Source: Escherichia phage vB_EcoM_G4498. Taken from it: 64,000 nt of DNA. The stretch lies in the sequence record NC_054918.1, one strand, 5' to 3'. Under the pieces are notes generated by a model. It was not told where the DNA came from, searched no databases, and saw only the letters and a list, made by a program, of their open reading frames with translations. This document shows positions 1 through 64,000 of the stretch, piece after piece. How positions within the stretch are numbered: the stretch's first letter is position 1; every line of letters begins with the position of its first letter. A program made the translations under genes and the position numbers.

Positions 1-32
1 TAATTCACAGTAATTTTAGTCATAATACACCT

Positions 33-224
33 TTAGTCATAATAATCAGTAACAGTCCAAGCTTCATTTCTATTGGACATTATTTTTGTATATTCTGCTT
101 TAAATGCATTCCTAAGCATAGATTCAGTAACTATATGCTCTTCATTAGAAAAATTATTTCTCAGAATATATCGTTTTATTTCAGGAATAGTTAATAGATG
201 CTGTCCAGTTGAATATTCTGCCAC
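33..224 (-). CDS. hypothetical small protein (63 aa), positioned downstream of gene 46
   Basis: ORF in operon orientation; no recognisable motif. Confidence 0.25.
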   Translation of the reverse strand: MAEYSTGQHLLTIPEIKRYILRNNFSNEEHIVTESMLRNAFKAEYTKIMSNRNEAWTVTDYYD

Positions 225-275
225 AGTTCCTCCGTATAAATATGTTTATCACTCGCTGTATCAAAAGGATATGTT

Positions 276-992
276 ATGAATTATAAACTAATTTATGAAA
301 AGTTAATCTCTAATGCTAAATCTCGAAAACTTGATTGCTATACTGAATCTCATCACATTATACCACGCTGTTTAAACGGTAGTGATGATGCTTCAAACTT
401 AGTAGATTTAACGCCAGAAGAGCACTATGTAGCTCATCAACTTTTAGTAAAAATTTATCCTTCTGAACCAAAATTAGTCTATGCTGCTAACATGATGACA
501 GTTTCCACGAAATACGCTAAACGCAACAATAAAACTTTCGGTTGGATTCGTCGTAAACTCTGGGAAATAGAAAAGAACAAAGAATTCTCCCAGGAGACAC
601 GAAAGAAAATGTCTGATGCAGTAGCTAATAAAGCAAGACTAACTTGTCCTCATTGCGGTAAGTCTGGATTAAGCGGGAATATGAATCGTTGGCATTTTGA
701 TAACTGTCCAAATCACCCTAATCCTAAAGTTAGACCACCATTGTCTAAAGAACACAGAAATAATATCTCAAACGGGCTTAAAGCAATCGTTCTTGAAGAA
801 ACATCCTGCGAATTCTGTGGAATGATAGGCAAGAAATGCGTTATCGCAGCGCATAGAAATTTCTGCAAGAAAAATCCAAATGGACGCAAGAAAACTGAAA
901 AGACTGGTACTTGCGTCCATTGTGGTAAAGTTACCACTTTCGGAAATTTATCAAGATGGCATAATGATAACTGTAAATATAAACCTAGCTAA
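276..992 (+). CDS. HNH-family homing endonuclease (Mob-like), free-standing
   Basis: N-terminal HNH motif ...ESHHIIPRCLNGSDDASNLVDLTPEEHYVAHQ...; three C-terminal Cys-rich repeats (CPHCGK...WHFDNC, CEFCG...HRNFC, CVHCGK...WHNDNC); AAAGGA SD before ATG; opposite strand to neighbours, 3' end overlaps gene 46. Confidence 0.75.
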   Translation: MNYKLIYEKLISNAKSRKLDCYTESHHIIPRCLNGSDDASNLVDLTPEEHYVAHQLLVKIYPSEPKLVYAANMMTVSTKYAKRNNKTFGWIRRKLWEIEKNKEFSQETRKKMSDAVANKARLTCPHCGKSGLSGNMNRWHFDNCPNHPNPKVRPPLSKEHRNNISNGLKAIVLEETSCEFCGMIGKKCVIAAHRNFCKKNPNGRKKTEKTGTCVHCGKVTTFGNLSRWHNDNCKYKPS

Positions 993-2673
993 TCTTAGCT
1001 AAACTAAATCTACCAACTTTTTCCATCTGAATATGCTGACCATATTCTTGTGGGTCATGGTCTTTATGCGAAATTATGAAGAAGTTGGTATCCTTCAAAC
1101 CATCTAAAATTTTAGCTACATTTTTAATACCTTCAGCATCAAATGCACCGTCATATACTTCATCAAGAAATAAACAGCTTATTTTAACACCTGAAACTTT
1201 TTCAGCAATATCACGCCAAGTAAATAAAAGAGCAATATCAATTCGCGCTTTTTCACCTTGACTGAATGAAGCATAACTAAAATCTTCACGACCACGGGAT
1301 TTAATTGTCTCATTAAATTCTTCATCTAATGTAAACACATAATCCGCTTCCATTATTTTAAGATAATGGTTAATCTGCTTATTAAATAATGGAATGTACT
1401 TTTTAATAATAGCACCTTTAATACCAGAATCTTTGAGCATATCAGTCAAAATTCCTCGGTGGTATTTTTCCATTACTAAATTAGTTTTTGTCTTAACAAT
1501 TTTATCAAGTTCTTCTTGAAGCAGTGCTATTTCATCAGCATGGTCAATAAACTCAGAAGATGCTTTTTCTATAGCTGCTTTAACTTTTTTAGCTTTATCT
1601 ACTGTCGTGATTAGAGATTGCTTTTTATTGCGAATATCATTTGCCAACGACTGCTGGGTTTTAATATTATCTCGGTATTCATCAACAAGAACTTTTAAAT
1701 TATCACGATGTGTTGAAAGCTGTTCAAACGAATGCGTGCATTCAGAAACTTTATCTTTAATTTTAGAAACAACTTTATCACCGGAACTTAATTGCGACAA
1801 ACAGGTTGGACATAATCCACCTTCGTGATACATATTAATGACTTTATTATATGAGTCAATTTTTGATTTAATTAAAACTGCTTCTTGACCGATTTTATTA
1901 AATGCATCAGTCGGGTCTTCATCCAAAACAATATTAACTAATCTTTCATTAGCTTCTTCTATTTCCGATTTTAGCGTTCTAGCTTCTTTTGCCAAATCAT
2001 CGTACATATTTTGCAGACGAGTAAGATTGTCACCCGTTAATTTTTTCTGGCGTTCAACGTTATCATTATATATTTTAATTTGTTGGATAATACTATCTTT
2101 TTTAACATCAAGCACTTGGTTTTGTGAATTTAATTCACGTATTAGTGCTTTATTAAGCTTATCCATTTCAGCTAATGTTCCTACCTCAAGCAGGTCTTCC
2201 ACAAGCTTTCTTCGCGCAGGGGTCGACAAACCCATGAAAGGGGTATACCCTGCTGTACCAAGGACAACAATCTGCTTGAAACTGGCATATGACATTCCGA
2301 TAAGCTGTTCAAATTCTGCTTGGAAATCTTTACTGCTGGCAGATTCATTAAGACGTGTACCGTTAACGGTGATTTCGAAAACGTTTGGTTTTTGTCCTCT
2401 TTTGATATAGTACTTTTTCTCATCATATTCCATCCACAGTTCAACTAAAAGTTCTTTCTTATTTGTGCTGTTTATTAATTGACCTTTCTTTACATCACGA
2501 AATGGTTTGCCAAAAAGCCCAAATGTGATGGCTTCTAACATAGTAGACTTACCACCGCCATTTCGGCCAGTAATAAGAGTTTTTTGAACCTTATCTAGTT
2601 GAATGTCAATAGGATTTCCACCTACTGACATTATATTTTGATACCTAACTCGGTTTAGTTTAAAATTCTTCAC
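985..2673 (-). CDS. 46: gp46 recombination endonuclease subunit (Rad50/SbcC-like ATPase)
   Basis: 562 aa; Walker A GRNGGGKST; long central coiled coil; position next to 47. Confidence 0.9.
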   Translation of the reverse strand: MKNFKLNRVRYQNIMSVGGNPIDIQLDKVQKTLITGRNGGGKSTMLEAITFGLFGKPFRDVKKGQLINSTNKKELLVELWMEYDEKKYYIKRGQKPNVFEITVNGTRLNESASSKDFQAEFEQLIGMSYASFKQIVVLGTAGYTPFMGLSTPARRKLVEDLLEVGTLAEMDKLNKALIRELNSQNQVLDVKKDSIIQQIKIYNDNVERQKKLTGDNLTRLQNMYDDLAKEARTLKSEIEEANERLVNIVLDEDPTDAFNKIGQEAVLIKSKIDSYNKVINMYHEGGLCPTCLSQLSSGDKVVSKIKDKVSECTHSFEQLSTHRDNLKVLVDEYRDNIKTQQSLANDIRNKKQSLITTVDKAKKVKAAIEKASSEFIDHADEIALLQEELDKIVKTKTNLVMEKYHRGILTDMLKDSGIKGAIIKKYIPLFNKQINHYLKIMEADYVFTLDEEFNETIKSRGREDFSYASFSQGEKARIDIALLFTWRDIAEKVSGVKISCLFLDEVYDGAFDAEGIKNVAKILDGLKDTNFFIISHKDHDPQEYGQHIQMEKVGRFSLAKIS

Positions 2674-3116
2674 AAAAGATTCCTTTTAATGTATCTTTTA
2701 GACCATTCTATCATATCATCATAATCTAAAAAGTATTCATCAAATTCAGCCATGCAAACAACGCCTTGTGCTGTTTTTGATGTAATATAAATTATTCCAA
2801 CATATCTAGAATCTTCTTCGGTATAATCAATGTTTGCTATGAATTCATCATTAATGTCAAATGTCGAAAACTTCACAGTATGCATCCTTAATACAAGATA
2901 CAGCCATATCTCGTAATGATTTAGGTGTGTCATTATCTAAAATGTTGAAGTTAAAAGATACAGCCCAGTCAGTGCAGACTGTAACCTTTTTAATACAATT
3001 ATCTTCAACCTCTAACGGTTCAAACCAATATTCAATAATTTCTTTATGCCCAATATCATCTTTTACTTCGCATTCAAAATGCTGACTCATCATAACATTT
3101 TTAAATTCATCAAAAG

Positions 3117-4136
3117 TCATTGTGTTGCCTCTACATATAGCTGATTTGCATATTGAATAAGTGCTTCACGGTCAGAATCGGTGATGTCTGGAATTGCATT
3201 AATGTATTCTTCCATCAACGTCTGAAGAGATTGAACTTCAACTTCTTCACTGTCATCTGACTCGACAGAGTTATCAATTTTTGACACAACTCGTAATGAA
3301 TGCACAACTTTTTCTAGTTCAGATTCGAACTTCGTTAGATTTTTGTCTACTTCAGTTACTATAACACGTACTGATAGATTTGTAAAATCTTTATAGTCAA
3401 TTTTTCCTTTAAATGGATAATGAATTCTACGATGCCAGGTAGTGTTGTTTGGAATAAATTCCATTCGTTCTGTTTCTGTATCAAACATCCAGAACCCGCG
3501 AGGGTCATTCTCGTCACCTGCAGTTAGTGTCCATGGTGTCCCAATATATCTGACGTTAGCAGCCTCAGAAATAGTATGGAAGTGACCAGACCACACCTCT
3601 TTATAAGTCTTAAGGAAATCAGGTTCAAGACCATGAGATTTCATTCCTTTATAAAAATAAAATCCATTCAGCTCCCAGTGACCAACACAAAAAGAAGCAG
3701 AAGAAGTTTTTATGTGCTCGAGAATTTCACCAGTATTTTCTTCACACATCCAAGGAATTAAATCAATCAAACATCCGTCAAAATCTACTGTAGTAGGCTT
3801 ATCATATACTTTAACATTATGATATTTAGCCAAAAGCTCAGTAGAGGCATTTGGAGTTAAAGTATTTTTAAAGTGCATATCATGGTTTCCTACAACAGTA
3901 TGTAGGGTAATACCAGCATCATCAAGCATTTGAACTATTTCACGAGCGAACTCCATAGTTTTATGCGTGATTGCTTTTCGCACATCAAAAATATCGCCGT
4001 ATTGAATCCAGGTAGTAATTCCATTTTTCTTAGAATATTCTATCGCTTGCTTAATTCCATCCAACTGAATGGATTGAACCCATTCATCATCGGCTTTAAC
4101 ACCTAAATGCCAATCACCTAAATTTAAAATTTTCAT
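3117..4136 (-). CDS. 47: gp47 recombination endonuclease subunit (Mre11/SbcD-like phosphoesterase)
   Basis: 339 aa; metallophosphatase motifs NLGDWHLG and GNHDM. Confidence 0.9.
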   Translation of the reverse strand: MKILNLGDWHLGVKADDEWVQSIQLDGIKQAIEYSKKNGITTWIQYGDIFDVRKAITHKTMEFAREIVQMLDDAGITLHTVVGNHDMHFKNTLTPNASTELLAKYHNVKVYDKPTTVDFDGCLIDLIPWMCEENTGEILEHIKTSSASFCVGHWELNGFYFYKGMKSHGLEPDFLKTYKEVWSGHFHTISEAANVRYIGTPWTLTAGDENDPRGFWMFDTETERMEFIPNNTTWHRRIHYPFKGKIDYKDFTNLSVRVIVTEVDKNLTKFESELEKVVHSLRVVSKIDNSVESDDSEEVEVQSLQTLMEEYINAIPDITDSDREALIQYANQLYVEATQ

Positions 4137-4296
4137 ATATCAAGAACCGTCATTGAAATGCAAAATAAAATTATTGAAATAAATCCATCTGGAGTGCTAA
4201 AGAACCCAATCCAACATGCTCTAGTGAATAGATAAAATGCAAGAAAAAGTATCACATATCCAAGAAATATCATTATATCAAACTCCGTATAAAGCT

Positions 4297-4314
4297 AAAG
4301 GGCCGAAGCCCTTT
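4297..4314. terminator. hairpin AAAGGG-ccgaag-CCCTTT with U-rich flanks on both strands, overlapping a-gt stop
   Basis: inverted repeat seen in sequence; TTTATTTTG on plus side, UUUAGCUUUAU on minus side. Confidence 0.45.
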
Positions 4315-5515
4315 ATTTTGTAATAATGTCAAACTGTTCTTTAAAACAGAAGCTTGAATCTTGGTGCTGATACAAAAATTCATATGCTTTTTCTCGCTCA
4401 CGGTCATAAAGAGCTCGGTCAGATGACAGTTCTTTAATACGTTCAAACGCTGATTCCATATCATTTTCATCAAACCAAATGATACCGCTATCATGCGAGG
4501 TCAAAGGAGTATTATCAACACGGAATTTTAAATTTTCGCCAGTAGATTTCCAAAATACCGGAATTGTTCCACATGCACCAAGCTCGAGATGAGTATATTC
4601 TAAAGAGCGCTGTAGATATTTTTTATCCAACTTACTCAACTGATAACCAAATCCGGATTTACTCATACGTTCAAGCATTTCGCTATTTACATAACGATCG
4701 AGAATTTGCGTTGGTAAATTAGGAGCAATTTTAATTTGGTCTACTTGATGAAGACGATAATACTCGTATGGAATTCCTTTTTCTTTAATAGGAATGAACG
4801 CTGGAGAACGTTCCAGACCTTCCATAATAGTACTTAGTCCTGCAGGTTTAAGATGTTTTTCGTGAAAATCAAACATCTGATAAAAACCTTTCCATGTAGT
4901 CGTACGACCAATCCAACGGTTGACATTCATGTTAATTTCAGAAACATCTTTCCAGTAGGTTGACCGAACCTTCGCAATATCCATAGGAGGCTGAAAGTTA
5001 TATACGGTCGGCGCTTCTTCAATATCATCAAACAGAGAAACAGTTTCTGGATACCATTCTTTCATCAGAACTTTATTAAAATCACCATTATCAGAATGGC
5101 TAAAAATAACATCAGCTCGACGAACAGTTTCTTCTAATCCCAAATTTCGACGCAAAGAAAGAGAAGAATGGTCATGTTGATAAACTACAACACGAACCGA
5201 AGGTTTAATGTTATCAATAATTTTTTTATAGTTATTAATAGTGTCTTCTTCAACTGAAGTAGCAGGAACTGAATTGATAATTAGAATATCACAATCATTT
5301 ACCAGCTTAAGTGTTTTATCGTATTCTTTTGCCAATAAAACCGGAATTGAAAATGATTTATAATCATGCGCACAGTTACGAGTAAATGATTTATCTTTGG
5401 CATAAACCAAAGTTACTTCATGACCATTTTTAATAAACCAATCACGTTGCTCGAGTGAGAATTTTGTTACACCACAACCTTCAAGACCTCGAGCCATAAA
5501 AATACATACTTTCAT
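4313..5515 (-). CDS. a-gt: DNA alpha-glucosyltransferase
   Basis: 400 aa; N-terminus CIFMARGLEGCGVTKFSLEQRDWFIKNGHEVTLVYAKDKSFTR matches T4 alpha-gt as recalled; sits between 47 and 55. Confidence 0.8.
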   Translation of the reverse strand: MKVCIFMARGLEGCGVTKFSLEQRDWFIKNGHEVTLVYAKDKSFTRNCAHDYKSFSIPVLLAKEYDKTLKLVNDCDILIINSVPATSVEEDTINNYKKIIDNIKPSVRVVVYQHDHSSLSLRRNLGLEETVRRADVIFSHSDNGDFNKVLMKEWYPETVSLFDDIEEAPTVYNFQPPMDIAKVRSTYWKDVSEINMNVNRWIGRTTTWKGFYQMFDFHEKHLKPAGLSTIMEGLERSPAFIPIKEKGIPYEYYRLHQVDQIKIAPNLPTQILDRYVNSEMLERMSKSGFGYQLSKLDKKYLQRSLEYTHLELGACGTIPVFWKSTGENLKFRVDNTPLTSHDSGIIWFDENDMESAFERIKELSSDRALYDREREKAYEFLYQHQDSSFCFKEQFDIITK

Positions 5516-5565
5516 TTAATATCCTCTTTGTTTTGGTTTATTTTACCAAAAATTTATAAAGCAAT

Positions 5566-5585
5566 ATAGGAGCCGAAGCTCCTAT
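5566..5585 (-). terminator. rho-independent terminator-like hairpin (ATAGGAGC-cgaa-GCTCCTAT) followed by U-run on minus strand
   Basis: 8-bp stem and tetraloop; downstream minus-strand sequence AUUGCUUUAUAAAUUUUU. Confidence 0.5.
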
Positions 5586-5930
5586 CCGCATAATACGCCA
5601 TACAAAGGCTCATTAGAACTTCTAAATTTTATGCGCTTATATGTTATAGTTCCTTCTGCTTTAGCTTTATCATAAGACTCTTTAAAGCGTCTCATCATTT
5701 CCTCTTTAGAGGAACGAATTTTATTATAATCTATTTCAGAAGTCTGGATGTTCATCTTTCATAACTGCCACCATTTTTTGACTTGATAAGAATCAACCCA
5801 CACTTTCATATTAGGGTCTGCTCTTACAATAGGAGGATTAACTTCTTTAATTGAACTATCATGGTATTCTTTTTCAGAAATTTTCACACAAAGATGACCA
5901 TTCAAAGATTCAGTAAATCCTGCATTAATT

Positions 5931-6248
5931 TTAAGACGCTTGAATTTTACGTGTGTAAGCATCAATCATATCCTCAATTTGCGATCTAGTAGTCTTCCAA
6001 AGAATACTGATGAGTTCATCGTTATATGGCTGTTTTAGAATATCCCGACTTTTCTTGATAGCATATTCGTATTGAGCAAAATTATTATTTTCAGCCGCAA
6101 TCTGAGCATGCTTATAAAGACGATTCAGTTCGCGTTTGTTTTTAGACAATAACTTATTTGCTTTTCTTTCTGCTTCAAGACGGTTCTTTTCTTCAATAGA
6201 AGAAATAAGCTTTTCCACTTCATCATTAATTTCGGGTTTATCAATCAT
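5931..6248 (-). CDS. hypothetical protein (105 aa, charged/coiled-coil)
   Basis: ORF in operon orientation. Confidence 0.45.
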   Translation of the reverse strand: MIDKPEINDEVEKLISSIEEKNRLEAERKANKLLSKNKRELNRLYKHAQIAAENNNFAQYEYAIKKSRDILKQPYNDELISILWKTTRSQIEDMIDAYTRKIQAS

Positions 6249-6249
6249 A

Positions 6250-6468
6250 TTATTTCTCTAATATAAAATAAAAATCATCATCTGTTAAATGATACCTGTA
6301 ATTTAATTCTACACCATTAGATTTAAAAGCGGTATCATACGGATTTTCTGGATCAATATCAATGTCAAGAGCTAAAACTTCCCTGAGATACATTTTAAGT
6401 AAATAGGGAATAGCTTCAACTTCAGGTATTTCTTCCAAGAATCCGGAGAGGTTAATCGTTAGCCTCAT
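6250..6468 (-). CDS. hypothetical protein (72 aa)
   Basis: ORF in operon orientation, abuts gene 55. Confidence 0.45.
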
Positions 6469-7009
6469 ATAAAAAATCCAAACTAGGAGAATCGTCTACA
6501 ACACTTTTCTTTTCAGCCCCCGGTGTTCTATAGGTTGATTCTTCGTAATGCGTCATTTTATCATAGATGTCTTGAATAAAAGTTTCATCTACTAACGCAA
6601 CCATATCGTCGTCACGGCTGTCATAGACATTGTGAACGAAGTAACTATATTTCTTTGCAACTTCCTTACGTTCTTTTTTAATACGTTGGACGAATGCATT
6701 AAAACAAGCTTGAGTTATATATGCATGTGGGTTTTTATATTTCGTTTCATCAAAATTGTGAAGCCCCTTAATAGAAGCTTCTATACCATCTGCAATCATT
6801 TCTTGTTTCCAAGACTGGGTGTATCCTGAAAAGTTGAAACGTTTAGATAAGCCTTCTGCAATAAGCATAATGGCTAATCCGATAGTATCATTCTGACGAA
6901 CTACTTTATTTGGGTCTTTATTATTTGCTAATTCTGTTTTCCAATCAATAATAGCCTGTAAAAGCTCTTTATTGTTTACGTAATTATATTTAGGCTTAGT
7001 TTCTGACAT
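6452..7009 (-). CDS. 55: gp55 late-transcription sigma factor
   Basis: 185 aa from ATG at 7009 (AGAGGTGA SD); sequence [33 protein letters not shown]... matches T4 gp55. Confidence 0.9.
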
Positions 7010-7087
7010 TTTCACCTCTTAGCTCAATTCATAGATCTATTATATCATAATATTTGAAGATCTATCTTAAAGCATAGAGGATATCAG

Positions 7088-7357
7088 TTATCTAAGTAAG
7101 CAGTATGCTTGGAACACTTTCTCCATCATCTTTTTAAATTCATGAATATCTATATAATGACTAGTTAAATCAGCATGATATAAAAAGTCTAAAAACTTTT
7201 CATGTGTGCTAACATATTCACTTTCATTTAATTCAGAAACATGACTTTCCCAATATCCAACACCAGTCTTATTTGGGAAAAATGAAATTTTCATATATTG
7301 GTCAACATAGAAAATGCCATAATTTTCAATAGTAATAGAAATATTAATAAATTTCAT
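7088..7357 (-). CDS. hypothetical protein (89 aa)
   Basis: ORF in operon orientation. Confidence 0.45.
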   Translation of the reverse strand: MKFINISITIENYGIFYVDQYMKISFFPNKTGVGYWESHVSELNESEYVSTHEKFLDFLYHADLTSHYIDIHEFKKMMEKVFQAYCLLR

Positions 7358-7569
7358 ACATTCATCAACTTAGCCGCTTCGAGAGCTGCATCTAGTGAAT
7401 CAAATTGGTCAACATATTCAATCAATTCGCCGTAATTAGCATATAACCACCATTGGCTAAATTCATACTCAAGGATGAATCCGTTTCCTTCAATTTGAGT
7501 TAAACCAATGCCATTTGTATTTACTTCATATCCAGCAAGACGCAAATCGTTAATAAGAGCTTCGTTCAT
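7354..7569 (-). CDS. hypothetical protein (71 aa)
   Basis: ORF with start/stop overlap to neighbours. Confidence 0.45.
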   Translation of the reverse strand: MNEALINDLRLAGYEVNTNGIGLTQIEGNGFILEYEFSQWWLYANYGELIEYVDQFDSLDAALEAAKLMNV

Positions 7570-7571
7570 AA

Positions 7572-7898
7572 TTATACCTTAGCAATTTTCAGGTCTGCAA
7601 ATTTTTTCTTGCGTTGATTTTTCATGCGACGAATAGTTTTATCGGAAATTTCATGCTTTTGATAAGCTTTAGATTCTACACCAAAAGCTTTAACATCAAA
7701 TTCTGACAAGATATATTGAACCAACAATTCACGGACAGTATTGCGTCCAATCTTCTGATCATTCTGTTTCATCGTCTGATGAAGCTCTTTTTCCCATTTA
7801 TCCAAAATTTGAGGAGTTACAATATCGCCTTTTTCTAGCAAAGAAACTACTTTATCGTATGCGTAAGAATTGATGGCGTTTTTAATTTGAATAGTCAT
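7572..7898 (-). CDS. hypothetical protein (108 aa, basic C-terminus)
   Basis: ORF in operon orientation. Confidence 0.45.
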   Translation of the reverse strand: MTIQIKNAINSYAYDKVVSLLEKGDIVTPQILDKWEKELHQTMKQNDQKIGRNTVRELLVQYILSEFDVKAFGVESKAYQKHEISDKTIRRMKNQRKKKFADLKIAKV

Positions 7899-7936
7899 AC
7901 ATTATCCTCAATTGCGTTAAAATTTTATTATCCAAA

Positions 7937-7952
7937 AAGGGCCGAAGCCCTT
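7937..7952 (-). terminator. rho-independent terminator (AAGGGC-ttcg-GCCCTT + UUUUUGG on minus strand)
   Basis: GC-rich hairpin followed by U-run. Confidence 0.55.
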
Positions 7953-8151
7953 AGCTAAACTTTTTGGCACCCTTCCAGCCTTCATACATCATTGCGGCTG
8001 ATATTAATATTGCTCCTGAGCAACTTGAATATTTGTGATTCCAAAACCAGTTTAGAAAAACTTCGTCATCAATACCTTGTGCTATCATATTTTCAAAGAA
8101 CTGACGACGAGCTTCGGCAATTCGCTGCGATAATTTAGATTCAGGATTCAT
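7951..8151 (-). CDS. hypothetical protein (66 aa)
   Basis: ORF in operon orientation. Confidence 0.4.
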   Translation of the reverse strand: MNPESKLSQRIAEARRQFFENMIAQGIDDEVFLNWFWNHKYSSCSGAILISAAMMYEGWKGAKKFS

Positions 8152-8367
8152 TTAAATTTTCCAATTACCGTTTTCATCAATGAATTTAATCCAGTCATTT
8201 ACTGACCACTTAGTTGTATCGCCTTTTGGAGTAACATTTAAAGTATATAGCCCTTGCTTAAAAAGCATTCGTTTGATATTCATATTTTCCTCAGCTGTAA
8301 CGATAACACTCGTTTGATTTACGTTTAGCAACTCGTTGAGAAGTATTATAATCAAAATCATCGTCAA
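8152..8367 (-). CDS. hypothetical protein (71 aa)
   Basis: ORF in operon orientation. Confidence 0.4.
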   Translation of the reverse strand: MTMILIIILLNELLNVNQTSVIVTAEENMNIKRMLFKQGLYTLNVTPKGDTTKWSVNDWIKFIDENGNWKI

Positions 8368-8584
8368 TGTAAACTGATTTTTTCAACTTTCTTACTTCAC
8401 CACGTAATTGGCGATTTAGCTCATCTTTAACTTCTGAATCAATACCTTTCATTCTACGCCATTTATCTGAGCGAAAAATGTTTTCAACCATATCTTTATG
8501 ACTTACACCATCAGGAGCTTTACGCTTTCCGAAATAGTCATAATCACGTACTTTTAAATCTTTACGACGATACGTTTTACCCAT
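8291..8584 (-). CDS. hypothetical basic protein (about 97 aa from MGKTYRRKDL...)
   Basis: ORF; upstream part of track ORF is probably not translated. Confidence 0.4.
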   Translation of the reverse strand: MGKTYRRKDLKVRDYDYFGKRKAPDGVSHKDMVENIFRSDKWRRMKGIDSEVKDELNRQLRGEVRKLKKSVYIDDDFDYNTSQRVAKRKSNECYRYS

Positions 8585-8759
8585 GGAGTTTAATTTCCTT
8601 AGCAACTGAACTAAATACAGCACGGTCACAAATCATGTGTTTATGTAACTTAAGTATAAGATAATAAACATCATAACCATTTACGTAAGTAACGCGAACA
8701 GCATTACCATTAATAAGATAATACTGTCCCTTTTTAATTTCTTTATCAATCATAACCAT
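8577..8759 (-). CDS. hypothetical protein (60 aa)
   Basis: ORF immediately downstream of an early promoter. Confidence 0.4.
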   Translation of the reverse strand: MVMIDKEIKKGQYYLINGNAVRVTYVNGYDVYYLILKLHKHMICDRAVFSSVAKEIKLHG

Positions 8760-8786
8760 ATCAATTCCTCAAAGGCAATTCATGTG

Positions 8787-8818
8787 TTAATAATACCACA
8801 GTTTGAGCTCGCTGTAAA
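8787..8818 (-). promoter_or_regulatory. T4-type early promoter (-35 GTTTAC, 18-nt spacer, -10 TATTAT)
   Basis: minus-strand GTTTACAGCGAGCTCAAACTGTGGTATTATTAAC; member of the repeated promoter family. Confidence 0.5.
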
Positions 8819-8890
8819 CAACTTTGTGAAAAATATTTTAGGGAATGATAAGAAAGGAACGATAGCTTAGAATGGTAATATACAGAATGT

Positions 8891-8914
8891 GAGAAAGAAA
8901 GGCCCAGAGGGCCC
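8891..8914 (-). terminator. terminator-like hairpin (GGCCC/GGGCC) followed by U-rich run, just after nrdH
   Basis: seen in sequence. Confidence 0.45.
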
Positions 8915-8917
8915 GTC

Positions 8918-9226
8918 TTAATCTTCTATGATATCTCTATCATATCCAAGTGAAATGAGAGTTTCTTTGAAGTGTTTAATGTTCTTTTGTCTAGAATCAT
9001 TAATGAAAATGACTGGATAACGAATGTTAAGAGATGTGAATCCAGCTCGTTTAGCAAGAGATACAATCAGTGGACGATCATACTCAATCTTACCATTATT
9101 TGTAAGAACTTTATAGAAAGTAAAAGGAGCATTGAGCTCCTTTAGAAGTTTTGTAACTGATTGACATCCAGGACAACGACCTACTTCATCTGGAATTCCA
9201 TAGACTTCAATCTTATTTTGTTTCAC
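8918..9226 (-). CDS. nrdH: NrdH-like glutaredoxin
   Basis: 102 aa; redox motif CPGC near N-terminus; position next to nrdG/nrdD. Confidence 0.75.
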   Translation of the reverse strand: MKQNKIEVYGIPDEVGRCPGCQSVTKLLKELNAPFTFYKVLTNNGKIEYDRPLIVSLAKRAGFTSLNIRYPVIFINDSRQKNIKHFKETLISLGYDRDIIED

Positions 9227-9228
9227 AA

Positions 9229-9441
9229 CTATTCCTTACTAAGAGCAGCATTCAGCTTGTTAGTAATTTTATCCAGACGCTCATTGAACTCACTAGAAGA
9301 TAATCCCTTTTCTGGAGAAATCAAACTAATCACGAAAAATATAGCAATAAAAGGAATAAGGAAAATAGCTCCAACTGCCATAAACAGAAAGAATGTTACA
9401 GTTGTAAGAAAATCAGCTAAACCTTTACGAAATTTATACAT
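9229..9441 (-). CDS. small membrane protein (70 aa)
   Basis: hydrophobic segment FLTTVTFFLFMAVGAIFLIPFIAIFFVISLI. Confidence 0.45.
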   Translation of the reverse strand: MYKFRKGLADFLTTVTFFLFMAVGAIFLIPFIAIFFVISLISPEKGLSSSEFNERLDKITNKLNAALSKE

Positions 9442-9556
9442 ATTTTACCCTTAATTAATTAACCAAGCATTGATAAGCACTAAACTATACTGCGAATAAA
9501 ATTCTGGACCAAAATGAAAAATCATATCATTTATAGTATCCATAATGTAATTCAAT

Positions 9557-10027
9557 TTAATCATGTTTCCACACCCCATCGGTATTTGACCAAAGTCGCT
9601 GATTATCTGATCCTCGCCACAGCTTTTTAGTCGGAAGATTTTTCTCATACTTCCCATCAATAATAACATCAACATATTTAAGCATTTCTAGTTGTTTAAT
9701 ATCTTCAAACTTATATCCTGTCCACAACCAAATGCTTTTATTGGGATAAAGATTTTTTACTGTTTGAACAATGCAATGAATAACATCTCGATTGTCAGGA
9801 TAGAGAGGGTCTCCTCCAGTTATAGTTAATCCTTCTATATAATCATTATTCAAACATTCAATCAATTGTTCTAGTGTTTCACCAGTGAATGGAATACCAT
9901 TTCTAGCATTCCATGTTGATTTATTATAACACCCTTCACATTTATGCAAACAACCTGTAACGAAAAGAACGACCCTGCAACCAGGGCCATTCACAAAATC
10001 GCAAGGATAAAATCTATCATAATTCAT
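9557..10027 (-). CDS. nrdG: anaerobic ribonucleotide reductase activating protein (radical SAM)
   Basis: 156 aa; Cys-rich radical-SAM-like segments GCRVVLFVTGCLHKCEGC. Confidence 0.85.
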   Translation of the reverse strand: MNYDRFYPCDFVNGPGCRVVLFVTGCLHKCEGCYNKSTWNARNGIPFTGETLEQLIECLNNDYIEGLTITGGDPLYPDNRDVIHCIVQTVKNLYPNKSIWLWTGYKFEDIKQLEMLKYVDVIIDGKYEKNLPTKKLWRGSDNQRLWSNTDGVWKHD

Positions 10028-11841
10028 TGGTGCTTAACCCTATGCATGATTTCTTTATTTTTACCGAGATTAAATCCGCGTTCGTTCGGATTTCCCAAAT
10101 AACCGCATGTTCTTCTTATGGTATTCATCTTTTTAGGATCAGTTTCTCCACAAATAGAACAAACAAATCCGTTTTCAGTAGGAATCATTTCATGGGTACT
10201 TCCGCATGTAAAACATTTATCTACTGGCATATTAACACCAAAATAATCTAAATGTTGTGCAGCATAATCCCATACAGCCTCAAGACCTTTTAGGTTATTT
10301 TTCATATCAGGAAGTTCAACATAAGAAATGTGACCACCTGTCGCAATGAAATGATATGGCGCTTCACGAGAAATCTTTTCAAACGGAGTAATATTTTCTT
10401 CTACTGAAACGTGGAAACTGTTAGTGTACCAGCCTTTATCGGTAACATCTTTTACACTTCCATATTTTTCTGTATCAAGTTTACAGAAGCGGTAACAAAG
10501 GTTTTCAGCAGGAGTCGAATATAAACTAAAAGCAAATCCGGTTCTTTCAGTCCACTGTTTAAGATGAGCATTCATTTTAGTTAAAATTTCTTGTCCAATA
10601 TCACGACCGACAAGAATATTCAATTCGTGAATACCAATGTATCCCAAAGACACTGAACTTCTGCCGTTTTTAAATAACTCAATTATATCGTCATCAGGTT
10701 TAAGACGAACCCCGAATGCACCTTCTTGGTAAAGAATAGGAGCAACAGTCGCTTTAACTCCTTTTAAGGAACTAATTCTACACATCAAAGCTTCAAAACA
10801 CAGATCCATTCGTTCATTAAATAGCTCAACAAATTTCTGCTCATTGAATTGAGTTCCAATATAAGAATCTAATGCGATGCGAGGAAGATTCAATGTTACA
10901 ACACCAAGATTATTACGTCCATCAAGAATTTCATTACCGGTTGAATCTTTCCACACACTCAAAAAACTGCGGCAACCCATTGGAGAAACAGGAATAGATG
11001 AACCGGTGATAGCTTTGTTATTCTTAGCCGAAATGATGTCAGGATACATTCTTTTGCTTGCACACTCTAAAGCAAGCTGTTTAATATCATAGTTAGGATC
11101 GTCTTTATAAAGATTAACACCTTCTTCAACGAACATAACAAGCTTAGGGAAAATAGGAGTTATCCCATCACGACCAAGACCTTTAATACGATTTTTCAGA
11201 ATTGCTTTCTGAATCATTCGTTCAGTCCAGTCAGTTCCTGTACCAAATGTAATTGTTACAAAAGGTGTTTGTCCGTTTGAACTAAAGAGAGTATTTACTT
11301 CATATTCATAAGCTTGGAATGCATCGTATACATCTTTTTCTGTTTTAGATTGAGCATAATTTAACGCATCAGCGATTTGCCATTTTTCTGCATCCTCAAT
11401 ATGTTTTGCATAGGTGCGTTTAACATAAGGAGAAAGTACTTTATCTACATTAGCAAAAGTCGTTCCGCCGTATTGATGGGAAGCAACCTGTGCAGTAATT
11501 TGTGCCATAATTGCAGTAGCAACACCGATTGATTTAGGAGTTTCAATCTGTGCATTACCAAGCTTAAATCCATTCTCAAGCATTCCTTTTAAATCTACTA
11601 AACAACAATTAGTAAATGGAAGAGCAGGGGAATAATCAATATCGTGGAAATGGATAATTCCGCTTTCATGCGCTTTCATAATAAAAGACGGGACCATATT
11701 TTTGGCAATGTGTTTAGACACAATACCAGCCATAAGGTCCCGTTGAGTTGGAAAAACACGAGAATCTTTATTAGCATTCTCATTCAAAAGGTCTTTATTA
11801 GTTTTATGAATCAATCCTTCAATTTCTTTTTCAATTGTCAT
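10024..11841 (-). CDS. nrdD: anaerobic ribonucleoside-triphosphate reductase
   Basis: 605 aa; C-terminal glycyl-radical motif RRTCGYLG and Zn ribbon CFTCG...CSICG; continuous ORF (no intron). Confidence 0.9.
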   Translation of the reverse strand: MTIEKEIEGLIHKTNKDLLNENANKDSRVFPTQRDLMAGIVSKHIAKNMVPSFIMKAHESGIIHFHDIDYSPALPFTNCCLVDLKGMLENGFKLGNAQIETPKSIGVATAIMAQITAQVASHQYGGTTFANVDKVLSPYVKRTYAKHIEDAEKWQIADALNYAQSKTEKDVYDAFQAYEYEVNTLFSSNGQTPFVTITFGTGTDWTERMIQKAILKNRIKGLGRDGITPIFPKLVMFVEEGVNLYKDDPNYDIKQLALECASKRMYPDIISAKNNKAITGSSIPVSPMGCRSFLSVWKDSTGNEILDGRNNLGVVTLNLPRIALDSYIGTQFNEQKFVELFNERMDLCFEALMCRISSLKGVKATVAPILYQEGAFGVRLKPDDDIIELFKNGRSSVSLGYIGIHELNILVGRDIGQEILTKMNAHLKQWTERTGFAFSLYSTPAENLCYRFCKLDTEKYGSVKDVTDKGWYTNSFHVSVEENITPFEKISREAPYHFIATGGHISYVELPDMKNNLKGLEAVWDYAAQHLDYFGVNMPVDKCFTCGSTHEMIPTENGFVCSICGETDPKKMNTIRRTCGYLGNPNERGFNLGKNKEIMHRVKHQ

Positions 11842-12311
11842 TTTAAACTCTTTCTAAGCTGCTTCTTAAATGAAGCTATTAACTGTGTTTTAGTGTCAGA
11901 TTCATTATATTCAAATCCTCTTTGAAGCATCTCAGCCATCATTTCCTCTTTTCCTAAACGAGAAAATTCCTTTGATTTATCTCCAACAAAGTTAGGGTGA
12001 ATATTATTTTGGGTGTAATCGGATTTTAAGTAAGTAAGTAAATTTTCTAACCATTCAAGATAATCAACACCTTGTCCCTTTAAGCCAGAACGATTAAATT
12101 TATGCTTCATTTGACCTTCTGCGGCATTGCATAGATTACAAAGCAATCCACGCACCTTTCCTGCTTTTGGTCCATTTAATTCATGGTCATGGTCGAGGTG
12201 ATTAGCTTGAACATCAGGATTTAGTTCTCGTTGGCAAATTAAGCATTTACCGTTTTGTGCATTATAAAATTTTTGTTTTTCTTCTTTATATAATTTGCCA
12301 GTCAATAACAT
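11838..12311 (-). CDS. 49: endonuclease VII (Holliday junction resolvase)
   Basis: 157 aa; near-identical to T4 endo VII as recalled (KCLICQRELNPDVQANHLDHDHELNGPKAGKVRGLLCNLCN). Confidence 0.9.
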   Translation of the reverse strand: MLLTGKLYKEEKQKFYNAQNGKCLICQRELNPDVQANHLDHDHELNGPKAGKVRGLLCNLCNAAEGQMKHKFNRSGLKGQGVDYLEWLENLLTYLKSDYTQNNIHPNFVGDKSKEFSRLGKEEMMAEMLQRGFEYNESDTKTQLIASFKKQLRKSLK

Positions 12312-12353
12312 AATAAAACCCTTACCTTAAATAGATAAGGGTATTTATTATTT

Positions 12354-12839
12354 TCAAGTATTGTAAAACATTTGATGCAATCGCTTATATTGCTGAATCA
12401 TTCGGTCAGAAAAAGAAATTTGAGTTTCAAGCCATTCAATGTATTCTGCAGCAGCTTGCATCAGGTTACCTTCATAGCCATCGTTATTTTCTTGTGCAGC
12501 TAATTTAGCTAATGCGTATGAAATACGTTCACCTTGAAAATCGGCTTTAGGCTTCTGAACAACTTGATTAGTTCGCTCTACAACTTCTTCAATTTCGCCA
12601 TTTTCGACTGATTCAGTATTCCACAAACACCAATACGTAATTGGCTTATCGTAGATGTTAATAATCTTTCCGTCGGAAAGTTCAATTTCAATAATTCCAG
12701 TATCAGGTTCTATATCATCTTCGCATTCTTTTGCAAGTTCACGAACTTTAAAGACAGTACCTGCACTAAGTTCCGGCCAGTAATTACACAGCCCTGTATC
12801 AGCACGATTAATTCTAAACCACTTATCTACTGTAATCAT
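12354..12839 (-). CDS. pin: hypothetical protein, possibly Pin (Lon protease inhibitor) by size and position
   Basis: 161 aa from ATG at 12839 (GGAG SD); immediately upstream of gene 49 as in T4; no sequence confirmation. Confidence 0.4.
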   Translation of the reverse strand: MITVDKWFRINRADTGLCNYWPELSAGTVFKVRELAKECEDDIEPDTGIIEIELSDGKIINIYDKPITYWCLWNTESVENGEIEEVVERTNQVVQKPKADFQGERISYALAKLAAQENNDGYEGNLMQAAAEYIEWLETQISFSDRMIQQYKRLHQMFYNT

Positions 12840-12962
12840 GTCCCATCTCCATATCAATTAAATCATTTATCGTTGGTTCATTATATACTGTTTCTTCATC
12901 AGTGTAAACCGGTTCTTCCGACTCTGGCTCTACAGTTTCCCATCTAGCCGCCCACCAAGGTT

Positions 12963-13283
12963 TTATAGCGTAATCCATTCTCGTACTGTCTGAGTTACTA
13001 CACGTTCTCGAAGCTCGACTAGTTCAACAGTCGGAACTGCATAATACCAGTCAGAATGATAAGAACCCGAACGGCATTCATTTACGGAAACATGTACGTT
13101 ATGTTTTGGACTAAAATAAACACACTGACGATATTGACATTTGCCGTCTTGCACCCAGTCTTCTATTTCGACAGGTTTAAGATAATCGGAAAAATCGAAA
13201 TCATAGTTTTCTGAAAATGCATCATGGTCTTCAATGATTTCACTCAGAACTGCATCAACATCTAATTTATTTTCAGTATTCAT
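12963..13283 (-). CDS. hypothetical acidic protein (106 aa)
   Basis: ORF in operon orientation. Confidence 0.45.
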   Translation of the reverse strand: MNTENKLDVDAVLSEIIEDHDAFSENYDFDFSDYLKPVEIEDWVQDGKCQYRQCVYFSPKHNVHVSVNECRSGSYHSDWYYAVPTVELVELRERVVTQTVREWITL

Positions 13284-13293
13284 TTTTCACCAA

Positions 13294-13503
13294 TTAATTT
13301 CGCAATTTATTAAGTTCTTCATAATCAATCCAGGATTCTAATCCTGATGGCAAATCAGATTCAATTTCCCAAAGAAGTTCTTCAATTTTATGAAGACGAT
13401 CTAGTTCTTCAGCAGGAATAGTAACCACTGACGGAGCTCTTGCTACATTAATATCGTAAATCATATTTACCCCAGTTTGACCATACAATCGCCGTATTTC
13501 CAC
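13294..13503 (-). CDS. hypothetical protein (69 aa)
   Basis: ORF. Confidence 0.4.
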   Translation of the reverse strand: MEIRRLYGQTGVNMIYDINVARAPSVVTIPAEELDRLHKIEELLWEIESDLPSGLESWIDYEELNKLRN

Positions 13504-13682
13504 TTAGAAATAGACTTTTCACCATTAGAATAATAAACTTCAAGTTTAGCACGATTATTTTTAATTTGAATAACCTTTGCTGCCATCAAAGTTCCATACC
13601 CATAATAAACTGCAACTTCATCACCTACATATACCGCGCTTCCGCGGTAATCGTGAATATAGTCAGTTCCTTCGAGCATCAT
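13467..13682 (-). CDS. hypothetical protein (71 aa)
   Basis: ORF overlapping neighbours at both ends. Confidence 0.4.
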   Translation of the reverse strand: MMLEGTDYIHDYRGSAVYVGDEVAVYYGYGTLMAAKVIQIKNNRAKLEVYYSNGEKSISKWKYGDCMVKLG

Positions 13683-13942
13683 TTAAAATATTCTCGCAGT
13701 TGGTCAAATCCACCAATATGACTTCCATCAGGAGCAAATACCTGGGGCATTGTCAAGCCGATTTGAGTATCACGACCTAATTTAGTCAGAAGCTCAGCGA
13801 TTTTCTCATCATCAAAAACACCTTTTTCCGGCATAATGTTGATAAATTCAAACGGCTGTTTCTTCACGATCAAAAGACGTTTTGCATTATCGCAATACAC
13901 ACATTTATGAATGTTACTATCATAACCATATACTTTAAACAT
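13679..13942 (-). CDS. nrdC: thioredoxin (glutaredoxin-like)
   Basis: 87 aa; active site CVYC; near-identical to T4 NrdC as recalled. Confidence 0.9.
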   Translation of the reverse strand: MFKVYGYDSNIHKCVYCDNAKRLLIVKKQPFEFINIMPEKGVFDDEKIAELLTKLGRDTQIGLTMPQVFAPDGSHIGGFDQLREYFK

Positions 13943-13943
13943 A

Positions 13944-14186
13944 TTATTCCTTAATTCCTAGTACTTGTTTAAAAGTCTCGTCGTAATCAAGACTTTGGCC
14001 CGTTTGTTCTTTATGTTTGTATATAATATCACTTACTTCTGATAGCATATTTTTATATGAACGAGTTAAAGCAGATTTAAGCACGCTGTATCTATCAGGA
14101 AATTTACCATGTTCATTATAATAAGCTATTGCTAATTCACGGACTGCCTTTTCAGCAGCCTCCATATATTCTTTACGCTTGGTCAT
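13944..14186 (-). CDS. hypothetical protein (about 80 aa from [15 protein letters not shown]...)
   Basis: ORF; N-terminal extension in the track is unlikely. Confidence 0.4.
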
Positions 14187-14490
14187 TTTCTTCTCGGTCA
14201 AATCGGTGTTTACAATGGCGACATTTATAACGAAGATTACTAGTCTGCCAATGGACCAATTGCACCTGTTCAGTTCCACATTCAGGGCAATTAGGAACGT
14301 TTTTAGAAGCACGTTCGCGACGTTCAACCATAACCATAATGGCATCCCAAGCAGGAGGTTTAAAGTCTAAATCGTCACAACCATGAATCTTTCCACGCAT
14401 TTCCAAATCGTCTTCTTCACCAGCCATAATAATTTTAATTAGACTAGAATTACTTGAAGCTGCAATGTCTTCTAATAGACGCTTTTTCAT
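14173..14490 (-). CDS. hypothetical protein with C-terminal zinc ribbon
   Basis: CPECG...CRHCKH motif. Confidence 0.45.
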
Positions 14491-15416
14491 TTCAATACCT
14501 CAATAGCATTACGTAAACCATTTGCTTTTGCATTAAGAGCTTTTAACAATTTGGTGTGTTCTGCAATTTGGGCTTCAACTTCAATCAAACGAGCATTGAG
14601 ATATTCGCGTTCTTCACTCAGATTATCAACCTTTTCTACTTTAGGCTCTTTTACAACTGTCTTATATGTATTAGGGTTCTTCAGTTTAATTAGAATGCGT
14701 GAACTGTATAACATTGAACCATTATTTTCGGTTTCGTCATACATTTCTACTACATCCATAATTTTTAACATCATGCGGAGTTTATAAGACAACGAACGAA
14801 TAGTTTTGTTGTGCTTATTAATTTCTTTAGCTGTCATGGTGCCGAGATTACGTGAGTAATAATAAGGAACCTGGATATTAATTAATACTGATGAACCACC
14901 TGGCTTGTGTGTTACTTCATCAGCAATAACCCAGTCCTTAACATGAACTGTATTTGTACGGTCATCACCCGCGGTAAACAGTTTGCGAGCATGCTTAAAA
15001 AGCATATTCACTTGGTCATTGAATTGACAAGCAAATTTATCAGCAAATTTAGTTTCAGGAATGGTAGATAACCAATCAGCCAAATGGGTCTTTTTAACAT
15101 CGTTAACAATAGTAAATTCAACCAAATCGGTTATAGATGTCGCAGATTTAACAAAGTTCGGCTTCATAAAGTTTTTAATGTTATCGTGAGCTACAGTAGA
15201 AGATAACATACGAGAACGTTTAAACCATTCAAGCAAATTGCCTAACGAATGAGAATAAGCGTTTTGAGTATCTTTACAGATATGATTTTCCTGGCTAACA
15301 TATTGAAGGAAATCACGAAGAATATTATTGATTACTGCTCTGTGTCCGATCTGATAATTACGATGTTTAGTAATAAGACTGTCAAAATAATCAATATAAT
15401 GTTTACGAGTTTTCAT
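14487..15416 (-). CDS. hypothetical protein (309 aa) with C-terminal coiled-coil tail
   Basis: C-terminus [42 protein letters not shown]; first of four similarly built tandem genes. Confidence 0.55.
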   Translation of the reverse strand: MKTRKHYIDYFDSLITKHRNYQIGHRAVINNILRDFLQYVSQENHICKDTQNAYSHSLGNLLEWFKRSRMLSSTVAHDNIKNFMKPNFVKSATSITDLVEFTIVNDVKKTHLADWLSTIPETKFADKFACQFNDQVNMLFKHARKLFTAGDDRTNTVHVKDWVIADEVTHKPGGSSVLINIQVPYYYSRNLGTMTAKEINKHNKTIRSLSYKLRMMLKIMDVVEMYDETENNGSMLYSSRILIKLKNPNTYKTVVKEPKVEKVDNLSEEREYLNARLIEVEAQIAEHTKLLKALNAKANGLRNAIEVLK

Positions 15417-15470
15417 GTTCTTCTCACTTGGTTAATGATTTATACTCCGAGCCATCCTTGGCTTTAAATT

Positions 15471-16472
15471 TTACTTAATTAACTGTAAAGCCTGTTCTAA
15501 ACGATCAAGACGATTAACAGATTCTTCCCAAATCCTTTTAGCCTGCTCATATTCTTTCTGCGCTTTATTAGAAATTTCTAGAACTTCTTTATAAGCTTTT
15601 TCTAATGCAATAACTTCTGGACGAATTTCTACCTGTTCAGGTGAATCATCAAGACATTCCATTAGTTCCTCAAGGGTAGTTTCTTCTTTAGGAGTATTCA
15701 CAATTTCATCACATTTTTGTTGGTAAATTTCTTTATTAGTCGGTGAGTACGCACACTTTACTTCACGAAGACTAATTATAATTTTATATCCTTCCCATCC
15801 ACACATATTTTTGAAAGGATATGTATGAATACTTTTTACAGTTTCCATACAGCCCAAAGCCGTCTCTAATTGATGAGTTATAGTGCTAGCAATTGAGAAA
15901 AATTTATTAATGTTCTTTTGATTAGCTGCTGGTGTAAAAAATCCATAATTCACAAAAATAGCTACTTTATTTTTATCAAGCTCATATTCTTTTACGATAA
16001 TCATATCAGAAGCCAAAGGATGAATTTGACGATAATCGCCATAACATAATTTAGAAGCTGATTTTAGAATTTGTCCTTTGAAAAGTCTGAAATTACTAAT
16101 CCAACGACGAGTAAAAATATTCTCAGGGTCTTCTTTGATATTAAGATGATAAGAATTAACATCACCGAACCAATTATATCCTACTACATCTTTGGTTCGT
16201 TTAATTTCTTTCCCAAAATTACCAAGAATATCCCGATTAACCAAATATGAAAGAAGACGAGATCCTTTAAAGGTTTTCTTAATGGCATCTTTATTTGTAC
16301 GACTAGAAATTTCATGAACTTCATGAATAAATTTGCCGGAAGAAACAATACTTGCATCAATATTATTGAGCCATTGATTGATAATAGAAAGAACACTATT
16401 TTGGCCAAACAGCGGTATAACTTTATCATCAATAACGCTATTGAATGATTTGATATATTCGTTACGAGTCAT
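15471..16472 (-). CDS. hypothetical protein (about 333 aa) with C-terminal coiled-coil tail
   Basis: start at MTRNEY (GAGGAG SD); C-terminus KAQKEYEQAKRIWEESVNRLDRLEQALQLIK. Confidence 0.55.
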   Translation of the reverse strand: MTRNEYIKSFNSVIDDKVIPLFGQNSVLSIINQWLNNIDASIVSSGKFIHEVHEISSRTNKDAIKKTFKGSRLLSYLVNRDILGNFGKEIKRTKDVVGYNWFGDVNSYHLNIKEDPENIFTRRWISNFRLFKGQILKSASKLCYGDYRQIHPLASDMIIVKEYELDKNKVAIFVNYGFFTPAANQKNINKFFSIASTITHQLETALGCMETVKSIHTYPFKNMCGWEGYKIIISLREVKCAYSPTNKEIYQQKCDEIVNTPKEETTLEELMECLDDSPEQVEIRPEVIALEKAYKEVLEISNKAQKEYEQAKRIWEESVNRLDRLEQALQLIK

Positions 16473-16498
16473 ATTAATCTCCTCAGTAGAAAGTAAGA

Positions 16499-16530
16499 AC
16501 ATTATACCACATCCTTGTGGCGAAGTAAAC
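16499..16530 (-). promoter_or_regulatory. T4-type early promoter (-35 GTTTAC, -10 TATAAT)
   Basis: minus-strand GTTTACTTCGCCACAAGGATGTGGTATAATG. Confidence 0.55.
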
Positions 16531-17549
16531 TAGTTCAGTGCATTTAGTGCGTTGTTCAGTTTAGAACGTTGCTTCGTGAGATTTTTGACTTTTTCTTGAG
16601 CTTTTTCTAGCATCTTTTCAGCTTCTAGCACTTCATTGGTCGCTTTAACGAGTTCATCATCTACTGCCTTGATAGACTTCTCAATCGCATCCGCGTGCCA
16701 TTTTTCAACAGGTTTAAGACTCGGATTTTCAATAGGAAGAAAATTCACTTTATTGAATTTCCATGCATCTTTATTGCCTGAACTATACATCCAAAATTTA
16801 GGATCGTTTGATGAGTAATTAGATAAATTTAAGTTATCTTGCACTTCTTGCTTTTTCTCTTGCGGGACTTCATCCTTTCTCAAAAAATCGTATTTAAATG
16901 AAACGATCATATCAAGTTCATATGTTGTTGTATGTTCCCAATTTCGCTCAAAACGAGGTAAAATCTTAGAATGAACAGCGGCAACAACATCCATATACTT
17001 AAATGCTTCTGTCAACTGCGATTTAAGGCATTCGCAAATTGAAAGAGAATTTTTTGTATTAGGTTTAAAGCTAATTCGTGCAGTTCTATTATTTTCTTTT
17101 AATGGTCTTACTTCCATCTGAAGAGTATAACCATCAAATTTCAGGTTCTTTAAGTTAATGTCAGAACCTTTTAATCGACTAGCCGTCGACAAAATTTGCT
17201 TTAATTGTTTACGGAATAGAGCAATAAATCTCCATTCAATACGATAATGATTTGGATTGAAAAATCCAGATGATAAATCGACCTTACTCTGACCAACACC
17301 TTGAACAAACAGAGGATTTTTATAATCAATAGTTTTACAGAAATCGGTGAGCTGCTCACGAGCAGTCATTTGTGTAATATACCCCGCTTTACTAAAATGA
17401 CGTAACCATTCACTGCTATTCATATATTTAAAGTGAATATCACGATTAACTTTATCAGGGTCTAAATTATTTTGGCACAAAAATGTCATAACATCACGAG
17501 TATAGCTGGCATTACGAACCATATCTTCAATTTGAGAACGAGTTTTCAT
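16530..17549 (-). CDS. hypothetical protein (339 aa) with C-terminal coiled-coil tail
   Basis: C-terminus VLEAEKMLEKAQEKVKNLTKQRSKLNNALNALN. Confidence 0.55.
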   Translation of the reverse strand: MKTRSQIEDMVRNASYTRDVMTFLCQNNLDPDKVNRDIHFKYMNSSEWLRHFSKAGYITQMTAREQLTDFCKTIDYKNPLFVQGVGQSKVDLSSGFFNPNHYRIEWRFIALFRKQLKQILSTASRLKGSDINLKNLKFDGYTLQMEVRPLKENNRTARISFKPNTKNSLSICECLKSQLTEAFKYMDVVAAVHSKILPRFERNWEHTTTYELDMIVSFKYDFLRKDEVPQEKKQEVQDNLNLSNYSSNDPKFWMYSSGNKDAWKFNKVNFLPIENPSLKPVEKWHADAIEKSIKAVDDELVKATNEVLEAEKMLEKAQEKVKNLTKQRSKLNNALNALN

Positions 17550-17557
17550 GGTGTTCC

Positions 17558-18445
17558 TTAAGATTTAAGTAAATCAACAATTTTAATTAACTTTTCACGC
17601 TCAGATTTAGCTTTACTACTCAATCCAGATAGTCTGAAAATTTCATCGTCATACTGTTGAATAGAAATATTCAGCTCTTCAATTTGCTTATTAAAATAAT
17701 CAATTTGCTCAGAATGTTTTTCATTACTGCGAACTGGTACAGGTTTTGTAGGCAATTTAGTTAAACTGGATTCATCCGGGCGATAAATTAAAATACAACT
17801 TGAACCAATCGGGCATTTAGCACCAGACACATATTCTAATGTTCCGGCTTCTTTTAAAACTTCAAAAGCTAAACAGAGATGATGCCCCATATTAACATAA
17901 TCTGTAGAGCGAGCTCTGACGTAATAATCATCGCCGCGAATACTAAATTTAAAGCATTTAAGGTCTTCTGTATTATTGGTCTTAAAAATCATTTGTTTAT
18001 CTAGACCTTTAGCTAATCGAGCGCCTAATGCTAATAATCGTCGTTGATTTTCCCACAAATCTGCGATCATTTGGTCAAATGATAATTTCGGCATTAGTCG
18101 ACCGTAAAGATCATAGCCTTTATTATAATTGCGAAGAATTTCACTTGCATTAATACGAGACAATGCTCCAATTTTATTAAGGGCTTTCATAATGCGATTA
18201 GATAAACCCATTCCAGACCCGTTTGTTCGCTGTAAATGTTTTTCTAATCCAAATCCAATATCAACTTTAAACTTATCTAAAATTTCTGCATGAACATCTC
18301 TGTCAATAACATTCAAATCCAAAGTTGGGTTAAATCTATGAAAAAATTTATCTGGCTCTCCACGACGAAGTACAGTCCATTCATTCAATTTTTTATTAAC
18401 TAAAGATTTAATTACTGCATTGACATTATTAATTACTACTGACAT
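17558..18445 (-). CDS. hypothetical protein (about 295 aa) with C-terminal coiled-coil tail
   Basis: start at MSVVINN (GAGGAAAAT SD); C-terminus QIEELNISIQQYDDEIFRLSGLSSKAKSEREKLIKIVDLLKS. Confidence 0.55.
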   Translation of the reverse strand: MSVVINNVNAVIKSLVNKKLNEWTVLRRGEPDKFFHRFNPTLDLNVIDRDVHAEILDKFKVDIGFGLEKHLQRTNGSGMGLSNRIMKALNKIGALSRINASEILRNYNKGYDLYGRLMPKLSFDQMIADLWENQRRLLALGARLAKGLDKQMIFKTNNTEDLKCFKFSIRGDDYYVRARSTDYVNMGHHLCLAFEVLKEAGTLEYVSGAKCPIGSSCILIYRPDESSLTKLPTKPVPVRSNEKHSEQIDYFNKQIEELNISIQQYDDEIFRLSGLSSKAKSEREKLIKIVDLLKS

Positions 18446-18452
18446 ATTTTCC

Positions 18453-18860
18453 TCACTCAATTTCAATTTTACTAAATACGCAGAATATGATGGAAAAGAC
18501 TATATAAGCACCGCATACAGATTGAACTAATACCATTCCAAAGAACCAAACAATATTATCAAACAATGTCTGTTTTACGTCGAAAGGACGTAAACTTACA
18601 GTAATATTATCGCCTTTTTCTATTGATGAATACATCTCTGGGGAAATATATTCGCTAAATCTATAACCGTCTTTGAGTTCATATACGGCAATAAACGATA
18701 AACTAGACCCCTTTCCTTGAGTTCCTGTAAGGGTATTAACTACAGTAACATCATAATCTTTATAATGCATATAATCATTAATTGCGTAATAACCATATGC
18801 AATTACTATACATAAACAACATATCAATAAATTCAATCTTTTAATTATCAACTGTTTCAT
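18453..18860 (-). CDS. membrane protein (135 aa, N- and C-terminal hydrophobic helices)
   Basis: hydrophobic segments LLICCLCIVIAYGYYAI and IVWFFGMVLVQSVCGAYIVFSIIFCVF. Confidence 0.5.
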   Translation of the reverse strand: MKQLIIKRLNLLICCLCIVIAYGYYAINDYMHYKDYDVTVVNTLTGTQGKGSSLSFIAVYELKDGYRFSEYISPEMYSSIEKGDNITVSLRPFDVKQTLFDNIVWFFGMVLVQSVCGAYIVFSIIFCVFSKIEIE

Positions 18861-18915
18861 AATAATCTCAATTAAAAGGGCTTAGAACCATTATACCATC
18901 CTTGGTATAAAGCGG

Positions 18916-19443
18916 TTATGCGAGTACCGTCTTTAACCGTTCTTCAAACTTCCGAAGAGTATTTTGGCGTTCAGCTCTTTGCTTTTTGTAAGTTTCAATA
19001 CGCTCTGAAATGAGAGTGTATCGTTCATTTACTGATTCTTTCATAAAATCAGGAATTTCACGAGAAGCTTTAATCTCGTCAAATTTATCAATAACAGCTT
19101 GCTCTTCAGCAATTAAGTTATCATACATCAAAATATCTTTCTTGATGAACTCAATATCTTCTTGAGTTACACGAGATAATTTAGATGCTTTATCCTTTTT
19201 GTACTGTTCGTTAGTATCACGAGACCAGTGTAATGTACGATTTTTATTCATATTCTTGTAAATTTCTACAATACCAATCTCATCGATAATAACGATCCAA
19301 TTCCAACGGGATTTGTAAATTTGTCCTCCATCAACAGTGATTTCACCTCCGATTGAGATGTCATTAAAGAACTTGCTTTGTGCTTCAGATTTAAATTTAC
19401 CATCATTGTAGTTTACCAAGTTGAAAATATCTTTAGCATTCAT
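18916..19443 (-). CDS. hypothetical protein (about 175 aa) with coiled-coil C-terminus
   Basis: start at MNAKDIFN (GGAGGA SD) just downstream of an early promoter. Confidence 0.5.
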   Translation of the reverse strand: MNAKDIFNLVNYNDGKFKSEAQSKFFNDISIGGEITVDGGQIYKSRWNWIVIIDEIGIVEIYKNMNKNRTLHWSRDTNEQYKKDKASKLSRVTQEDIEFIKKDILMYDNLIAEEQAVIDKFDEIKASREIPDFMKESVNERYTLISERIETYKKQRAERQNTLRKFEERLKTVLA

Positions 19444-19469
19444 TTTCTGTTCCTCCGTAGTTGATAGTT

Positions 19470-19501
19470 GTATAGTACCACAGAGGAACGGTCTTGTAAA
19501 C
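19470..19501 (-). promoter_or_regulatory. T4-type early promoter (-35 GTTTAC, -10 TACTAT)
   Basis: minus-strand GTTTACAAGACCGTTCCTCTGTGGTACTATACAACTATC. Confidence 0.5.
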
Positions 19502-19503
19502 AA

Positions 19504-19818
19504 CTAAAAGAAACTTCTTTCACAATTTTTTCCACTGAACCACGCACTCACTGCTTTCTTAGTCTCAGGAGCAGTGTTATCCATAAACCATTCAAAGGCA
19601 GCCTTTTTATGATTCTGGAGGGCTTCTCGGGCTTTAATCTGCTCACGGTCTATTAACACTAACATATGAGCCTTTCTTGTCACCAGGGGCTTCTTATGAT
19701 TTTTTGAATACTCCCAATCATTTGTCCATCGCATCGTTGTTGCGAATTGAAGTACAGCTTCCTTAATCTTAGTTTCGTAAATTTCACGAGCCTTTGAGTA
19801 TAACATCACTACCTCCAT
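19504..19818 (-). CDS. hypothetical protein (104 aa)
   Basis: ORF in operon orientation. Confidence 0.45.
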   Translation of the reverse strand: MEVVMLYSKAREIYETKIKEAVLQFATTMRWTNDWEYSKNHKKPLVTRKAHMLVLIDREQIKAREALQNHKKAAFEWFMDNTAPETKKAVSAWFSGKNCERSFF

Positions 19819-19907
19819 TTACCAGTTTAATTCTAGTCATCTTTTTGATGGCAGTCCATATAATCTATTTCTGAACTGCCTTTTTGTCATAGAAATCCTC
19901 TTATGAA

Positions 19908-20876
19908 TTATTTCAGAAGAGTAACCTCAGCGATTTCTTCCCAACCGTTTTTGTCGGTCATAATAAAGTCAGCAAGATAAAGCGCAGTACGCAGTGAAAC
20001 ATTGCGTAAACGATTAACATTGACTTTCATCCATGATAATGCTTTATAAGTTTCTTCATCAGAAAGACCACGCTTTTGCATCATGTCAGTTGAAAGAATA
20101 ACATCTTCAACCCTGACCATAATTTCTTCATTAGTGTGAACACCCAAATCCAAATAAACTGAGCGGGACACTAATGCTTGTAAATGTGGAGCAAGTTTAG
20201 TACCACGGTCTAATTCGCGGTCAATGTCAACGTTTGTGATAAAAACAATCGTTCCTTTAAATTCAAACTCACGCTCAATGCCTTTTTCTTCTAAGTAAGA
20301 AGATGCAGTGCTCCAGCAGACTTTACGGGTCTCTCCAGTGTCCAGAGCAGCTTTCAGAAGATTAAGAATGTCCATATCAGAGAAAACATCCACATCATCA
20401 ATCAAAAGGACAGAATTCTCTTCACGATTATTCCAGAGCTGTTCATAAAGACCGATACCAGAGATTTTACCGTTAATGCTTTTATATTCAATGTATCCAA
20501 TATCATTTGCTTTATTTAAAGCTTTATCTAAAGAATACGTTTTACCAATGCCTGCTGCGCCAGAGATAATTAATGAACGAATGTTTCCGTTAATAATACC
20601 ATTCGTCATCATTCCCATAACATTAAATCTTTTATTAATACGGGTTTTCATATCTTCATATGATTCTTTAACTTCTTCAACTTTTACGCCATCATATGAA
20701 ATGTCTGATTTGTAAACCCAAACACCGCGACGTTTACCGTCAATTTCAACAAAAACTTTACCATCTCCTTGTGCATCTACCGGAGCATTATCAGGGAACC
20801 ACTCACCTAAGAGTTCAAAAGTTCCAGAGATTTCTTTACCGAAGTAGATACCCTTATTGATAGTTACAGTTTTCAT
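19908..20876 (-). CDS. P-loop NTPase (AAA-like ATPase)
   Basis: start at MKTVTINKG (GGAG SD); Walker A GAAGIGKTY, Walker B-like VLLIDDVD. Confidence 0.6.
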   Translation of the reverse strand: MKTVTINKGIYFGKEISGTFELLGEWFPDNAPVDAQGDGKVFVEIDGKRRGVWVYKSDISYDGVKVEEVKESYEDMKTRINKRFNVMGMMTNGIINGNIRSLIISGAAGIGKTYSLDKALNKANDIGYIEYKSINGKISGIGLYEQLWNNREENSVLLIDDVDVFSDMDILNLLKAALDTGETRKVCWSTASSYLEEKGIEREFEFKGTIVFITNVDIDRELDRGTKLAPHLQALVSRSVYLDLGVHTNEEIMVRVEDVILSTDMMQKRGLSDEETYKALSWMKVNVNRLRNVSLRTALYLADFIMTDKNGWEEIAEVTLLK

Positions 20877-20909
20877 TTTATTCTCCAAATCCGTATCAGT
20901 TGATAGTTG

Positions 20910-20940
20910 TATAGTACCATAAAGCTTTATGCTTGTAAAC
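20910..20940 (-). promoter_or_regulatory. T4-type early promoter (-35 GTTTAC, -10 TACTAT)
   Basis: minus-strand GTTTACAAGCATAAAGCTTTATGGTACTATACAACTATC. Confidence 0.5.
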
Positions 20941-20961
20941 AACTTTGTGAAAAAATTTTGA

Positions 20962-20988
20962 AATAAAAAAGGGAGCCCGAAGGCTCCC
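20962..20988 (-). terminator. rho-independent terminator (GGGAGCC-ttcg-GGCTCCC + UUUUUUAUUUC)
   Basis: perfect 7-bp GC stem with tetraloop then U-run on minus strand, right after stop of upstream gene. Confidence 0.65.
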
Positions 20989-20990
20989 TA

Positions 20991-22004
20991 TCATTTATAA
21001 TAACTTCGATGGTTTTCAAGATAGACCTTCTCAAGGAAGTCATCCCAGAAACCCATGTCAACTTTTTGTTGCATACCGTTCTTAGAAGCTTCAGTAGATG
21101 CTGCTTCTACTTGATCGACCACATCTTCCAAAAACTCTTGAACCGTTTTAAATGGATGTTTACCCAACTTCACGTCGAGAATAAATGGAGCATCTTGGAG
21201 TGGATAAATCAAGTCGCCAGTTTTGTAAATTTCCAATAGTTGAAGTCCACCACGACAAGCATGACTCAGAGCTTTCCAGTCAATACCTTCGTTGGCTTCG
21301 GCCTTACGAGCGCGTTCACCGTATTCAGCATCTAATTTGTTCAGTGACTGCTTAAGCTCAATAAGAGAAAGCGTTGTCTGATATTTACGACCCAACACAG
21401 TGTAAAACGTCTGTGGGCCTGTTTTCTCATGATTATGAAACACCCATTCACAGAATTCGTTTTCTGGAAGACGATGCTTAATATCTTCAACTTTAGTGCG
21501 ACGCTGCTTAATAGAACCATCTTCTTGGTAATCAATCCATTGCTCAGGGATTTGATTAACTACTTTCAATACATCACGTAATGCAGCCAAACGAGAACCC
21601 TTGACACCGTATTTAGAAGCTTGCTTACGGACATATCCTAAATAGGATTTCATGTTAGTCGTATAAAAACGAGAACGGTTGTCTTGAATAAACTTCCACA
21701 CATCAGGCAAATCAGATTTAACCACTAGCTCAGGTGGAGTGTGAAGCATATCTAATGCTACAGTTTCACCATCTGCTGCTAATTTAAAGAAATATTTAAG
21801 ACTGTATAGTTCATGGTCAATATCATCTTTAGTGTTTTTAGATGATGTGTTGTTAGTGTTTTTACTCATGTGCTCTTTGACATTTCCGATAAGAATATCA
21901 CGAGCAGGAGGAACAAAAATTTCTTTAAAATCTACATCAGATTCTGGGGTAGAAGTTCCATAAAGATGACTACCAAAATAGCTTTTCATTACTGTTTTCA
22001 TCAT
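20991..22004 (-). CDS. nucleotidyltransferase-fold protein (Pol-beta superfamily-like)
   Basis: 337 aa; N-terminal motif YFGSHLYGTSTPESDVDF (G-S...D-x-D) with a later acidic strand ETVALDML. Confidence 0.55.
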   Translation of the reverse strand: MMKTVMKSYFGSHLYGTSTPESDVDFKEIFVPPARDILIGNVKEHMSKNTNNTSSKNTKDDIDHELYSLKYFFKLAADGETVALDMLHTPPELVVKSDLPDVWKFIQDNRSRFYTTNMKSYLGYVRKQASKYGVKGSRLAALRDVLKVVNQIPEQWIDYQEDGSIKQRRTKVEDIKHRLPENEFCEWVFHNHEKTGPQTFYTVLGRKYQTTLSLIELKQSLNKLDAEYGERARKAEANEGIDWKALSHACRGGLQLLEIYKTGDLIYPLQDAPFILDVKLGKHPFKTVQEFLEDVVDQVEAASTEASKNGMQQKVDMGFWDDFLEKVYLENHRSYYK

Positions 22005-22462
22005 TCAGCCTTATATTCAATAACAGGACATACTTTAGCTTTACGAGCTTTTAAAAATTCGACGATAATCGATTTCTTGGGTTGAATAGGAGGTAAACCT
22101 TTATACGCTCTATCAATATTTTCTACGTGTAAAGCATAATCCTTTTTCCATTTATAATCTTTATATTTTTCATGCAAATGTGCAGGAATAACAAATGAAC
22201 CGATAATAAGTAAAACAACCAAAAGCGCAAGTATAAATGCCGATGGAAGAAGAGTCCATAAACTACCGAAAATAAGCCAACGATGTAGGCTTTCTGCACA
22301 AATAATTGTTAGCCCTACGAGTATAGCACATCCAAAAATAGAAACGAAAAATGTAGGAATGGCAATAGACCAAAAATATGCGCATAGTGTCTTAGGTCGT
22401 TGCCATTCATCGTTAAACAATTTGAATAATTTATAATGCCAAGAGTTTTCATTAATAATCAT
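22001..22462 (-). CDS. integral membrane protein (153 aa)
   Basis: multiple hydrophobic helices (FFVSIFGCAILVGLTIICA, LPSAFILALLVVLLIIGSFVI). Confidence 0.5.
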   Translation of the reverse strand: MIINENSWHYKLFKLFNDEWQRPKTLCAYFWSIAIPTFFVSIFGCAILVGLTIICAESLHRWLIFGSLWTLLPSAFILALLVVLLIIGSFVIPAHLHEKYKDYKWKKDYALHVENIDRAYKGLPPIQPKKSIIVEFLKARKAKVCPVIEYKAE

Positions 22463-22464
22463 AA

Positions 22465-22986
22465 TTATCCTTTCATTGAAGGCGTAACAGTTGTTAAATA
22501 CTTAATCATAGCTTCAGCTTCTGATTTTGATAATGAAATTTCTCCATTGTTTTGACGAATAGAAATAAAATCCGGATGACGGTCACCACCAGCTTTTAAA
22601 ACACACATATAAGTATCAACTTCATCTTCAATATTTGAAATGATTGAAGCAGTTCCACATGAATGCGGTTTTTGATAAATCAATGCAGCCTTTCTTCCGC
22701 CATTTGACTGTTCATAAACTTTTAATACATCAAACAAATCACTTCTTTTATCAATAGCTAAAATGTTATTTTCATCTTCAATGTTAAATCCTTCGGATAC
22801 TTCATAAAGTGTCACCCATAAATCGCCAATATCAATAACAGCGTTCACTTTTCCATGATTTTCAAGAGCATGACAAATTTTCTTGATTTCGTCATAACTC
22901 ATTTTAATAATATCATCTCCTTGAATAAGAAAGATGTCATTTTTAAATTCAACACGAATTAAACCACTTCCACTTGAAATAAACAT
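22465..22986 (-). CDS. hypothetical protein (173 aa), paralogue of the next gene
   Basis: C-terminus SKSEAEAMIKYLTTVTPSMKG resembles the neighbour's TKDEAIALKTYLDSVIPTMISK. Confidence 0.5.
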   Translation of the reverse strand: MFISSGSGLIRVEFKNDIFLIQGDDIIKMSYDEIKKICHALENHGKVNAVIDIGDLWVTLYEVSEGFNIEDENNILAIDKRSDLFDVLKVYEQSNGGRKAALIYQKPHSCGTASIISNIEDEVDTYMCVLKAGGDRHPDFISIRQNNGEISLSKSEAEAMIKYLTTVTPSMKG

Positions 22987-22992
22987 ATTTCC

Positions 22993-23547
22993 TCACTTTG
23001 AAATCATAGTTGGAATGACAGAATCAAGATAAGTCTTTAGCGCAATAGCTTCGTCTTTGGTAAATGTGACAATATGTGCTCGAGAATCATCATTTTGGCG
23101 AACAAGTACGACATCGCCATCTTCATAAGAAGTCTTGACATCCAAAGTCGTAGTATAGTTTGCAGCTACTGGATTAATAATGTTAGCACCGCGATCTTTA
23201 GCCCATTGAAGTTTAGCCTTTTCGGGTGTTTCGACTGTTTCAGATTCTAAGAATTCTTTCACCTTGGCAACGAATGTTGCCCAATTGTTGATAGAAAGAC
23301 ACATAAATTCAGTTTCAATATTACCGCCGTAAAGGCCACGATAAAAACGAACTTGGAGGTCGCTTGTAATATTAGTTACACCGGTAACTCCTGAGGGAGC
23401 ATAAGATAAAATCGCAGCCAGTTCCATAGGAAGAATAGTAATACTATCGTCTTCCTGCGTCAGAACGTATACATTATCACGTTTTTCGATAACCAGGTCA
23501 CCGAACAAATCAGTTGTTTCAATTACAGCTTTCATATTATTTACCAA
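22993..23547 (-). CDS. hypothetical protein (184 aa), paralogue of previous
   Basis: shared C-terminal motif and similar length. Confidence 0.5.
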   Translation of the reverse strand: MVNNMKAVIETTDLFGDLVIEKRDNVYVLTQEDDSITILPMELAAILSYAPSGVTGVTNITSDLQVRFYRGLYGGNIETEFMCLSINNWATFVAKVKEFLESETVETPEKAKLQWAKDRGANIINPVAANYTTTLDVKTSYEDGDVVLVRQNDDSRAHIVTFTKDEAIALKTYLDSVIPTMISK

Positions 23548-23722
23548 TTAAAGTTTCAATATAAGAATCAAGATTTACTTTAGCTTCTTCCATAAGAGTT
23601 TTGTATTTAATCTTGTTAGCATGTCCGGAGAAAGCTGATTCATCAATAATTGTTGATGTATGAACAGCTTTACTATACGTCTCAATTAATTCTCTTAATT
23701 TAAAAGCCTGCTCACTTGTCAT
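23537..23722 (-). CDS. hypothetical protein (61 aa)
   Basis: ORF in operon orientation. Confidence 0.4.
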   Translation of the reverse strand: MTSEQAFKLRELIETYSKAVHTSTIIDESAFSGHANKIKYKTLMEEAKVNLDSYIETLIGK

Positions 23723-23826
23723 TACATACTCCTCTGAATCATATCAATAATGTTGTTTACCAAATTATAAGTAAACATTGGGTAATTATATTGAATCATC
23801 ACATACACAACAAACAAAACTTTCAT
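23722..23826 (-). CDS. small hydrophobic peptide (34 aa, MKVLFVVYVMIQYNYPMF...), not in the ORF track
   Basis: AAGGAG SD 7 nt before ATG; stop overlaps start of next gene (TAATG); sits right after an early promoter. Confidence 0.4.
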   Translation of the reverse strand: MKVLFVVYVMIQYNYPMFTYNLVNNIIDMIQRSM

Positions 23827-23852
23827 TCTCTTCTCCTTGGCAGTTGACAAGA

Positions 23853-23884
23853 TTACTATACCATAACCTTGCCAACTTGTAAAC
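23853..23884 (-). promoter_or_regulatory. T4-type early promoter (-35 GTTTAC, -10 TATAGT)
   Basis: minus-strand GTTTACAAGTTGGCAAGGTTATGGTATAGTAATC. Confidence 0.45.
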
Positions 23885-24049
23885 CATTAAATGACGTTTT
23901 CGATAAAATTCTGAAGCTTTGTATGAGCATCAACCATGATTTTCAATTCTTCTTTAGCGAAAGCCGTACCTCTTTCCCGAGCAGAATACTCATAGTCAGA
24001 AACTGCATTAGCATATTCTTCAATTAGCTTCATTAAAAACATCTGCTTT

Positions 24050-24244
24050 TCAGTTTTCATTATTCCACCTAATCATTTCAAGATATTGAACTAACTTAGC
24101 TTTGGATTTATCCAAATCCTTTTTAGCTGCTTCTATACCGTCGTATGAATATCCTTCACAATGCTCAACTGCTAATTGATATGAATCTATTTCAATATCA
24201 CGTGCTAATTTAATGATTTTTTCAAACTGTTCACGTGTTAGCAT
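24050..24244 (-). CDS. hypothetical protein (64 aa)
   Basis: ORF. Confidence 0.4.
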   Translation of the reverse strand: MLTREQFEKIIKLARDIEIDSYQLAVEHCEGYSYDGIEAAKKDLDKSKAKLVQYLEMIRWNNEN

Positions 24245-24246
24245 AC

Positions 24247-24486
24247 TTAAACTCTCGTATTATGATCGATAATTTCATCAAGAAACATATCTAACGCTTC
24301 TACAGCATTATTAACTTTATCTTCAAGTTCTTCAATACTTTTATTTGCAATGCCTGACGAAAACCAAGCAAAGTCACTAAGTTCCTCGTCTGCTTTACGA
24401 ATTAAAGCTACTAATTCCTTAATTTTATCTGCTTGTTCGATACTAATCATTATTCCACCACATATGAAAGAGAGAATATTGCACAC
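24247..24486 (-). CDS. hypothetical protein (79 aa or shorter)
   Basis: ORF. Confidence 0.4.
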
Positions 24487-24638
24487 GCCATGTGAGTTGC
24501 AACTTCATCACACATATTATAACGTTTCTTAAGAAGTTCTACAAGTTCTTCACTAGTAACTTCATCCATGTCGACGAAAAAATCACCATTAATGATGACG
24601 TAGATATTTCCTTCTTGATTGAGTGCTTCAATTTTCAT
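24450..24638 (-). CDS. hypothetical protein (about 62 aa from [10 protein letters not shown])
   Basis: GAGGAG SD; downstream of an early promoter. Confidence 0.4.
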
Positions 24639-24664
24639 GATGTTCTCCTCTTTATCCGATAGTT

Positions 24665-24696
24665 GTATAGTATCACAGCTCAAACGGAAAGTAAAC
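24665..24696 (-). promoter_or_regulatory. T4-type early promoter (-35 GTTTAC, -10 TACTAT)
   Basis: minus-strand GTTTACTTTCCGTTTGAGCTGTGATACTATACAACTATC. Confidence 0.5.
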
Positions 24697-24704
24697 CGGT
24701 AAAA

Positions 24705-24728
24705 TGAAAAAAGTCTCCCGAAGGAGAC
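24705..24728 (-). terminator. rho-independent terminator (GTCTCC-ttcg-GGAGAC + UUUUUU)
   Basis: hairpin then U-run on minus strand, directly after stop of upstream gene. Confidence 0.6.
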
Positions 24729-24733
24729 TAATG

Positions 24734-25120
24734 TTATTCGAGGGAAAGAAGATACTTACTCTGATAAAACATTCCAGTAATATCATCTATCGTGCTTTGG
24801 ATGGCTGGAGGCATTTCTTTATAAATGCTGTTAGATTGGTCTAGTATGCGATCAATCATTTTAATTGTGTCGGTAGGAAGTTTACTGGCATCTGGAATTG
24901 AAGGTGTGTATTTTCTACCAGAATACCCCAAATATTGCTCACCAAATTTATCAATCAAATCTGGCAACTCGGAGAAAATAAAATCGTATGCTTTGTGTCT
25001 AGCATAATTTTTAGTTTCAAAATGTGCAGAATGAAAATAAGCTTGTGCAGCCATTAATAAACCTAAGTATTCATCTGCCTTTGAAGGTTTTCCACTTTGT
25101 GAAAAGTCGCTGAATTTCAT
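24734..25120 (-). CDS. hypothetical protein (128 aa), adjacent to rI
   Basis: ORF. Confidence 0.5.
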
Positions 25121-25410
25121 TCAGTCTCCAATTTAATGTTCATAATTCTAGCGTATGATTGTGCCATCTCCGCGCCTCGTTCTATACATTCAAAATCAGA
25201 AGAGCACGGGTCATTTTTATAGGTCGTTCTCATAAAACTATAGAACTGTTCAGACGATTCTACGCTTTTATTTTCAAAAAGCATATAAACGTGCCTAATA
25301 CCAGATTCCATAAATTTATCAAAATGAGGATCGACATTCGCTTCAATCGATGGAGATAAAACAAATGACAATCCTAGCATGGCAAAAAGTGCCGTTGCTT
25401 TTAAGGCCAT
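25117..25410 (-). CDS. rI: lysis-inhibition regulator rI (periplasmic, signal-anchor)
   Basis: 97 aa; N-terminal hydrophobic MALKATALFAMLGLSFVLSPSIEA; matches T4 rI as recalled; adjacent to tk. Confidence 0.8.
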   Translation of the reverse strand: MALKATALFAMLGLSFVLSPSIEANVDPHFDKFMESGIRHVYMLFENKSVESSEQFYSFMRTTYKNDPCSSDFECIERGAEMAQSYARIMNIKLETE

Positions 25411-25422
25411 AAAGGCCTCCTA

Positions 25423-25635
25423 TCATTTTTGTCCTGTATTTACTTTATGCCGATGCACGGCCTTAACTTTATCAAGGTATTTTTCAAAATTTCGCAATCT
25501 AGTATAGTCTGCCGGAGATTGGTTGAGTGATACTTCTCGACGCAAAGCTGAAATGATATTTCCAACTTCCCTACGAATTTCATCTAATTGAAGCACAGTA
25601 AGATTGCGAAGTTGCTTTTCAGTTAATTGTAGCAT
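25423..25635 (-). CDS. hypothetical protein (70 aa)
   Basis: ORF between tk and rI. Confidence 0.45.
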
Positions 25636-25677
25636 ATATACCCCTTTAGTTAGATAAACCTATTTATAACTTTTGCA

Positions 25678-26259
25678 CTAACCGAGCTTTTTAGTTAATT
25701 CATTCCAATGTTTTCTACACAAAGAAACATAAATTTCATCACCAATACAGATTTGATTACCTTCTTTAACTGGTGTTCCATCTTCCATTAATCGAGCTGT
25801 CATAATCGCTTTTTTACCACAATGACAAACTGCCTTTAGTTCAATAAGTTTATCTGCAATCGCTAAAAGTTCTTTAGAACCTTCAAATAATTTTCCAGCG
25901 AAATCAGTCCTTAGCCCATAAGCCATAACAGGAACATTATATGTATCAACAATTCGGCTCAATTGATGCACCTGTTCAGTTTTTAAAAACTGAGCTTCAT
26001 CTACAAATACGCAATGAATATCTTTTTGTGCTTCAGCCCATTTATAGAACTCGAAAATATCCATATCATCTGTAATAATATTCGCTTCCTGCTTAATTCC
26101 AATGCGAGAAACGACTTCACAGACAGAATCGCGAGTATCAATAGCAGGCTTAAGAACTAATACACTCATTCCACGTTCTTTATAATTATGTGCAGCAGTC
26201 AAAAGAGAAGCAGATTTTCCAGCATTCATTGCTGCATAAGTAAAAATTAAACTCGCCAT
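25678..26259 (-). CDS. tk: thymidine kinase
   Basis: 193 aa; P-loop YAAMNAGKSASLL; C-terminal Cys cluster CHCGKKAI...CIGDEIYVSLC. Confidence 0.9.
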   Translation of the reverse strand: MASLIFTYAAMNAGKSASLLTAAHNYKERGMSVLVLKPAIDTRDSVCEVVSRIGIKQEANIITDDMDIFEFYKWAEAQKDIHCVFVDEAQFLKTEQVHQLSRIVDTYNVPVMAYGLRTDFAGKLFEGSKELLAIADKLIELKAVCHCGKKAIMTARLMEDGTPVKEGNQICIGDEIYVSLCRKHWNELTKKLG

Positions 26260-26268
26260 ATCACCTTC

Positions 26269-26454
26269 TTAAAGCGTATTCACATAAGCTATTAATTCAT
26301 TTTCTTTCTTATCAAACCGATCAGCAAATTCTTCCTGCTGTTCGGGAGATAGCGGGCCGTATTCATCATAAAAGGTGTTTGCTTCTGTATGCTCATCTAG
26401 AAGTTCATGGATAAGCTCAAACAATTTATCTTTTTGTTCTTTGCTTAGACTCAC
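26269..26454 (-). CDS. hypothetical acidic protein (61 aa)
   Basis: ORF. Confidence 0.4.
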   Translation of the reverse strand: MSLSKEQKDKLFELIHELLDEHTEANTFYDEYGPLSPEQQEEFADRFDKKENELIAYVNTL

Positions 26455-26623
26455 AGTATGTCAATCCCCAAAAGTTTTAAAATGACTCGTTTCTGATTCA
26501 TAACCGCTACGATTGAATGACCGTTAGGGTCTTTTTGACCCGATCCAATTATAAATCCTTTTTGTGCAGAAAGTTCAATCAAAACATCAAGTTCACGTAA
26601 TAATTGATATTTTAAATCATCAT

Positions 26624-26851
26624 TCATTTTGGTTTACCTTCTTTAACGAAATCAGGATAAGGATAAAATCCCGAATAAAATCCTTCACCTTTATGATTGA
26701 TGCATCCTTTATTAGAACAATAGCACCAATAATCGAAATCACAAGCCATTTCATCATTACATAAAGCAAAAACAACAGGCCATTTACACTTTTCACAATG
26801 GGCATTTTTAAGAATACTAGTTTGGCTCATAACCATGTAACCTTTAAGCAA
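26624..26851 (-). CDS. small Cys-rich protein (75 aa)
   Basis: HCEKCKW...CNDEMACDFDYWCYCSNKGC. Confidence 0.4.
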   Translation of the reverse strand: MLKGYMVMSQTSILKNAHCEKCKWPVVFALCNDEMACDFDYWCYCSNKGCINHKGEGFYSGFYPYPDFVKEGKPK

Positions 26852-27054
26852 TATTCTTCTACGTGCTGTTTACGACCTTTCTTATCAATAAAGGTATATT
26901 CAACGAATGTTCCAATGTAGTCTTTATCTACATCATGTGGACTATTAATTGGACATTTAGTACGGCAAATGCGTTCCCATTGACGAATAATTACTGCTTT
27001 ATTCTTTGGGTCATATGGATGTGGATAATGTATATTCATAATAATGGTTCCCAA
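26827..27054 (-). CDS. hypothetical protein (75 aa)
   Basis: ORF. Confidence 0.4.
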   Translation of the reverse strand: MGTIIMNIHYPHPYDPKNKAVIIRQWERICRTKCPINSPHDVDKDYIGTFVEYTFIDKKGRKQHVEEYCLKVTWL

Positions 27055-27503
27055 TCAACAATCACAATTTCTAATTTAGAGGAATATGCATCTAAAATCC
27101 CCTCAATAATATCCCAGTTCCCTTTACCTATGCCTGCACCAATCCTAGGCATATAGATTGTAGGTTTAATCAGTTTATTTTCACCAAACTCATTTAATTC
27201 TAACATACAATTCATTAAAGCGGAATACTCAAAATTTGGCCCTGGTTGAAATTGAGTATAAAGGTTGAAGCAATACGCTTTATGAGTCCTAAAGTATTTT
27301 TCATAGACTGAGTAAGAACCGAGTTTAGTTACATCACCCCATTCAGTCTGTAATTTATCAGCTTCCAAAATTTTAGGGAAAGCTTTGGTTAATTGACCCG
27401 CTACGCCTGAACCCATAGTATGAAAACAATTACATCCATGCGCAATATTTTTACCTTCAGCGAAAAGGGCGACAATATCGCCCTTGATATATTTTACAAT
27501 CAT
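27036..27503 (-). CDS. macro-domain-like protein (putative ADP-ribose binding/processing)
   Basis: 155 aa; KGDIVAL...IAHGCNCFHTMGSGVAGQLTKAFP and PRIGAGIGKG resemble macro-domain motifs (VVNAAN...GGGVAGAI; G-I/V-Y/F-G). Confidence 0.5.
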   Translation of the reverse strand: MIVKYIKGDIVALFAEGKNIAHGCNCFHTMGSGVAGQLTKAFPKILEADKLQTEWGDVTKLGSYSVYEKYFRTHKAYCFNLYTQFQPGPNFEYSALMNCMLELNEFGENKLIKPTIYMPRIGAGIGKGNWDIIEGILDAYSSKLEIVIVDWEPLL

Positions 27504-27847
27504 CTAGTACTCAATCCTCGATTATAAGAATCTACCAAACGGTCAACCATTGAATGACAAGCGGCTTTATCTTTCTCCTCCGCAACTGAGCATTCTAAGG
27601 TATTCCACTTTTTAGCATATCGTTTTAATAATGTATCGTTTTTGTATCTGCTTGATTTATCTCTTTCTCCGTCTTTATATGCATATATTAATTTCTGTGC
27701 AAATTCAGCTTGGCATGCTTTATTTTTCCCACAATAATCTGCCGCAGTGCGGTTTACATATTCTCTAATTTCAGTATATGATGTATCTGCTGATGCAGAA
27801 GCAGAAAATGAAATTAATCCTATACATAAAACCAAAATTTTAGTCAT
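27500..27847 (-). CDS. small secreted protein (115 aa), in the position T4 assigns to vs
   Basis: N-terminal signal-peptide-like MTKILVLCIGLISFSASASA; several Cys. Confidence 0.45.
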   Translation of the reverse strand: MTKILVLCIGLISFSASASADTSYTEIREYVNRTAADYCGKNKACQAEFAQKLIYAYKDGERDKSSRYKNDTLLKRYAKKWNTLECSVAEEKDKAACHSMVDRLVDSYNRGLSTR

Positions 27848-28385
27848 TTACTATTTCCAAAAGTTTATTATTTTTAAGGTAATTAGCCTTTTCTAGGACT
27901 TCAGAAGCATATTTAGAACCTGCTTTAACATTCCATCCCGAATTATAAGAGGATATTGCTTTTCTTATATCGCCCTTATGTATATTTAACCAATAAGAAA
28001 GTTCAATGTACGCCCAGGAAGCTGAATTGGATCGTTTATTCAACATTCTTTTTATTTCAGCATCAGTCATATTATAACCAAGTTCCTTAACTCTCGCTCG
28101 CATAGTAGGCAAATAATTTTGGAACATTCCGTAGGCGTGATGCTTTGGTTTAGATTTTAAATTAACTCCGCCAGAGCTTTCTTGCCATAAAATGGCTGCC
28201 ATTATATGACCTAATCCGCTCTTGTGGATATTTTTGTGTGTTTTATATTTTCCATCCTTAGAAAATTGTTCCCCGAATTGATACGCGTAACGCATGTTAT
28301 CGAGTTGGACATTACTGAAAGTATGCTCGGAGCTATGTGCCATCATTGAAATGGCCAATAGACCAGCGAGTAGTGCTTTTCTCAT
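27840..28385 (-). CDS. secreted lytic-transglycosylase-like protein (SLT domain)
   Basis: signal peptide MRKALLAGLLAISMMAHS; SLT-like motifs QESSGG and AYGMFQ. Confidence 0.5.
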   Translation of the reverse strand: MRKALLAGLLAISMMAHSSEHTFSNVQLDNMRYAYQFGEQFSKDGKYKTHKNIHKSGLGHIMAAILWQESSGGVNLKSKPKHHAYGMFQNYLPTMRARVKELGYNMTDAEIKRMLNKRSNSASWAYIELSYWLNIHKGDIRKAISSYNSGWNVKAGSKYASEVLEKANYLKNNKLLEIVND

Positions 28386-28392
28386 GCTTACC

Positions 28393-28854
28393 TCATTGAG
28401 TTTTAATTACTGCTTTAGAAGCCTTTCCTGGTAAACGACGACTGTTAATAATTGCCATCCTACATTGAAGCGACGGGTCTTTGAACTTCTCATTAGGTTT
28501 ACAAACTGTAAATCCGAGCCAAAGATTTCCATCTGTGATTTCTAAACGTCCAGGACGATATTCAACCCCATCAATAAAATCCTCGTCAATGTCAGGACGC
28601 GGAGGCATACTTAGGAATTCATTAACTTCTAAAACATGGTCTTTTATTTTATGGAATAATTCAAAAACGTATGTCTCATCAATCTCCCGTTGAATTGCGC
28701 GATCAAGAAGATGCTGAGAATATTTTAGATGAAACGATGAGACTCCTGCTGCTTTTGATGCCTCACGAATCTCATTGTTAATTTGACGAAACTCCGACTC
28801 AAAGTGACGACGAAGCTTATTTCGACGGATAAAAACTTCTGTATTGATAGTCAT
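28393..28854 (-). CDS. regB: RegB sequence-specific endoribonuclease
   Basis: 153 aa; sequence matches T4 RegB as recalled. Confidence 0.85.
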   Translation of the reverse strand: MTINTEVFIRRNKLRRHFESEFRQINNEIREASKAAGVSSFHLKYSQHLLDRAIQREIDETYVFELFHKIKDHVLEVNEFLSMPPRPDIDEDFIDGVEYRPGRLEITDGNLWLGFTVCKPNEKFKDPSLQCRMAIINSRRLPGKASKAVIKTQ

Positions 28855-28879
28855 GTTGTTCTCCTCTTAACTGATAGAA

Positions 28880-28911
28880 AAATTATACCACAGTCAAGAG
28901 GAAAAGTAAAC
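28880..28911 (-). promoter_or_regulatory. T4-type early promoter (-35 GTTTAC, 18-nt spacer, -10 TATAAT)
   Basis: minus-strand GTTTACTTTTCCTCTTGACTGTGGTATAATTTTTC upstream of regB. Confidence 0.6.
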
Positions 28912-28913
28912 AG

Positions 28914-29234
28914 TTATTCTTTAAATCTAATCAATTTATTCATAGACTTTGAAACTTCTGCACGAACCTCATGTAGATTTTTGAGCTGTTCAAGACGCTG
29001 CGTATAGTAAGCAATTTCATCTTCTTCGAGACAGTCCTGTGAATCTTCTTTAAGATAACGTGCATAGTCCTGAAAAGCGTTACGAACTACTTCCTGGAAA
29101 TCATCAAGACTTTGAATTTTCTTAGGAGCAGCAGATACACGACGAGGGGCAGTATAATACTCATAACCAAACCCTGCGCTTAATTGAGCCATTAGTATTT
29201 TTCCTCTGGTTGGAACACTGCACGACAAGCCCAC
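28914..29234 (-). CDS. hypothetical protein (106 aa)
   Basis: ORF. Confidence 0.45.
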
Positions 29235-29494
29235 ATACTGGCTTCTTTGAGTTTCGTTTTAGCAATAGTTAACTGATCGAGGCTTTCAGCATAATTCTTC
29301 GCGAATTCACAGTCTTCACAATTATCTAGTGCTTCCCAGAATTCATCGTATAAAGCGTCAAAGATAAGTCCTAAACGAACTTCAGCGTCTTTGATTGCAT
29401 TCACTTTACCGATTTTCTCTTCAGTATGTGGCTTATAACCCTTAATATCTTCAATCATATTTGACTTCCTCACCAGTACATAAATCATATTCAA
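29192..29494 (-). CDS. hypothetical acidic protein (100 aa)
   Basis: ORF. Confidence 0.4.
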
Positions 29495-29672
29495 CTAAAC
29501 GAATGGGTTCATGAATGCCATATCCCTGAACAGAAATTTCTGTCGTAGGATAAATTCCATCAATATCACCCATATTCCACGCTTCATTAAATTGCTGTTC
29601 GCCTGAATTACTAAACCACTCGGCGAAAGCATTTAGCACATCTTCAGAACCTTCAATAATTATCTTTGCCAT
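29451..29672 (-). CDS. hypothetical protein (73 aa)
   Basis: ORF. Confidence 0.4.
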   Translation of the reverse strand: MAKIIIEGSEDVLNAFAEWFSNSGEQQFNEAWNMGDIDGIYPTTEISVQGYGIHEPIRLVEYDLCTGEEVKYD

Positions 29673-30034
29673 TACAAACTCTCGGTAAAGGTACGAGCGA
29701 TAACGTCGCGCTGCTGTTCCGGAGTCAGAGAGTTAAAGCGAACTGCATAACCGGATACACGGATGGTCAGCTGCGGATATTTTTCCGGATGCTTAACTGC
29801 ATCTTCCAGAGTTTCACGACGCAGAACGTTAACGTTCAGGTGTTGACCACCTTCAATTTTAACTGTAGGCTGTGGCTCAATTTCAATTTCACGGGCATGC
29901 AAACCATAGAAAATTTCTGGGTCTACAAAAGAGTCCTCTTTAAAGGTTTTAGAAACGATAATTCGTGCTTGAATACCATCTTCAAAATAAATAGTACCTT
30001 TATGTGTTCCTTCAAGAATTTGATATGCTTTCAT
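29672..30034 (-). CDS. autonomous glycyl radical cofactor (GrcA/YfiD-like; T4 Y06I homologue)
   Basis: 120 aa; C-terminal [60 protein letters not shown] is the glycyl-radical domain (RVSGY). Confidence 0.8.
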
Positions 30035-30041
30035 ATAAACC

Positions 30042-30371
30042 TCAATTAGAAAATAAATTTATCCAGGATTGTTCTTTAATTAAAAATGGCTCAGAATCAT
30101 ATGCCATTAAACTTTGGGTAATTAACCCTTTAAAAGGTCCATCAATAAATTCCATGGTAAAATATGGAATTTTATTCATTAGCCGTGCATTAGGAGCAGT
30201 ACATAAAACTCTGCATCCTTTGAATACACCTTTTTGTAATTTGTATTGCTTGGGATAAAATTCGCTCAAAATGTTATTATTTGCTAAAATTTCAAAATGA
30301 TTCACCAATTTATTTTTAATAGTTTTTGGCGAAAAATAAAGATATTCGAAAAGCTGAGTGTCTGTCATCAT
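30042..30371 (-). CDS. hypothetical protein (about 109 aa)
   Basis: ORF; start likely at internal MMTD. Confidence 0.4.
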
Positions 30372-30907
30372 TGCATTCCGATTATGAAAAACTGTGGACG
30401 AGTAATACCACCAATGCAACAGTTAATATTACAGCAGTGGTGTACAGTGTCAATATGGACACTATAAATCTTATCCATATCAGGAGATTTGACAGGCTCA
30501 TCAATTATATATAAAATTCGCGAAAGCGATAAACCTCTGAACTTGCTTCCTTTATTACCAATAAAACTGCGCACAGAATCAGTAAATAAACGAAAACGTA
30601 TATCATCATTAGAATAACGCGAAAATTCCTTTTTAATGTTATTTGCAGAAATTTTAGCGTAAGCTGAAGTATTAGAAAGAACAATAACTGTTCCGCCATC
30701 ATATAACCAATTAGCAGCAAAATTAGTCACAGCAATTGATTTACCGGATTGACGTCCACCATCTATACGAAGTGTGCAATACTGTTTAAGTAAGTCTTCA
30801 AATGGTGGGATATAATCGTTTTTACAAATTTCTTCTACTCTAGCATCAGAATGGTGTGTAAAAGCATTCATCAGGGATAGATAAGGACCAGTTAAAAATG
30901 TTCTCAT
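30368..30907 (-). CDS. small P-loop NTPase-like protein (about 179 aa)
   Basis: Walker A-like GGRQSGKS, Walker B-like LYIIDEP. Confidence 0.45.
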   Translation of the reverse strand: MRTFLTGPYLSLMNAFTHHSDARVEEICKNDYIPPFEDLLKQYCTLRIDGGRQSGKSIAVTNFAANWLYDGGTVIVLSNTSAYAKISANNIKKEFSRYSNDDIRFRLFTDSVRSFIGNKGSKFRGLSLSRILYIIDEPVKSPDMDKIYSVHIDTVHHCCNINCCIGGITRPQFFIIGMQ

Positions 30908-31048
30908 TTTATTCTCTCTAGGTTTGGGCCATTCCGTGGCGCATGAATTGTCCATTTCTGTATTTACCCATTACCGCACTTGGGCTCGACCTTATTACAT
31001 GTTGGCGGGAATCCCTCACAAAATCATGAGGTCCAGGTTGTTCCCATG

Positions 31049-31522
31049 TTATTTGAACGATTTAACGTACTGAATAGAACCTTTACTATTCACAAAGGCA
31101 ATTTTACCATTTTTGTTATACATAGTAGCAGTACGTTGATAACCGTAAGTTTGTTTACCAGATTGATAACCAACTAATGCGAAATTATCTTCACCCATTT
31201 TATTCTGTTTAGCGCGAATGCGTTCATGACCATGTGCCATAAGAACCTTAGCATCACCAGTTGCAATGGATCGACGAGTTTTTTCATCTTCAGCTGTATT
31301 AACAAAGTCGTCAAATGAATCAAATTTAGCATGAGATTTATTATACAGTTTTCCATCTACTGCATAATTATATCCTTGTACATCCATCTCAACTTCTGTA
31401 CCATCATCTAATACAGCAGTAATTTTCTGTCCTTTTTTAAATTTCAAAAGATCAGTAAAAGATTCAGCAATAATTTGAGAATTAATAGCTGCCTCAGTAA
31501 TAAATTCTTGATATGTTTTCAT
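31049..31522 (-). CDS. internal-protein-like protein with capsid-targeting leader (157 aa)
   Basis: N-terminus MKTYQEFITEA; AAAGGA SD. Confidence 0.65.
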   Translation of the reverse strand: MKTYQEFITEAAINSQIIAESFTDLLKFKKGQKITAVLDDGTEVEMDVQGYNYAVDGKLYNKSHAKFDSFDDFVNTAEDEKTRRSIATGDAKVLMAHGHERIRAKQNKMGEDNFALVGYQSGKQTYGYQRTATMYNKNGKIAFVNSKGSIQYVKSFK

Positions 31523-31630
31523 GTATATCCTTTAAATGTAAATAGTTTTATTCTTTAAGTTTTGGACAATTCACACGCATGAATTGTCCGTTTCTATATT
31601 TACCCATTACCAGGTTCGAACTCGGCTTTA

Positions 31631-32212
31631 TTAAGAATTACCGCGGGCTGCATTAGCAACGGCGTAAGCGTACTGAACATTAGCGTCTTTAAACGTACCT
31701 TTAGAGGTATCTATTTCTGCCCTAAAGCCGCCTTTAGTCATAACATCGGCAAATTCTTTACGGAAAGCCATTGCATCAAGACTTCTCCATGATGATTTGT
31801 GCTTGGCAAATTCAAGACCTGCGAAGTTGACAGCTTTAGCCAATTTATTATCAATGACCCATTTACCGGCTTTAGGCACAAACTTCGGGCCTTTTTGTTT
31901 AGAGAACAGTTTTAAATTCCAGCGACGAAGGTCACTGTCGGCTTTAACAAAAGCTGCGTCTAAGTTACTAGCAACAACATCTTCAATATGAGCAAATTTA
32001 AGTCCGTCAACTTCAATATTTAAATCGGTACGCCAGCGAAGTCCTTCCCATGCGAAGGCTTTAAAGTCAGAAGCCTTTGTAGCTAAGTACCGTTCAATAG
32101 GAGCTGTTTTAGGGTCAAAGCCGTTTCCCGATCGGTAGGTCCACTCATCTTTGTTAATGCCTTTGGCCTTTACTACAGAAGCTTCGGCAATAAATTCTTG
32201 ATAGGTTTTCAT
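31631..32212 (-). CDS. ipIII: internal protein III-like (193 aa) with capsid-targeting leader
   Basis: N-terminus MKTYQEFIAEA; 193 aa as T4 IPIII; AAGGAAA SD; own early promoter. Confidence 0.6.
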   Translation of the reverse strand: MKTYQEFIAEASVVKAKGINKDEWTYRSGNGFDPKTAPIERYLATKASDFKAFAWEGLRWRTDLNIEVDGLKFAHIEDVVASNLDAAFVKADSDLRRWNLKLFSKQKGPKFVPKAGKWVIDNKLAKAVNFAGLEFAKHKSSWRSLDAMAFRKEFADVMTKGGFRAEIDTSKGTFKDANVQYAYAVANAARGNS

Positions 32213-32238
32213 GTGTTTCCTTGTTTGTTTTGATAGAG

Positions 32239-32270
32239 TAATTATACCATATTAATACTTAAGCGTAAAC
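32239..32270 (-). promoter_or_regulatory. T4-type early promoter (-35 GTTTAC, -10 TATAAT)
   Basis: minus-strand GTTTACGCTTAAGTATTAATATGGTATAATTACTC. Confidence 0.55.
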
Positions 32271-32273
32271 CGT

Positions 32274-32534
32274 TTAAGCTTTACCGCCAGAAATAATTCC
32301 GAAGTTGTTAAAATCATATCCAATATCGTCAACATCTACTTTAGGACTTGCTACAACATAAGCAATTTCACTACGTTTTGCACAGGTGTTGATTTCTTTA
32401 CCATCGCCACCTAAGAAAGAATACCCATTACGTTTTAATGAGCCAAAGTCTTCCGCATCACCAATGAAAGCTTTAACTTTAAATTTAGAACCTTTGGCAT
32501 CTGCTTCAACGATAAATTCTTGATACATTTTCAT
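32274..32534 (-). CDS. internal-protein-like protein with capsid-targeting leader (86 aa)
   Basis: N-terminus MKMYQEFIVEA; AAGGAAAA SD directly after denV remnant stop. Confidence 0.6.
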   Translation of the reverse strand: MKMYQEFIVEADAKGSKFKVKAFIGDAEDFGSLKRNGYSFLGGDGKEINTCAKRSEIAYVVASPKVDVDDIGYDFNNFGIISGGKA

Positions 32535-32540
32535 TTTTCC

Positions 32541-32651
32541 TTAGTAAATTGATTTACCAAAGTATTTGTACCAAGTCGGACGTTGATCAATTTTTTCATC
32601 TAAGCGTGCTTGATTTATCGCAATGGACGCTTCGGACGGGTCATAATTTCC
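32541..32651 (-). pseudogene. denV: denV (endonuclease V, pyrimidine dimer glycosylase) 3' remnant, last ~36 codons only
   Basis: translation [36 protein letters not shown] matches the T4 DenV C-terminus as recalled; upstream sequence is promoter/IP-gene DNA, not denV. Confidence 0.6.
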
Positions 32652-32671
32652 TCCAAGTAGTTGATGAATGT

Positions 32672-32701
32672 ATAGTATCAAAACCCTTGGAGGAAGTAAA
32701 C
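32672..32701 (-). promoter_or_regulatory. T4-type early promoter (-35 GTTTAC, -10 TACTAT) inside the denV-remnant ORF
   Basis: minus-strand GTTTACTTCCTCCAAGGGTTTTGATACTATACATTC. Confidence 0.45.
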
Positions 32702-32703
32702 AA

Positions 32704-33944
<1,241 letters not shown>

Positions 33945-33963
<19 letters not shown>

Positions 33964-34307
33964 TCACTCACAAACTCTTTCATTGATTCATTTTCAATAT
34001 AAGACATGTAGCTATTATATTCTTTTAATTGTATTTTGTAATATTTTTTTCTTTGCCAATTTATTTTAAAATTATCATAATGAAAATATAACATGGTACC
34101 AAAGAATGAAAATAATGAAATAATTTTAGTATAGTGAAGTTCACTCCAAACTTCTGTTATATTTACTGTGCCGTCGATGTTTAAAATAAGACAGTCAATT
34201 AACAATCCAAAAAGACTACCCGCAAGAGCTGCAGCCAACGCCACAGCAAAAATTAAAAATGACTCAGGAAGCGAATATTTGACTTTATTTAGTTTTGGCT
34301 TTTGCAT
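33945..34307 (-). CDS. membrane protein (120 aa)
   Basis: hydrophobic segments FLIFAVALAAALAGSLFGLLIDCLIL. Confidence 0.45.
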
Positions 34308-34702
34308 CGTGATTCCTTAACAAATTTCATAATTTCATTAAATTCATACTCAGCAAGTTTAATCTGGTGTTCCTTTTTAATCTTTTTACACTGTGCTTTC
34401 CAATCACGTACGCGTTTACGATAATGCCTTCCTTGATACCAGTATCCTACCCAATTTATAGGTACTAATAAAAATGGAACTATTAATGGAAGAATTAGCA
34501 TTAACACAAGTATTTCGCCAGAATCAATATCAGTCATAACATCTAAAACACCTCCAATAATCAATAGAATTACAAATGATATAAGTATAACAGGACCTAT
34601 TAATACATCAGTAGAAATTATCTGACGCTTTAATTCATACTTCAACGGTTTACTTGGAAGGTATAGTGATGGTTTTGACATATTCTCTACATTCCTTAAC
34701 AA
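34289..34702 (-). CDS. membrane protein (137 aa, two TM helices, basic C-terminus)
   Basis: VLIGPVILISFVILLIIGGVL and LVLMLILPLIVPFLLVPINWVGYWY. Confidence 0.45.
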   Translation of the reverse strand: MLRNVENMSKPSLYLPSKPLKYELKRQIISTDVLIGPVILISFVILLIIGGVLDVMTDIDSGEILVLMLILPLIVPFLLVPINWVGYWYQGRHYRKRVRDWKAQCKKIKKEHQIKLAEYEFNEIMKFVKESRCKSQN

Positions 34703-35258
34703 ATTTTTCTAGTAATAAATCACTTTCAAAATTAGGATTTTCCACTAATTTATCAAAAAGATCATCAACAATATTCAAGATATTTCTTTTACTAAGAATA
34801 CGTTTATTTTCATGCTTCGTTTCAGAATCAACTATAAGAGTAAAGAAATATTTCTTTCCCTGAAATTTTACTGTAGTATCAATATAGAATAAATTTGACT
34901 TTTGTAAGTTACGTTTAAACCATGCGTCACTTAAACTATAAACACCGAGATAATCAAAATCGTCGTTTAAATAACAAACTGTCCATTCAGGAGAAATGAA
35001 ATCAGTAAATTCAACATCAAAATCGCATGTCAATGAATAAATTGATTCAATACTGTTAATAAGTATTCCAGGACGTATTAAAGACTTTTTACCTCTGGAA
35101 AATCTTCCAGAAAGGCTTTCGTCTGTTTCATATGAAGAACCCCAATAATAATTACGTCCTTCTGCCATGCGTTTAAGAGCATTTAGCAATTGGTCTGGAA
35201 CATCAACCTGTCTTTGGAACTCTTCAAACATTGAATTGAAATCACTTTGCATTTTCAT
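34650..35258 (-). CDS. hypothetical protein (202 aa)
   Basis: ORF. Confidence 0.45.
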   Translation of the reverse strand: MKMQSDFNSMFEEFQRQVDVPDQLLNALKRMAEGRNYYWGSSYETDESLSGRFSRGKKSLIRPGILINSIESIYSLTCDFDVEFTDFISPEWTVCYLNDDFDYLGVYSLSDAWFKRNLQKSNLFYIDTTVKFQGKKYFFTLIVDSETKHENKRILSKRNILNIVDDLFDKLVENPNFESDLLLEKFVKECREYVKTITIPSK

Positions 35259-35299
35259 TCCTATTTACTCCAAGTAATAGGGGCCTAAGCCCCTTATCA

Positions 35300-35893
35300 T
35301 TATTTCAGAGAATTAATGTATTCCTGAACATCGGCAGAGGTAGTTTCAACCCCAGAAATATTACCATTAAAGGTTTCAACTCGAGCAAGAGTATCTTCAA
35401 TATCAACCTTAGTCAGCGCTGCAATTTCAACTACATCATCAGCAGTACTAATTCCAAGGGCATTTGCTGCACGAGTTTCACGGATATATTCCAATTTAAC
35501 TGCAAGTTCTTGGCGAGCATCATCTAACTCAACTACTTTCTTGGCGATTTCAATTCGCATTTCAGCATAACCATCAGCTTTAGTAGTCAACTGTTCAGCT
35601 GTTCGACGATATAGCAAACCAAGTTTAGCATGCATTGTTACATCTTGACCTTCAGAAAGAAGCTTGCGAATTTCACGCTCTTTTGATTCGGCCTGCTTAT
35701 TCTTTTCGACAATAAGTTCACGAATACGCTTTTCTTCATTAATAGATTTAACAGAAGCAGTTTTTAGATCTTTAATCTTATCAAGTAGTTTTGCTGCCGC
35801 AGCAGTATACTGTTCTTCAACGGATAAATTTTTAGCCATAGCAGAACCAAGTTTAGTGCGAATAAACTCAACAATTTTCTTCAGTGTGTTCAT
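35300..35893 (-). CDS. coiled-coil protein (197 aa), weakly PspA/IM30-like in architecture
   Basis: long heptad-rich helical sequence; no diagnostic motif. Confidence 0.45.
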
Positions 35894-36169
35894 AGTATTT
35901 CCTTAGGTTAATTAAGATTTAAAATCCATAAGAGTATTATTTGTAAACTATTTCAACATCGCCTTTTGCTGCTTTATAACCTTCAGCCCAAGATACAACC
36001 GAGTTTTTATCCGAAGATTCAAATTCTGGCATTGGGCTTTCGCCAATGTTCACGCAGTATGTTTCTTCATTTTCGTCAAACCAAATAATTAAAGTAGTCA
36101 TTTATTTCTCCGTTTCTGTATTTGTTTTGATAAGTCTATAATAACACCGTCCTTGGTGTTTGTACACAA

Positions 36170-36433
36170 TTATTTCATATTATTGAAATATTCTTCTGCG
36201 ATTTCATCGTTATCATGGTAAACTTTAGAAGACAGTTTAACATAACCTTCAGCAGTGAACATGTTAATCACAACCTTTACAGTATACCACTGACCATCTT
36301 CATTACCCATTACTGCGTAAGTTTCAAACATCGGATGATCAGGACCGATAACTTTAATATCATTCACTGTACGACCGAAATCTTCTGAAACACATTTCAT
36401 AAAGAAGTTGAACAGTTCACCGTAATTATCCAT
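36170..36433 (-). CDS. hypothetical protein (87 aa)
   Basis: GGAGAA SD before ATG at 36433; downstream of an early promoter. Confidence 0.5.
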   Translation of the reverse strand: MDNYGELFNFFMKCVSEDFGRTVNDIKVIGPDHPMFETYAVMGNEDGQWYTVKVVINMFTAEGYVKLSSKVYHDNDEIAEEYFNNMK

Positions 36434-36474
36434 TTTATTCTCCAAGTTGTTTTCTGTATCAGTAGTTGATATTG

Positions 36475-36506
36475 ATATAGTACCATAGAAGAACAGGGAT
36501 GTAAAC
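36475..36506 (-). promoter_or_regulatory. T4-type early promoter (-35 GTTTAC, -10 TACTAT)
   Basis: minus-strand GTTTACATCCCTGTTCTTCTATGGTACTATATC. Confidence 0.5.
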
Positions 36507-36626
36507 AGTTTTGTGAAAAATTTTTAGGGAATTTTAGGGCGGGGAGGGGCAATTAAAAGGTAGGATAATATATTATAAAGGATATAAACTAAATGATGCC
36601 TAGAGAGGCCCGGAAAGGCCTAGATA

Positions 36627-36653
36627 CCAAAAAGCCCTATCATTTAGATAGGG
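36627..36653 (-). terminator. rho-independent terminator (CCCTATC-taaat-GATAGGG + CUUUUUGG)
   Basis: hairpin and U-run immediately after stop of upstream IP-like gene. Confidence 0.6.
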
Positions 36654-36661
36654 ATTTAAAA

Positions 36662-37225
36662 TTATTTACATAGTTTAGTTATTATAGCTTCTGCAGCAGC
36701 TTTTAGCTTAGATGCGGTGTTAATACGATTTTTAATTTCAGTATATGCATCGCCAAGAACATCAAGGCTATCAGAATAAACACTTACACTATTGCGTTCG
36801 CTATTTGAAATAGAACCTTTAGTTTTACGATCAAAATCGGTATACACGTCTTGAAGATCGCGGGCTGCCTTCTTTGCATCATCCAATGCATCAAGAGCTT
36901 TATTCAAAGCATTGACATATTTTTTAGTGTCAAACATATTCTTAGAAATTTTAACAGGTGCACGTTCAGGAGTAGCTAATGCAGATTTAGAAACCTGAGC
37001 GCCAGATGCCAATTTCTTAGAAATTTTGAAAAATGCTTTATTGAAACTATTTTCTTGGCTCATCGTAAAAGAACTGTTATCGATGTTATACATTTCAATA
37101 GCTTTAGCTTTCCACTTAAGAAAATCGCCCCGGTCTTTTGGGTCCAAGTGGAAGAATACTTTAGTAAGATCTGCTTCAGATGGTAATTTTGCTGCTTCAG
37201 TTAAAAATTCGGCATAGGTTTTCAT
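36662..37225 (-). CDS. internal-protein-like protein with capsid-targeting leader (187 aa)
   Basis: N-terminus MKTYAEFLTEAA; AAGGA SD. Confidence 0.6.
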   Translation of the reverse strand: MKTYAEFLTEAAKLPSEADLTKVFFHLDPKDRGDFLKWKAKAIEMYNIDNSSFTMSQENSFNKAFFKISKKLASGAQVSKSALATPERAPVKISKNMFDTKKYVNALNKALDALDDAKKAARDLQDVYTDFDRKTKGSISNSERNSVSVYSDSLDVLGDAYTEIKNRINTASKLKAAAEAIITKLCK

Positions 37226-37294
37226 TTAAAATCCTTGAAATAATTTATTGGTTATTAATTATTTATTATCCGTAACAGCATTCTCTGAGTGATT

Positions 37295-37327
37295 CAAACT
37301 AAAAAGCCCCAACCTTTCGGTCAGGGC
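37295..37327 (-). terminator. rho-independent terminator ending the tRNA/stable-RNA transcription unit
   Basis: minus-strand GCCCUGACC-gaaa-GGUUGGGGC followed by UUUUUAGUUUG. Confidence 0.65.
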
Positions 37328-37380
37328 TAAGCCTTGCGGCAACCTTGTCGGGGTTCCACCTGCTAAGGCAAGTGTTTGTA

Positions 37381-37546
37381 CGAAACGCCGGGATTTGAAC
37401 CCGGTTATTAAGTAGTTGACGCTACTCAATATTTTTAAAAGGCCATATCTCGACCATATCCGAACGTTCCGTCAAAAACGCTACTCGGCTTATGGCAAAG
37501 ATATTTCCTCGAATCGATAATTCGGTGCGCCGTTTCTGCTGTAATA
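37381..37546 (-). ncRNA. candidate tRNA-like stable RNA (cf. T4 species 1/2 RNAs)
   Basis: non-coding stretch; minus-strand T-arm-like CCGGGTTCAAATCCCGG followed by CGTTTCG that can pair with GAAACG about 160 nt upstream; boundaries uncertain. Confidence 0.35.
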
Positions 37547-37635
37547 GTAAAGAGCCAGAACACAGTAAAACTGTGGGAGGAAACTATACTCCAGGGAACA
37601 TCAGTCCGACGACTTACCGGTAGCGACCCGGTTTC

Positions 37636-37986
37636 TTAATATTCTTTTAAAGCATCAATCTGTTCACGGCGTTTACGCCATAAATCAATTGCTTCATACG
37701 CGGATTCAGCATTTCGAATTAGCCGGCATTTATGTAAAGACTTATGATTTTGATATTGCGTAAATAACGAAATTTTATCTAAAAGGTCTTTACGATCAAA
37801 ATATTCGTAACCATCTAAACCAAATGAACGATTTTTGAGAAATTGCCAATGACCATATTCGTTTTCGACATAAACATAATCTGCATGCTGATAAAGTAAA
37901 TTAATTACACGTTCAGAAATAACAGTATCGTTATGATTAAAATAGAATGTTAAATCATGAACTACTAAATAGACATTACCTTTCAT
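37636..37986 (-). CDS. hypothetical protein (116 aa) between tRNA-Arg and the stable-RNA region
   Basis: GAGG SD before ATG at 37986; the longer track ORF would overlap tRNA-Arg. Confidence 0.5.
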   Translation of the reverse strand: MKGNVYLVVHDLTFYFNHNDTVISERVINLLYQHADYVYVENEYGHWQFLKNRSFGLDGYEYFDRKDLLDKISLFTQYQNHKSLHKCRLIRNAESAYEAIDLWRKRREQIDALKEY

Positions 37987-38004
37987 ATTTTCCTCACTTA
38001 TAAT

Positions 38005-38081
<77 letters not shown>

Positions 38082-38085
38082 TATT

Positions 38086-38160
38086 TGGCGGACGTGATAG
38101 GATTCGAACCTATAACCAATCGCTTAACAGGCGATCGCTCTGCCATTGAGCTACACATCC
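38086..38160 (-). tRNA. tRNA-Asn: tRNA-Asn (anticodon GTT), CCA encoded
   Basis: acceptor GGATGTG/CACGTCC, anticodon stem ATCGC/GCGAT, loop CUGUUAA, T-loop GGTTCGAATCC. Confidence 0.8.
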
Positions 38161-38164
38161 AAAT

Positions 38165-38251
38165 TGGTGGGGAGCGATGGAGTCGAACCACCCGAGTCGC
38201 AATGACAATGGATTTACAGTCCACACCGCTACCTCTACGGGATAACTCCCC
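38165..38251 (-). tRNA. tRNA-Tyr: tRNA-Tyr (anticodon GTA), long variable arm, CCA encoded
   Basis: acceptor GGGGAGT/GCTCCCC, anticodon loop CUGUAAA, long variable arm as in bacterial tRNA-Tyr. Confidence 0.75.
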
Positions 38252-38260
38252 TAATTAATT

Positions 38261-38335
38261 TGGTGGCCCTGGGTGGAATTGAACCACCATCTGGCGATTA
38301 TGAGTCGCTTGCTTGAACCTTCCAGCTACAGGGCC
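38261..38335 (-). tRNA. tRNA-Ile: tRNA with anticodon CAT (T4 tRNA-Ile position; Ile2 via lysidine, or Met)
   Basis: acceptor GGCCCTG/CAGGGCC, anticodon loop CUCAUAA; directly adjacent to tRNA-Thr as in the T4 Thr-Ile precursor. Confidence 0.8.
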
Positions 38336-38336
38336 T

Positions 38337-38412
38337 TGGTGCTGATTGACGGAATCGAACCGCCGACCTTCTCATTACAAGTGAGTTGCTCTACCTACTG
38401 AGCTAAATCAGC
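38337..38412 (-). tRNA. tRNA-Thr: tRNA-Thr (anticodon TGT), CCA encoded
   Basis: acceptor GCTGATT/AATCAGC, D-stem GCTC/GAGC, anticodon loop CUUGUAA. Confidence 0.85.
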
Positions 38413-38417
38413 AAAAC

Positions 38418-38507
38418 TGGCGGAGGCGATAGGATTTGAACCTATGAGTCGCCGGAGCGACTGCCGGTTTTCAAGACCGGTGCATTAAACCACTCTGCCA
38501 CGCCTCC
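38418..38507 (-). tRNA. tRNA-Ser: tRNA-Ser (anticodon TGA), type II, CCA encoded
   Basis: acceptor GGAGGCG/CGCCTCC, anticodon stem CCGGT/ACCGG, loop CUUGAAA, long variable arm. Confidence 0.85.
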
Positions 38508-38509
38508 AG

Positions 38510-38584
38510 TCTCCGTGACAGGATTTGAACCTACGACATTCTGCTCCCAAAGCAGACGCTCTACCAAACTGAGCTACACGGAGT
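38510..38584 (-). tRNA. tRNA-Pro: tRNA-Pro (anticodon TGG), CCA not encoded
   Basis: acceptor CTCCGTG/CACGGAG, anticodon loop UUUGGGA; abuts tRNA-Ser (dimeric precursor arrangement). Confidence 0.85.
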
Positions 38585-38593
38585 AAATTAAAT

Positions 38594-38667
<74 letters not shown>

Positions 38668-38672
38668 AAATT

Positions 38673-38759
38673 TGGTGCGAGAAGTGGGACTCGAACCCAC
38701 AAGGAAATCATTCCGCAGCATTTTAAGTGCTGTGCCTTTACCAATTTGACCATTCTCGC
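38673..38759 (-). tRNA. tRNA-Leu: tRNA-Leu (anticodon TAA), type II, CCA encoded
   Basis: acceptor GCGAGAA/TTCTCGC, anticodon stem CAGCA/TGCTG, loop CUUAAAA, long variable arm. Confidence 0.85.
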
Positions 38760-38760
38760 G

Positions 38761-38833
38761 CTGGGAATAAAGGACTCGAACCTTTGCATCCTGGAATCAA
38801 AATCCAGTGCCTTACCAACTTGGCTAATTCCCA
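38761..38833 (-). tRNA. tRNA-Gln: tRNA-Gln (anticodon TTG), CCA not encoded
   Basis: acceptor TGGGAAT/ATTCCCA, anticodon loop UUUUGAU; 1 nt from tRNA-Leu (dimeric precursor arrangement). Confidence 0.85.
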
Positions 38834-38929
38834 ATTATTAACAAAGGCTCTCTAACAAGAACCCTTGATGATAGAGGGTATTATCAGTGCGGTATGAGTT
38901 AATAATAACAAATAATTCTTAAAGCATAT

Positions 38930-39217
38930 TTACCATTTATGATGATACGTATTTACGATACATTCAAGACCCAAAGGATTCTTGAAAATATCATATTCAA
39001 GAGGACCTTTTTCTGTTTCAATAAAGAAATCAAAATTTACTGTATTAAATTTACGGTCTTCCTTTACTAATTTAACTTGAGAAGATGAACGATCAATGTA
39101 AACCTTTTCAACTTCAAAACACGTTAAAATGCCATAATCATCGATCAAGGCTTTAGCTGCATCTTGATCATATTTATATCCATTTTCAATGGATGATACT
39201 TTAGCATAAAGAATCAT
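38930..39217 (-). CDS. hypothetical protein (95 aa)
   Basis: ORF. Confidence 0.45.
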   Translation of the reverse strand: MILYAKVSSIENGYKYDQDAAKALIDDYGILTCFEVEKVYIDRSSSQVKLVKEDRKFNTVNFDFFIETEKGPLEYDIFKNPLGLECIVNTYHHKW

Positions 39218-39229
39218 TATCAGCCTCTA

Positions 39230-39628
39230 TCAACGATAGTATGAGTATGGGCATTTACGATTTGCCACCAGTGAAACGATTGGAACCATAATCTGGTTTA
39301 TTTCATTTTCTTTAATAATATCACGCAGCTTATCTTCTGTTTCAGCATACGCAATTAAATCATCATACCCACCACAAGGATAATAATTATCACCTGCGAA
39401 TAAAAGAAAATTTACCTTAGATGGATTTACGTAATAATGGTCTTTAGGATATTTAGTTCCTCTCCAATCAGTTACTTCAACATAACGGTAAGAAAATCCA
39501 TTTTTACTTTCAATCCAACTCCACGCTTCAAAAGGAGTATTAAAAACTTTATCAGGTATTAAATTACCTTCAAAATGAGAAGGATTTGCATAATCCCCGG
39601 CATAAACATAATATTCGTTAATACTCAT
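39230..39628 (-). CDS. hypothetical protein (132 aa)
   Basis: ORF. Confidence 0.45.
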   Translation of the reverse strand: MSINEYYVYAGDYANPSHFEGNLIPDKVFNTPFEAWSWIESKNGFSYRYVEVTDWRGTKYPKDHYYVNPSKVNFLLFAGDNYYPCGGYDDLIAYAETEDKLRDIIKENEINQIMVPIVSLVANRKCPYSYYR

Positions 39629-39814
39629 TTATTCACCTTTAGAAATTTTATCCATAACGATAGCGATTAAACCAATTAAAAATGCTACTACAAGTGAAAA
39701 CACATTTTCTGCTGTAGTTAATAATCCGCATATAAATCCAGCAAACATTGAAAAACTAAAAGCGGAAGCAGAAATTGCAATAGCAACATTTCGAATTAAT
39801 TCACAGCGTTTCAT
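39629..39814 (-). CDS. small membrane protein (61 aa)
   Basis: start at MKRCELIRN (GAGGAG SD); hydrophobic helices. Confidence 0.45.
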   Translation of the reverse strand: MKRCELIRNVAIAISASAFSFSMFAGFICGLLTTAENVFSLVVAFLIGLIAIVMDKISKGE

Positions 39815-39840
39815 TTTATTCTCCTCAGTAGTTGATAGGG

Positions 39841-39872
39841 TAATAGTATCACAACTAAAACCACATGTAAAC
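39841..39872 (-). promoter_or_regulatory. T4-type early promoter (-35 GTTTAC, -10 TACTAT)
   Basis: minus-strand GTTTACATGTGGTTTTAGTTGTGATACTATTACC. Confidence 0.5.
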
Positions 39873-39875
39873 AAT

Positions 39876-40112
39876 TTATTCAACACCAGCGGCTTTCAAA
39901 AGTTTCTTAAGATTGGCAACACCTTGAGCAGAAAATGTGACCTTTCCACCTTTTTCACTGATAGAACCAACCAATTTAGCAAGTTTATCATTAGGAATTT
40001 TTTTAAAATCAGCCAATGTCCCATCAAAGGTTTTTGAAACAAAAGGCAGTTCATCTTCATGTCTTTTAGCTTCTACAATAAATTTTTGATATGTTTCCAT
40101 TTTAGTTTCCAT
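39876..40112 (-). CDS. internal-protein-like protein with capsid-targeting-like leader (about 74-78 aa)
   Basis: N-terminus (METK)METYQKFIVEAK; start may be the second ATG at 40100. Confidence 0.5.
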   Translation of the reverse strand: METKMETYQKFIVEAKRHEDELPFVSKTFDGTLADFKKIPNDKLAKLVGSISEKGGKVTFSAQGVANLKKLLKAAGVE

Positions 40113-40135
40113 TTAGATGTTTTGTTTTGATAGGG

Positions 40136-40167
40136 TAATAATATCACTACCCCATCTAAAAGTAAAC
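40136..40167 (-). promoter_or_regulatory. T4-type early promoter (-35 GTTTAC, -10 TATTAT)
   Basis: minus-strand GTTTACTTTTAGATGGGGTAGTGATATTATTACC. Confidence 0.5.
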
Positions 40168-40177
40168 GGTTTATAAA

Positions 40178-40486
40178 CTATTTTATTCCGCGTGATGCAA
40201 TTGTGTTCTGCCGTTTAACGCCAGTTTGTTTAAAGTCATGATTGTCGATTTGATCGGTACGAGCAACTCCGAATGATGATTTGATTTTAGCCTTAGATCC
40301 TTTAGTTATAGAAATAAACATCTCGGAAGCCCCTTTCTTAAAGTCCGAGGCGATTACTTCAACGCCGTTCTTAGCAAGTGACTTCAGAATTGCCTCTGCA
40401 TACTCATCGTCAAGACTCGTCTGAGTATTAATAACGAATGTCTTTGGCGCAGCCGCTTCATTGATAAATTCTTTAAATGTTTTCAT
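40178..40486 (-). CDS. internal-protein-like protein with capsid-targeting-like leader (102 aa)
   Basis: N-terminus MKTFKEFINEAA; AGGAAAA SD. Confidence 0.55.
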   Translation of the reverse strand: MKTFKEFINEAAAPKTFVINTQTSLDDEYAEAILKSLAKNGVEVIASDFKKGASEMFISITKGSKAKIKSSFGVARTDQIDNHDFKQTGVKRQNTIASRGIK

Positions 40487-40515
40487 TTTTATTTTCCTAA
40501 TTAATTTTGATGAGA

Positions 40516-40547
40516 TAATAGTACCACAACCCTATTTAAAAGTAAAC
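40516..40547 (-). promoter_or_regulatory. T4-type early promoter (-35 GTTTAC, -10 TACTAT)
   Basis: minus-strand GTTTACTTTTAAATAGGGTTGTGGTACTATTATC. Confidence 0.5.
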
Positions 40548-40820
40548 TCATTTTAAATAAATTGCGTATTTTTTATAACCCGCTGACTCATGACGAAGAC
40601 CATTATCATTAGCAAAACGCTCAATGTTGTTAATTTGATTCTGGTCAAGTTCAGAGATGTCAAACACGAAAAAGTTACGTTTGTTACCAACTGTTACATA
40701 GTCAGTTAAATCAATATCATATAGGTAATTGATGTCAGCAATCAAAGTCTTGACAGCTTTGCTAATTTTTACTTTTTCGTTAAAAGCAGCTTCAGCAATA
40801 AATTCTTGATACGTTTTCAT
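40548..40820 (-). CDS. ipI: internal protein I-like (about 90 aa) with capsid-targeting leader
   Basis: start at MKTYQEFIAEAAF (GGAGAA SD); immediately downstream of 57B as T4 ipI. Confidence 0.6.
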   Translation of the reverse strand: MKTYQEFIAEAAFNEKVKISKAVKTLIADINYLYDIDLTDYVTVGNKRNFFVFDISELDQNQINNIERFANDNGLRHESAGYKKYAIYLK

Positions 40821-40854
40821 TTTATTCTCCAATTTCACATTTGTTTTGATAGGG

Positions 40855-40886
40855 TAATAGTATCACTACTAAAACCCCGTGTAAAC
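40855..40886 (-). promoter_or_regulatory. T4-type early promoter (-35 GTTTAC, -10 TACTAT)
   Basis: minus-strand GTTTACACGGGGTTTTAGTAGTGATACTATTACC. Confidence 0.5.
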
Positions 40887-40898
40887 AACTTTGTGAAA

Positions 40899-41583
<685 letters not shown>

Positions 41584-41584
<1 letters not shown>

Positions 41585-42309
41585 TATAGTACCTTTAGTG
41601 TATTTTTAATTTTAGAAAAAAGTTCTTCAAGAGAACCATCGTTTGTAATTACTAAATCGCCATCACGAATTGGCAATCCAGCTTCTGTAATATGTGTATC
41701 ATTGGATTTTTGACCAGGACGAACTACATGAATTACTGTAGCACCCATCGCCCTAGCCGCATCCATTTCATGATCTTGACGGGTATCAGGAACGATATAA
41801 TAATCATAACCTGAGTTAAATTTATCAAGATAATCTAAAGCAAATAATTTTACCCAGTACATGCGGTCGAAGTTATTAACAATCAAATCCGTACCTAGGG
41901 CTTGCATCAGACGACGGACTGACCATTGATCTTCAATATTATTTATAACGTCAATAATCTTGTTAAATGCTACGGAATTAACTGATTCTTGTCCTTCGTC
42001 ATCAAAAACAAACACACCTTTAATTGGGCTTTTACCATTAAGATAGCAAAATGCTTGTTCCATAATGGTGATTACTTCTAATTTAGTCAGATTTAAATTA
42101 GTCTCACGATCATAGTCAATTCCTTCAAACTCTTTACGAGTTAAGCAAGGATAGTCAGTGTTTGCTGCAAATACTCCCCATGCATAAGCCAATGCATCCT
42201 TAATAGGACCAGCAAGTTGGTATTTAATTGCAGAATAATTGCTCATGATAAAATCAGCAGTAGTATCTTTTCCACTACGCTTTACACCGCTTAAAAAGAT
42301 TAGTTTCAT
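41584..42309 (-). CDS. 1: gp1 deoxynucleoside monophosphate kinase
   Basis: 241 aa from ATG at 42309 (GAGGAG SD); P-loop GVKRSGKDT. Confidence 0.85.
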
Positions 42310-42358
42310 GTGTTTCTCCTCAAATTTAATTAAGATTATAACACACAAAACTGAAGCA

Positions 42359-42889
42359 TTAAACTTCTGCTATAATTTTTCCATCTTTTTCTACTTGAAA
42401 ATAGGTGTAAGGAATCGTTGCTGTACATACTAAAGCCGGGTCTGAATCTTCCGTGTAGCTAAATTCTACTTCAGACAGGTCAGAAACCCAAGGCTTATAA
42501 AAATTTATTGACATCACGATTTCAGTTTTGCTATTATCTAAGATGTAAAGCGTAATGTACTCAGGACCTGTTTTTTGGGCAGTATTTTCACCTGTAAGAT
42601 AGTTGCTAGTTCCTAGCATCCATTCATACATTCCTATCCATGACTTAAGTTCTTCATCAACTATAAATCTCACAATGAGTGGATCATACTCGAATGTAAC
42701 ACCTGGACGTTGTGCTCGGCCCAGTCCAAACGGCCCAGTCACGGTATCAGTAACAGGTATTCTAATTCCTGGAATAGGAACTGACTGAGCATTTAAAGTA
42801 AAAGCAGACGTAGTATTACTATGTGGTATTGATACTACAAAGTTAGTTGTATTTGCTTGGTTAAAAATTTGTTGCAGAGCTTGCGACAT
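42359..42889 (-). CDS. 3: gp3 tail tube terminator / tail completion protein
   Basis: 176 aa from ATG at 42889 (GAGGAA SD); size and position as T4 gp3. Confidence 0.75.
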   Translation of the reverse strand: MSQALQQIFNQANTTNFVVSIPHSNTTSAFTLNAQSVPIPGIRIPVTDTVTGPFGLGRAQRPGVTFEYDPLIVRFIVDEELKSWIGMYEWMLGTSNYLTGENTAQKTGPEYITLYILDNSKTEIVMSINFYKPWVSDLSEVEFSYTEDSDPALVCTATIPYTYFQVEKDGKIIAEV

Positions 42890-42995
42890 ATATTCCTCAT
42901 AATGCTTTATAACTATTGGTGGTATAATGGGTCTAAGTCCCTTCCATTCAATTCCATTTAGAACAAACAACAGAAAAGAATGGAAGATAATAGAA

Positions 42996-43820
42996 TTAGA
43001 TATTTGACCAGACTTTGTTTGCAGAGAAACGTTTTCCTTTTGAAACGAACTGCTGAAGTGGCATTAACACAACGTTCGCCCAGTCTTTCGGGGCGATTTC
43101 AACAAGGCTACCCATAATATTACCAGGTATATATGCCTTAATCATTTGGTCTGCACCCCTAAATCCTTTCACTTGACTCCAATCAATTTTTAATTTCGTT
43201 TTATTAGTAATAGTAGGTGTATTTGCATATTGCTTTAAAAGCTCTTCTAGGAATTGCTGACGAGCTTTAGGTGGAATATAGTGCAAGTTCAATCCGTACA
43301 TTAAGTTATGCTTACCTAAACCAAGATAAATTATCAAAGGAAATTTATCCCAGTAAGGAAGAGTTTCCTTGTGTTTAGCATCATAAGCAAAAGCATATAT
43401 TCGTCCCGGCTGCGGGCGAACAACTTTATGTCCTTTTACTTGCTTAATAGTTTCAGCAAACCACTTTCTGGTTTTATTATTAATTGCTGCACCTTCATTA
43501 CGAATTTTATCGCGCAATGTTTGTCTGAATGAATTTATCATAAGCAGTTGTCTTTCTTGCTTATTGAGTTTATTCATTGGTTTTGATTCAAGCTTTTGAA
43601 TCTTTTCAGCTGTTTTAATTCCTGAAGCATATTTTGACATTGCCGAAGTAAACGTAGAATATTTAATTCCTCTTTCTTCAGCAAATTGCTTTCCTGTCAT
43701 TCCTTTTGCTTTGGCCTTTTTGTATTCAAGACCTATCTGAATCCATTTCTTTTCGTTTAATGATTGCTTAACCTTTGGAACTTGGGGAGTGCTTTCATTA
43801 ATTATTTGAAAAATAGCCAT
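42996..43820 (-). CDS. 2: gp2 DNA end-protector protein
   Basis: 274 aa; size and position as T4 gp2. Confidence 0.8.
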
Positions 43821-44272
43821 TATGCCCCCTTAAAGCCAAGAGCTCGTAATCCATCTTCTGTTAGAATTCTAAATTTTATTCCACGCTTTTCAGCTAAAGA
43901 TTGTGCTGCTTTCCATTTGTCAGTATTAACAGAATATGTATAAATTTCATTCATAAATCTTTTCTTCGCTGCAGTTGTTAGATGTGCCGGTTTAACTGGT
44001 GGTTGTGTTTCTTTTTTAGGTTTTATTTCAATAAAAAATTCTTGTCCAGAAGAATCTTTCATCCAAATATCCATGAAGTATCTACGTTTTTTCCCTTCTG
44101 CATTACAAAAATAAGGAATTACTGCTGTTTCACTACCCCATGCAATAATTTCTGGATTTTTATCTAACCATTCAAAAAAGAATTTTTCCCAATTTGATCT
44201 ATACGTAATTTTTTTAGGGTCACCTCTATATTTTGATATATTTTTAGGAACCCATTTTCCAGAATATGCCAT
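43820..44272 (-). CDS. 4: gp4 head completion protein
   Basis: 150 aa; size and position as T4 gp4; AAGGAG SD. Confidence 0.8.
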
Positions 44273-44283
44273 TGGATTCTCCT

Positions 44284-44291
44284 TATAAATA
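44284..44291 (+). promoter_or_regulatory. late promoter TATAAATA upstream of gene 53
   Basis: exact T4 late-promoter consensus about 30 nt before the gp53 start. Confidence 0.6.
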
Positions 44292-44298
44292 GATAATA

Positions 44299-44306
44299 TA
44301 TTTATA
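44299..44306 (-). promoter_or_regulatory. late promoter TATAAATA (minus strand) upstream of gene 4
   Basis: exact consensus on minus strand about 27 nt before the gp4 start; divergent with the gene 53 promoter. Confidence 0.55.
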
Positions 44307-44319
44307 AACAGGAGGGCCC

Positions 44320-44910
44320 ATGCTCTTTACATTTTTTGATCCGATTGAATATGCGGCCAAAACGGTGAATAAAAACGCGCCGACTATTCCTATGACAGAT
44401 ATTTTTAGAAACTATAAAGACTATTTTAAACGTGCTCTTGCGGGATACCGCTTACGTACTTATTATATTAAAGGTTCACCACGCCCGGAAGAATTAGCAA
44501 ATACTATATATGGAAATCCACAGTTATATTGGGTTTTATTGATGTGTAATGATAATTATGATCCGTATTATGGATGGATTACTTCACAAGAAGCAGCTTA
44601 TCAAGCATCTATACAAAAATACAAAAATGTAGGTGGAGACCAAATAGTATATCATGTGAATGAGAACGGTGAAAAATTTTATAATTTAATATCATACGAT
44701 GATAATCCACATGTTTGGTATGATAAAGGCGATAAAGCTAGAAAATATCCTCAATATGAAGGAGCGCTTGCTGCGGTCGATACGTATGAAGCGGCTGTTC
44801 TTGAAAATGAAAAACTTCGTCAAATAAAAATAATAGCAAAATCAGACATCAATTCATTTATGAACGACCTTATACGTATAATGGAGAAATCTTATGGAAA
44901 TGATAAGTAA
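44320..44910 (+). CDS. 53: gp53 baseplate wedge protein
   Basis: 196 aa; size and position as T4 gp53. Confidence 0.85.
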   Translation: MLFTFFDPIEYAAKTVNKNAPTIPMTDIFRNYKDYFKRALAGYRLRTYYIKGSPRPEELANTIYGNPQLYWVLLMCNDNYDPYYGWITSQEAAYQASIQKYKNVGGDQIVYHVNENGEKFYNLISYDDNPHVWYDKGDKARKYPQYEGALAAVDTYEAAVLENEKLRQIKIIAKSDINSFMNDLIRIMEKSYGNDK

Positions 44911-46621
44911 TAACCTTAATTGGTTTGTTGGTGTTGTTGAAGATAGAATGGACCCATTAAAATTAGGTCGTGTTCGTGTTCGTGTGGTTGGTCTGCATCC
45001 ACCTCAAAGAGCACAAGGTGATGTAATGGGTATTCCAACTGAAAAATTACCATGGATGTCAGTTATTCAACCTATAACTTCTGCAGCAATGTCAGGAATT
45101 GGAGGTTCTGTTACAGGGCCAGTAGAAGGAACTAGAGTTTATGGTCATTTTTTAGACAAATGGAAAACTAACGGAATTGTCCTTGGCACGTATGGTGGAA
45201 TAGTTCGCGAAAAACCGAATAGACTTGAAGGATTTTCTGACCCAACTGGGCAGTATCCTAGACGTTTAGGAAATGATACTAACGTACTAAACCAAGGCGG
45301 AGAAGTAGGATATGATTCCTCTTCTAACGTTATTCAAGATAGTAACTTAGACACCGCAATAAATCCCGATGATAGACCACTATCAGAGATTCCAACCGAT
45401 GATAATCCAAATATGTCAATGGCTGAAATGCTTCGCCGTGATGAAGGATTAAGATTAAAAGTTTATTGGGATACCGAAGGATATCCGACAATTGGTATTG
45501 GTCATCTTATCATGAAACAGCCAGTTCGTGATATGGCTCAAATTAATAAAGTTTTATCAAAACAAGTTGGTCGTGAAATTACTGGAAACCCAGGTTCTAT
45601 TACGATGGAAGAGGCGACGACTTTATTTGAGCGTGATTTGGCTGATATGCAACGTGACATTAAATCACATTCTAAAGTAGGACCAGTCTGGCAAGCTGTC
45701 AACCGTTCTCGTCAAATGGCGTTAGAAAATATGGCATTTCAGATGGGTGTTGGTGGTGTAGCTAAATTTAACACAATGTTAACTGCTATGTTAGCAGGAG
45801 ATTGGGAAAAAGCATATAAAGCCGGTCGTGATTCATTGTGGTATCAACAAACAAAAGGCCGTGCATCCCGTGTTACTATGATTATTCTTACGGGAAATTT
45901 GGAATCATACGGTGTTGAAGTGAAAACTCCAGCTAGGTCTCTATCGGCAATGGCTGCTACTGTAGCTAAATCTTCTGACCCGGCTGATCCTCCTATTCCA
46001 AATGACTCGAGAATTTTATTCAAAGAACCAGTTTCTTCATATAAAGGTGAATATCCATATGTTCACACAATGGAAACTGAAAGCGGTCATATTCAAGAAT
46101 TTGATGATACCCCTGGGCAAGAACGATACAGATTAGTTCATCCAACTGGAACTTATGAAGAAGTATCACCGTCAGGAAGAAGAACAAGAAAAACTGTTGA
46201 TAATTTGTATGATATAACCAACGCTGATGGTAATTTTTTGGTAGCCGGTGATAAAAAGACTAACGTCGGTGGATCAGAAATTTATTACAACATGGATAAT
46301 CGTCTTCACCAAATAGATGGAAGCAATACAATATTTGTACGTGGCGACGAAACTAAGACGGTTGAAGGTAATGGAACTATTCTAGTTAAAGGTAATGTTA
46401 CTATTGTAGTTGAAGGCAATGCTGACATTACAGTTAAAGGAGATGCTACCACTTTAGTTGAAGGAAATCAAACTAATACAGTAAATGGAAATCTTTCTTG
46501 GAAAGTTGCTGGGACAGTTGATTGGGACGTTGGTGGTGATTGGACAGAAAAAATGGCATCTATGAGTTCTATTTCATCTGGTCAATACACAATTGATGGA
46601 TCGAGGATTGACATTGGCTAA
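44894..46621 (+). CDS. 5: gp5 baseplate hub / tail-associated lysozyme (cell-puncturing device)
   Basis: 575 aa; internal lysozyme domain EMLRRDEGLRLKVYWDTEGYPTIGIGH paralogous to e; C-terminal beta-helix repeats (VEGNGTILVKGNVTIVVEGNADITVKGD). Confidence 0.95.
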   Translation: MEMISNNLNWFVGVVEDRMDPLKLGRVRVRVVGLHPPQRAQGDVMGIPTEKLPWMSVIQPITSAAMSGIGGSVTGPVEGTRVYGHFLDKWKTNGIVLGTYGGIVREKPNRLEGFSDPTGQYPRRLGNDTNVLNQGGEVGYDSSSNVIQDSNLDTAINPDDRPLSEIPTDDNPNMSMAEMLRRDEGLRLKVYWDTEGYPTIGIGHLIMKQPVRDMAQINKVLSKQVGREITGNPGSITMEEATTLFERDLADMQRDIKSHSKVGPVWQAVNRSRQMALENMAFQMGVGGVAKFNTMLTAMLAGDWEKAYKAGRDSLWYQQTKGRASRVTMIILTGNLESYGVEVKTPARSLSAMAATVAKSSDPADPPIPNDSRILFKEPVSSYKGEYPYVHTMETESGHIQEFDDTPGQERYRLVHPTGTYEEVSPSGRRTRKTVDNLYDITNADGNFLVAGDKKTNVGGSEIYYNMDNRLHQIDGSNTIFVRGDETKTVEGNGTILVKGNVTIVVEGNADITVKGDATTLVEGNQTNTVNGNLSWKVAGTVDWDVGGDWTEKMASMSSISSGQYTIDGSRIDIG

Positions 46622-46631
46622 TATACTTCCA

Positions 46632-47150
46632 ATGAGCGCTGATTTAGGAGAATCCATGGAAGGTTCTTCTATCGACGTCACCTTTACCGCTCAATTAGAA
46701 ACAGGTGAAACGTTAGTATCTATAAATATAACTAGTTACGAAGAAACTCCTGGAGTTTCAGTAGAAGAAAATCGCTTATATGGAACGTATGAATCTGTAT
46801 TTGGATTTGGAAATGACGCATTGAAATATCGTTTAGATGATGAATTTAAAACTGCTGCTTCATGGGAAGACCTTCCAACTGATTCTAATACTCAGTTATA
46901 TTTATGGAAAGCTCCTCAAAACCTCCAGAAGACATTCACTTATGAAGTAACATTAATATATGACTACCAAGAACAAAGTGAATCTGGAGGTTCTGGCAGT
47001 AATTCTAGGTCATCTTCTGATACTACTGAACCAACCGATCCTCCAGCTCCAATAAGAAAAACCCTTGTTAAAAATTACACAAAAACTATAGTTGGAAATT
47101 GGAGTCGTTGGGCTAATAAATTGAGAAGCTATGTATATGAGAGGCCATAA
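46632..47150 (+). CDS. hypothetical protein (5.1-like, about 172 aa)
   Basis: ORF between 5 and 5.4; start uncertain (ATG 46596 or 46632). Confidence 0.5.
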
Positions 47151-47444
47151 ATGTCAGGATTAAGTTATGATAAGTGTGTTACTGCTGGCCATGAAGCGTG
47201 GCCTCCAACAGTTGTGAATGCTACACAAAGCAAAGTATTCACTGGAGGAATTGCTGTTCTAGTAGCAGGCGATCCAATTACAGAACATACAGAAATTAAA
47301 AAGCCATATGAAACACATGGCGGAGTGACACAACCTAGAACTTCTAAGGTATATGTCACTGGAAAGAAAGCTGTTCAAATGGCTGATCCAATATCATGTG
47401 GTGATACTGTGGCTCAGGCATCATCTAAAGTATTCATTAAATAG
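47151..47444 (+). CDS. 5.4: gp5.4 PAAR-repeat spike-tip protein
   Basis: 97 aa; size and position as T4 gp5.4. Confidence 0.8.
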
Positions 47445-47452
47445 GATTTAAA

Positions 47453-49435
47453 ATGGCAAATACCCCTGTAAATTATCAATTAACAAGAACAGCAAATGCT
47501 ATTCCCGAGATATTCGTCGGGGGTACGTTTGCTGAAATAAAACAAAACCTCATTGAATGGCTTAATGGCCAAAATGAATTTTTGGATTATGATTTTGAAG
47601 GCTCAAGATTAAACGTTCTGTGTGACCTTTTAGCTTATAATACATTATACATTCAACAGTTTGGTAATGCTGCTGTGTATGAAAGCTTTATGCGTACTGC
47701 TAACTTACGAAGTTCAGTTGTTCAAGCTGCACAAGATAATGGATATTTACCTACTTCAAAATCCGCTGCGCAGACCGAAATTATGTTAACATGCACCGAC
47801 GCATTGAATAGGAATTATATTACAATTCCTCGCGGAACTCGCTTTTTAGCATATGCAAAAGATACTTCTGTTAATCCATATAACTTCGTTTCTACCGAAG
47901 ACGTTATTGCTATTCGTGATAAAAATAACCAATATTTTCCGCGTTTAAAATTGGCCCAGGGACGTATAGTAAGAACTGAAATCATTTATGATAAATTAAC
48001 GCCTATTATCATTTATGATAAAAATATTGATAGAAACCAGGTTAAATTATATGTTGATGGAGCGGAATGGATTAACTGGACGAGAAAGTCAATGGTTCAT
48101 GCTGGTTCTACATCAACAATTTATTATATGCGTGAAACTATTGATGGAAACACTGAATTCTATTTTGGCGAAGGTGAAATTTCTGTTAATGCTTCTGAAG
48201 GAGCTTTGACTGCTAATTATATTGGAGGTCTTAAACCTACTCAGAACTCTACGATTGTTATTGAGTACATTAGTACTAATGGTGCTGACGCGAACGGAGC
48301 AGTCGGATTTTCATACGCAGATACATTAACAAATATAACTGTCATCAATATTAATGAAAATCCAAACGGTGACCCAGATTTTGTTGGAGCAGATGGAGGT
48401 GGTGATCCAGAAGATATTGAGCGTATTCGCGAATTGGGTACTATTAAACGCGAAACCCAGCAACGATGCGTAACTGCGACTGACTATGATACATTCGTTT
48501 CAGAGAGATTCGGTTCTATTATTCAGGCAGTTCAGACTTTCACTGATTCTACTAAACCCGGGTATGCATTTATTGCTGCTAAACCTAAATCAGGACTGTA
48601 TTTAACTACCGTACAGCGTGAAGATATTAAAAATTATCTCAAAGACTATAATTTGGCTCCTATTACACCATCAATTATTTCTCCTAATTATCTTTTTATT
48701 AAGACTAATTTAAAAGTCACATATGCTTTAAATAAACTGCAAGAATCCGAGCAGTGGCTTGAAGGTCAAATAATTGATAAAATTGATCGCTATTATACCG
48801 AAGATGTAGAAATTTTTAACTCGTCTTTCGCTAAATCTAAGATGTTAACTTATGTAGATGATGCAGATCATTCTGTCATTGGTTCATCAGCGACTATTCA
48901 AATGGTTCGTGAAGTACAAAACTTCTATAAAACACCTGAAGCAGGTATTAAATACAATAATCAAATAAAAGATCGTTCTATGGAATCTAATACGTTTTCA
49001 TTTAATTCTGGACGAAAGGTTGTAAATCCTGATACTGGTTTAGAAGAAGATGTATTATATGACGTTCGTATAGTATCAACAGACCGAGATTCTAAAGGAA
49101 TTGGTAAAGTTATTATTGGTCCATTTGCTTCTGGCGATGTTACAGAAAATGAAAACATTCAGCCATATACAGGCAATGATTTTAATAAATTAGCAAATTC
49201 TGATGGACGCGACAAATACTATGTTATCGGTGAAATAAATTATCCGGCTGACATGATTTATTGGAATATCGCTAAAATTAATTTAACATCTGAAAAATTT
49301 GAGGTTCAGACTATTGAATTATATTCTGACCCAACCGATGATGTTATCTTTACCCGTGATGGTTCACTGATTGTATTTGAAAATGATTTACGTCCACAAT
49401 ACTTAACTATCGATTTGGAGCCTATATCACAATGA
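47453..49435 (+). CDS. 6: gp6 baseplate wedge protein
   Basis: 660 aa; size and position as T4 gp6. Confidence 0.9.
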   Translation: MANTPVNYQLTRTANAIPEIFVGGTFAEIKQNLIEWLNGQNEFLDYDFEGSRLNVLCDLLAYNTLYIQQFGNAAVYESFMRTANLRSSVVQAAQDNGYLPTSKSAAQTEIMLTCTDALNRNYITIPRGTRFLAYAKDTSVNPYNFVSTEDVIAIRDKNNQYFPRLKLAQGRIVRTEIIYDKLTPIIIYDKNIDRNQVKLYVDGAEWINWTRKSMVHAGSTSTIYYMRETIDGNTEFYFGEGEISVNASEGALTANYIGGLKPTQNSTIVIEYISTNGADANGAVGFSYADTLTNITVININENPNGDPDFVGADGGGDPEDIERIRELGTIKRETQQRCVTATDYDTFVSERFGSIIQAVQTFTDSTKPGYAFIAAKPKSGLYLTTVQREDIKNYLKDYNLAPITPSIISPNYLFIKTNLKVTYALNKLQESEQWLEGQIIDKIDRYYTEDVEIFNSSFAKSKMLTYVDDADHSVIGSSATIQMVREVQNFYKTPEAGIKYNNQIKDRSMESNTFSFNSGRKVVNPDTGLEEDVLYDVRIVSTDRDSKGIGKVIIGPFASGDVTENENIQPYTGNDFNKLANSDGRDKYYVIGEINYPADMIYWNIAKINLTSEKFEVQTIELYSDPTDDVIFTRDGSLIVFENDLRPQYLTIDLEPISQ

Positions 49436-52400
49436 CAGTAAAAGCACCTTCAGTCACTAGTCTCAGAATTTCCAAGTTATCCGCAAATCAGGTGCAAGTA
49501 CGCTGGGATGACGTTGGTGCTAATTTCTACTATTTTGTAGAAATCGCTGAGACAAAAACAGACTCGGGGGAAAATCTCCCGAGTAATCAATACCGATGGA
49601 TTAATTTAGGATATACAGCAAATAATAGTTTCTTTTTTGATGATGCTGATCCACTAACATCATACATCATTAGAGTAGCTACGGCGGCGCAAGATTTTGA
49701 GCAGTCTGATTGGGTTTATACAGAAGAGTTTGAAACTTTTGCTACGAATGCTTATACATTTCAAAACATGATTGAAATGCAATTAGCCAATAAATTCATT
49801 CAGGAAAAATTTACTCTTAATAATTCTGATTATGTTAATTTTAATAATGATACTATAATGGCTGCATTGATGAATGAATCGTTCCAATTCAGCCCATCAT
49901 ATGTTGATGTTTCATCAATCAGTAATTTTATTATTGGTGAAAATGAGTATCATGAAATACAAGGTTCCATTCAGCAAGTATGTAAGGATATTAACCGAGT
50001 TTATTTGATGGAATCAGAAGGGATTCTATATCTTTTTGAGCGCTATCAACCCGTAGTTAAAGTATCTAATGATAAAGGACAAACCTGGAAAGCTGTAAAG
50101 CTCTTCAATGACCGTGTAGGATATCCTTTATCTAAGACAGTATATTACCAATCTGCAAACACAACATACGTTCTAGGATACGACAAGATTTTCTACGGCC
50201 GCAAATCTACTGATGTTAGATGGTCAGCTGATGATGTCAGATTTAGTTCACAGGATATAACATTCGCTAAACTTGGTGACCAATTGCATCTAGGATTTGA
50301 TGTAGAAATTTTTGCCACTTATGCGACTTTACCAGCTAATGTATACCGCATTGCAGAAGCTATTACTTGCACGGATGATTATATCTATGTTGTTGCCAGA
50401 GATAAAGTTAGATACATAAAAACGAGTAATGCACCTATAGATTCTGACCCATTATCTCCAACATATTCGGAAAGACTTTTTGAACCTGATACTATGACTA
50501 TAACCGGAAATCCTAAAGCAGTATGCTATAAAATGGATTCTATCGGTGATAAAGTTTTTGCTCTTATTATTGGTGAAGTTGAAACATTAAATGCCAATCC
50601 GAGAACTTCAAAAATAATTGATTCTACTGATAAAGGAATATATGTTTTAAATCATGACGAAAAGACATGGAAAAGAGTTTTCGGTAATACCGAAGAAGAA
50701 AGAAGACGTATTCAACCCGGATATGCGAATATGTCAACTGACGGTAAATTAGTTTCTCTGTCTTCGAGTAATTTTAAATTTTTAAGTGATAATGTTGTTA
50801 ATGACCCTGAAACTGTGGTGAAATATCAGTTAATCGGTGCTGTTAAATATGAATTTCCTCGTGAATGGTTAGCTGATAAGCATTATCATATGATGGCATT
50901 TATAGCGGATGAAAAATCTGATTGGGAGACTTTTACTCCTCAACCAATGAAATACTACGCAGAACCGTTCTTTAACTGGTCTAAAAAATCTAACACACGT
51001 TGTTGGATAAACAACTCTGATAGAGCTGTAGTAGTTTATGCTGATTTAAAATACACCAAAGTTATAGAAAATATTCCGGAAACATCACCAGATAGATTAG
51101 TTCATGAATATTGGGATGATGGTGATTGTACTATAGTAATGCCAAATGTTAAATTCACTGGATTTAAAAAATACGCATCAGGAATGCTTTTCTACAAATC
51201 CTCTGGTGAAATAATTTCTTACTATGATTTTAACTATCGTGTGAGAGATACAGTAGAAATTATTTGGAAGCCAACTGAAGTATTTTTAAAAGCATTTTTA
51301 CAAAACCAAGAGCATGAGACTCCTTGGTCACCAGAAGAAGAGCATGGATTAGCTGATCCTGATTTAAGACCATTGATTGGCACAATGATGCCTGATTCTT
51401 ATTTGCTACAGGATTCGAATTTTGAGGCATTTTGCGAAGCATATATTCAGTATCTTTCTGATGGATATGGAACTCAGTACAATAATTTACGAAATTTAAT
51501 TCGTAATCAGTATCCTAGAGAAGAACATGCGTGGGAATATCTGTGGTCAGAGATATATAAAAGAAACATTTATTTGAACGCGGATAAGCGAGATGCTGTA
51601 GCAAGATTTTTTGAATCACGCAGTTATGATTTTTATTCTACTAAAGGAATTGAAGCATCATACAAGTTTCTTTTTAAAGTTCTTTATAATGAAGAAGTTG
51701 AAATTGAAATTGAATCTGGGGCTGGTACTGAATATGACATAATCGTTCAATCTGATTCTTTGACTGAAGATTTAGTAGGACAAACGATTTATACAGCCAC
51801 AGGAAGATGTAATGTTACTTATATAGAAAGAAGCTATTCTAATGGTAAATTGCAATGGACCGTAACTATTCATAATCTTTTGGGAAGATTAATTGCTGGT
51901 CAAGAAGTTAAAGCAGAAAGACTCCCTAGTTTTGAAGGCGAAATTATTCGTGGAGTTAAAGGAAAGGATTTGCTTCAAAACAATATAGACTATATTAATA
52001 GAAGTAGATCATACTATGTAATGAAAATTAAATCCAATTTGCCTTCTTCCCGCTGGAAATCTGACGTTATTCGTTTTGTTCATCCAGTAGGATTTGGATT
52101 TATAGCAATTACCCTTTTAACGATGTTTATTAATGTTGGTTTAACTCTTAAACATACAGAGACTATAATTAATAAATACAAAAACTATAAATGGGATTCT
52201 GGATTACCTACTGAATATGCTGATAGAGTAGCTAAATTAACTCCAACCGGTGAAATTGAGCATGATTCAGTAACAGGTGAAGCAATTTATGAGCCTGGCC
52301 CAATGGCTGGTGTAGAATATCCTCTTCCTGATGACTATAATGCTGAAAATAATAATTCAATATTTCAAGGTCAATTGCCGTCTGAACGACGTAAATTAAT

Positions 52401-52530
52401 GAGTCCCCTATTTGATGCTTCTGGAACAACATTTGCGCAATTTAGAGATTTAGTTAATAAACGTCTAAAAGACAATATAGGAAATCCAAGAGACCCTGAA
52501 AATCCAACACAGGTTAAAATAGATGAATGA
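49432..52530 (+). CDS. 7: gp7 baseplate wedge protein
   Basis: 1032 aa; size and position as T4 gp7. Confidence 0.9.
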   Translation: MTVKAPSVTSLRISKLSANQVQVRWDDVGANFYYFVEIAETKTDSGENLPSNQYRWINLGYTANNSFFFDDADPLTSYIIRVATAAQDFEQSDWVYTEEFETFATNAYTFQNMIEMQLANKFIQEKFTLNNSDYVNFNNDTIMAALMNESFQFSPSYVDVSSISNFIIGENEYHEIQGSIQQVCKDINRVYLMESEGILYLFERYQPVVKVSNDKGQTWKAVKLFNDRVGYPLSKTVYYQSANTTYVLGYDKIFYGRKSTDVRWSADDVRFSSQDITFAKLGDQLHLGFDVEIFATYATLPANVYRIAEAITCTDDYIYVVARDKVRYIKTSNAPIDSDPLSPTYSERLFEPDTMTITGNPKAVCYKMDSIGDKVFALIIGEVETLNANPRTSKIIDSTDKGIYVLNHDEKTWKRVFGNTEEERRRIQPGYANMSTDGKLVSLSSSNFKFLSDNVVNDPETVVKYQLIGAVKYEFPREWLADKHYHMMAFIADEKSDWETFTPQPMKYYAEPFFNWSKKSNTRCWINNSDRAVVVYADLKYTKVIENIPETSPDRLVHEYWDDGDCTIVMPNVKFTGFKKYASGMLFYKSSGEIISYYDFNYRVRDTVEIIWKPTEVFLKAFLQNQEHETPWSPEEEHGLADPDLRPLIGTMMPDSYLLQDSNFEAFCEAYIQYLSDGYGTQYNNLRNLIRNQYPREEHAWEYLWSEIYKRNIYLNADKRDAVARFFESRSYDFYSTKGIEASYKFLFKVLYNEEVEIEIESGAGTEYDIIVQSDSLTEDLVGQTIYTATGRCNVTYIERSYSNGKLQWTVTIHNLLGRLIAGQEVKAERLPSFEGEIIRGVKGKDLLQNNIDYINRSRSYYVMKIKSNLPSSRWKSDVIRFVHPVGFGFIAITLLTMFINVGLTLKHTETIINKYKNYKWDSGLPTEYADRVAKLTPTGEIEHDSVTGEAIYEPGPMAGVEYPLPDDYNAENNNSIFQGQLPSERRKLMSPLFDASGTTFAQFRDLVNKRLKDNIGNPRDPENPTQVKIDE

Positions 52531-53527
52531 TTCAAGTGTTATCTATCGTGCGATAGTTACTTCAAAATTTAGAACAGAAAAAATGTTGAATTTTTATAAT
52601 TCAATTGGGAGTGGTCCGGATAAAAACACTATCTTTATCACATTTGGAAGATCAGAACCGTGGTCATCAAATGAAAATGAGGTGGGCTTTGCTCCACCTT
52701 ATCCAACTGATTCTGTATTGGGTGTAACTGACATGTGGACTCATATGATGGGAACCGTAAAGGTTCTTCCATCTATGCTTGACGCAGTTATTCCTCGTCG
52801 AGATTGGGGAGATACTAGATATCCGGATCCATACACATTTAGAATTAACGATATTGTAGTGTGTAACTCAGCTCCTTACAACGCTACTGAATCAGGCGCA
52901 GGCTGGTTAGTATATCGTTGTTTAGATGTTCCTGATACCGGAATGTGCTCAATAGCATCTTTAACTGATAAGGATGAATGCCTTAAATTAGGCGGAAAAT
53001 GGACACCTTCTGTTAGGTCAATGACTCCTCCTGAAGGTCGAGGAGATGCTGAAGGAACAATTGAACCTGGGGACGGGTATGTATGGGAATATCTATTTGA
53101 GATTCCACCCGATGTATCTATAAATAGATGCACGAATGAATATATCGTGGTTCCTTGGCCTGAGGAATTAAAAGAAGACCCGACTAGATGGGGATATGAA
53201 GATAATCTCACTTGGCAACAAGATGATTTTGGATTAATTTACCGTGTTAAGGCAAATACTATCCGTTTTAAAGCATATTTAGATTCAGTTTATTTTCCTG
53301 AAGCTGCATTGCCAGGAAATAAAGGATTTAGACAAATATCAATAATCACGAATCCTCTTGAAGCTAAAGTTCATCCAAATGACCCAAACGTTAAAGCTGA
53401 AAAGGATTATTATGACCCAGAAGATTTAATGAGGCATTCGGGCGAAATGATTTATATGGAAAATAGGCCACCTATTATTATGGCAATGGATCAAACAGAA
53501 GAAATCAATATTCTGTTTACATTTTAA
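52523..53527 (+). CDS. 8: gp8 baseplate wedge protein
   Basis: 334 aa; size and position as T4 gp8. Confidence 0.9.
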   Translation: MNDSSVIYRAIVTSKFRTEKMLNFYNSIGSGPDKNTIFITFGRSEPWSSNENEVGFAPPYPTDSVLGVTDMWTHMMGTVKVLPSMLDAVIPRRDWGDTRYPDPYTFRINDIVVCNSAPYNATESGAGWLVYRCLDVPDTGMCSIASLTDKDECLKLGGKWTPSVRSMTPPEGRGDAEGTIEPGDGYVWEYLFEIPPDVSINRCTNEYIVVPWPEELKEDPTRWGYEDNLTWQQDDFGLIYRVKANTIRFKAYLDSVYFPEAALPGNKGFRQISIITNPLEAKVHPNDPNVKAEKDYYDPEDLMRHSGEMIYMENRPPIIMAMDQTEEINILFTF

Positions 53528-53532
53528 ATTAA

Positions 53533-53556
53533 GGGAGCCCATGGGCTCCCTTTTTT
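53533..53556 (+). terminator. rho-independent terminator after gene 8 (GGGAGCCC/GGGCTCCC + TTTTTTC)
   Basis: perfect GC-rich inverted repeat followed by T-run. Confidence 0.7.
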
Positions 53557-53559
53557 CTT

Positions 53560-53567
53560 TATAAATA
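53560..53567 (+). promoter_or_regulatory. late promoter TATAAATA upstream of gene 9
   Basis: exact consensus about 25 nt before the gp9 start. Confidence 0.6.
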
Positions 53568-53591
53568 TTATAAACTCATAAGGAAACCGCT

Positions 53592-54458
53592 ATGTTCATT
53601 CAAGAACCAAAGAAATTGATTGATACCGGCGAAATTGGTAACGCTTCTACTGGTGATATCTTATTCGACGGTGGTAATAAAATTAATAGTGATTTTAACG
53701 CAATTTATAATGCGTTTGGCGATCAGCGTAAAATGGCAGTAGCAAATGGCACCGGAGCTGATGGTCAAATTATCCATGCTACTGGATATTATCAAAAACA
53801 CTCTATTGCTGAGTATGCAACTCCAGTAAAAGTTGGCACTAGACATGATATTGATACCTCTACTGTAGGTGTTAAAGTTATCATTGAAAGAGGAGAACTT
53901 GGCGATTGTGTTGAATTCATTAACTCTAATGGATCAATATCAGTTACTAATCCTTTAACGATTCAGGCTATTGATTCAATTAAAGGTGTTTCAGGTAATT
54001 TGGTAGTAACTACTCCATATAGTAAAGTTACTTTACGCTGTATTTCATCTGATAATTCTACGTCGGTTTGGAATTATTCTATTGAAAGCATGTTTGGTCA
54101 AAAGGAATCACCGGTTGAAGGTACGTGGAATATTTCTACATCTGGATCAGTTGACATTCCATTGTTTCATCGCACTGAATATAACATGGCTAAATTGTTA
54201 GTTACATGCCAGTCAGCAGATGGAAGAAAAATTAAAACAGCAGAAATAAATATTCTTGTGGATATTGTTAATTCAGAGGTCATTTCTTCTGAATATGCTG
54301 TCATGCGAGTTGGGAATGAAACCGAAGAAGACGAAATCGCTAATATTGCATTTAGTATTAAAGAAAATTATGTAACGGCGACTATAAGTTCTTCAACTGT
54401 CGGTATGAGAGCAGCAGTTAAAGTTATCGCTACGCAGAAAATCGGGGTGGCTCAATAA
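53592..54458 (+). CDS. 9: gp9 baseplate protein (long tail fibre socket)
   Basis: 288 aa; size and position as T4 gp9. Confidence 0.9.
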   Translation: MFIQEPKKLIDTGEIGNASTGDILFDGGNKINSDFNAIYNAFGDQRKMAVANGTGADGQIIHATGYYQKHSIAEYATPVKVGTRHDIDTSTVGVKVIIERGELGDCVEFINSNGSISVTNPLTIQAIDSIKGVSGNLVVTTPYSKVTLRCISSDNSTSVWNYSIESMFGQKESPVEGTWNISTSGSVDIPLFHRTEYNMAKLLVTCQSADGRKIKTAEINILVDIVNSEVISSEYAVMRVGNETEEDEIANIAFSIKENYVTATISSSTVGMRAAVKVIATQKIGVAQ

Positions 54459-56263
54459 TGAAACAAAATATTAATATCGGTAATGTTGTAGATGATAGTA
54501 CCGGTGACTACCTGCGTAAAGGTGGTATAAAAATAAATGAAAACTTTGATGAGCTTTATTACGAGCTTGGTGACGGTGATGTTCCATATTCAGCTGGTGC
54601 CTGGAAAACTTATAATGCTTCATCAGGACAAACATTAACAGCAGAATGGGGAAAATCATATGCCATTAACACTTCATCTGGAAGAGTAACTCTACAACTT
54701 CCTAAAGGAACTGTTAATGATTATAATAAAGTAATTAAAGCTAGGGATGTATTTGCAACATGGAATGTTAATCCAGTTACTCTAGTAGCCGCTTCTGGTG
54801 ATACTATTAAAGGATCATCGTCATCAGTTGAAATTAATGTTCAATTTAGCGATTTAGAATTAGTTTATTGTGCTCCAGGACGTTGGGAATATGTCAAAAA
54901 CAAACAAATTGACAAAATTATTAGTTCAGATATTAGTAATGTAGCACGTAAAGAATTTTTAGTCGAAGTTCAAGGACAAACAGACTTTTTAGATGTTTTC
55001 CGTGGAACTAGCTATAATGTTAATAACATCCGAGTAAAACACCGTGGTAATGAATTATATTACGGCGATGTATTTAGTGAAAACAGTGACTTTGGCTCTC
55101 CCGGAGAAAATGAAGGAGAATTGATTCCTCTTGATGGATTTAATATTAGGTTAAGACAGCCTTGTAATATTGGTGACACTGTTCAAATTGAAACATTTAT
55201 GGATGGTGTATCACAATGGAGAAGTTCATATACAAGACGCCAAATAAAAGTACTGGATTCAAAACTAACGTCAAAAACGTCTTTAGAAGGAAGTATTTAC
55301 GTTACTGATTTATCAACAATGAAATCAATTCCATTTTCTGCATTTGGATTAATTCCTGGAGAACCTATTAATCCTAATTCTCTTGAAGTTCGTTTTAATG
55401 GAATTTTACAACAACAAGCTGGAACAGCAGGATATCCTCTGTTTTTGTGTGAAGGTGCTAACTCAGATACGCAAGCAGGATGTATATCTCTTGGTGGTGA
55501 ATGGAAAGAATCGAACACAGATTATTCTATAGAATATGAAGATGGAAAACCTGTCAGTCTTTTATTTGATAGAAAATTTGAATCAGGTGATATAATCGTT
55601 ATAACATGGTTTAATAATGATTTAGGAACTCTTTTAGAAAAAGATGACATTATTGAATTAACTGATGACCGTTATGTTAGTAAAGGATCATCTACTGAAG
55701 TTACTGGGGATGTAGCCTTAACAGATTTTGATAAAATCGGTTGGCCAAATGTTGAAAAAGTTGATTCTTATACTAGAACGTATAATTCAATATCATCTAT
55801 TTTCGACAGCATTTATCCTGTTGGTTCAATTTATGAAAATGCTATAAACCCAAATAATCCGGTGACTTATATGGGATTTGGTTCATGGAAATTATTTGGT
55901 AAAGGACAAGTTTTAGTAGGATGGAATGATGATGTTACGGATCCAAACTTTGCTTTAAACAATAATGATTTAGATTCTAGCGGAAATCCTTCACATACTG
56001 CCGGTGGAACAGTTGGTACAACATCAGTAACGCTTGAAAACGCAAATCTTCCTGCGACTAAAACTGATGAAAGAGTTTTAATTGAAGACGAAAATGGATC
56101 AGTTATTATTGGAGGATGTCAATATGACCCAGACGAAACTGGTCCTATATATACAAAATATCGTGAAGACTACGCAACAACAAACTCTTCACATACTCCT
56201 CCTACTAATATTAGTAATATTCAACCGTCTATTACTGTATACCGTTGGATAAGGATTGCATAA
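54458..56263 (+). CDS. 10: gp10 baseplate wedge protein
   Basis: 601 aa; TAATG overlap with gene 9. Confidence 0.9.
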
Positions 56264-56922
56264 TGAGTTTACTTAATAATAAAGCGGGAGTTATTTCCCG
56301 CTTAGCAGATTTTCTTGGTTTTAGAACTAAGAAAAATGATATTTCGGTTATGAATAATCAGCCGGTAGGCGCTGTAACAATTTCACAAATAGCAAAAGGT
56401 TTTTATGACTCAAATGTAGAATCTGCTATCAATGATGTTAGAAATATGGCAGAGCAACAGGTTGGAGCTGTATTAATTAATATAAGCGGCGTATCTCCTA
56501 CTGGCGTGCAACAAACCGACTATTGGTCATTTGAAGGAACTGTTACTGATACTTCAGCCAAACCAGGTGACCCAGTTATTGTTAACATGTTTGGTATTCC
56601 AGTTAAAGCTACTAATGGAATGACTTCAATTGAATTTACTAGTGCTGTTAGAACAGCTCTACAGGAAATGGTTGTAAAATTTATTGCAATTGATTCATTT
56701 GAAGACCATCCTACCATAGGGAATAAAATACAAGTTAAGTATTTAGATAACCAAGAACATATCTTAGAACAATACTCTGATAAAGGAATTACTTTCAAAC
56801 AAGAAATAATTTCTCCTTCTAAACCCGGGTATGGAACTTGGCAATTATTAGGTGCGCAAACTGTTACGCTAGATAGTCACACACAACCTACAGTATTTTA
56901 TTATTTTGAGAGAATAGCATGA
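56263..56922 (+). CDS. 11: gp11 baseplate wedge / short tail fibre attachment protein
   Basis: 219 aa from ATG at 56263 ([19 protein letters not shown]...); track start at 56245 is an upstream TTG. Confidence 0.9.
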
Positions 56923-58469
56923 GTAACAATACATATCAGCACGTATCAAATGAATCAAAATATGTTAAATTCGATCCAGTAGGATCGAATTTTCCTGGCA
57001 CTGTTACGACAGTACAGTCTGCATTATCAAAAATAAGTAATATCGGCGTAAATGGTATTCCTGATGCAACTATGGAAGTTAAAGGAATAGCAATGATTGC
57101 ATCAGAGCAAGAGGTTTTAGATGGAACAAATAATTCTAAAATCGTTACACCAGCTACATTAGCAACAAGATTATTGTATCCAAATGCTACTGAAACTAAA
57201 TATGGTTTAACGCGCTATTCAACAAATGAAGAAACATTAGAAGGCTCAGATAATAATTCATCAATAACGCCGCAAAAACTGAAATACCATACTGATGATG
57301 TGTTCCGAAATAGATATTCATCTGAGTCATCAAACGGGGTTATTAAAATATCATCTACGCCTGCGGCTTTGGCTGGTGTTGATGATACTACGGCGATGAC
57401 TCCGCTAAAAACCCAAAAACTCGCAATAAAATTAATTTCACAAATAGCTCCTTCCGAAGATACTGCATCAGAATCTGTGAGAGGTGTGGTTCAATTATCA
57501 ACTGTTGCGCAAACTCGTCAAGGAACTCTCCGCGAAGGATATGCAATTTCTCCGTATACCTTTATGAATTCTGTTGCAACACAAGAATATAAGGGTGTTA
57601 TACGTTTAGGAACACAATCGGAAATTAACAGTAATTTAGGAGATGTTGCAGTAACAGGTGAAACACTAAATGGTCGAGGAGCTACTGGTTCTATGCGTGG
57701 AGTAGTTAAATTAACGACGCAAGCCGGTATTGCCCCTGAAGGTGATAGTTCTGGAGCATTAGCGTGGAACGCAGATGTAATTAATACGCGTGGTGGACAA
57801 ACTATTAATGGTTCTTTAAATTTAGACCATCTTACAGCAAATGGAATTTGGTCACGCGGTGGAATGTGGAAAAATGGCGATCAACCTGTTGCCACTGAAA
57901 GATATGCGTCCGAACGAGTTCCGGTTGGAACTATTATGATGTTTGCGGGTGATTCAGCACCTCCAGGTTGGATTATGTGTCATGGTGGAACCGTGTCAGG
58001 TGACCAATTTCCTGATTATAGAAACGTAGTTGGAACAAGATTTGGTGGCGATTGGAATAATCCTGGCGTTCCTGATATGCGAGGTCTTTTCGTCAGAGGA
58101 GCTGGCACAGGCGGTCATATTTTAAATCAACGAGGACAAGATGGTTATGGAAAGGATAGACTTGGCGTAGGATGTGACGGAATGCATGTTGGTGGTGTTC
58201 AAGCACAACAAATGTCATACCATAAACACGCCGGTGGTTGGGGGGAATATAACAGAAGTGAAGGCCCATTTGGCGCGTCTGTTTATCAAGGATATCTTGG
58301 AACTAGAAAATATGCCGACTGGGATAATGCTTCATACTTCACTAATGATGGATTTGAATTAGGCGGACCGAGAGATGCCCTTGGTACACTTAATCGTGAA
58401 GGATTAATTGGTTATGAAACTAGACCATGGAATATATCATTAAACTATATTATTAAAGTTCATTACTAA
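56919..58469 (+). CDS. 12: gp12 short tail fibre protein
   Basis: 516 aa; size and position as T4 gp12; ATGA overlap with gene 11. Confidence 0.9.
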
Positions 58470-58478
58470 GGATTACAA

Positions 58479-59936
58479 ATGATTGAATTAAAAGATTTAC
58501 CTTTTGTTGATAGCGTTCCTGATGAAGGTCAGGAACGTATTTCATGGATTAAAAATGGTGAAGAAATACTAGGAGCTAGCACTAAGTATGGAAACGATGG
58601 ATCAATGAATAGACCAATTGTTTCCGTGTTTAAAAATGTTGAGGTTCTTGACGAAAATATAGGAATTCTTAAAACTGCCATTGAAACATCGCAGAAAGAT
58701 ATTAAAACAATTCAAGGAGTTTTAGATGTATCAGGAGATATAGAAGCACTATCGCAGATCAGTGTTAATAAAAATGACATATCAAATTTAAAGACACTTA
58801 CTAATGAACACACTGATATATTAACTGGAACTAATAATACAGTTGACAAAATTATTGCTGATATAGGTCCATTTAATGATGAAGAAAACTCTGTTTATAG
58901 AACAATTAGAAATGATTTATTGTGGATTAAACAAGAACTAGGGCAATATTCTGGCCAAGACATTAACGGTCTTCCTGTTGTTGGTAATGCTAGCACAGGA
59001 ATGAAACATAGAATAATAACAAATAGTACATTATTATCTTCACAAGGCATTCGTTTAAGTGAATTAGAAAATAAATTTACTGAATCTGACGTAGGATCAT
59101 TGACGGTTGAAGTTGGTAAATTACGCGATGAACTTGGTAATAAACCAGTAGATTTTGGACCAAATATTTATAATAGATTAAACACTATAGATGATAAACA
59201 AACTTTAATAAATTCTGATATAGCAGAAATTAAATCTTCTATTGGATACCCAGAAAATGTTTCTATAATAACAGAAATTAATAATAACAAAAGTAGCATT
59301 GAATCTATTAATAATGAATTAAATCAGAGTGAAGGTGTTAAACAGCGCTTAACGGCTATTGAAACTTCTATAGGTTCAGATGATATTCCTTCTAGTATTA
59401 AAGGAAAAATTAAAAATCACACAACTTCTATTGAGTCTTTAAACGGAATTGTTGGTGAAAACACTTCGTCTGGTTTAAGAGCGAATGTTTCGTGGTTAAA
59501 TCAAATTGTTGGAACTGACTCCAGCGGAGGACAACCGTCTCCTTCTGGATCTCTATTAAATAAAGTTTCAGTGCTTGAAGGAGAAGTTTCAGTTTTAAAC
59601 AATAATGTTCAAAATATACAAGTTGAAATAGGAAATAATAGAACAGGAATTAAAGGTCAAGTTATTGAACTTACTTCACTTATAAATGGAAATAATCCTG
59701 ACGGATCAACTGTTGAAGAACGAGGATTAACTAATTCTATAAAAACGAATGAAACTAACATTGCGGCAGTCACGCATGAAGTAAATACAGCTAAAGACAA
59801 TATATCCTCTTTACAGAGCAGCGTTCAAGCTCTACAAGAAGCGGGTTATATTCCTGAAGCTCCAAAAGATGGCCAAGCTTACGTTCGTAAAGACGGCGAA
59901 TGGGTACTACTTTCTACCTTTTTATCACCAGCATAA
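58479..59936 (+). CDS. wac: fibritin (whisker antigen control)
   Basis: 485 aa coiled-coil; C-terminal foldon [27 protein letters not shown]. Confidence 0.95.
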
Positions 59937-59939
59937 CAT

Positions 59940-59955
59940 GGGGCCGCAAGGCCCC
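59940..59955 (+). terminator. terminator-like hairpin after wac (GGGGCC-gcaa-GGCCCC)
   Basis: 6-bp GC stem with GNRA loop; downstream T-run is weak. Confidence 0.4.
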
Positions 59956-59967
59956 AAAGGATTTTAA

Positions 59968-61669
<1,702 letters not shown>

Positions 61670-61710
61670 TAAATATTATAAACTAATTAAAGCCCAGATT
61701 AGGAGAAATC

Positions 61711-64000
<2,290 letters not shown>

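Follow-up and report, generated by a model that had tools for sequence, protein, structure and literature searches.

In phage T4, the interval between 57B and trna.4 contains exactly one gene, ipI, as an earlier note on the present sequence had stated. The same interval of the DNA analyzed here (the window, a stretch of 64,000 nucleotides from Escherichia phage vB_EcoM_G4498) contains three small genes, which raises the question of what these genes are, how the array is built and what its products do for the phage. The window comes from a T4-like genome (genus Tequatrovirus) and carries its genes on the minus strand. A 1.8-kb region around the array matches 670 phage records, nearly all of them from T4-like phages of Escherichia, Shigella or Salmonella; Escherichia phage 310Ecol104PP (Tequatrovirus) matches best, at 97.1% identity, and at least 80% of the region is covered in 24 records only. 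The three ORFs are real, lie on the minus strand and have the N-termini quoted previously (Table 1). The array had been placed upstream of 57B; in the direction of transcription, the genes in fact sit downstream of 57B, which forms the conserved flank on the transcription-upstream side. The location of the array, abutting Acb1, fits an anti-defence island. The trna.4 homologue has no leader, is not an internal-protein (IP) gene and forms the conserved downstream flank, beyond which lie trna.3 and trna.2 homologues and then ten tRNA genes. The window copy of trna.3 carries two 1-nt deletions. The upper end of the array had been set at 40838, which is indeed an in-frame GTG of the longest ORF, but the start of ip9 is the ATG at 40820, with a GGAG Shine-Dalgarno sequence 8 nt upstream. 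For ip8, an alternative ATG at 40112 has no Shine-Dalgarno sequence, and related records annotate the 74-aa form.

Table 1. Positions of the array, its promoters and leaders, its flanking genes and related ORFs in the window
Feature	Position	Strand	Description
Gene 1 (dNMP kinase)	41584-42348	minus	
57A	41354-41584	minus	
57B = Acb1 (anti-CBASS phosphodiesterase)	40899-41357	minus	Pfam PF23474 Acb1, E 2.7e-60; 100% amino-acid identity to T4 57B
ip9 early promoter	40857-40886	minus	GTTTAC-N18-TACTAT (TTTACA-N17-TACTAT, TG before -10); direct-repeat family D2
ip9	40548-40820	minus	90 aa, MKTYQEFIAEAAF; 94% amino-acid identity to RB15 Ip9 (Z35082); phrog_7673, internal head protein, 2.8e-54
Ip9 leader	40791-40820	minus	MKTYQEFIAE, codons 1-10; predicted cleavage before A11
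ip7 early promoter	40518-40547	minus	GTTTAC-N18-TACTAT; abuts ip9 stop codon
ip7	40178-40486	minus	102 aa, MKTFKEFINEAA; 99% amino-acid identity to RB15 Ip7; phrog_2667, 5.2e-41
Ip7 leader	40457-40486	minus	MKTFKEFINE; predicted cleavage before A11
ip8 early promoter	40138-40167	minus	GTTTAC-N18-TATTAT, variant -10
ip8	39876-40100	minus	74 aa, METYQKFIVEAK; 98.6% amino-acid identity to RB15 Ip8; phrog_8765, internal virion protein, 9.5e-25
Ip8 leader	40071-40100	minus	METYQKFIVE; K2E relative to RB15 Ip8
Fourth promoter copy, drives trna.4	39843-39872	minus	91% identical to ip9 copy over 46 nt
trna.4 homologue	39629-39814	minus	61-aa predicted membrane protein; 98% amino-acid identity to T4 trna.4; phrog_1692
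Leader-bearing ORF outside the array	36662-37225	minus	Leader regex
Three leader-bearing ORFs outside the array	31049-32985	minus	Leader regex; includes IPIII orthologue
Ip5-family gene	32704-32985		In the window's other ip cluster; 48% identical to RB15 Ip5, same PHROG

A tblastn search with Ip8 retrieved GenBank Z35082.1, "Bacteriophage RB15 DNA for Ip5, Ip9, Ip7, Ip8" (98.6%). This record of 1448 bp has the end of 57B at position 7, the beginning of trna.4 at position 1423 and ip5, ip9, ip7 and ip8 annotated between them. Positions 39790-40910 of the window (minus strand) align with positions 328-1447 of Z35082 at ~97-98% nucleotide identity, with scattered substitutions only. Because the array aligns with Z35082 minus ip5, the comparison identifies the three ORFs as ip9, ip7 and ip8 of the T-even ipI locus, in the RB15 arrangement minus ip5: both phages have these genes in the same order in the 57B-trna.4 interval, with the same promoter/leader modules. 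The window departs from its database relatives only in small ways. Compared with RB15, it is without ip5 (a 31-bp repeat bounds the indel in RB15), ip9 and trna.4 have traded 5'UTR variants, Ip9 has five amino-acid changes, and Ip8 has K2E in its leader and is otherwise identical. Z35082 was reportedly deposited with Repoila, Tetart, Bouet and Krisch 1994 (EMBO J 13:4181). The array is already known from this RB15 record, and its detection in the window is a correct rediscovery.

Ip9, Ip7 and Ip8 belong to three separate PHROGs, whose annotations read internal head protein or internal virion protein. Ip7 shares 91% identity with the P922 protein named 'internal head protein 7', and the names ip7 and ip9 are used for homologues in other records as well. 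The phage collection contains 191 records with an Ip9-like protein, 282 with an Ip7-like protein and 106 with an Ip8-like protein; a Pfam search found no family for any of the three. The PHROG assignments and the RB15 identity thus bear out the description of the genes as internal-protein-like, although that description had not recognized them as ip9, ip7 and ip8. Orthology of the three genes to ipI was considered and rejected, the BLASTP match to T4 IPI being limited to residues 1-9. Alignment with T4 ipI, which the earlier note had proposed as a check, shows no similarity past these nine residues, and the IPI PHROG is phrog_4363, as opposed to phrog_7673, phrog_2667 and phrog_8765 for Ip9, Ip7 and Ip8, respectively.

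What the three proteins do have in common is a leader of the pattern M-K/E-T-Y/F-x-E/K-F-I-x-E followed by A, a candidate capsid-targeting sequence (CTS). Y/F4, F7, I8 and E10 are present in the Ip9, Ip7 and Ip8 leaders, and residues 8-11 (IAE|A, INE|A and IVE|A) match, as a motif only, the site of the gp21 prohead protease (I/L-x-E plus a small residue). A regular-expression search for the leader in six frames of the window returned exactly 7 ORFs, all on the minus strand, compared with a rough chance expectation of ~0.02; the presence of a leader on each of the three genes, as first noticed, is confirmed far beyond chance. The capsid-targeting sequence of IPIII is said to have been described by Mullaney and Black in 1996. 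Comparison with this T4 sequence (MKTYQEFIAE|A) revealed that the Ip9 leader is identical to it in amino acids and that Ip7 and Ip8 keep residues 4, 7, 8 and 10, of which 4 and 7 are decisive for targeting and 8 and 10 for processing of IPIII (PMC9026906). The cargo domain of IPIII differs in being unrelated to those of Ip7-9, and targeting and cleavage are demonstrated for IPIII only. In a set of 15 different leader sequences at the DNA level, residues T3 and F7 never change, although every one of the four Thr codons is used for T3, and position 9 varies freely; Y4 (TAT/TAC) and I8 (ATT/ATC) also show synonymous variants. This pattern indicates that the leader peptide itself, rather than the DNA alone, is under selection.

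The K2E substitution in the Ip8 leader is absent from all 106 database homologues, and one or more of the three genes might accordingly be read as decaying, for example ip8 with a crippled leader, which would leave the array partly non-functional. The frameshifted ip8 of phage KIT06 and the two 1-nt deletions in the neighboring trna.3 of the window are consistent with such decay, which we nevertheless consider quite unlikely: none of the three ORFs is interrupted or shortened, position 2 is not among the leader residues reported as critical for targeting or processing (PMC9026906), and the remainder of Ip8 is identical to RB15 Ip8.

Analysis of the intergenic regions showed an early promoter in front of each gene. 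The proposal that each gene lies behind a copy of GTTTAC-N18-TACTAT holds exactly for ip9 and ip7, but ip8 has TATTAT as its -10 element. The motif GTTTAC-N17-19-TACTAT occurs 8 times in the window versus 0.02 expected, ~400-fold over chance. With the -10 relaxed to TAYWAT, 15 such promoters are found in the window, all on the minus strand; these share a downstream ...CTATCAA... element, and the motif is therefore a generic T4 early promoter. The fourth copy of the promoter marks the downstream boundary of the cassette array and drives trna.4, so that IP genes are not alone in using the promoter module. A repeat finder independently recovered a family of four 46-nt copies, 67-91% identical, that corresponds to the promoter core, and 3-copy families, with a spacing of 334-386 nt, that combine promoter, UTR and leader. 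All four intergenic promoters match TTTACW-N17-TAYWAT, the published PST/T4 early promoter consensus (PMC4122927). A search for the late promoter TATAAATA found none inside the array, the nearest on the minus strand being at 41940 and 39171, and there were 0 terminator-like sites inside the array. Folding the 70-nt segments that end at each -35 element gave z-scores of -0.98 to +1.78, revealing no convincing stem-loop before the -35.

The promoters bear on whether the products reach the capsid at all. Ip9, Ip7 and Ip8 could be ordinary early cytoplasmic proteins whose leader is a hitch-hiking part of a recombining promoter/translation-initiation module and has no capsid-targeting role, a reading in line with the exclusively early-type promoters and the missing late promoter of the array, with the use of the same promoter/UTR module by the leaderless trna.4, and with the leaderless occurrence of the Ip9 cargo domain in other phage families. 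We regard it as highly improbable in view of the conservation of the leader peptide through synonymous codon changes and the retention of exactly those residues that are experimentally important for IPIII targeting and cleavage (PMC9026906); T4 ipI, moreover, has the same early-promoter arrangement, yet its product is an injected virion protein (PMC3012670).

The behavior of the array across phages was followed in nine loci (57B-trna.4), with genes typed against RB15 and T4 references, which is the comparison with other T-even IP loci that the earlier note had suggested. The interval contains ipI in T4, ip7 in G8, ipI-ip7 in P922, ip9-ip7 in Pu-Krd-SF4, ip9-ip7-ip8 in the window and 310Ecol104PP, ip5-ip9-ip7-ip8 in RB15 and VEc74, and ipI-ip9-ip7-ip8 in KIT06, where ip8 is frameshifted. 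Each of the nine loci thus has 1-4 cassettes in a constant order, and presence or absence alone differs. The ip5 cassette of RB15 is flanked by a 31-bp direct repeat, GATTTAAAATAATTTCACAAAGTTGTTTACA, which spans the final codons of 57B or ip5 together with the spacer and the -35 element. Four 5'UTR variants occur across the intergenic modules and are not bound to particular genes: the variant AAACAAATGTGAAATTGGAG stands before ip9 in the window and before trna.4 in RB15, and the variant CTACTGAGGAG before trna.4 in the window and before ip9 in RB15. Leaders are mosaic as well, being swapped in KIT06, where ip9 has MKTFKEFINE and ip7 has MKTYQEFINE, while the ip8 leader of VEc74 is MKTSKEFIVE. 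On the 3' side, homology is extended by the gene ends, since 57B, ip5 and ip9 all end in ...TTAAAAT(A/G)A. The mosaic indel ends, 5'UTRs and leaders across the nine loci support the view, put forward at the outset, of a cassette-style locus with a promoter-plus-leader module. Short homologies are provided by the promoter/UTR/leader repeats and by the resemblance among gene ends; recombination at them would add, delete and swap cassettes, and the exchange would take place between phages and between the two ip loci, the second of which holds the Ip5-family gene of the window.

This arrangement resembles the promoter-early stem-loop (PeSL) modules, which are reportedly also the subject of Arbiol 2010. 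The promoter-mediated recombination model was formalized as PeSLs by Comeau, Arbiol and Krisch in 2014 (PMC4122927), and the same TTTACW-N17-TAYWAT promoters are found in every intergenic gap here, where they likewise coincide with indel boundaries between close relatives. The array differs in having no convincing stem-loop or terminator before its -35 elements; its promoters begin 0-12 nt after the preceding stop codon. PeSL modules as defined also exclude leader codons and gene 3' ends, whereas the homology in the array reaches both. Because no stem-loop component was found, the modules are better called PeSL-like than canonical PeSLs. The ip genes, their order, the conserved leader and the shuffling of IPs between T-even phages were published in 1994, as documented by Z35082 and by later accounts (PMC3012670, PMC4122927 and PMC12373910). 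The cassette reading itself had likewise already been published by Repoila et al. 1994, going by the accounts in PMC4122927 and PMC3012670, and in the PeSL papers of 2010 and 2014. The general insight into T-even internal-protein diversification therefore dates from 1994, and the locus is a textbook example of diversification in a set of pre-packaged, injected proteins of T-even phages, which are probably host-range determinants.

As to function, there is a high probability that ip9, ip7 and ip8 are packaged internal-protein cassettes, with products that are likely injected host-defence inhibitors. Each gene forms a self-contained cassette, in which a T4 early promoter of the sigma-70 type is followed by a short 5'UTR containing a Shine-Dalgarno sequence, by a 10-codon CTS and by an unrelated cargo domain. 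On the model of T4 IPIII and IPI, the CTS, through its aromatic residue 4 and Phe7, would dock the protein onto the prohead scaffolding core, and the prohead protease gp21 would then cut after I8-x-E10. The mature protein of 64-92 residues would remain with the packaged DNA and enter the host alongside it; injection with the DNA would allow it to act before any phage gene is expressed. Synthesis during head assembly would presumably rely on read-through from upstream late promoters or on continued use of the early promoters, which must hold for T4 ipI too, because its arrangement is the same. We infer packaging, cleavage, injection and counter-defence activity for Ip7-9 from these analogies; a literature search for virion mass spectrometry or injection of Ip7-9 found no relevant paper.

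The closest functional parallel is T4 ipI, which shares the genomic slot, the early-promoter type and the small size of the array genes. Its leader begins with MKTFKEF, similar to the array leaders, and mature IPI* is basic, as are the predicted mature Ip7 and Ip8. The leaders differ in length and site, the 19-residue leader of IPI being cut at ITE|A, versus a 10-residue IxE|A leader in Ip7-9. A counter-defence function was reportedly established in 2007 for Ip1, with Ip2 and Ip3 following in 2025. The T4 ipI product is a proven injected virion protein (PMC3012670), and GmrSD type IV restriction enzymes are inhibited by Ip1, Ip2 and Ip3 of T4, a different one by each (PMC12373910; PMC3012670; PMC9391042). 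Because each of the three inhibits a different GmrSD enzyme, counter-defence is the leading explanation for the array as well, and Ip9, Ip7 and Ip8 would most likely serve as specific inhibitors of a host defence. Activity against GmrSD-type systems, which the earlier note had named as one possible check, did not emerge from the published 2025 screen: ip4-10 gave no reproducible inhibition of GmrSD variants, and apparent signals for ip7/CLS_011 and ip8/CLS_018-019 proved irreproducible (PMC12373910 supplement).

The same screen, having found no defence target for ip4-10 (PMC12373910 supplement), leaves room for proteins that are packaged but have a mainly structural or physical role, such as charge neutralization, organization of condensed DNA or aid in ejection. 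The predicted mature proteins have 80 residues and a pI of 6.8 (Ip9), 92 residues and a pI of 9.65 (Ip7) and 64 residues and a pI of 9.6 (Ip8). The basic character of Ip7 and Ip8 (pI 9.6-9.7) would suit a structural role, as internal-protein lysines contact DNA phosphates in T4 heads (PMC3012670), but Ip9 is neutral. Furthermore, the cassettes are dispensable and vary from 1 to 4 copies by phage, which an adaptive host-range role fits better, and all three T4 IPs are specific GmrSD inhibitors (PMC12373910). We therefore judge a mainly structural function unlikely and retain inhibition of a host defence as the preferred role.

Searches by structure did not point to a particular target. A PDB sequence search with Ip9, Ip7 and Ip8 gave nothing below E = 0.02. 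The AlphaFold2 model of Ip9 (pLDDT 77) consists of a helix, a helix, two strands, a helix and two strands, and that of Ip7 (pLDDT 69) has a ferredoxin-like core with a disordered tail. Foldseek searches of the PDB with both models returned no match at E<1e-3 and did not retrieve IPI*; for Ip7 there were weak ferredoxin-like/ACT/RRM matches only (E about 0.006-0.05, TM about 0.5). In BFVD, the sole strong match of the Ip9 model was an unnamed 535-aa viral protein (31% identity). The fold searches for predicted Ip9 and Ip7 structures were thus uninformative.

Sequence searches with the mature Ip9 domain extended its distribution beyond the T4-like phages. A phmmer search of the entire library gave 8 matches only, all small phage-like proteins except one of 861 aa, and none of them annotated. 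Outside the T4-likes, the Ip9 cargo domain occurs as a stand-alone 74-aa protein in the Seuratvirus (Queuovirinae) KS_S4, as a frameshifted ORF in a Kagunavirus, and close to the C-terminus of two longer proteins, one of 660 aa from the Ackermannviridae phage SKML-39 and the other an 861-aa relative. [quoted passage not shown] Since the cargo domain is common to proteins of these three groups, Ip9, and possibly Ip7 and Ip8, might neutralize a different, broadly distributed first-line defence rather than GmrSD, a suggestion that we put forward as tentative and rather doubtful. If it is true, the T-even phages would have acquired an anti-defence domain in general use among phages and, by setting it behind a promoter-plus-CTS module, made it an effector that is pre-loaded and injected. 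Small leads toward the targets of Ip7-9 come from the leaderless homologues of Ip9 in unrelated phages and from the mosaic UTRs and leaders; they leave the overall picture unaltered. In the alignment, the leaderless Ip9 homologues start ~8 residues past the predicted cleavage site, and the leader is therefore a portable add-on.

Comparison of the window with RB15 revealed that the segments running from the -10 element to the Shine-Dalgarno sequence of ip9 and of trna.4 are reciprocally swapped between the two phages (AAACAAATGTGAAATTGGAG versus CTACTGAGGAG), a recombination footprint within the promoter modules. In addition to the ip array, the window contains four ORFs that open with the predicted leader (see table). 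The Ip5 of RB15 is encoded in the ipI locus (the 57B-trna.4 interval), whereas the Ip5-family gene of the window lies outside it; therefore, either ip locus can hold the Ip5 family, phage by phage.

Coordinates of features in the window and in related phage loci
Feature	Location	Strand	Remarks
57B (Acb1, anti-CBASS phosphodiesterase)	window 40899-41357	-	Pfam PF23474, 2.7e-60
Swapped ip9 and trna.4 segments	window 39815-39842 and 40821-40856; RB15 (L005) 383-409 and 1388-1422		
157-aa leader-bearing ORF	within window 31049-32985	-	phrog_3155
IPIII orthologue, 193 aa, leader-bearing	within window 31049-32985	-	
Ip5-family protein, 93 aa, leader-bearing	within window 31049-32985	-	48% identical to RB15 Ip5
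187-aa leader-bearing ORF	window 36662-37225	-	just past tRNA cluster; phrog_2280, annotated function unknown
tRNA genes	window 38005-38833	-	n=10: Arg, Asn, Tyr, Met, Thr, Ser, Pro, Gly, Leu, Gln
trna.3 homologue	window 39230-39335	-	
Leaderless Ip9 cargo homologue, Seuratvirus KS_S4	KS_S4 locus (L010) 2492-2716		
Leaderless Ip9 cargo homologue, Kagunavirus BCH953P1	BCH953P1 locus (L011) 2537-2773		
SKML-39 gp077	SKML-39 locus (L012) 752-2734		Ip9 cargo domain inside larger protein

Acb1 is a proven counter-defence gene, and because the flanking 57B is Acb1, the ip array adjoins such a gene. Downstream, two single-base deletions, one within GAAAATAAA and the other within TTTCGACTGG, distinguish the trna.3 homologue from its counterparts in T4 and 310Ecol104PP. 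They shift the reading frame over the final ~27 codons and yield a 132-aa product with an altered C-terminus, and may reflect either genuine mutation or an error in sequencing. The segB homing-endonuclease gene, present in T4, is absent from the window stretch 38005-38833, and the tRNA genes number ten, compared with eight in T4.

Within the array, codon 2 of ip8 (window 40095-40097) is changed from AAA to GAA, so that the leader reads METYQKF rather than MKTYQKF. This Ip8 has no identical counterpart among the 106 database homologues, the closest being that of RB15, at 98.6%. The ip8 of KIT06 (580-800 of its locus, L006), a phage carrying ipI-ip9-ip7-ip8, is broken into two reading frames and is either a pseudogene or a sequencing error.

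The Ip9 cargo domain also occurs, lacking the capsid-targeting leader, in the unrelated siphoviruses KS_S4 and BCH953P1. An Ackermannviridae protein of 660-861 aa likewise includes this domain, and its own N-terminus (MATPSFLNFLEES) faintly resembles a leader. The 77-aa 'ip7 protein' of Escherichia phage OLB35 (P0030) is chimeric: its residues 1-45 match residues 29-72 of Ip7, and the remainder matches the C-terminus of Ip9. The protein appears to have arisen by recombination or deletion between two cassettes.
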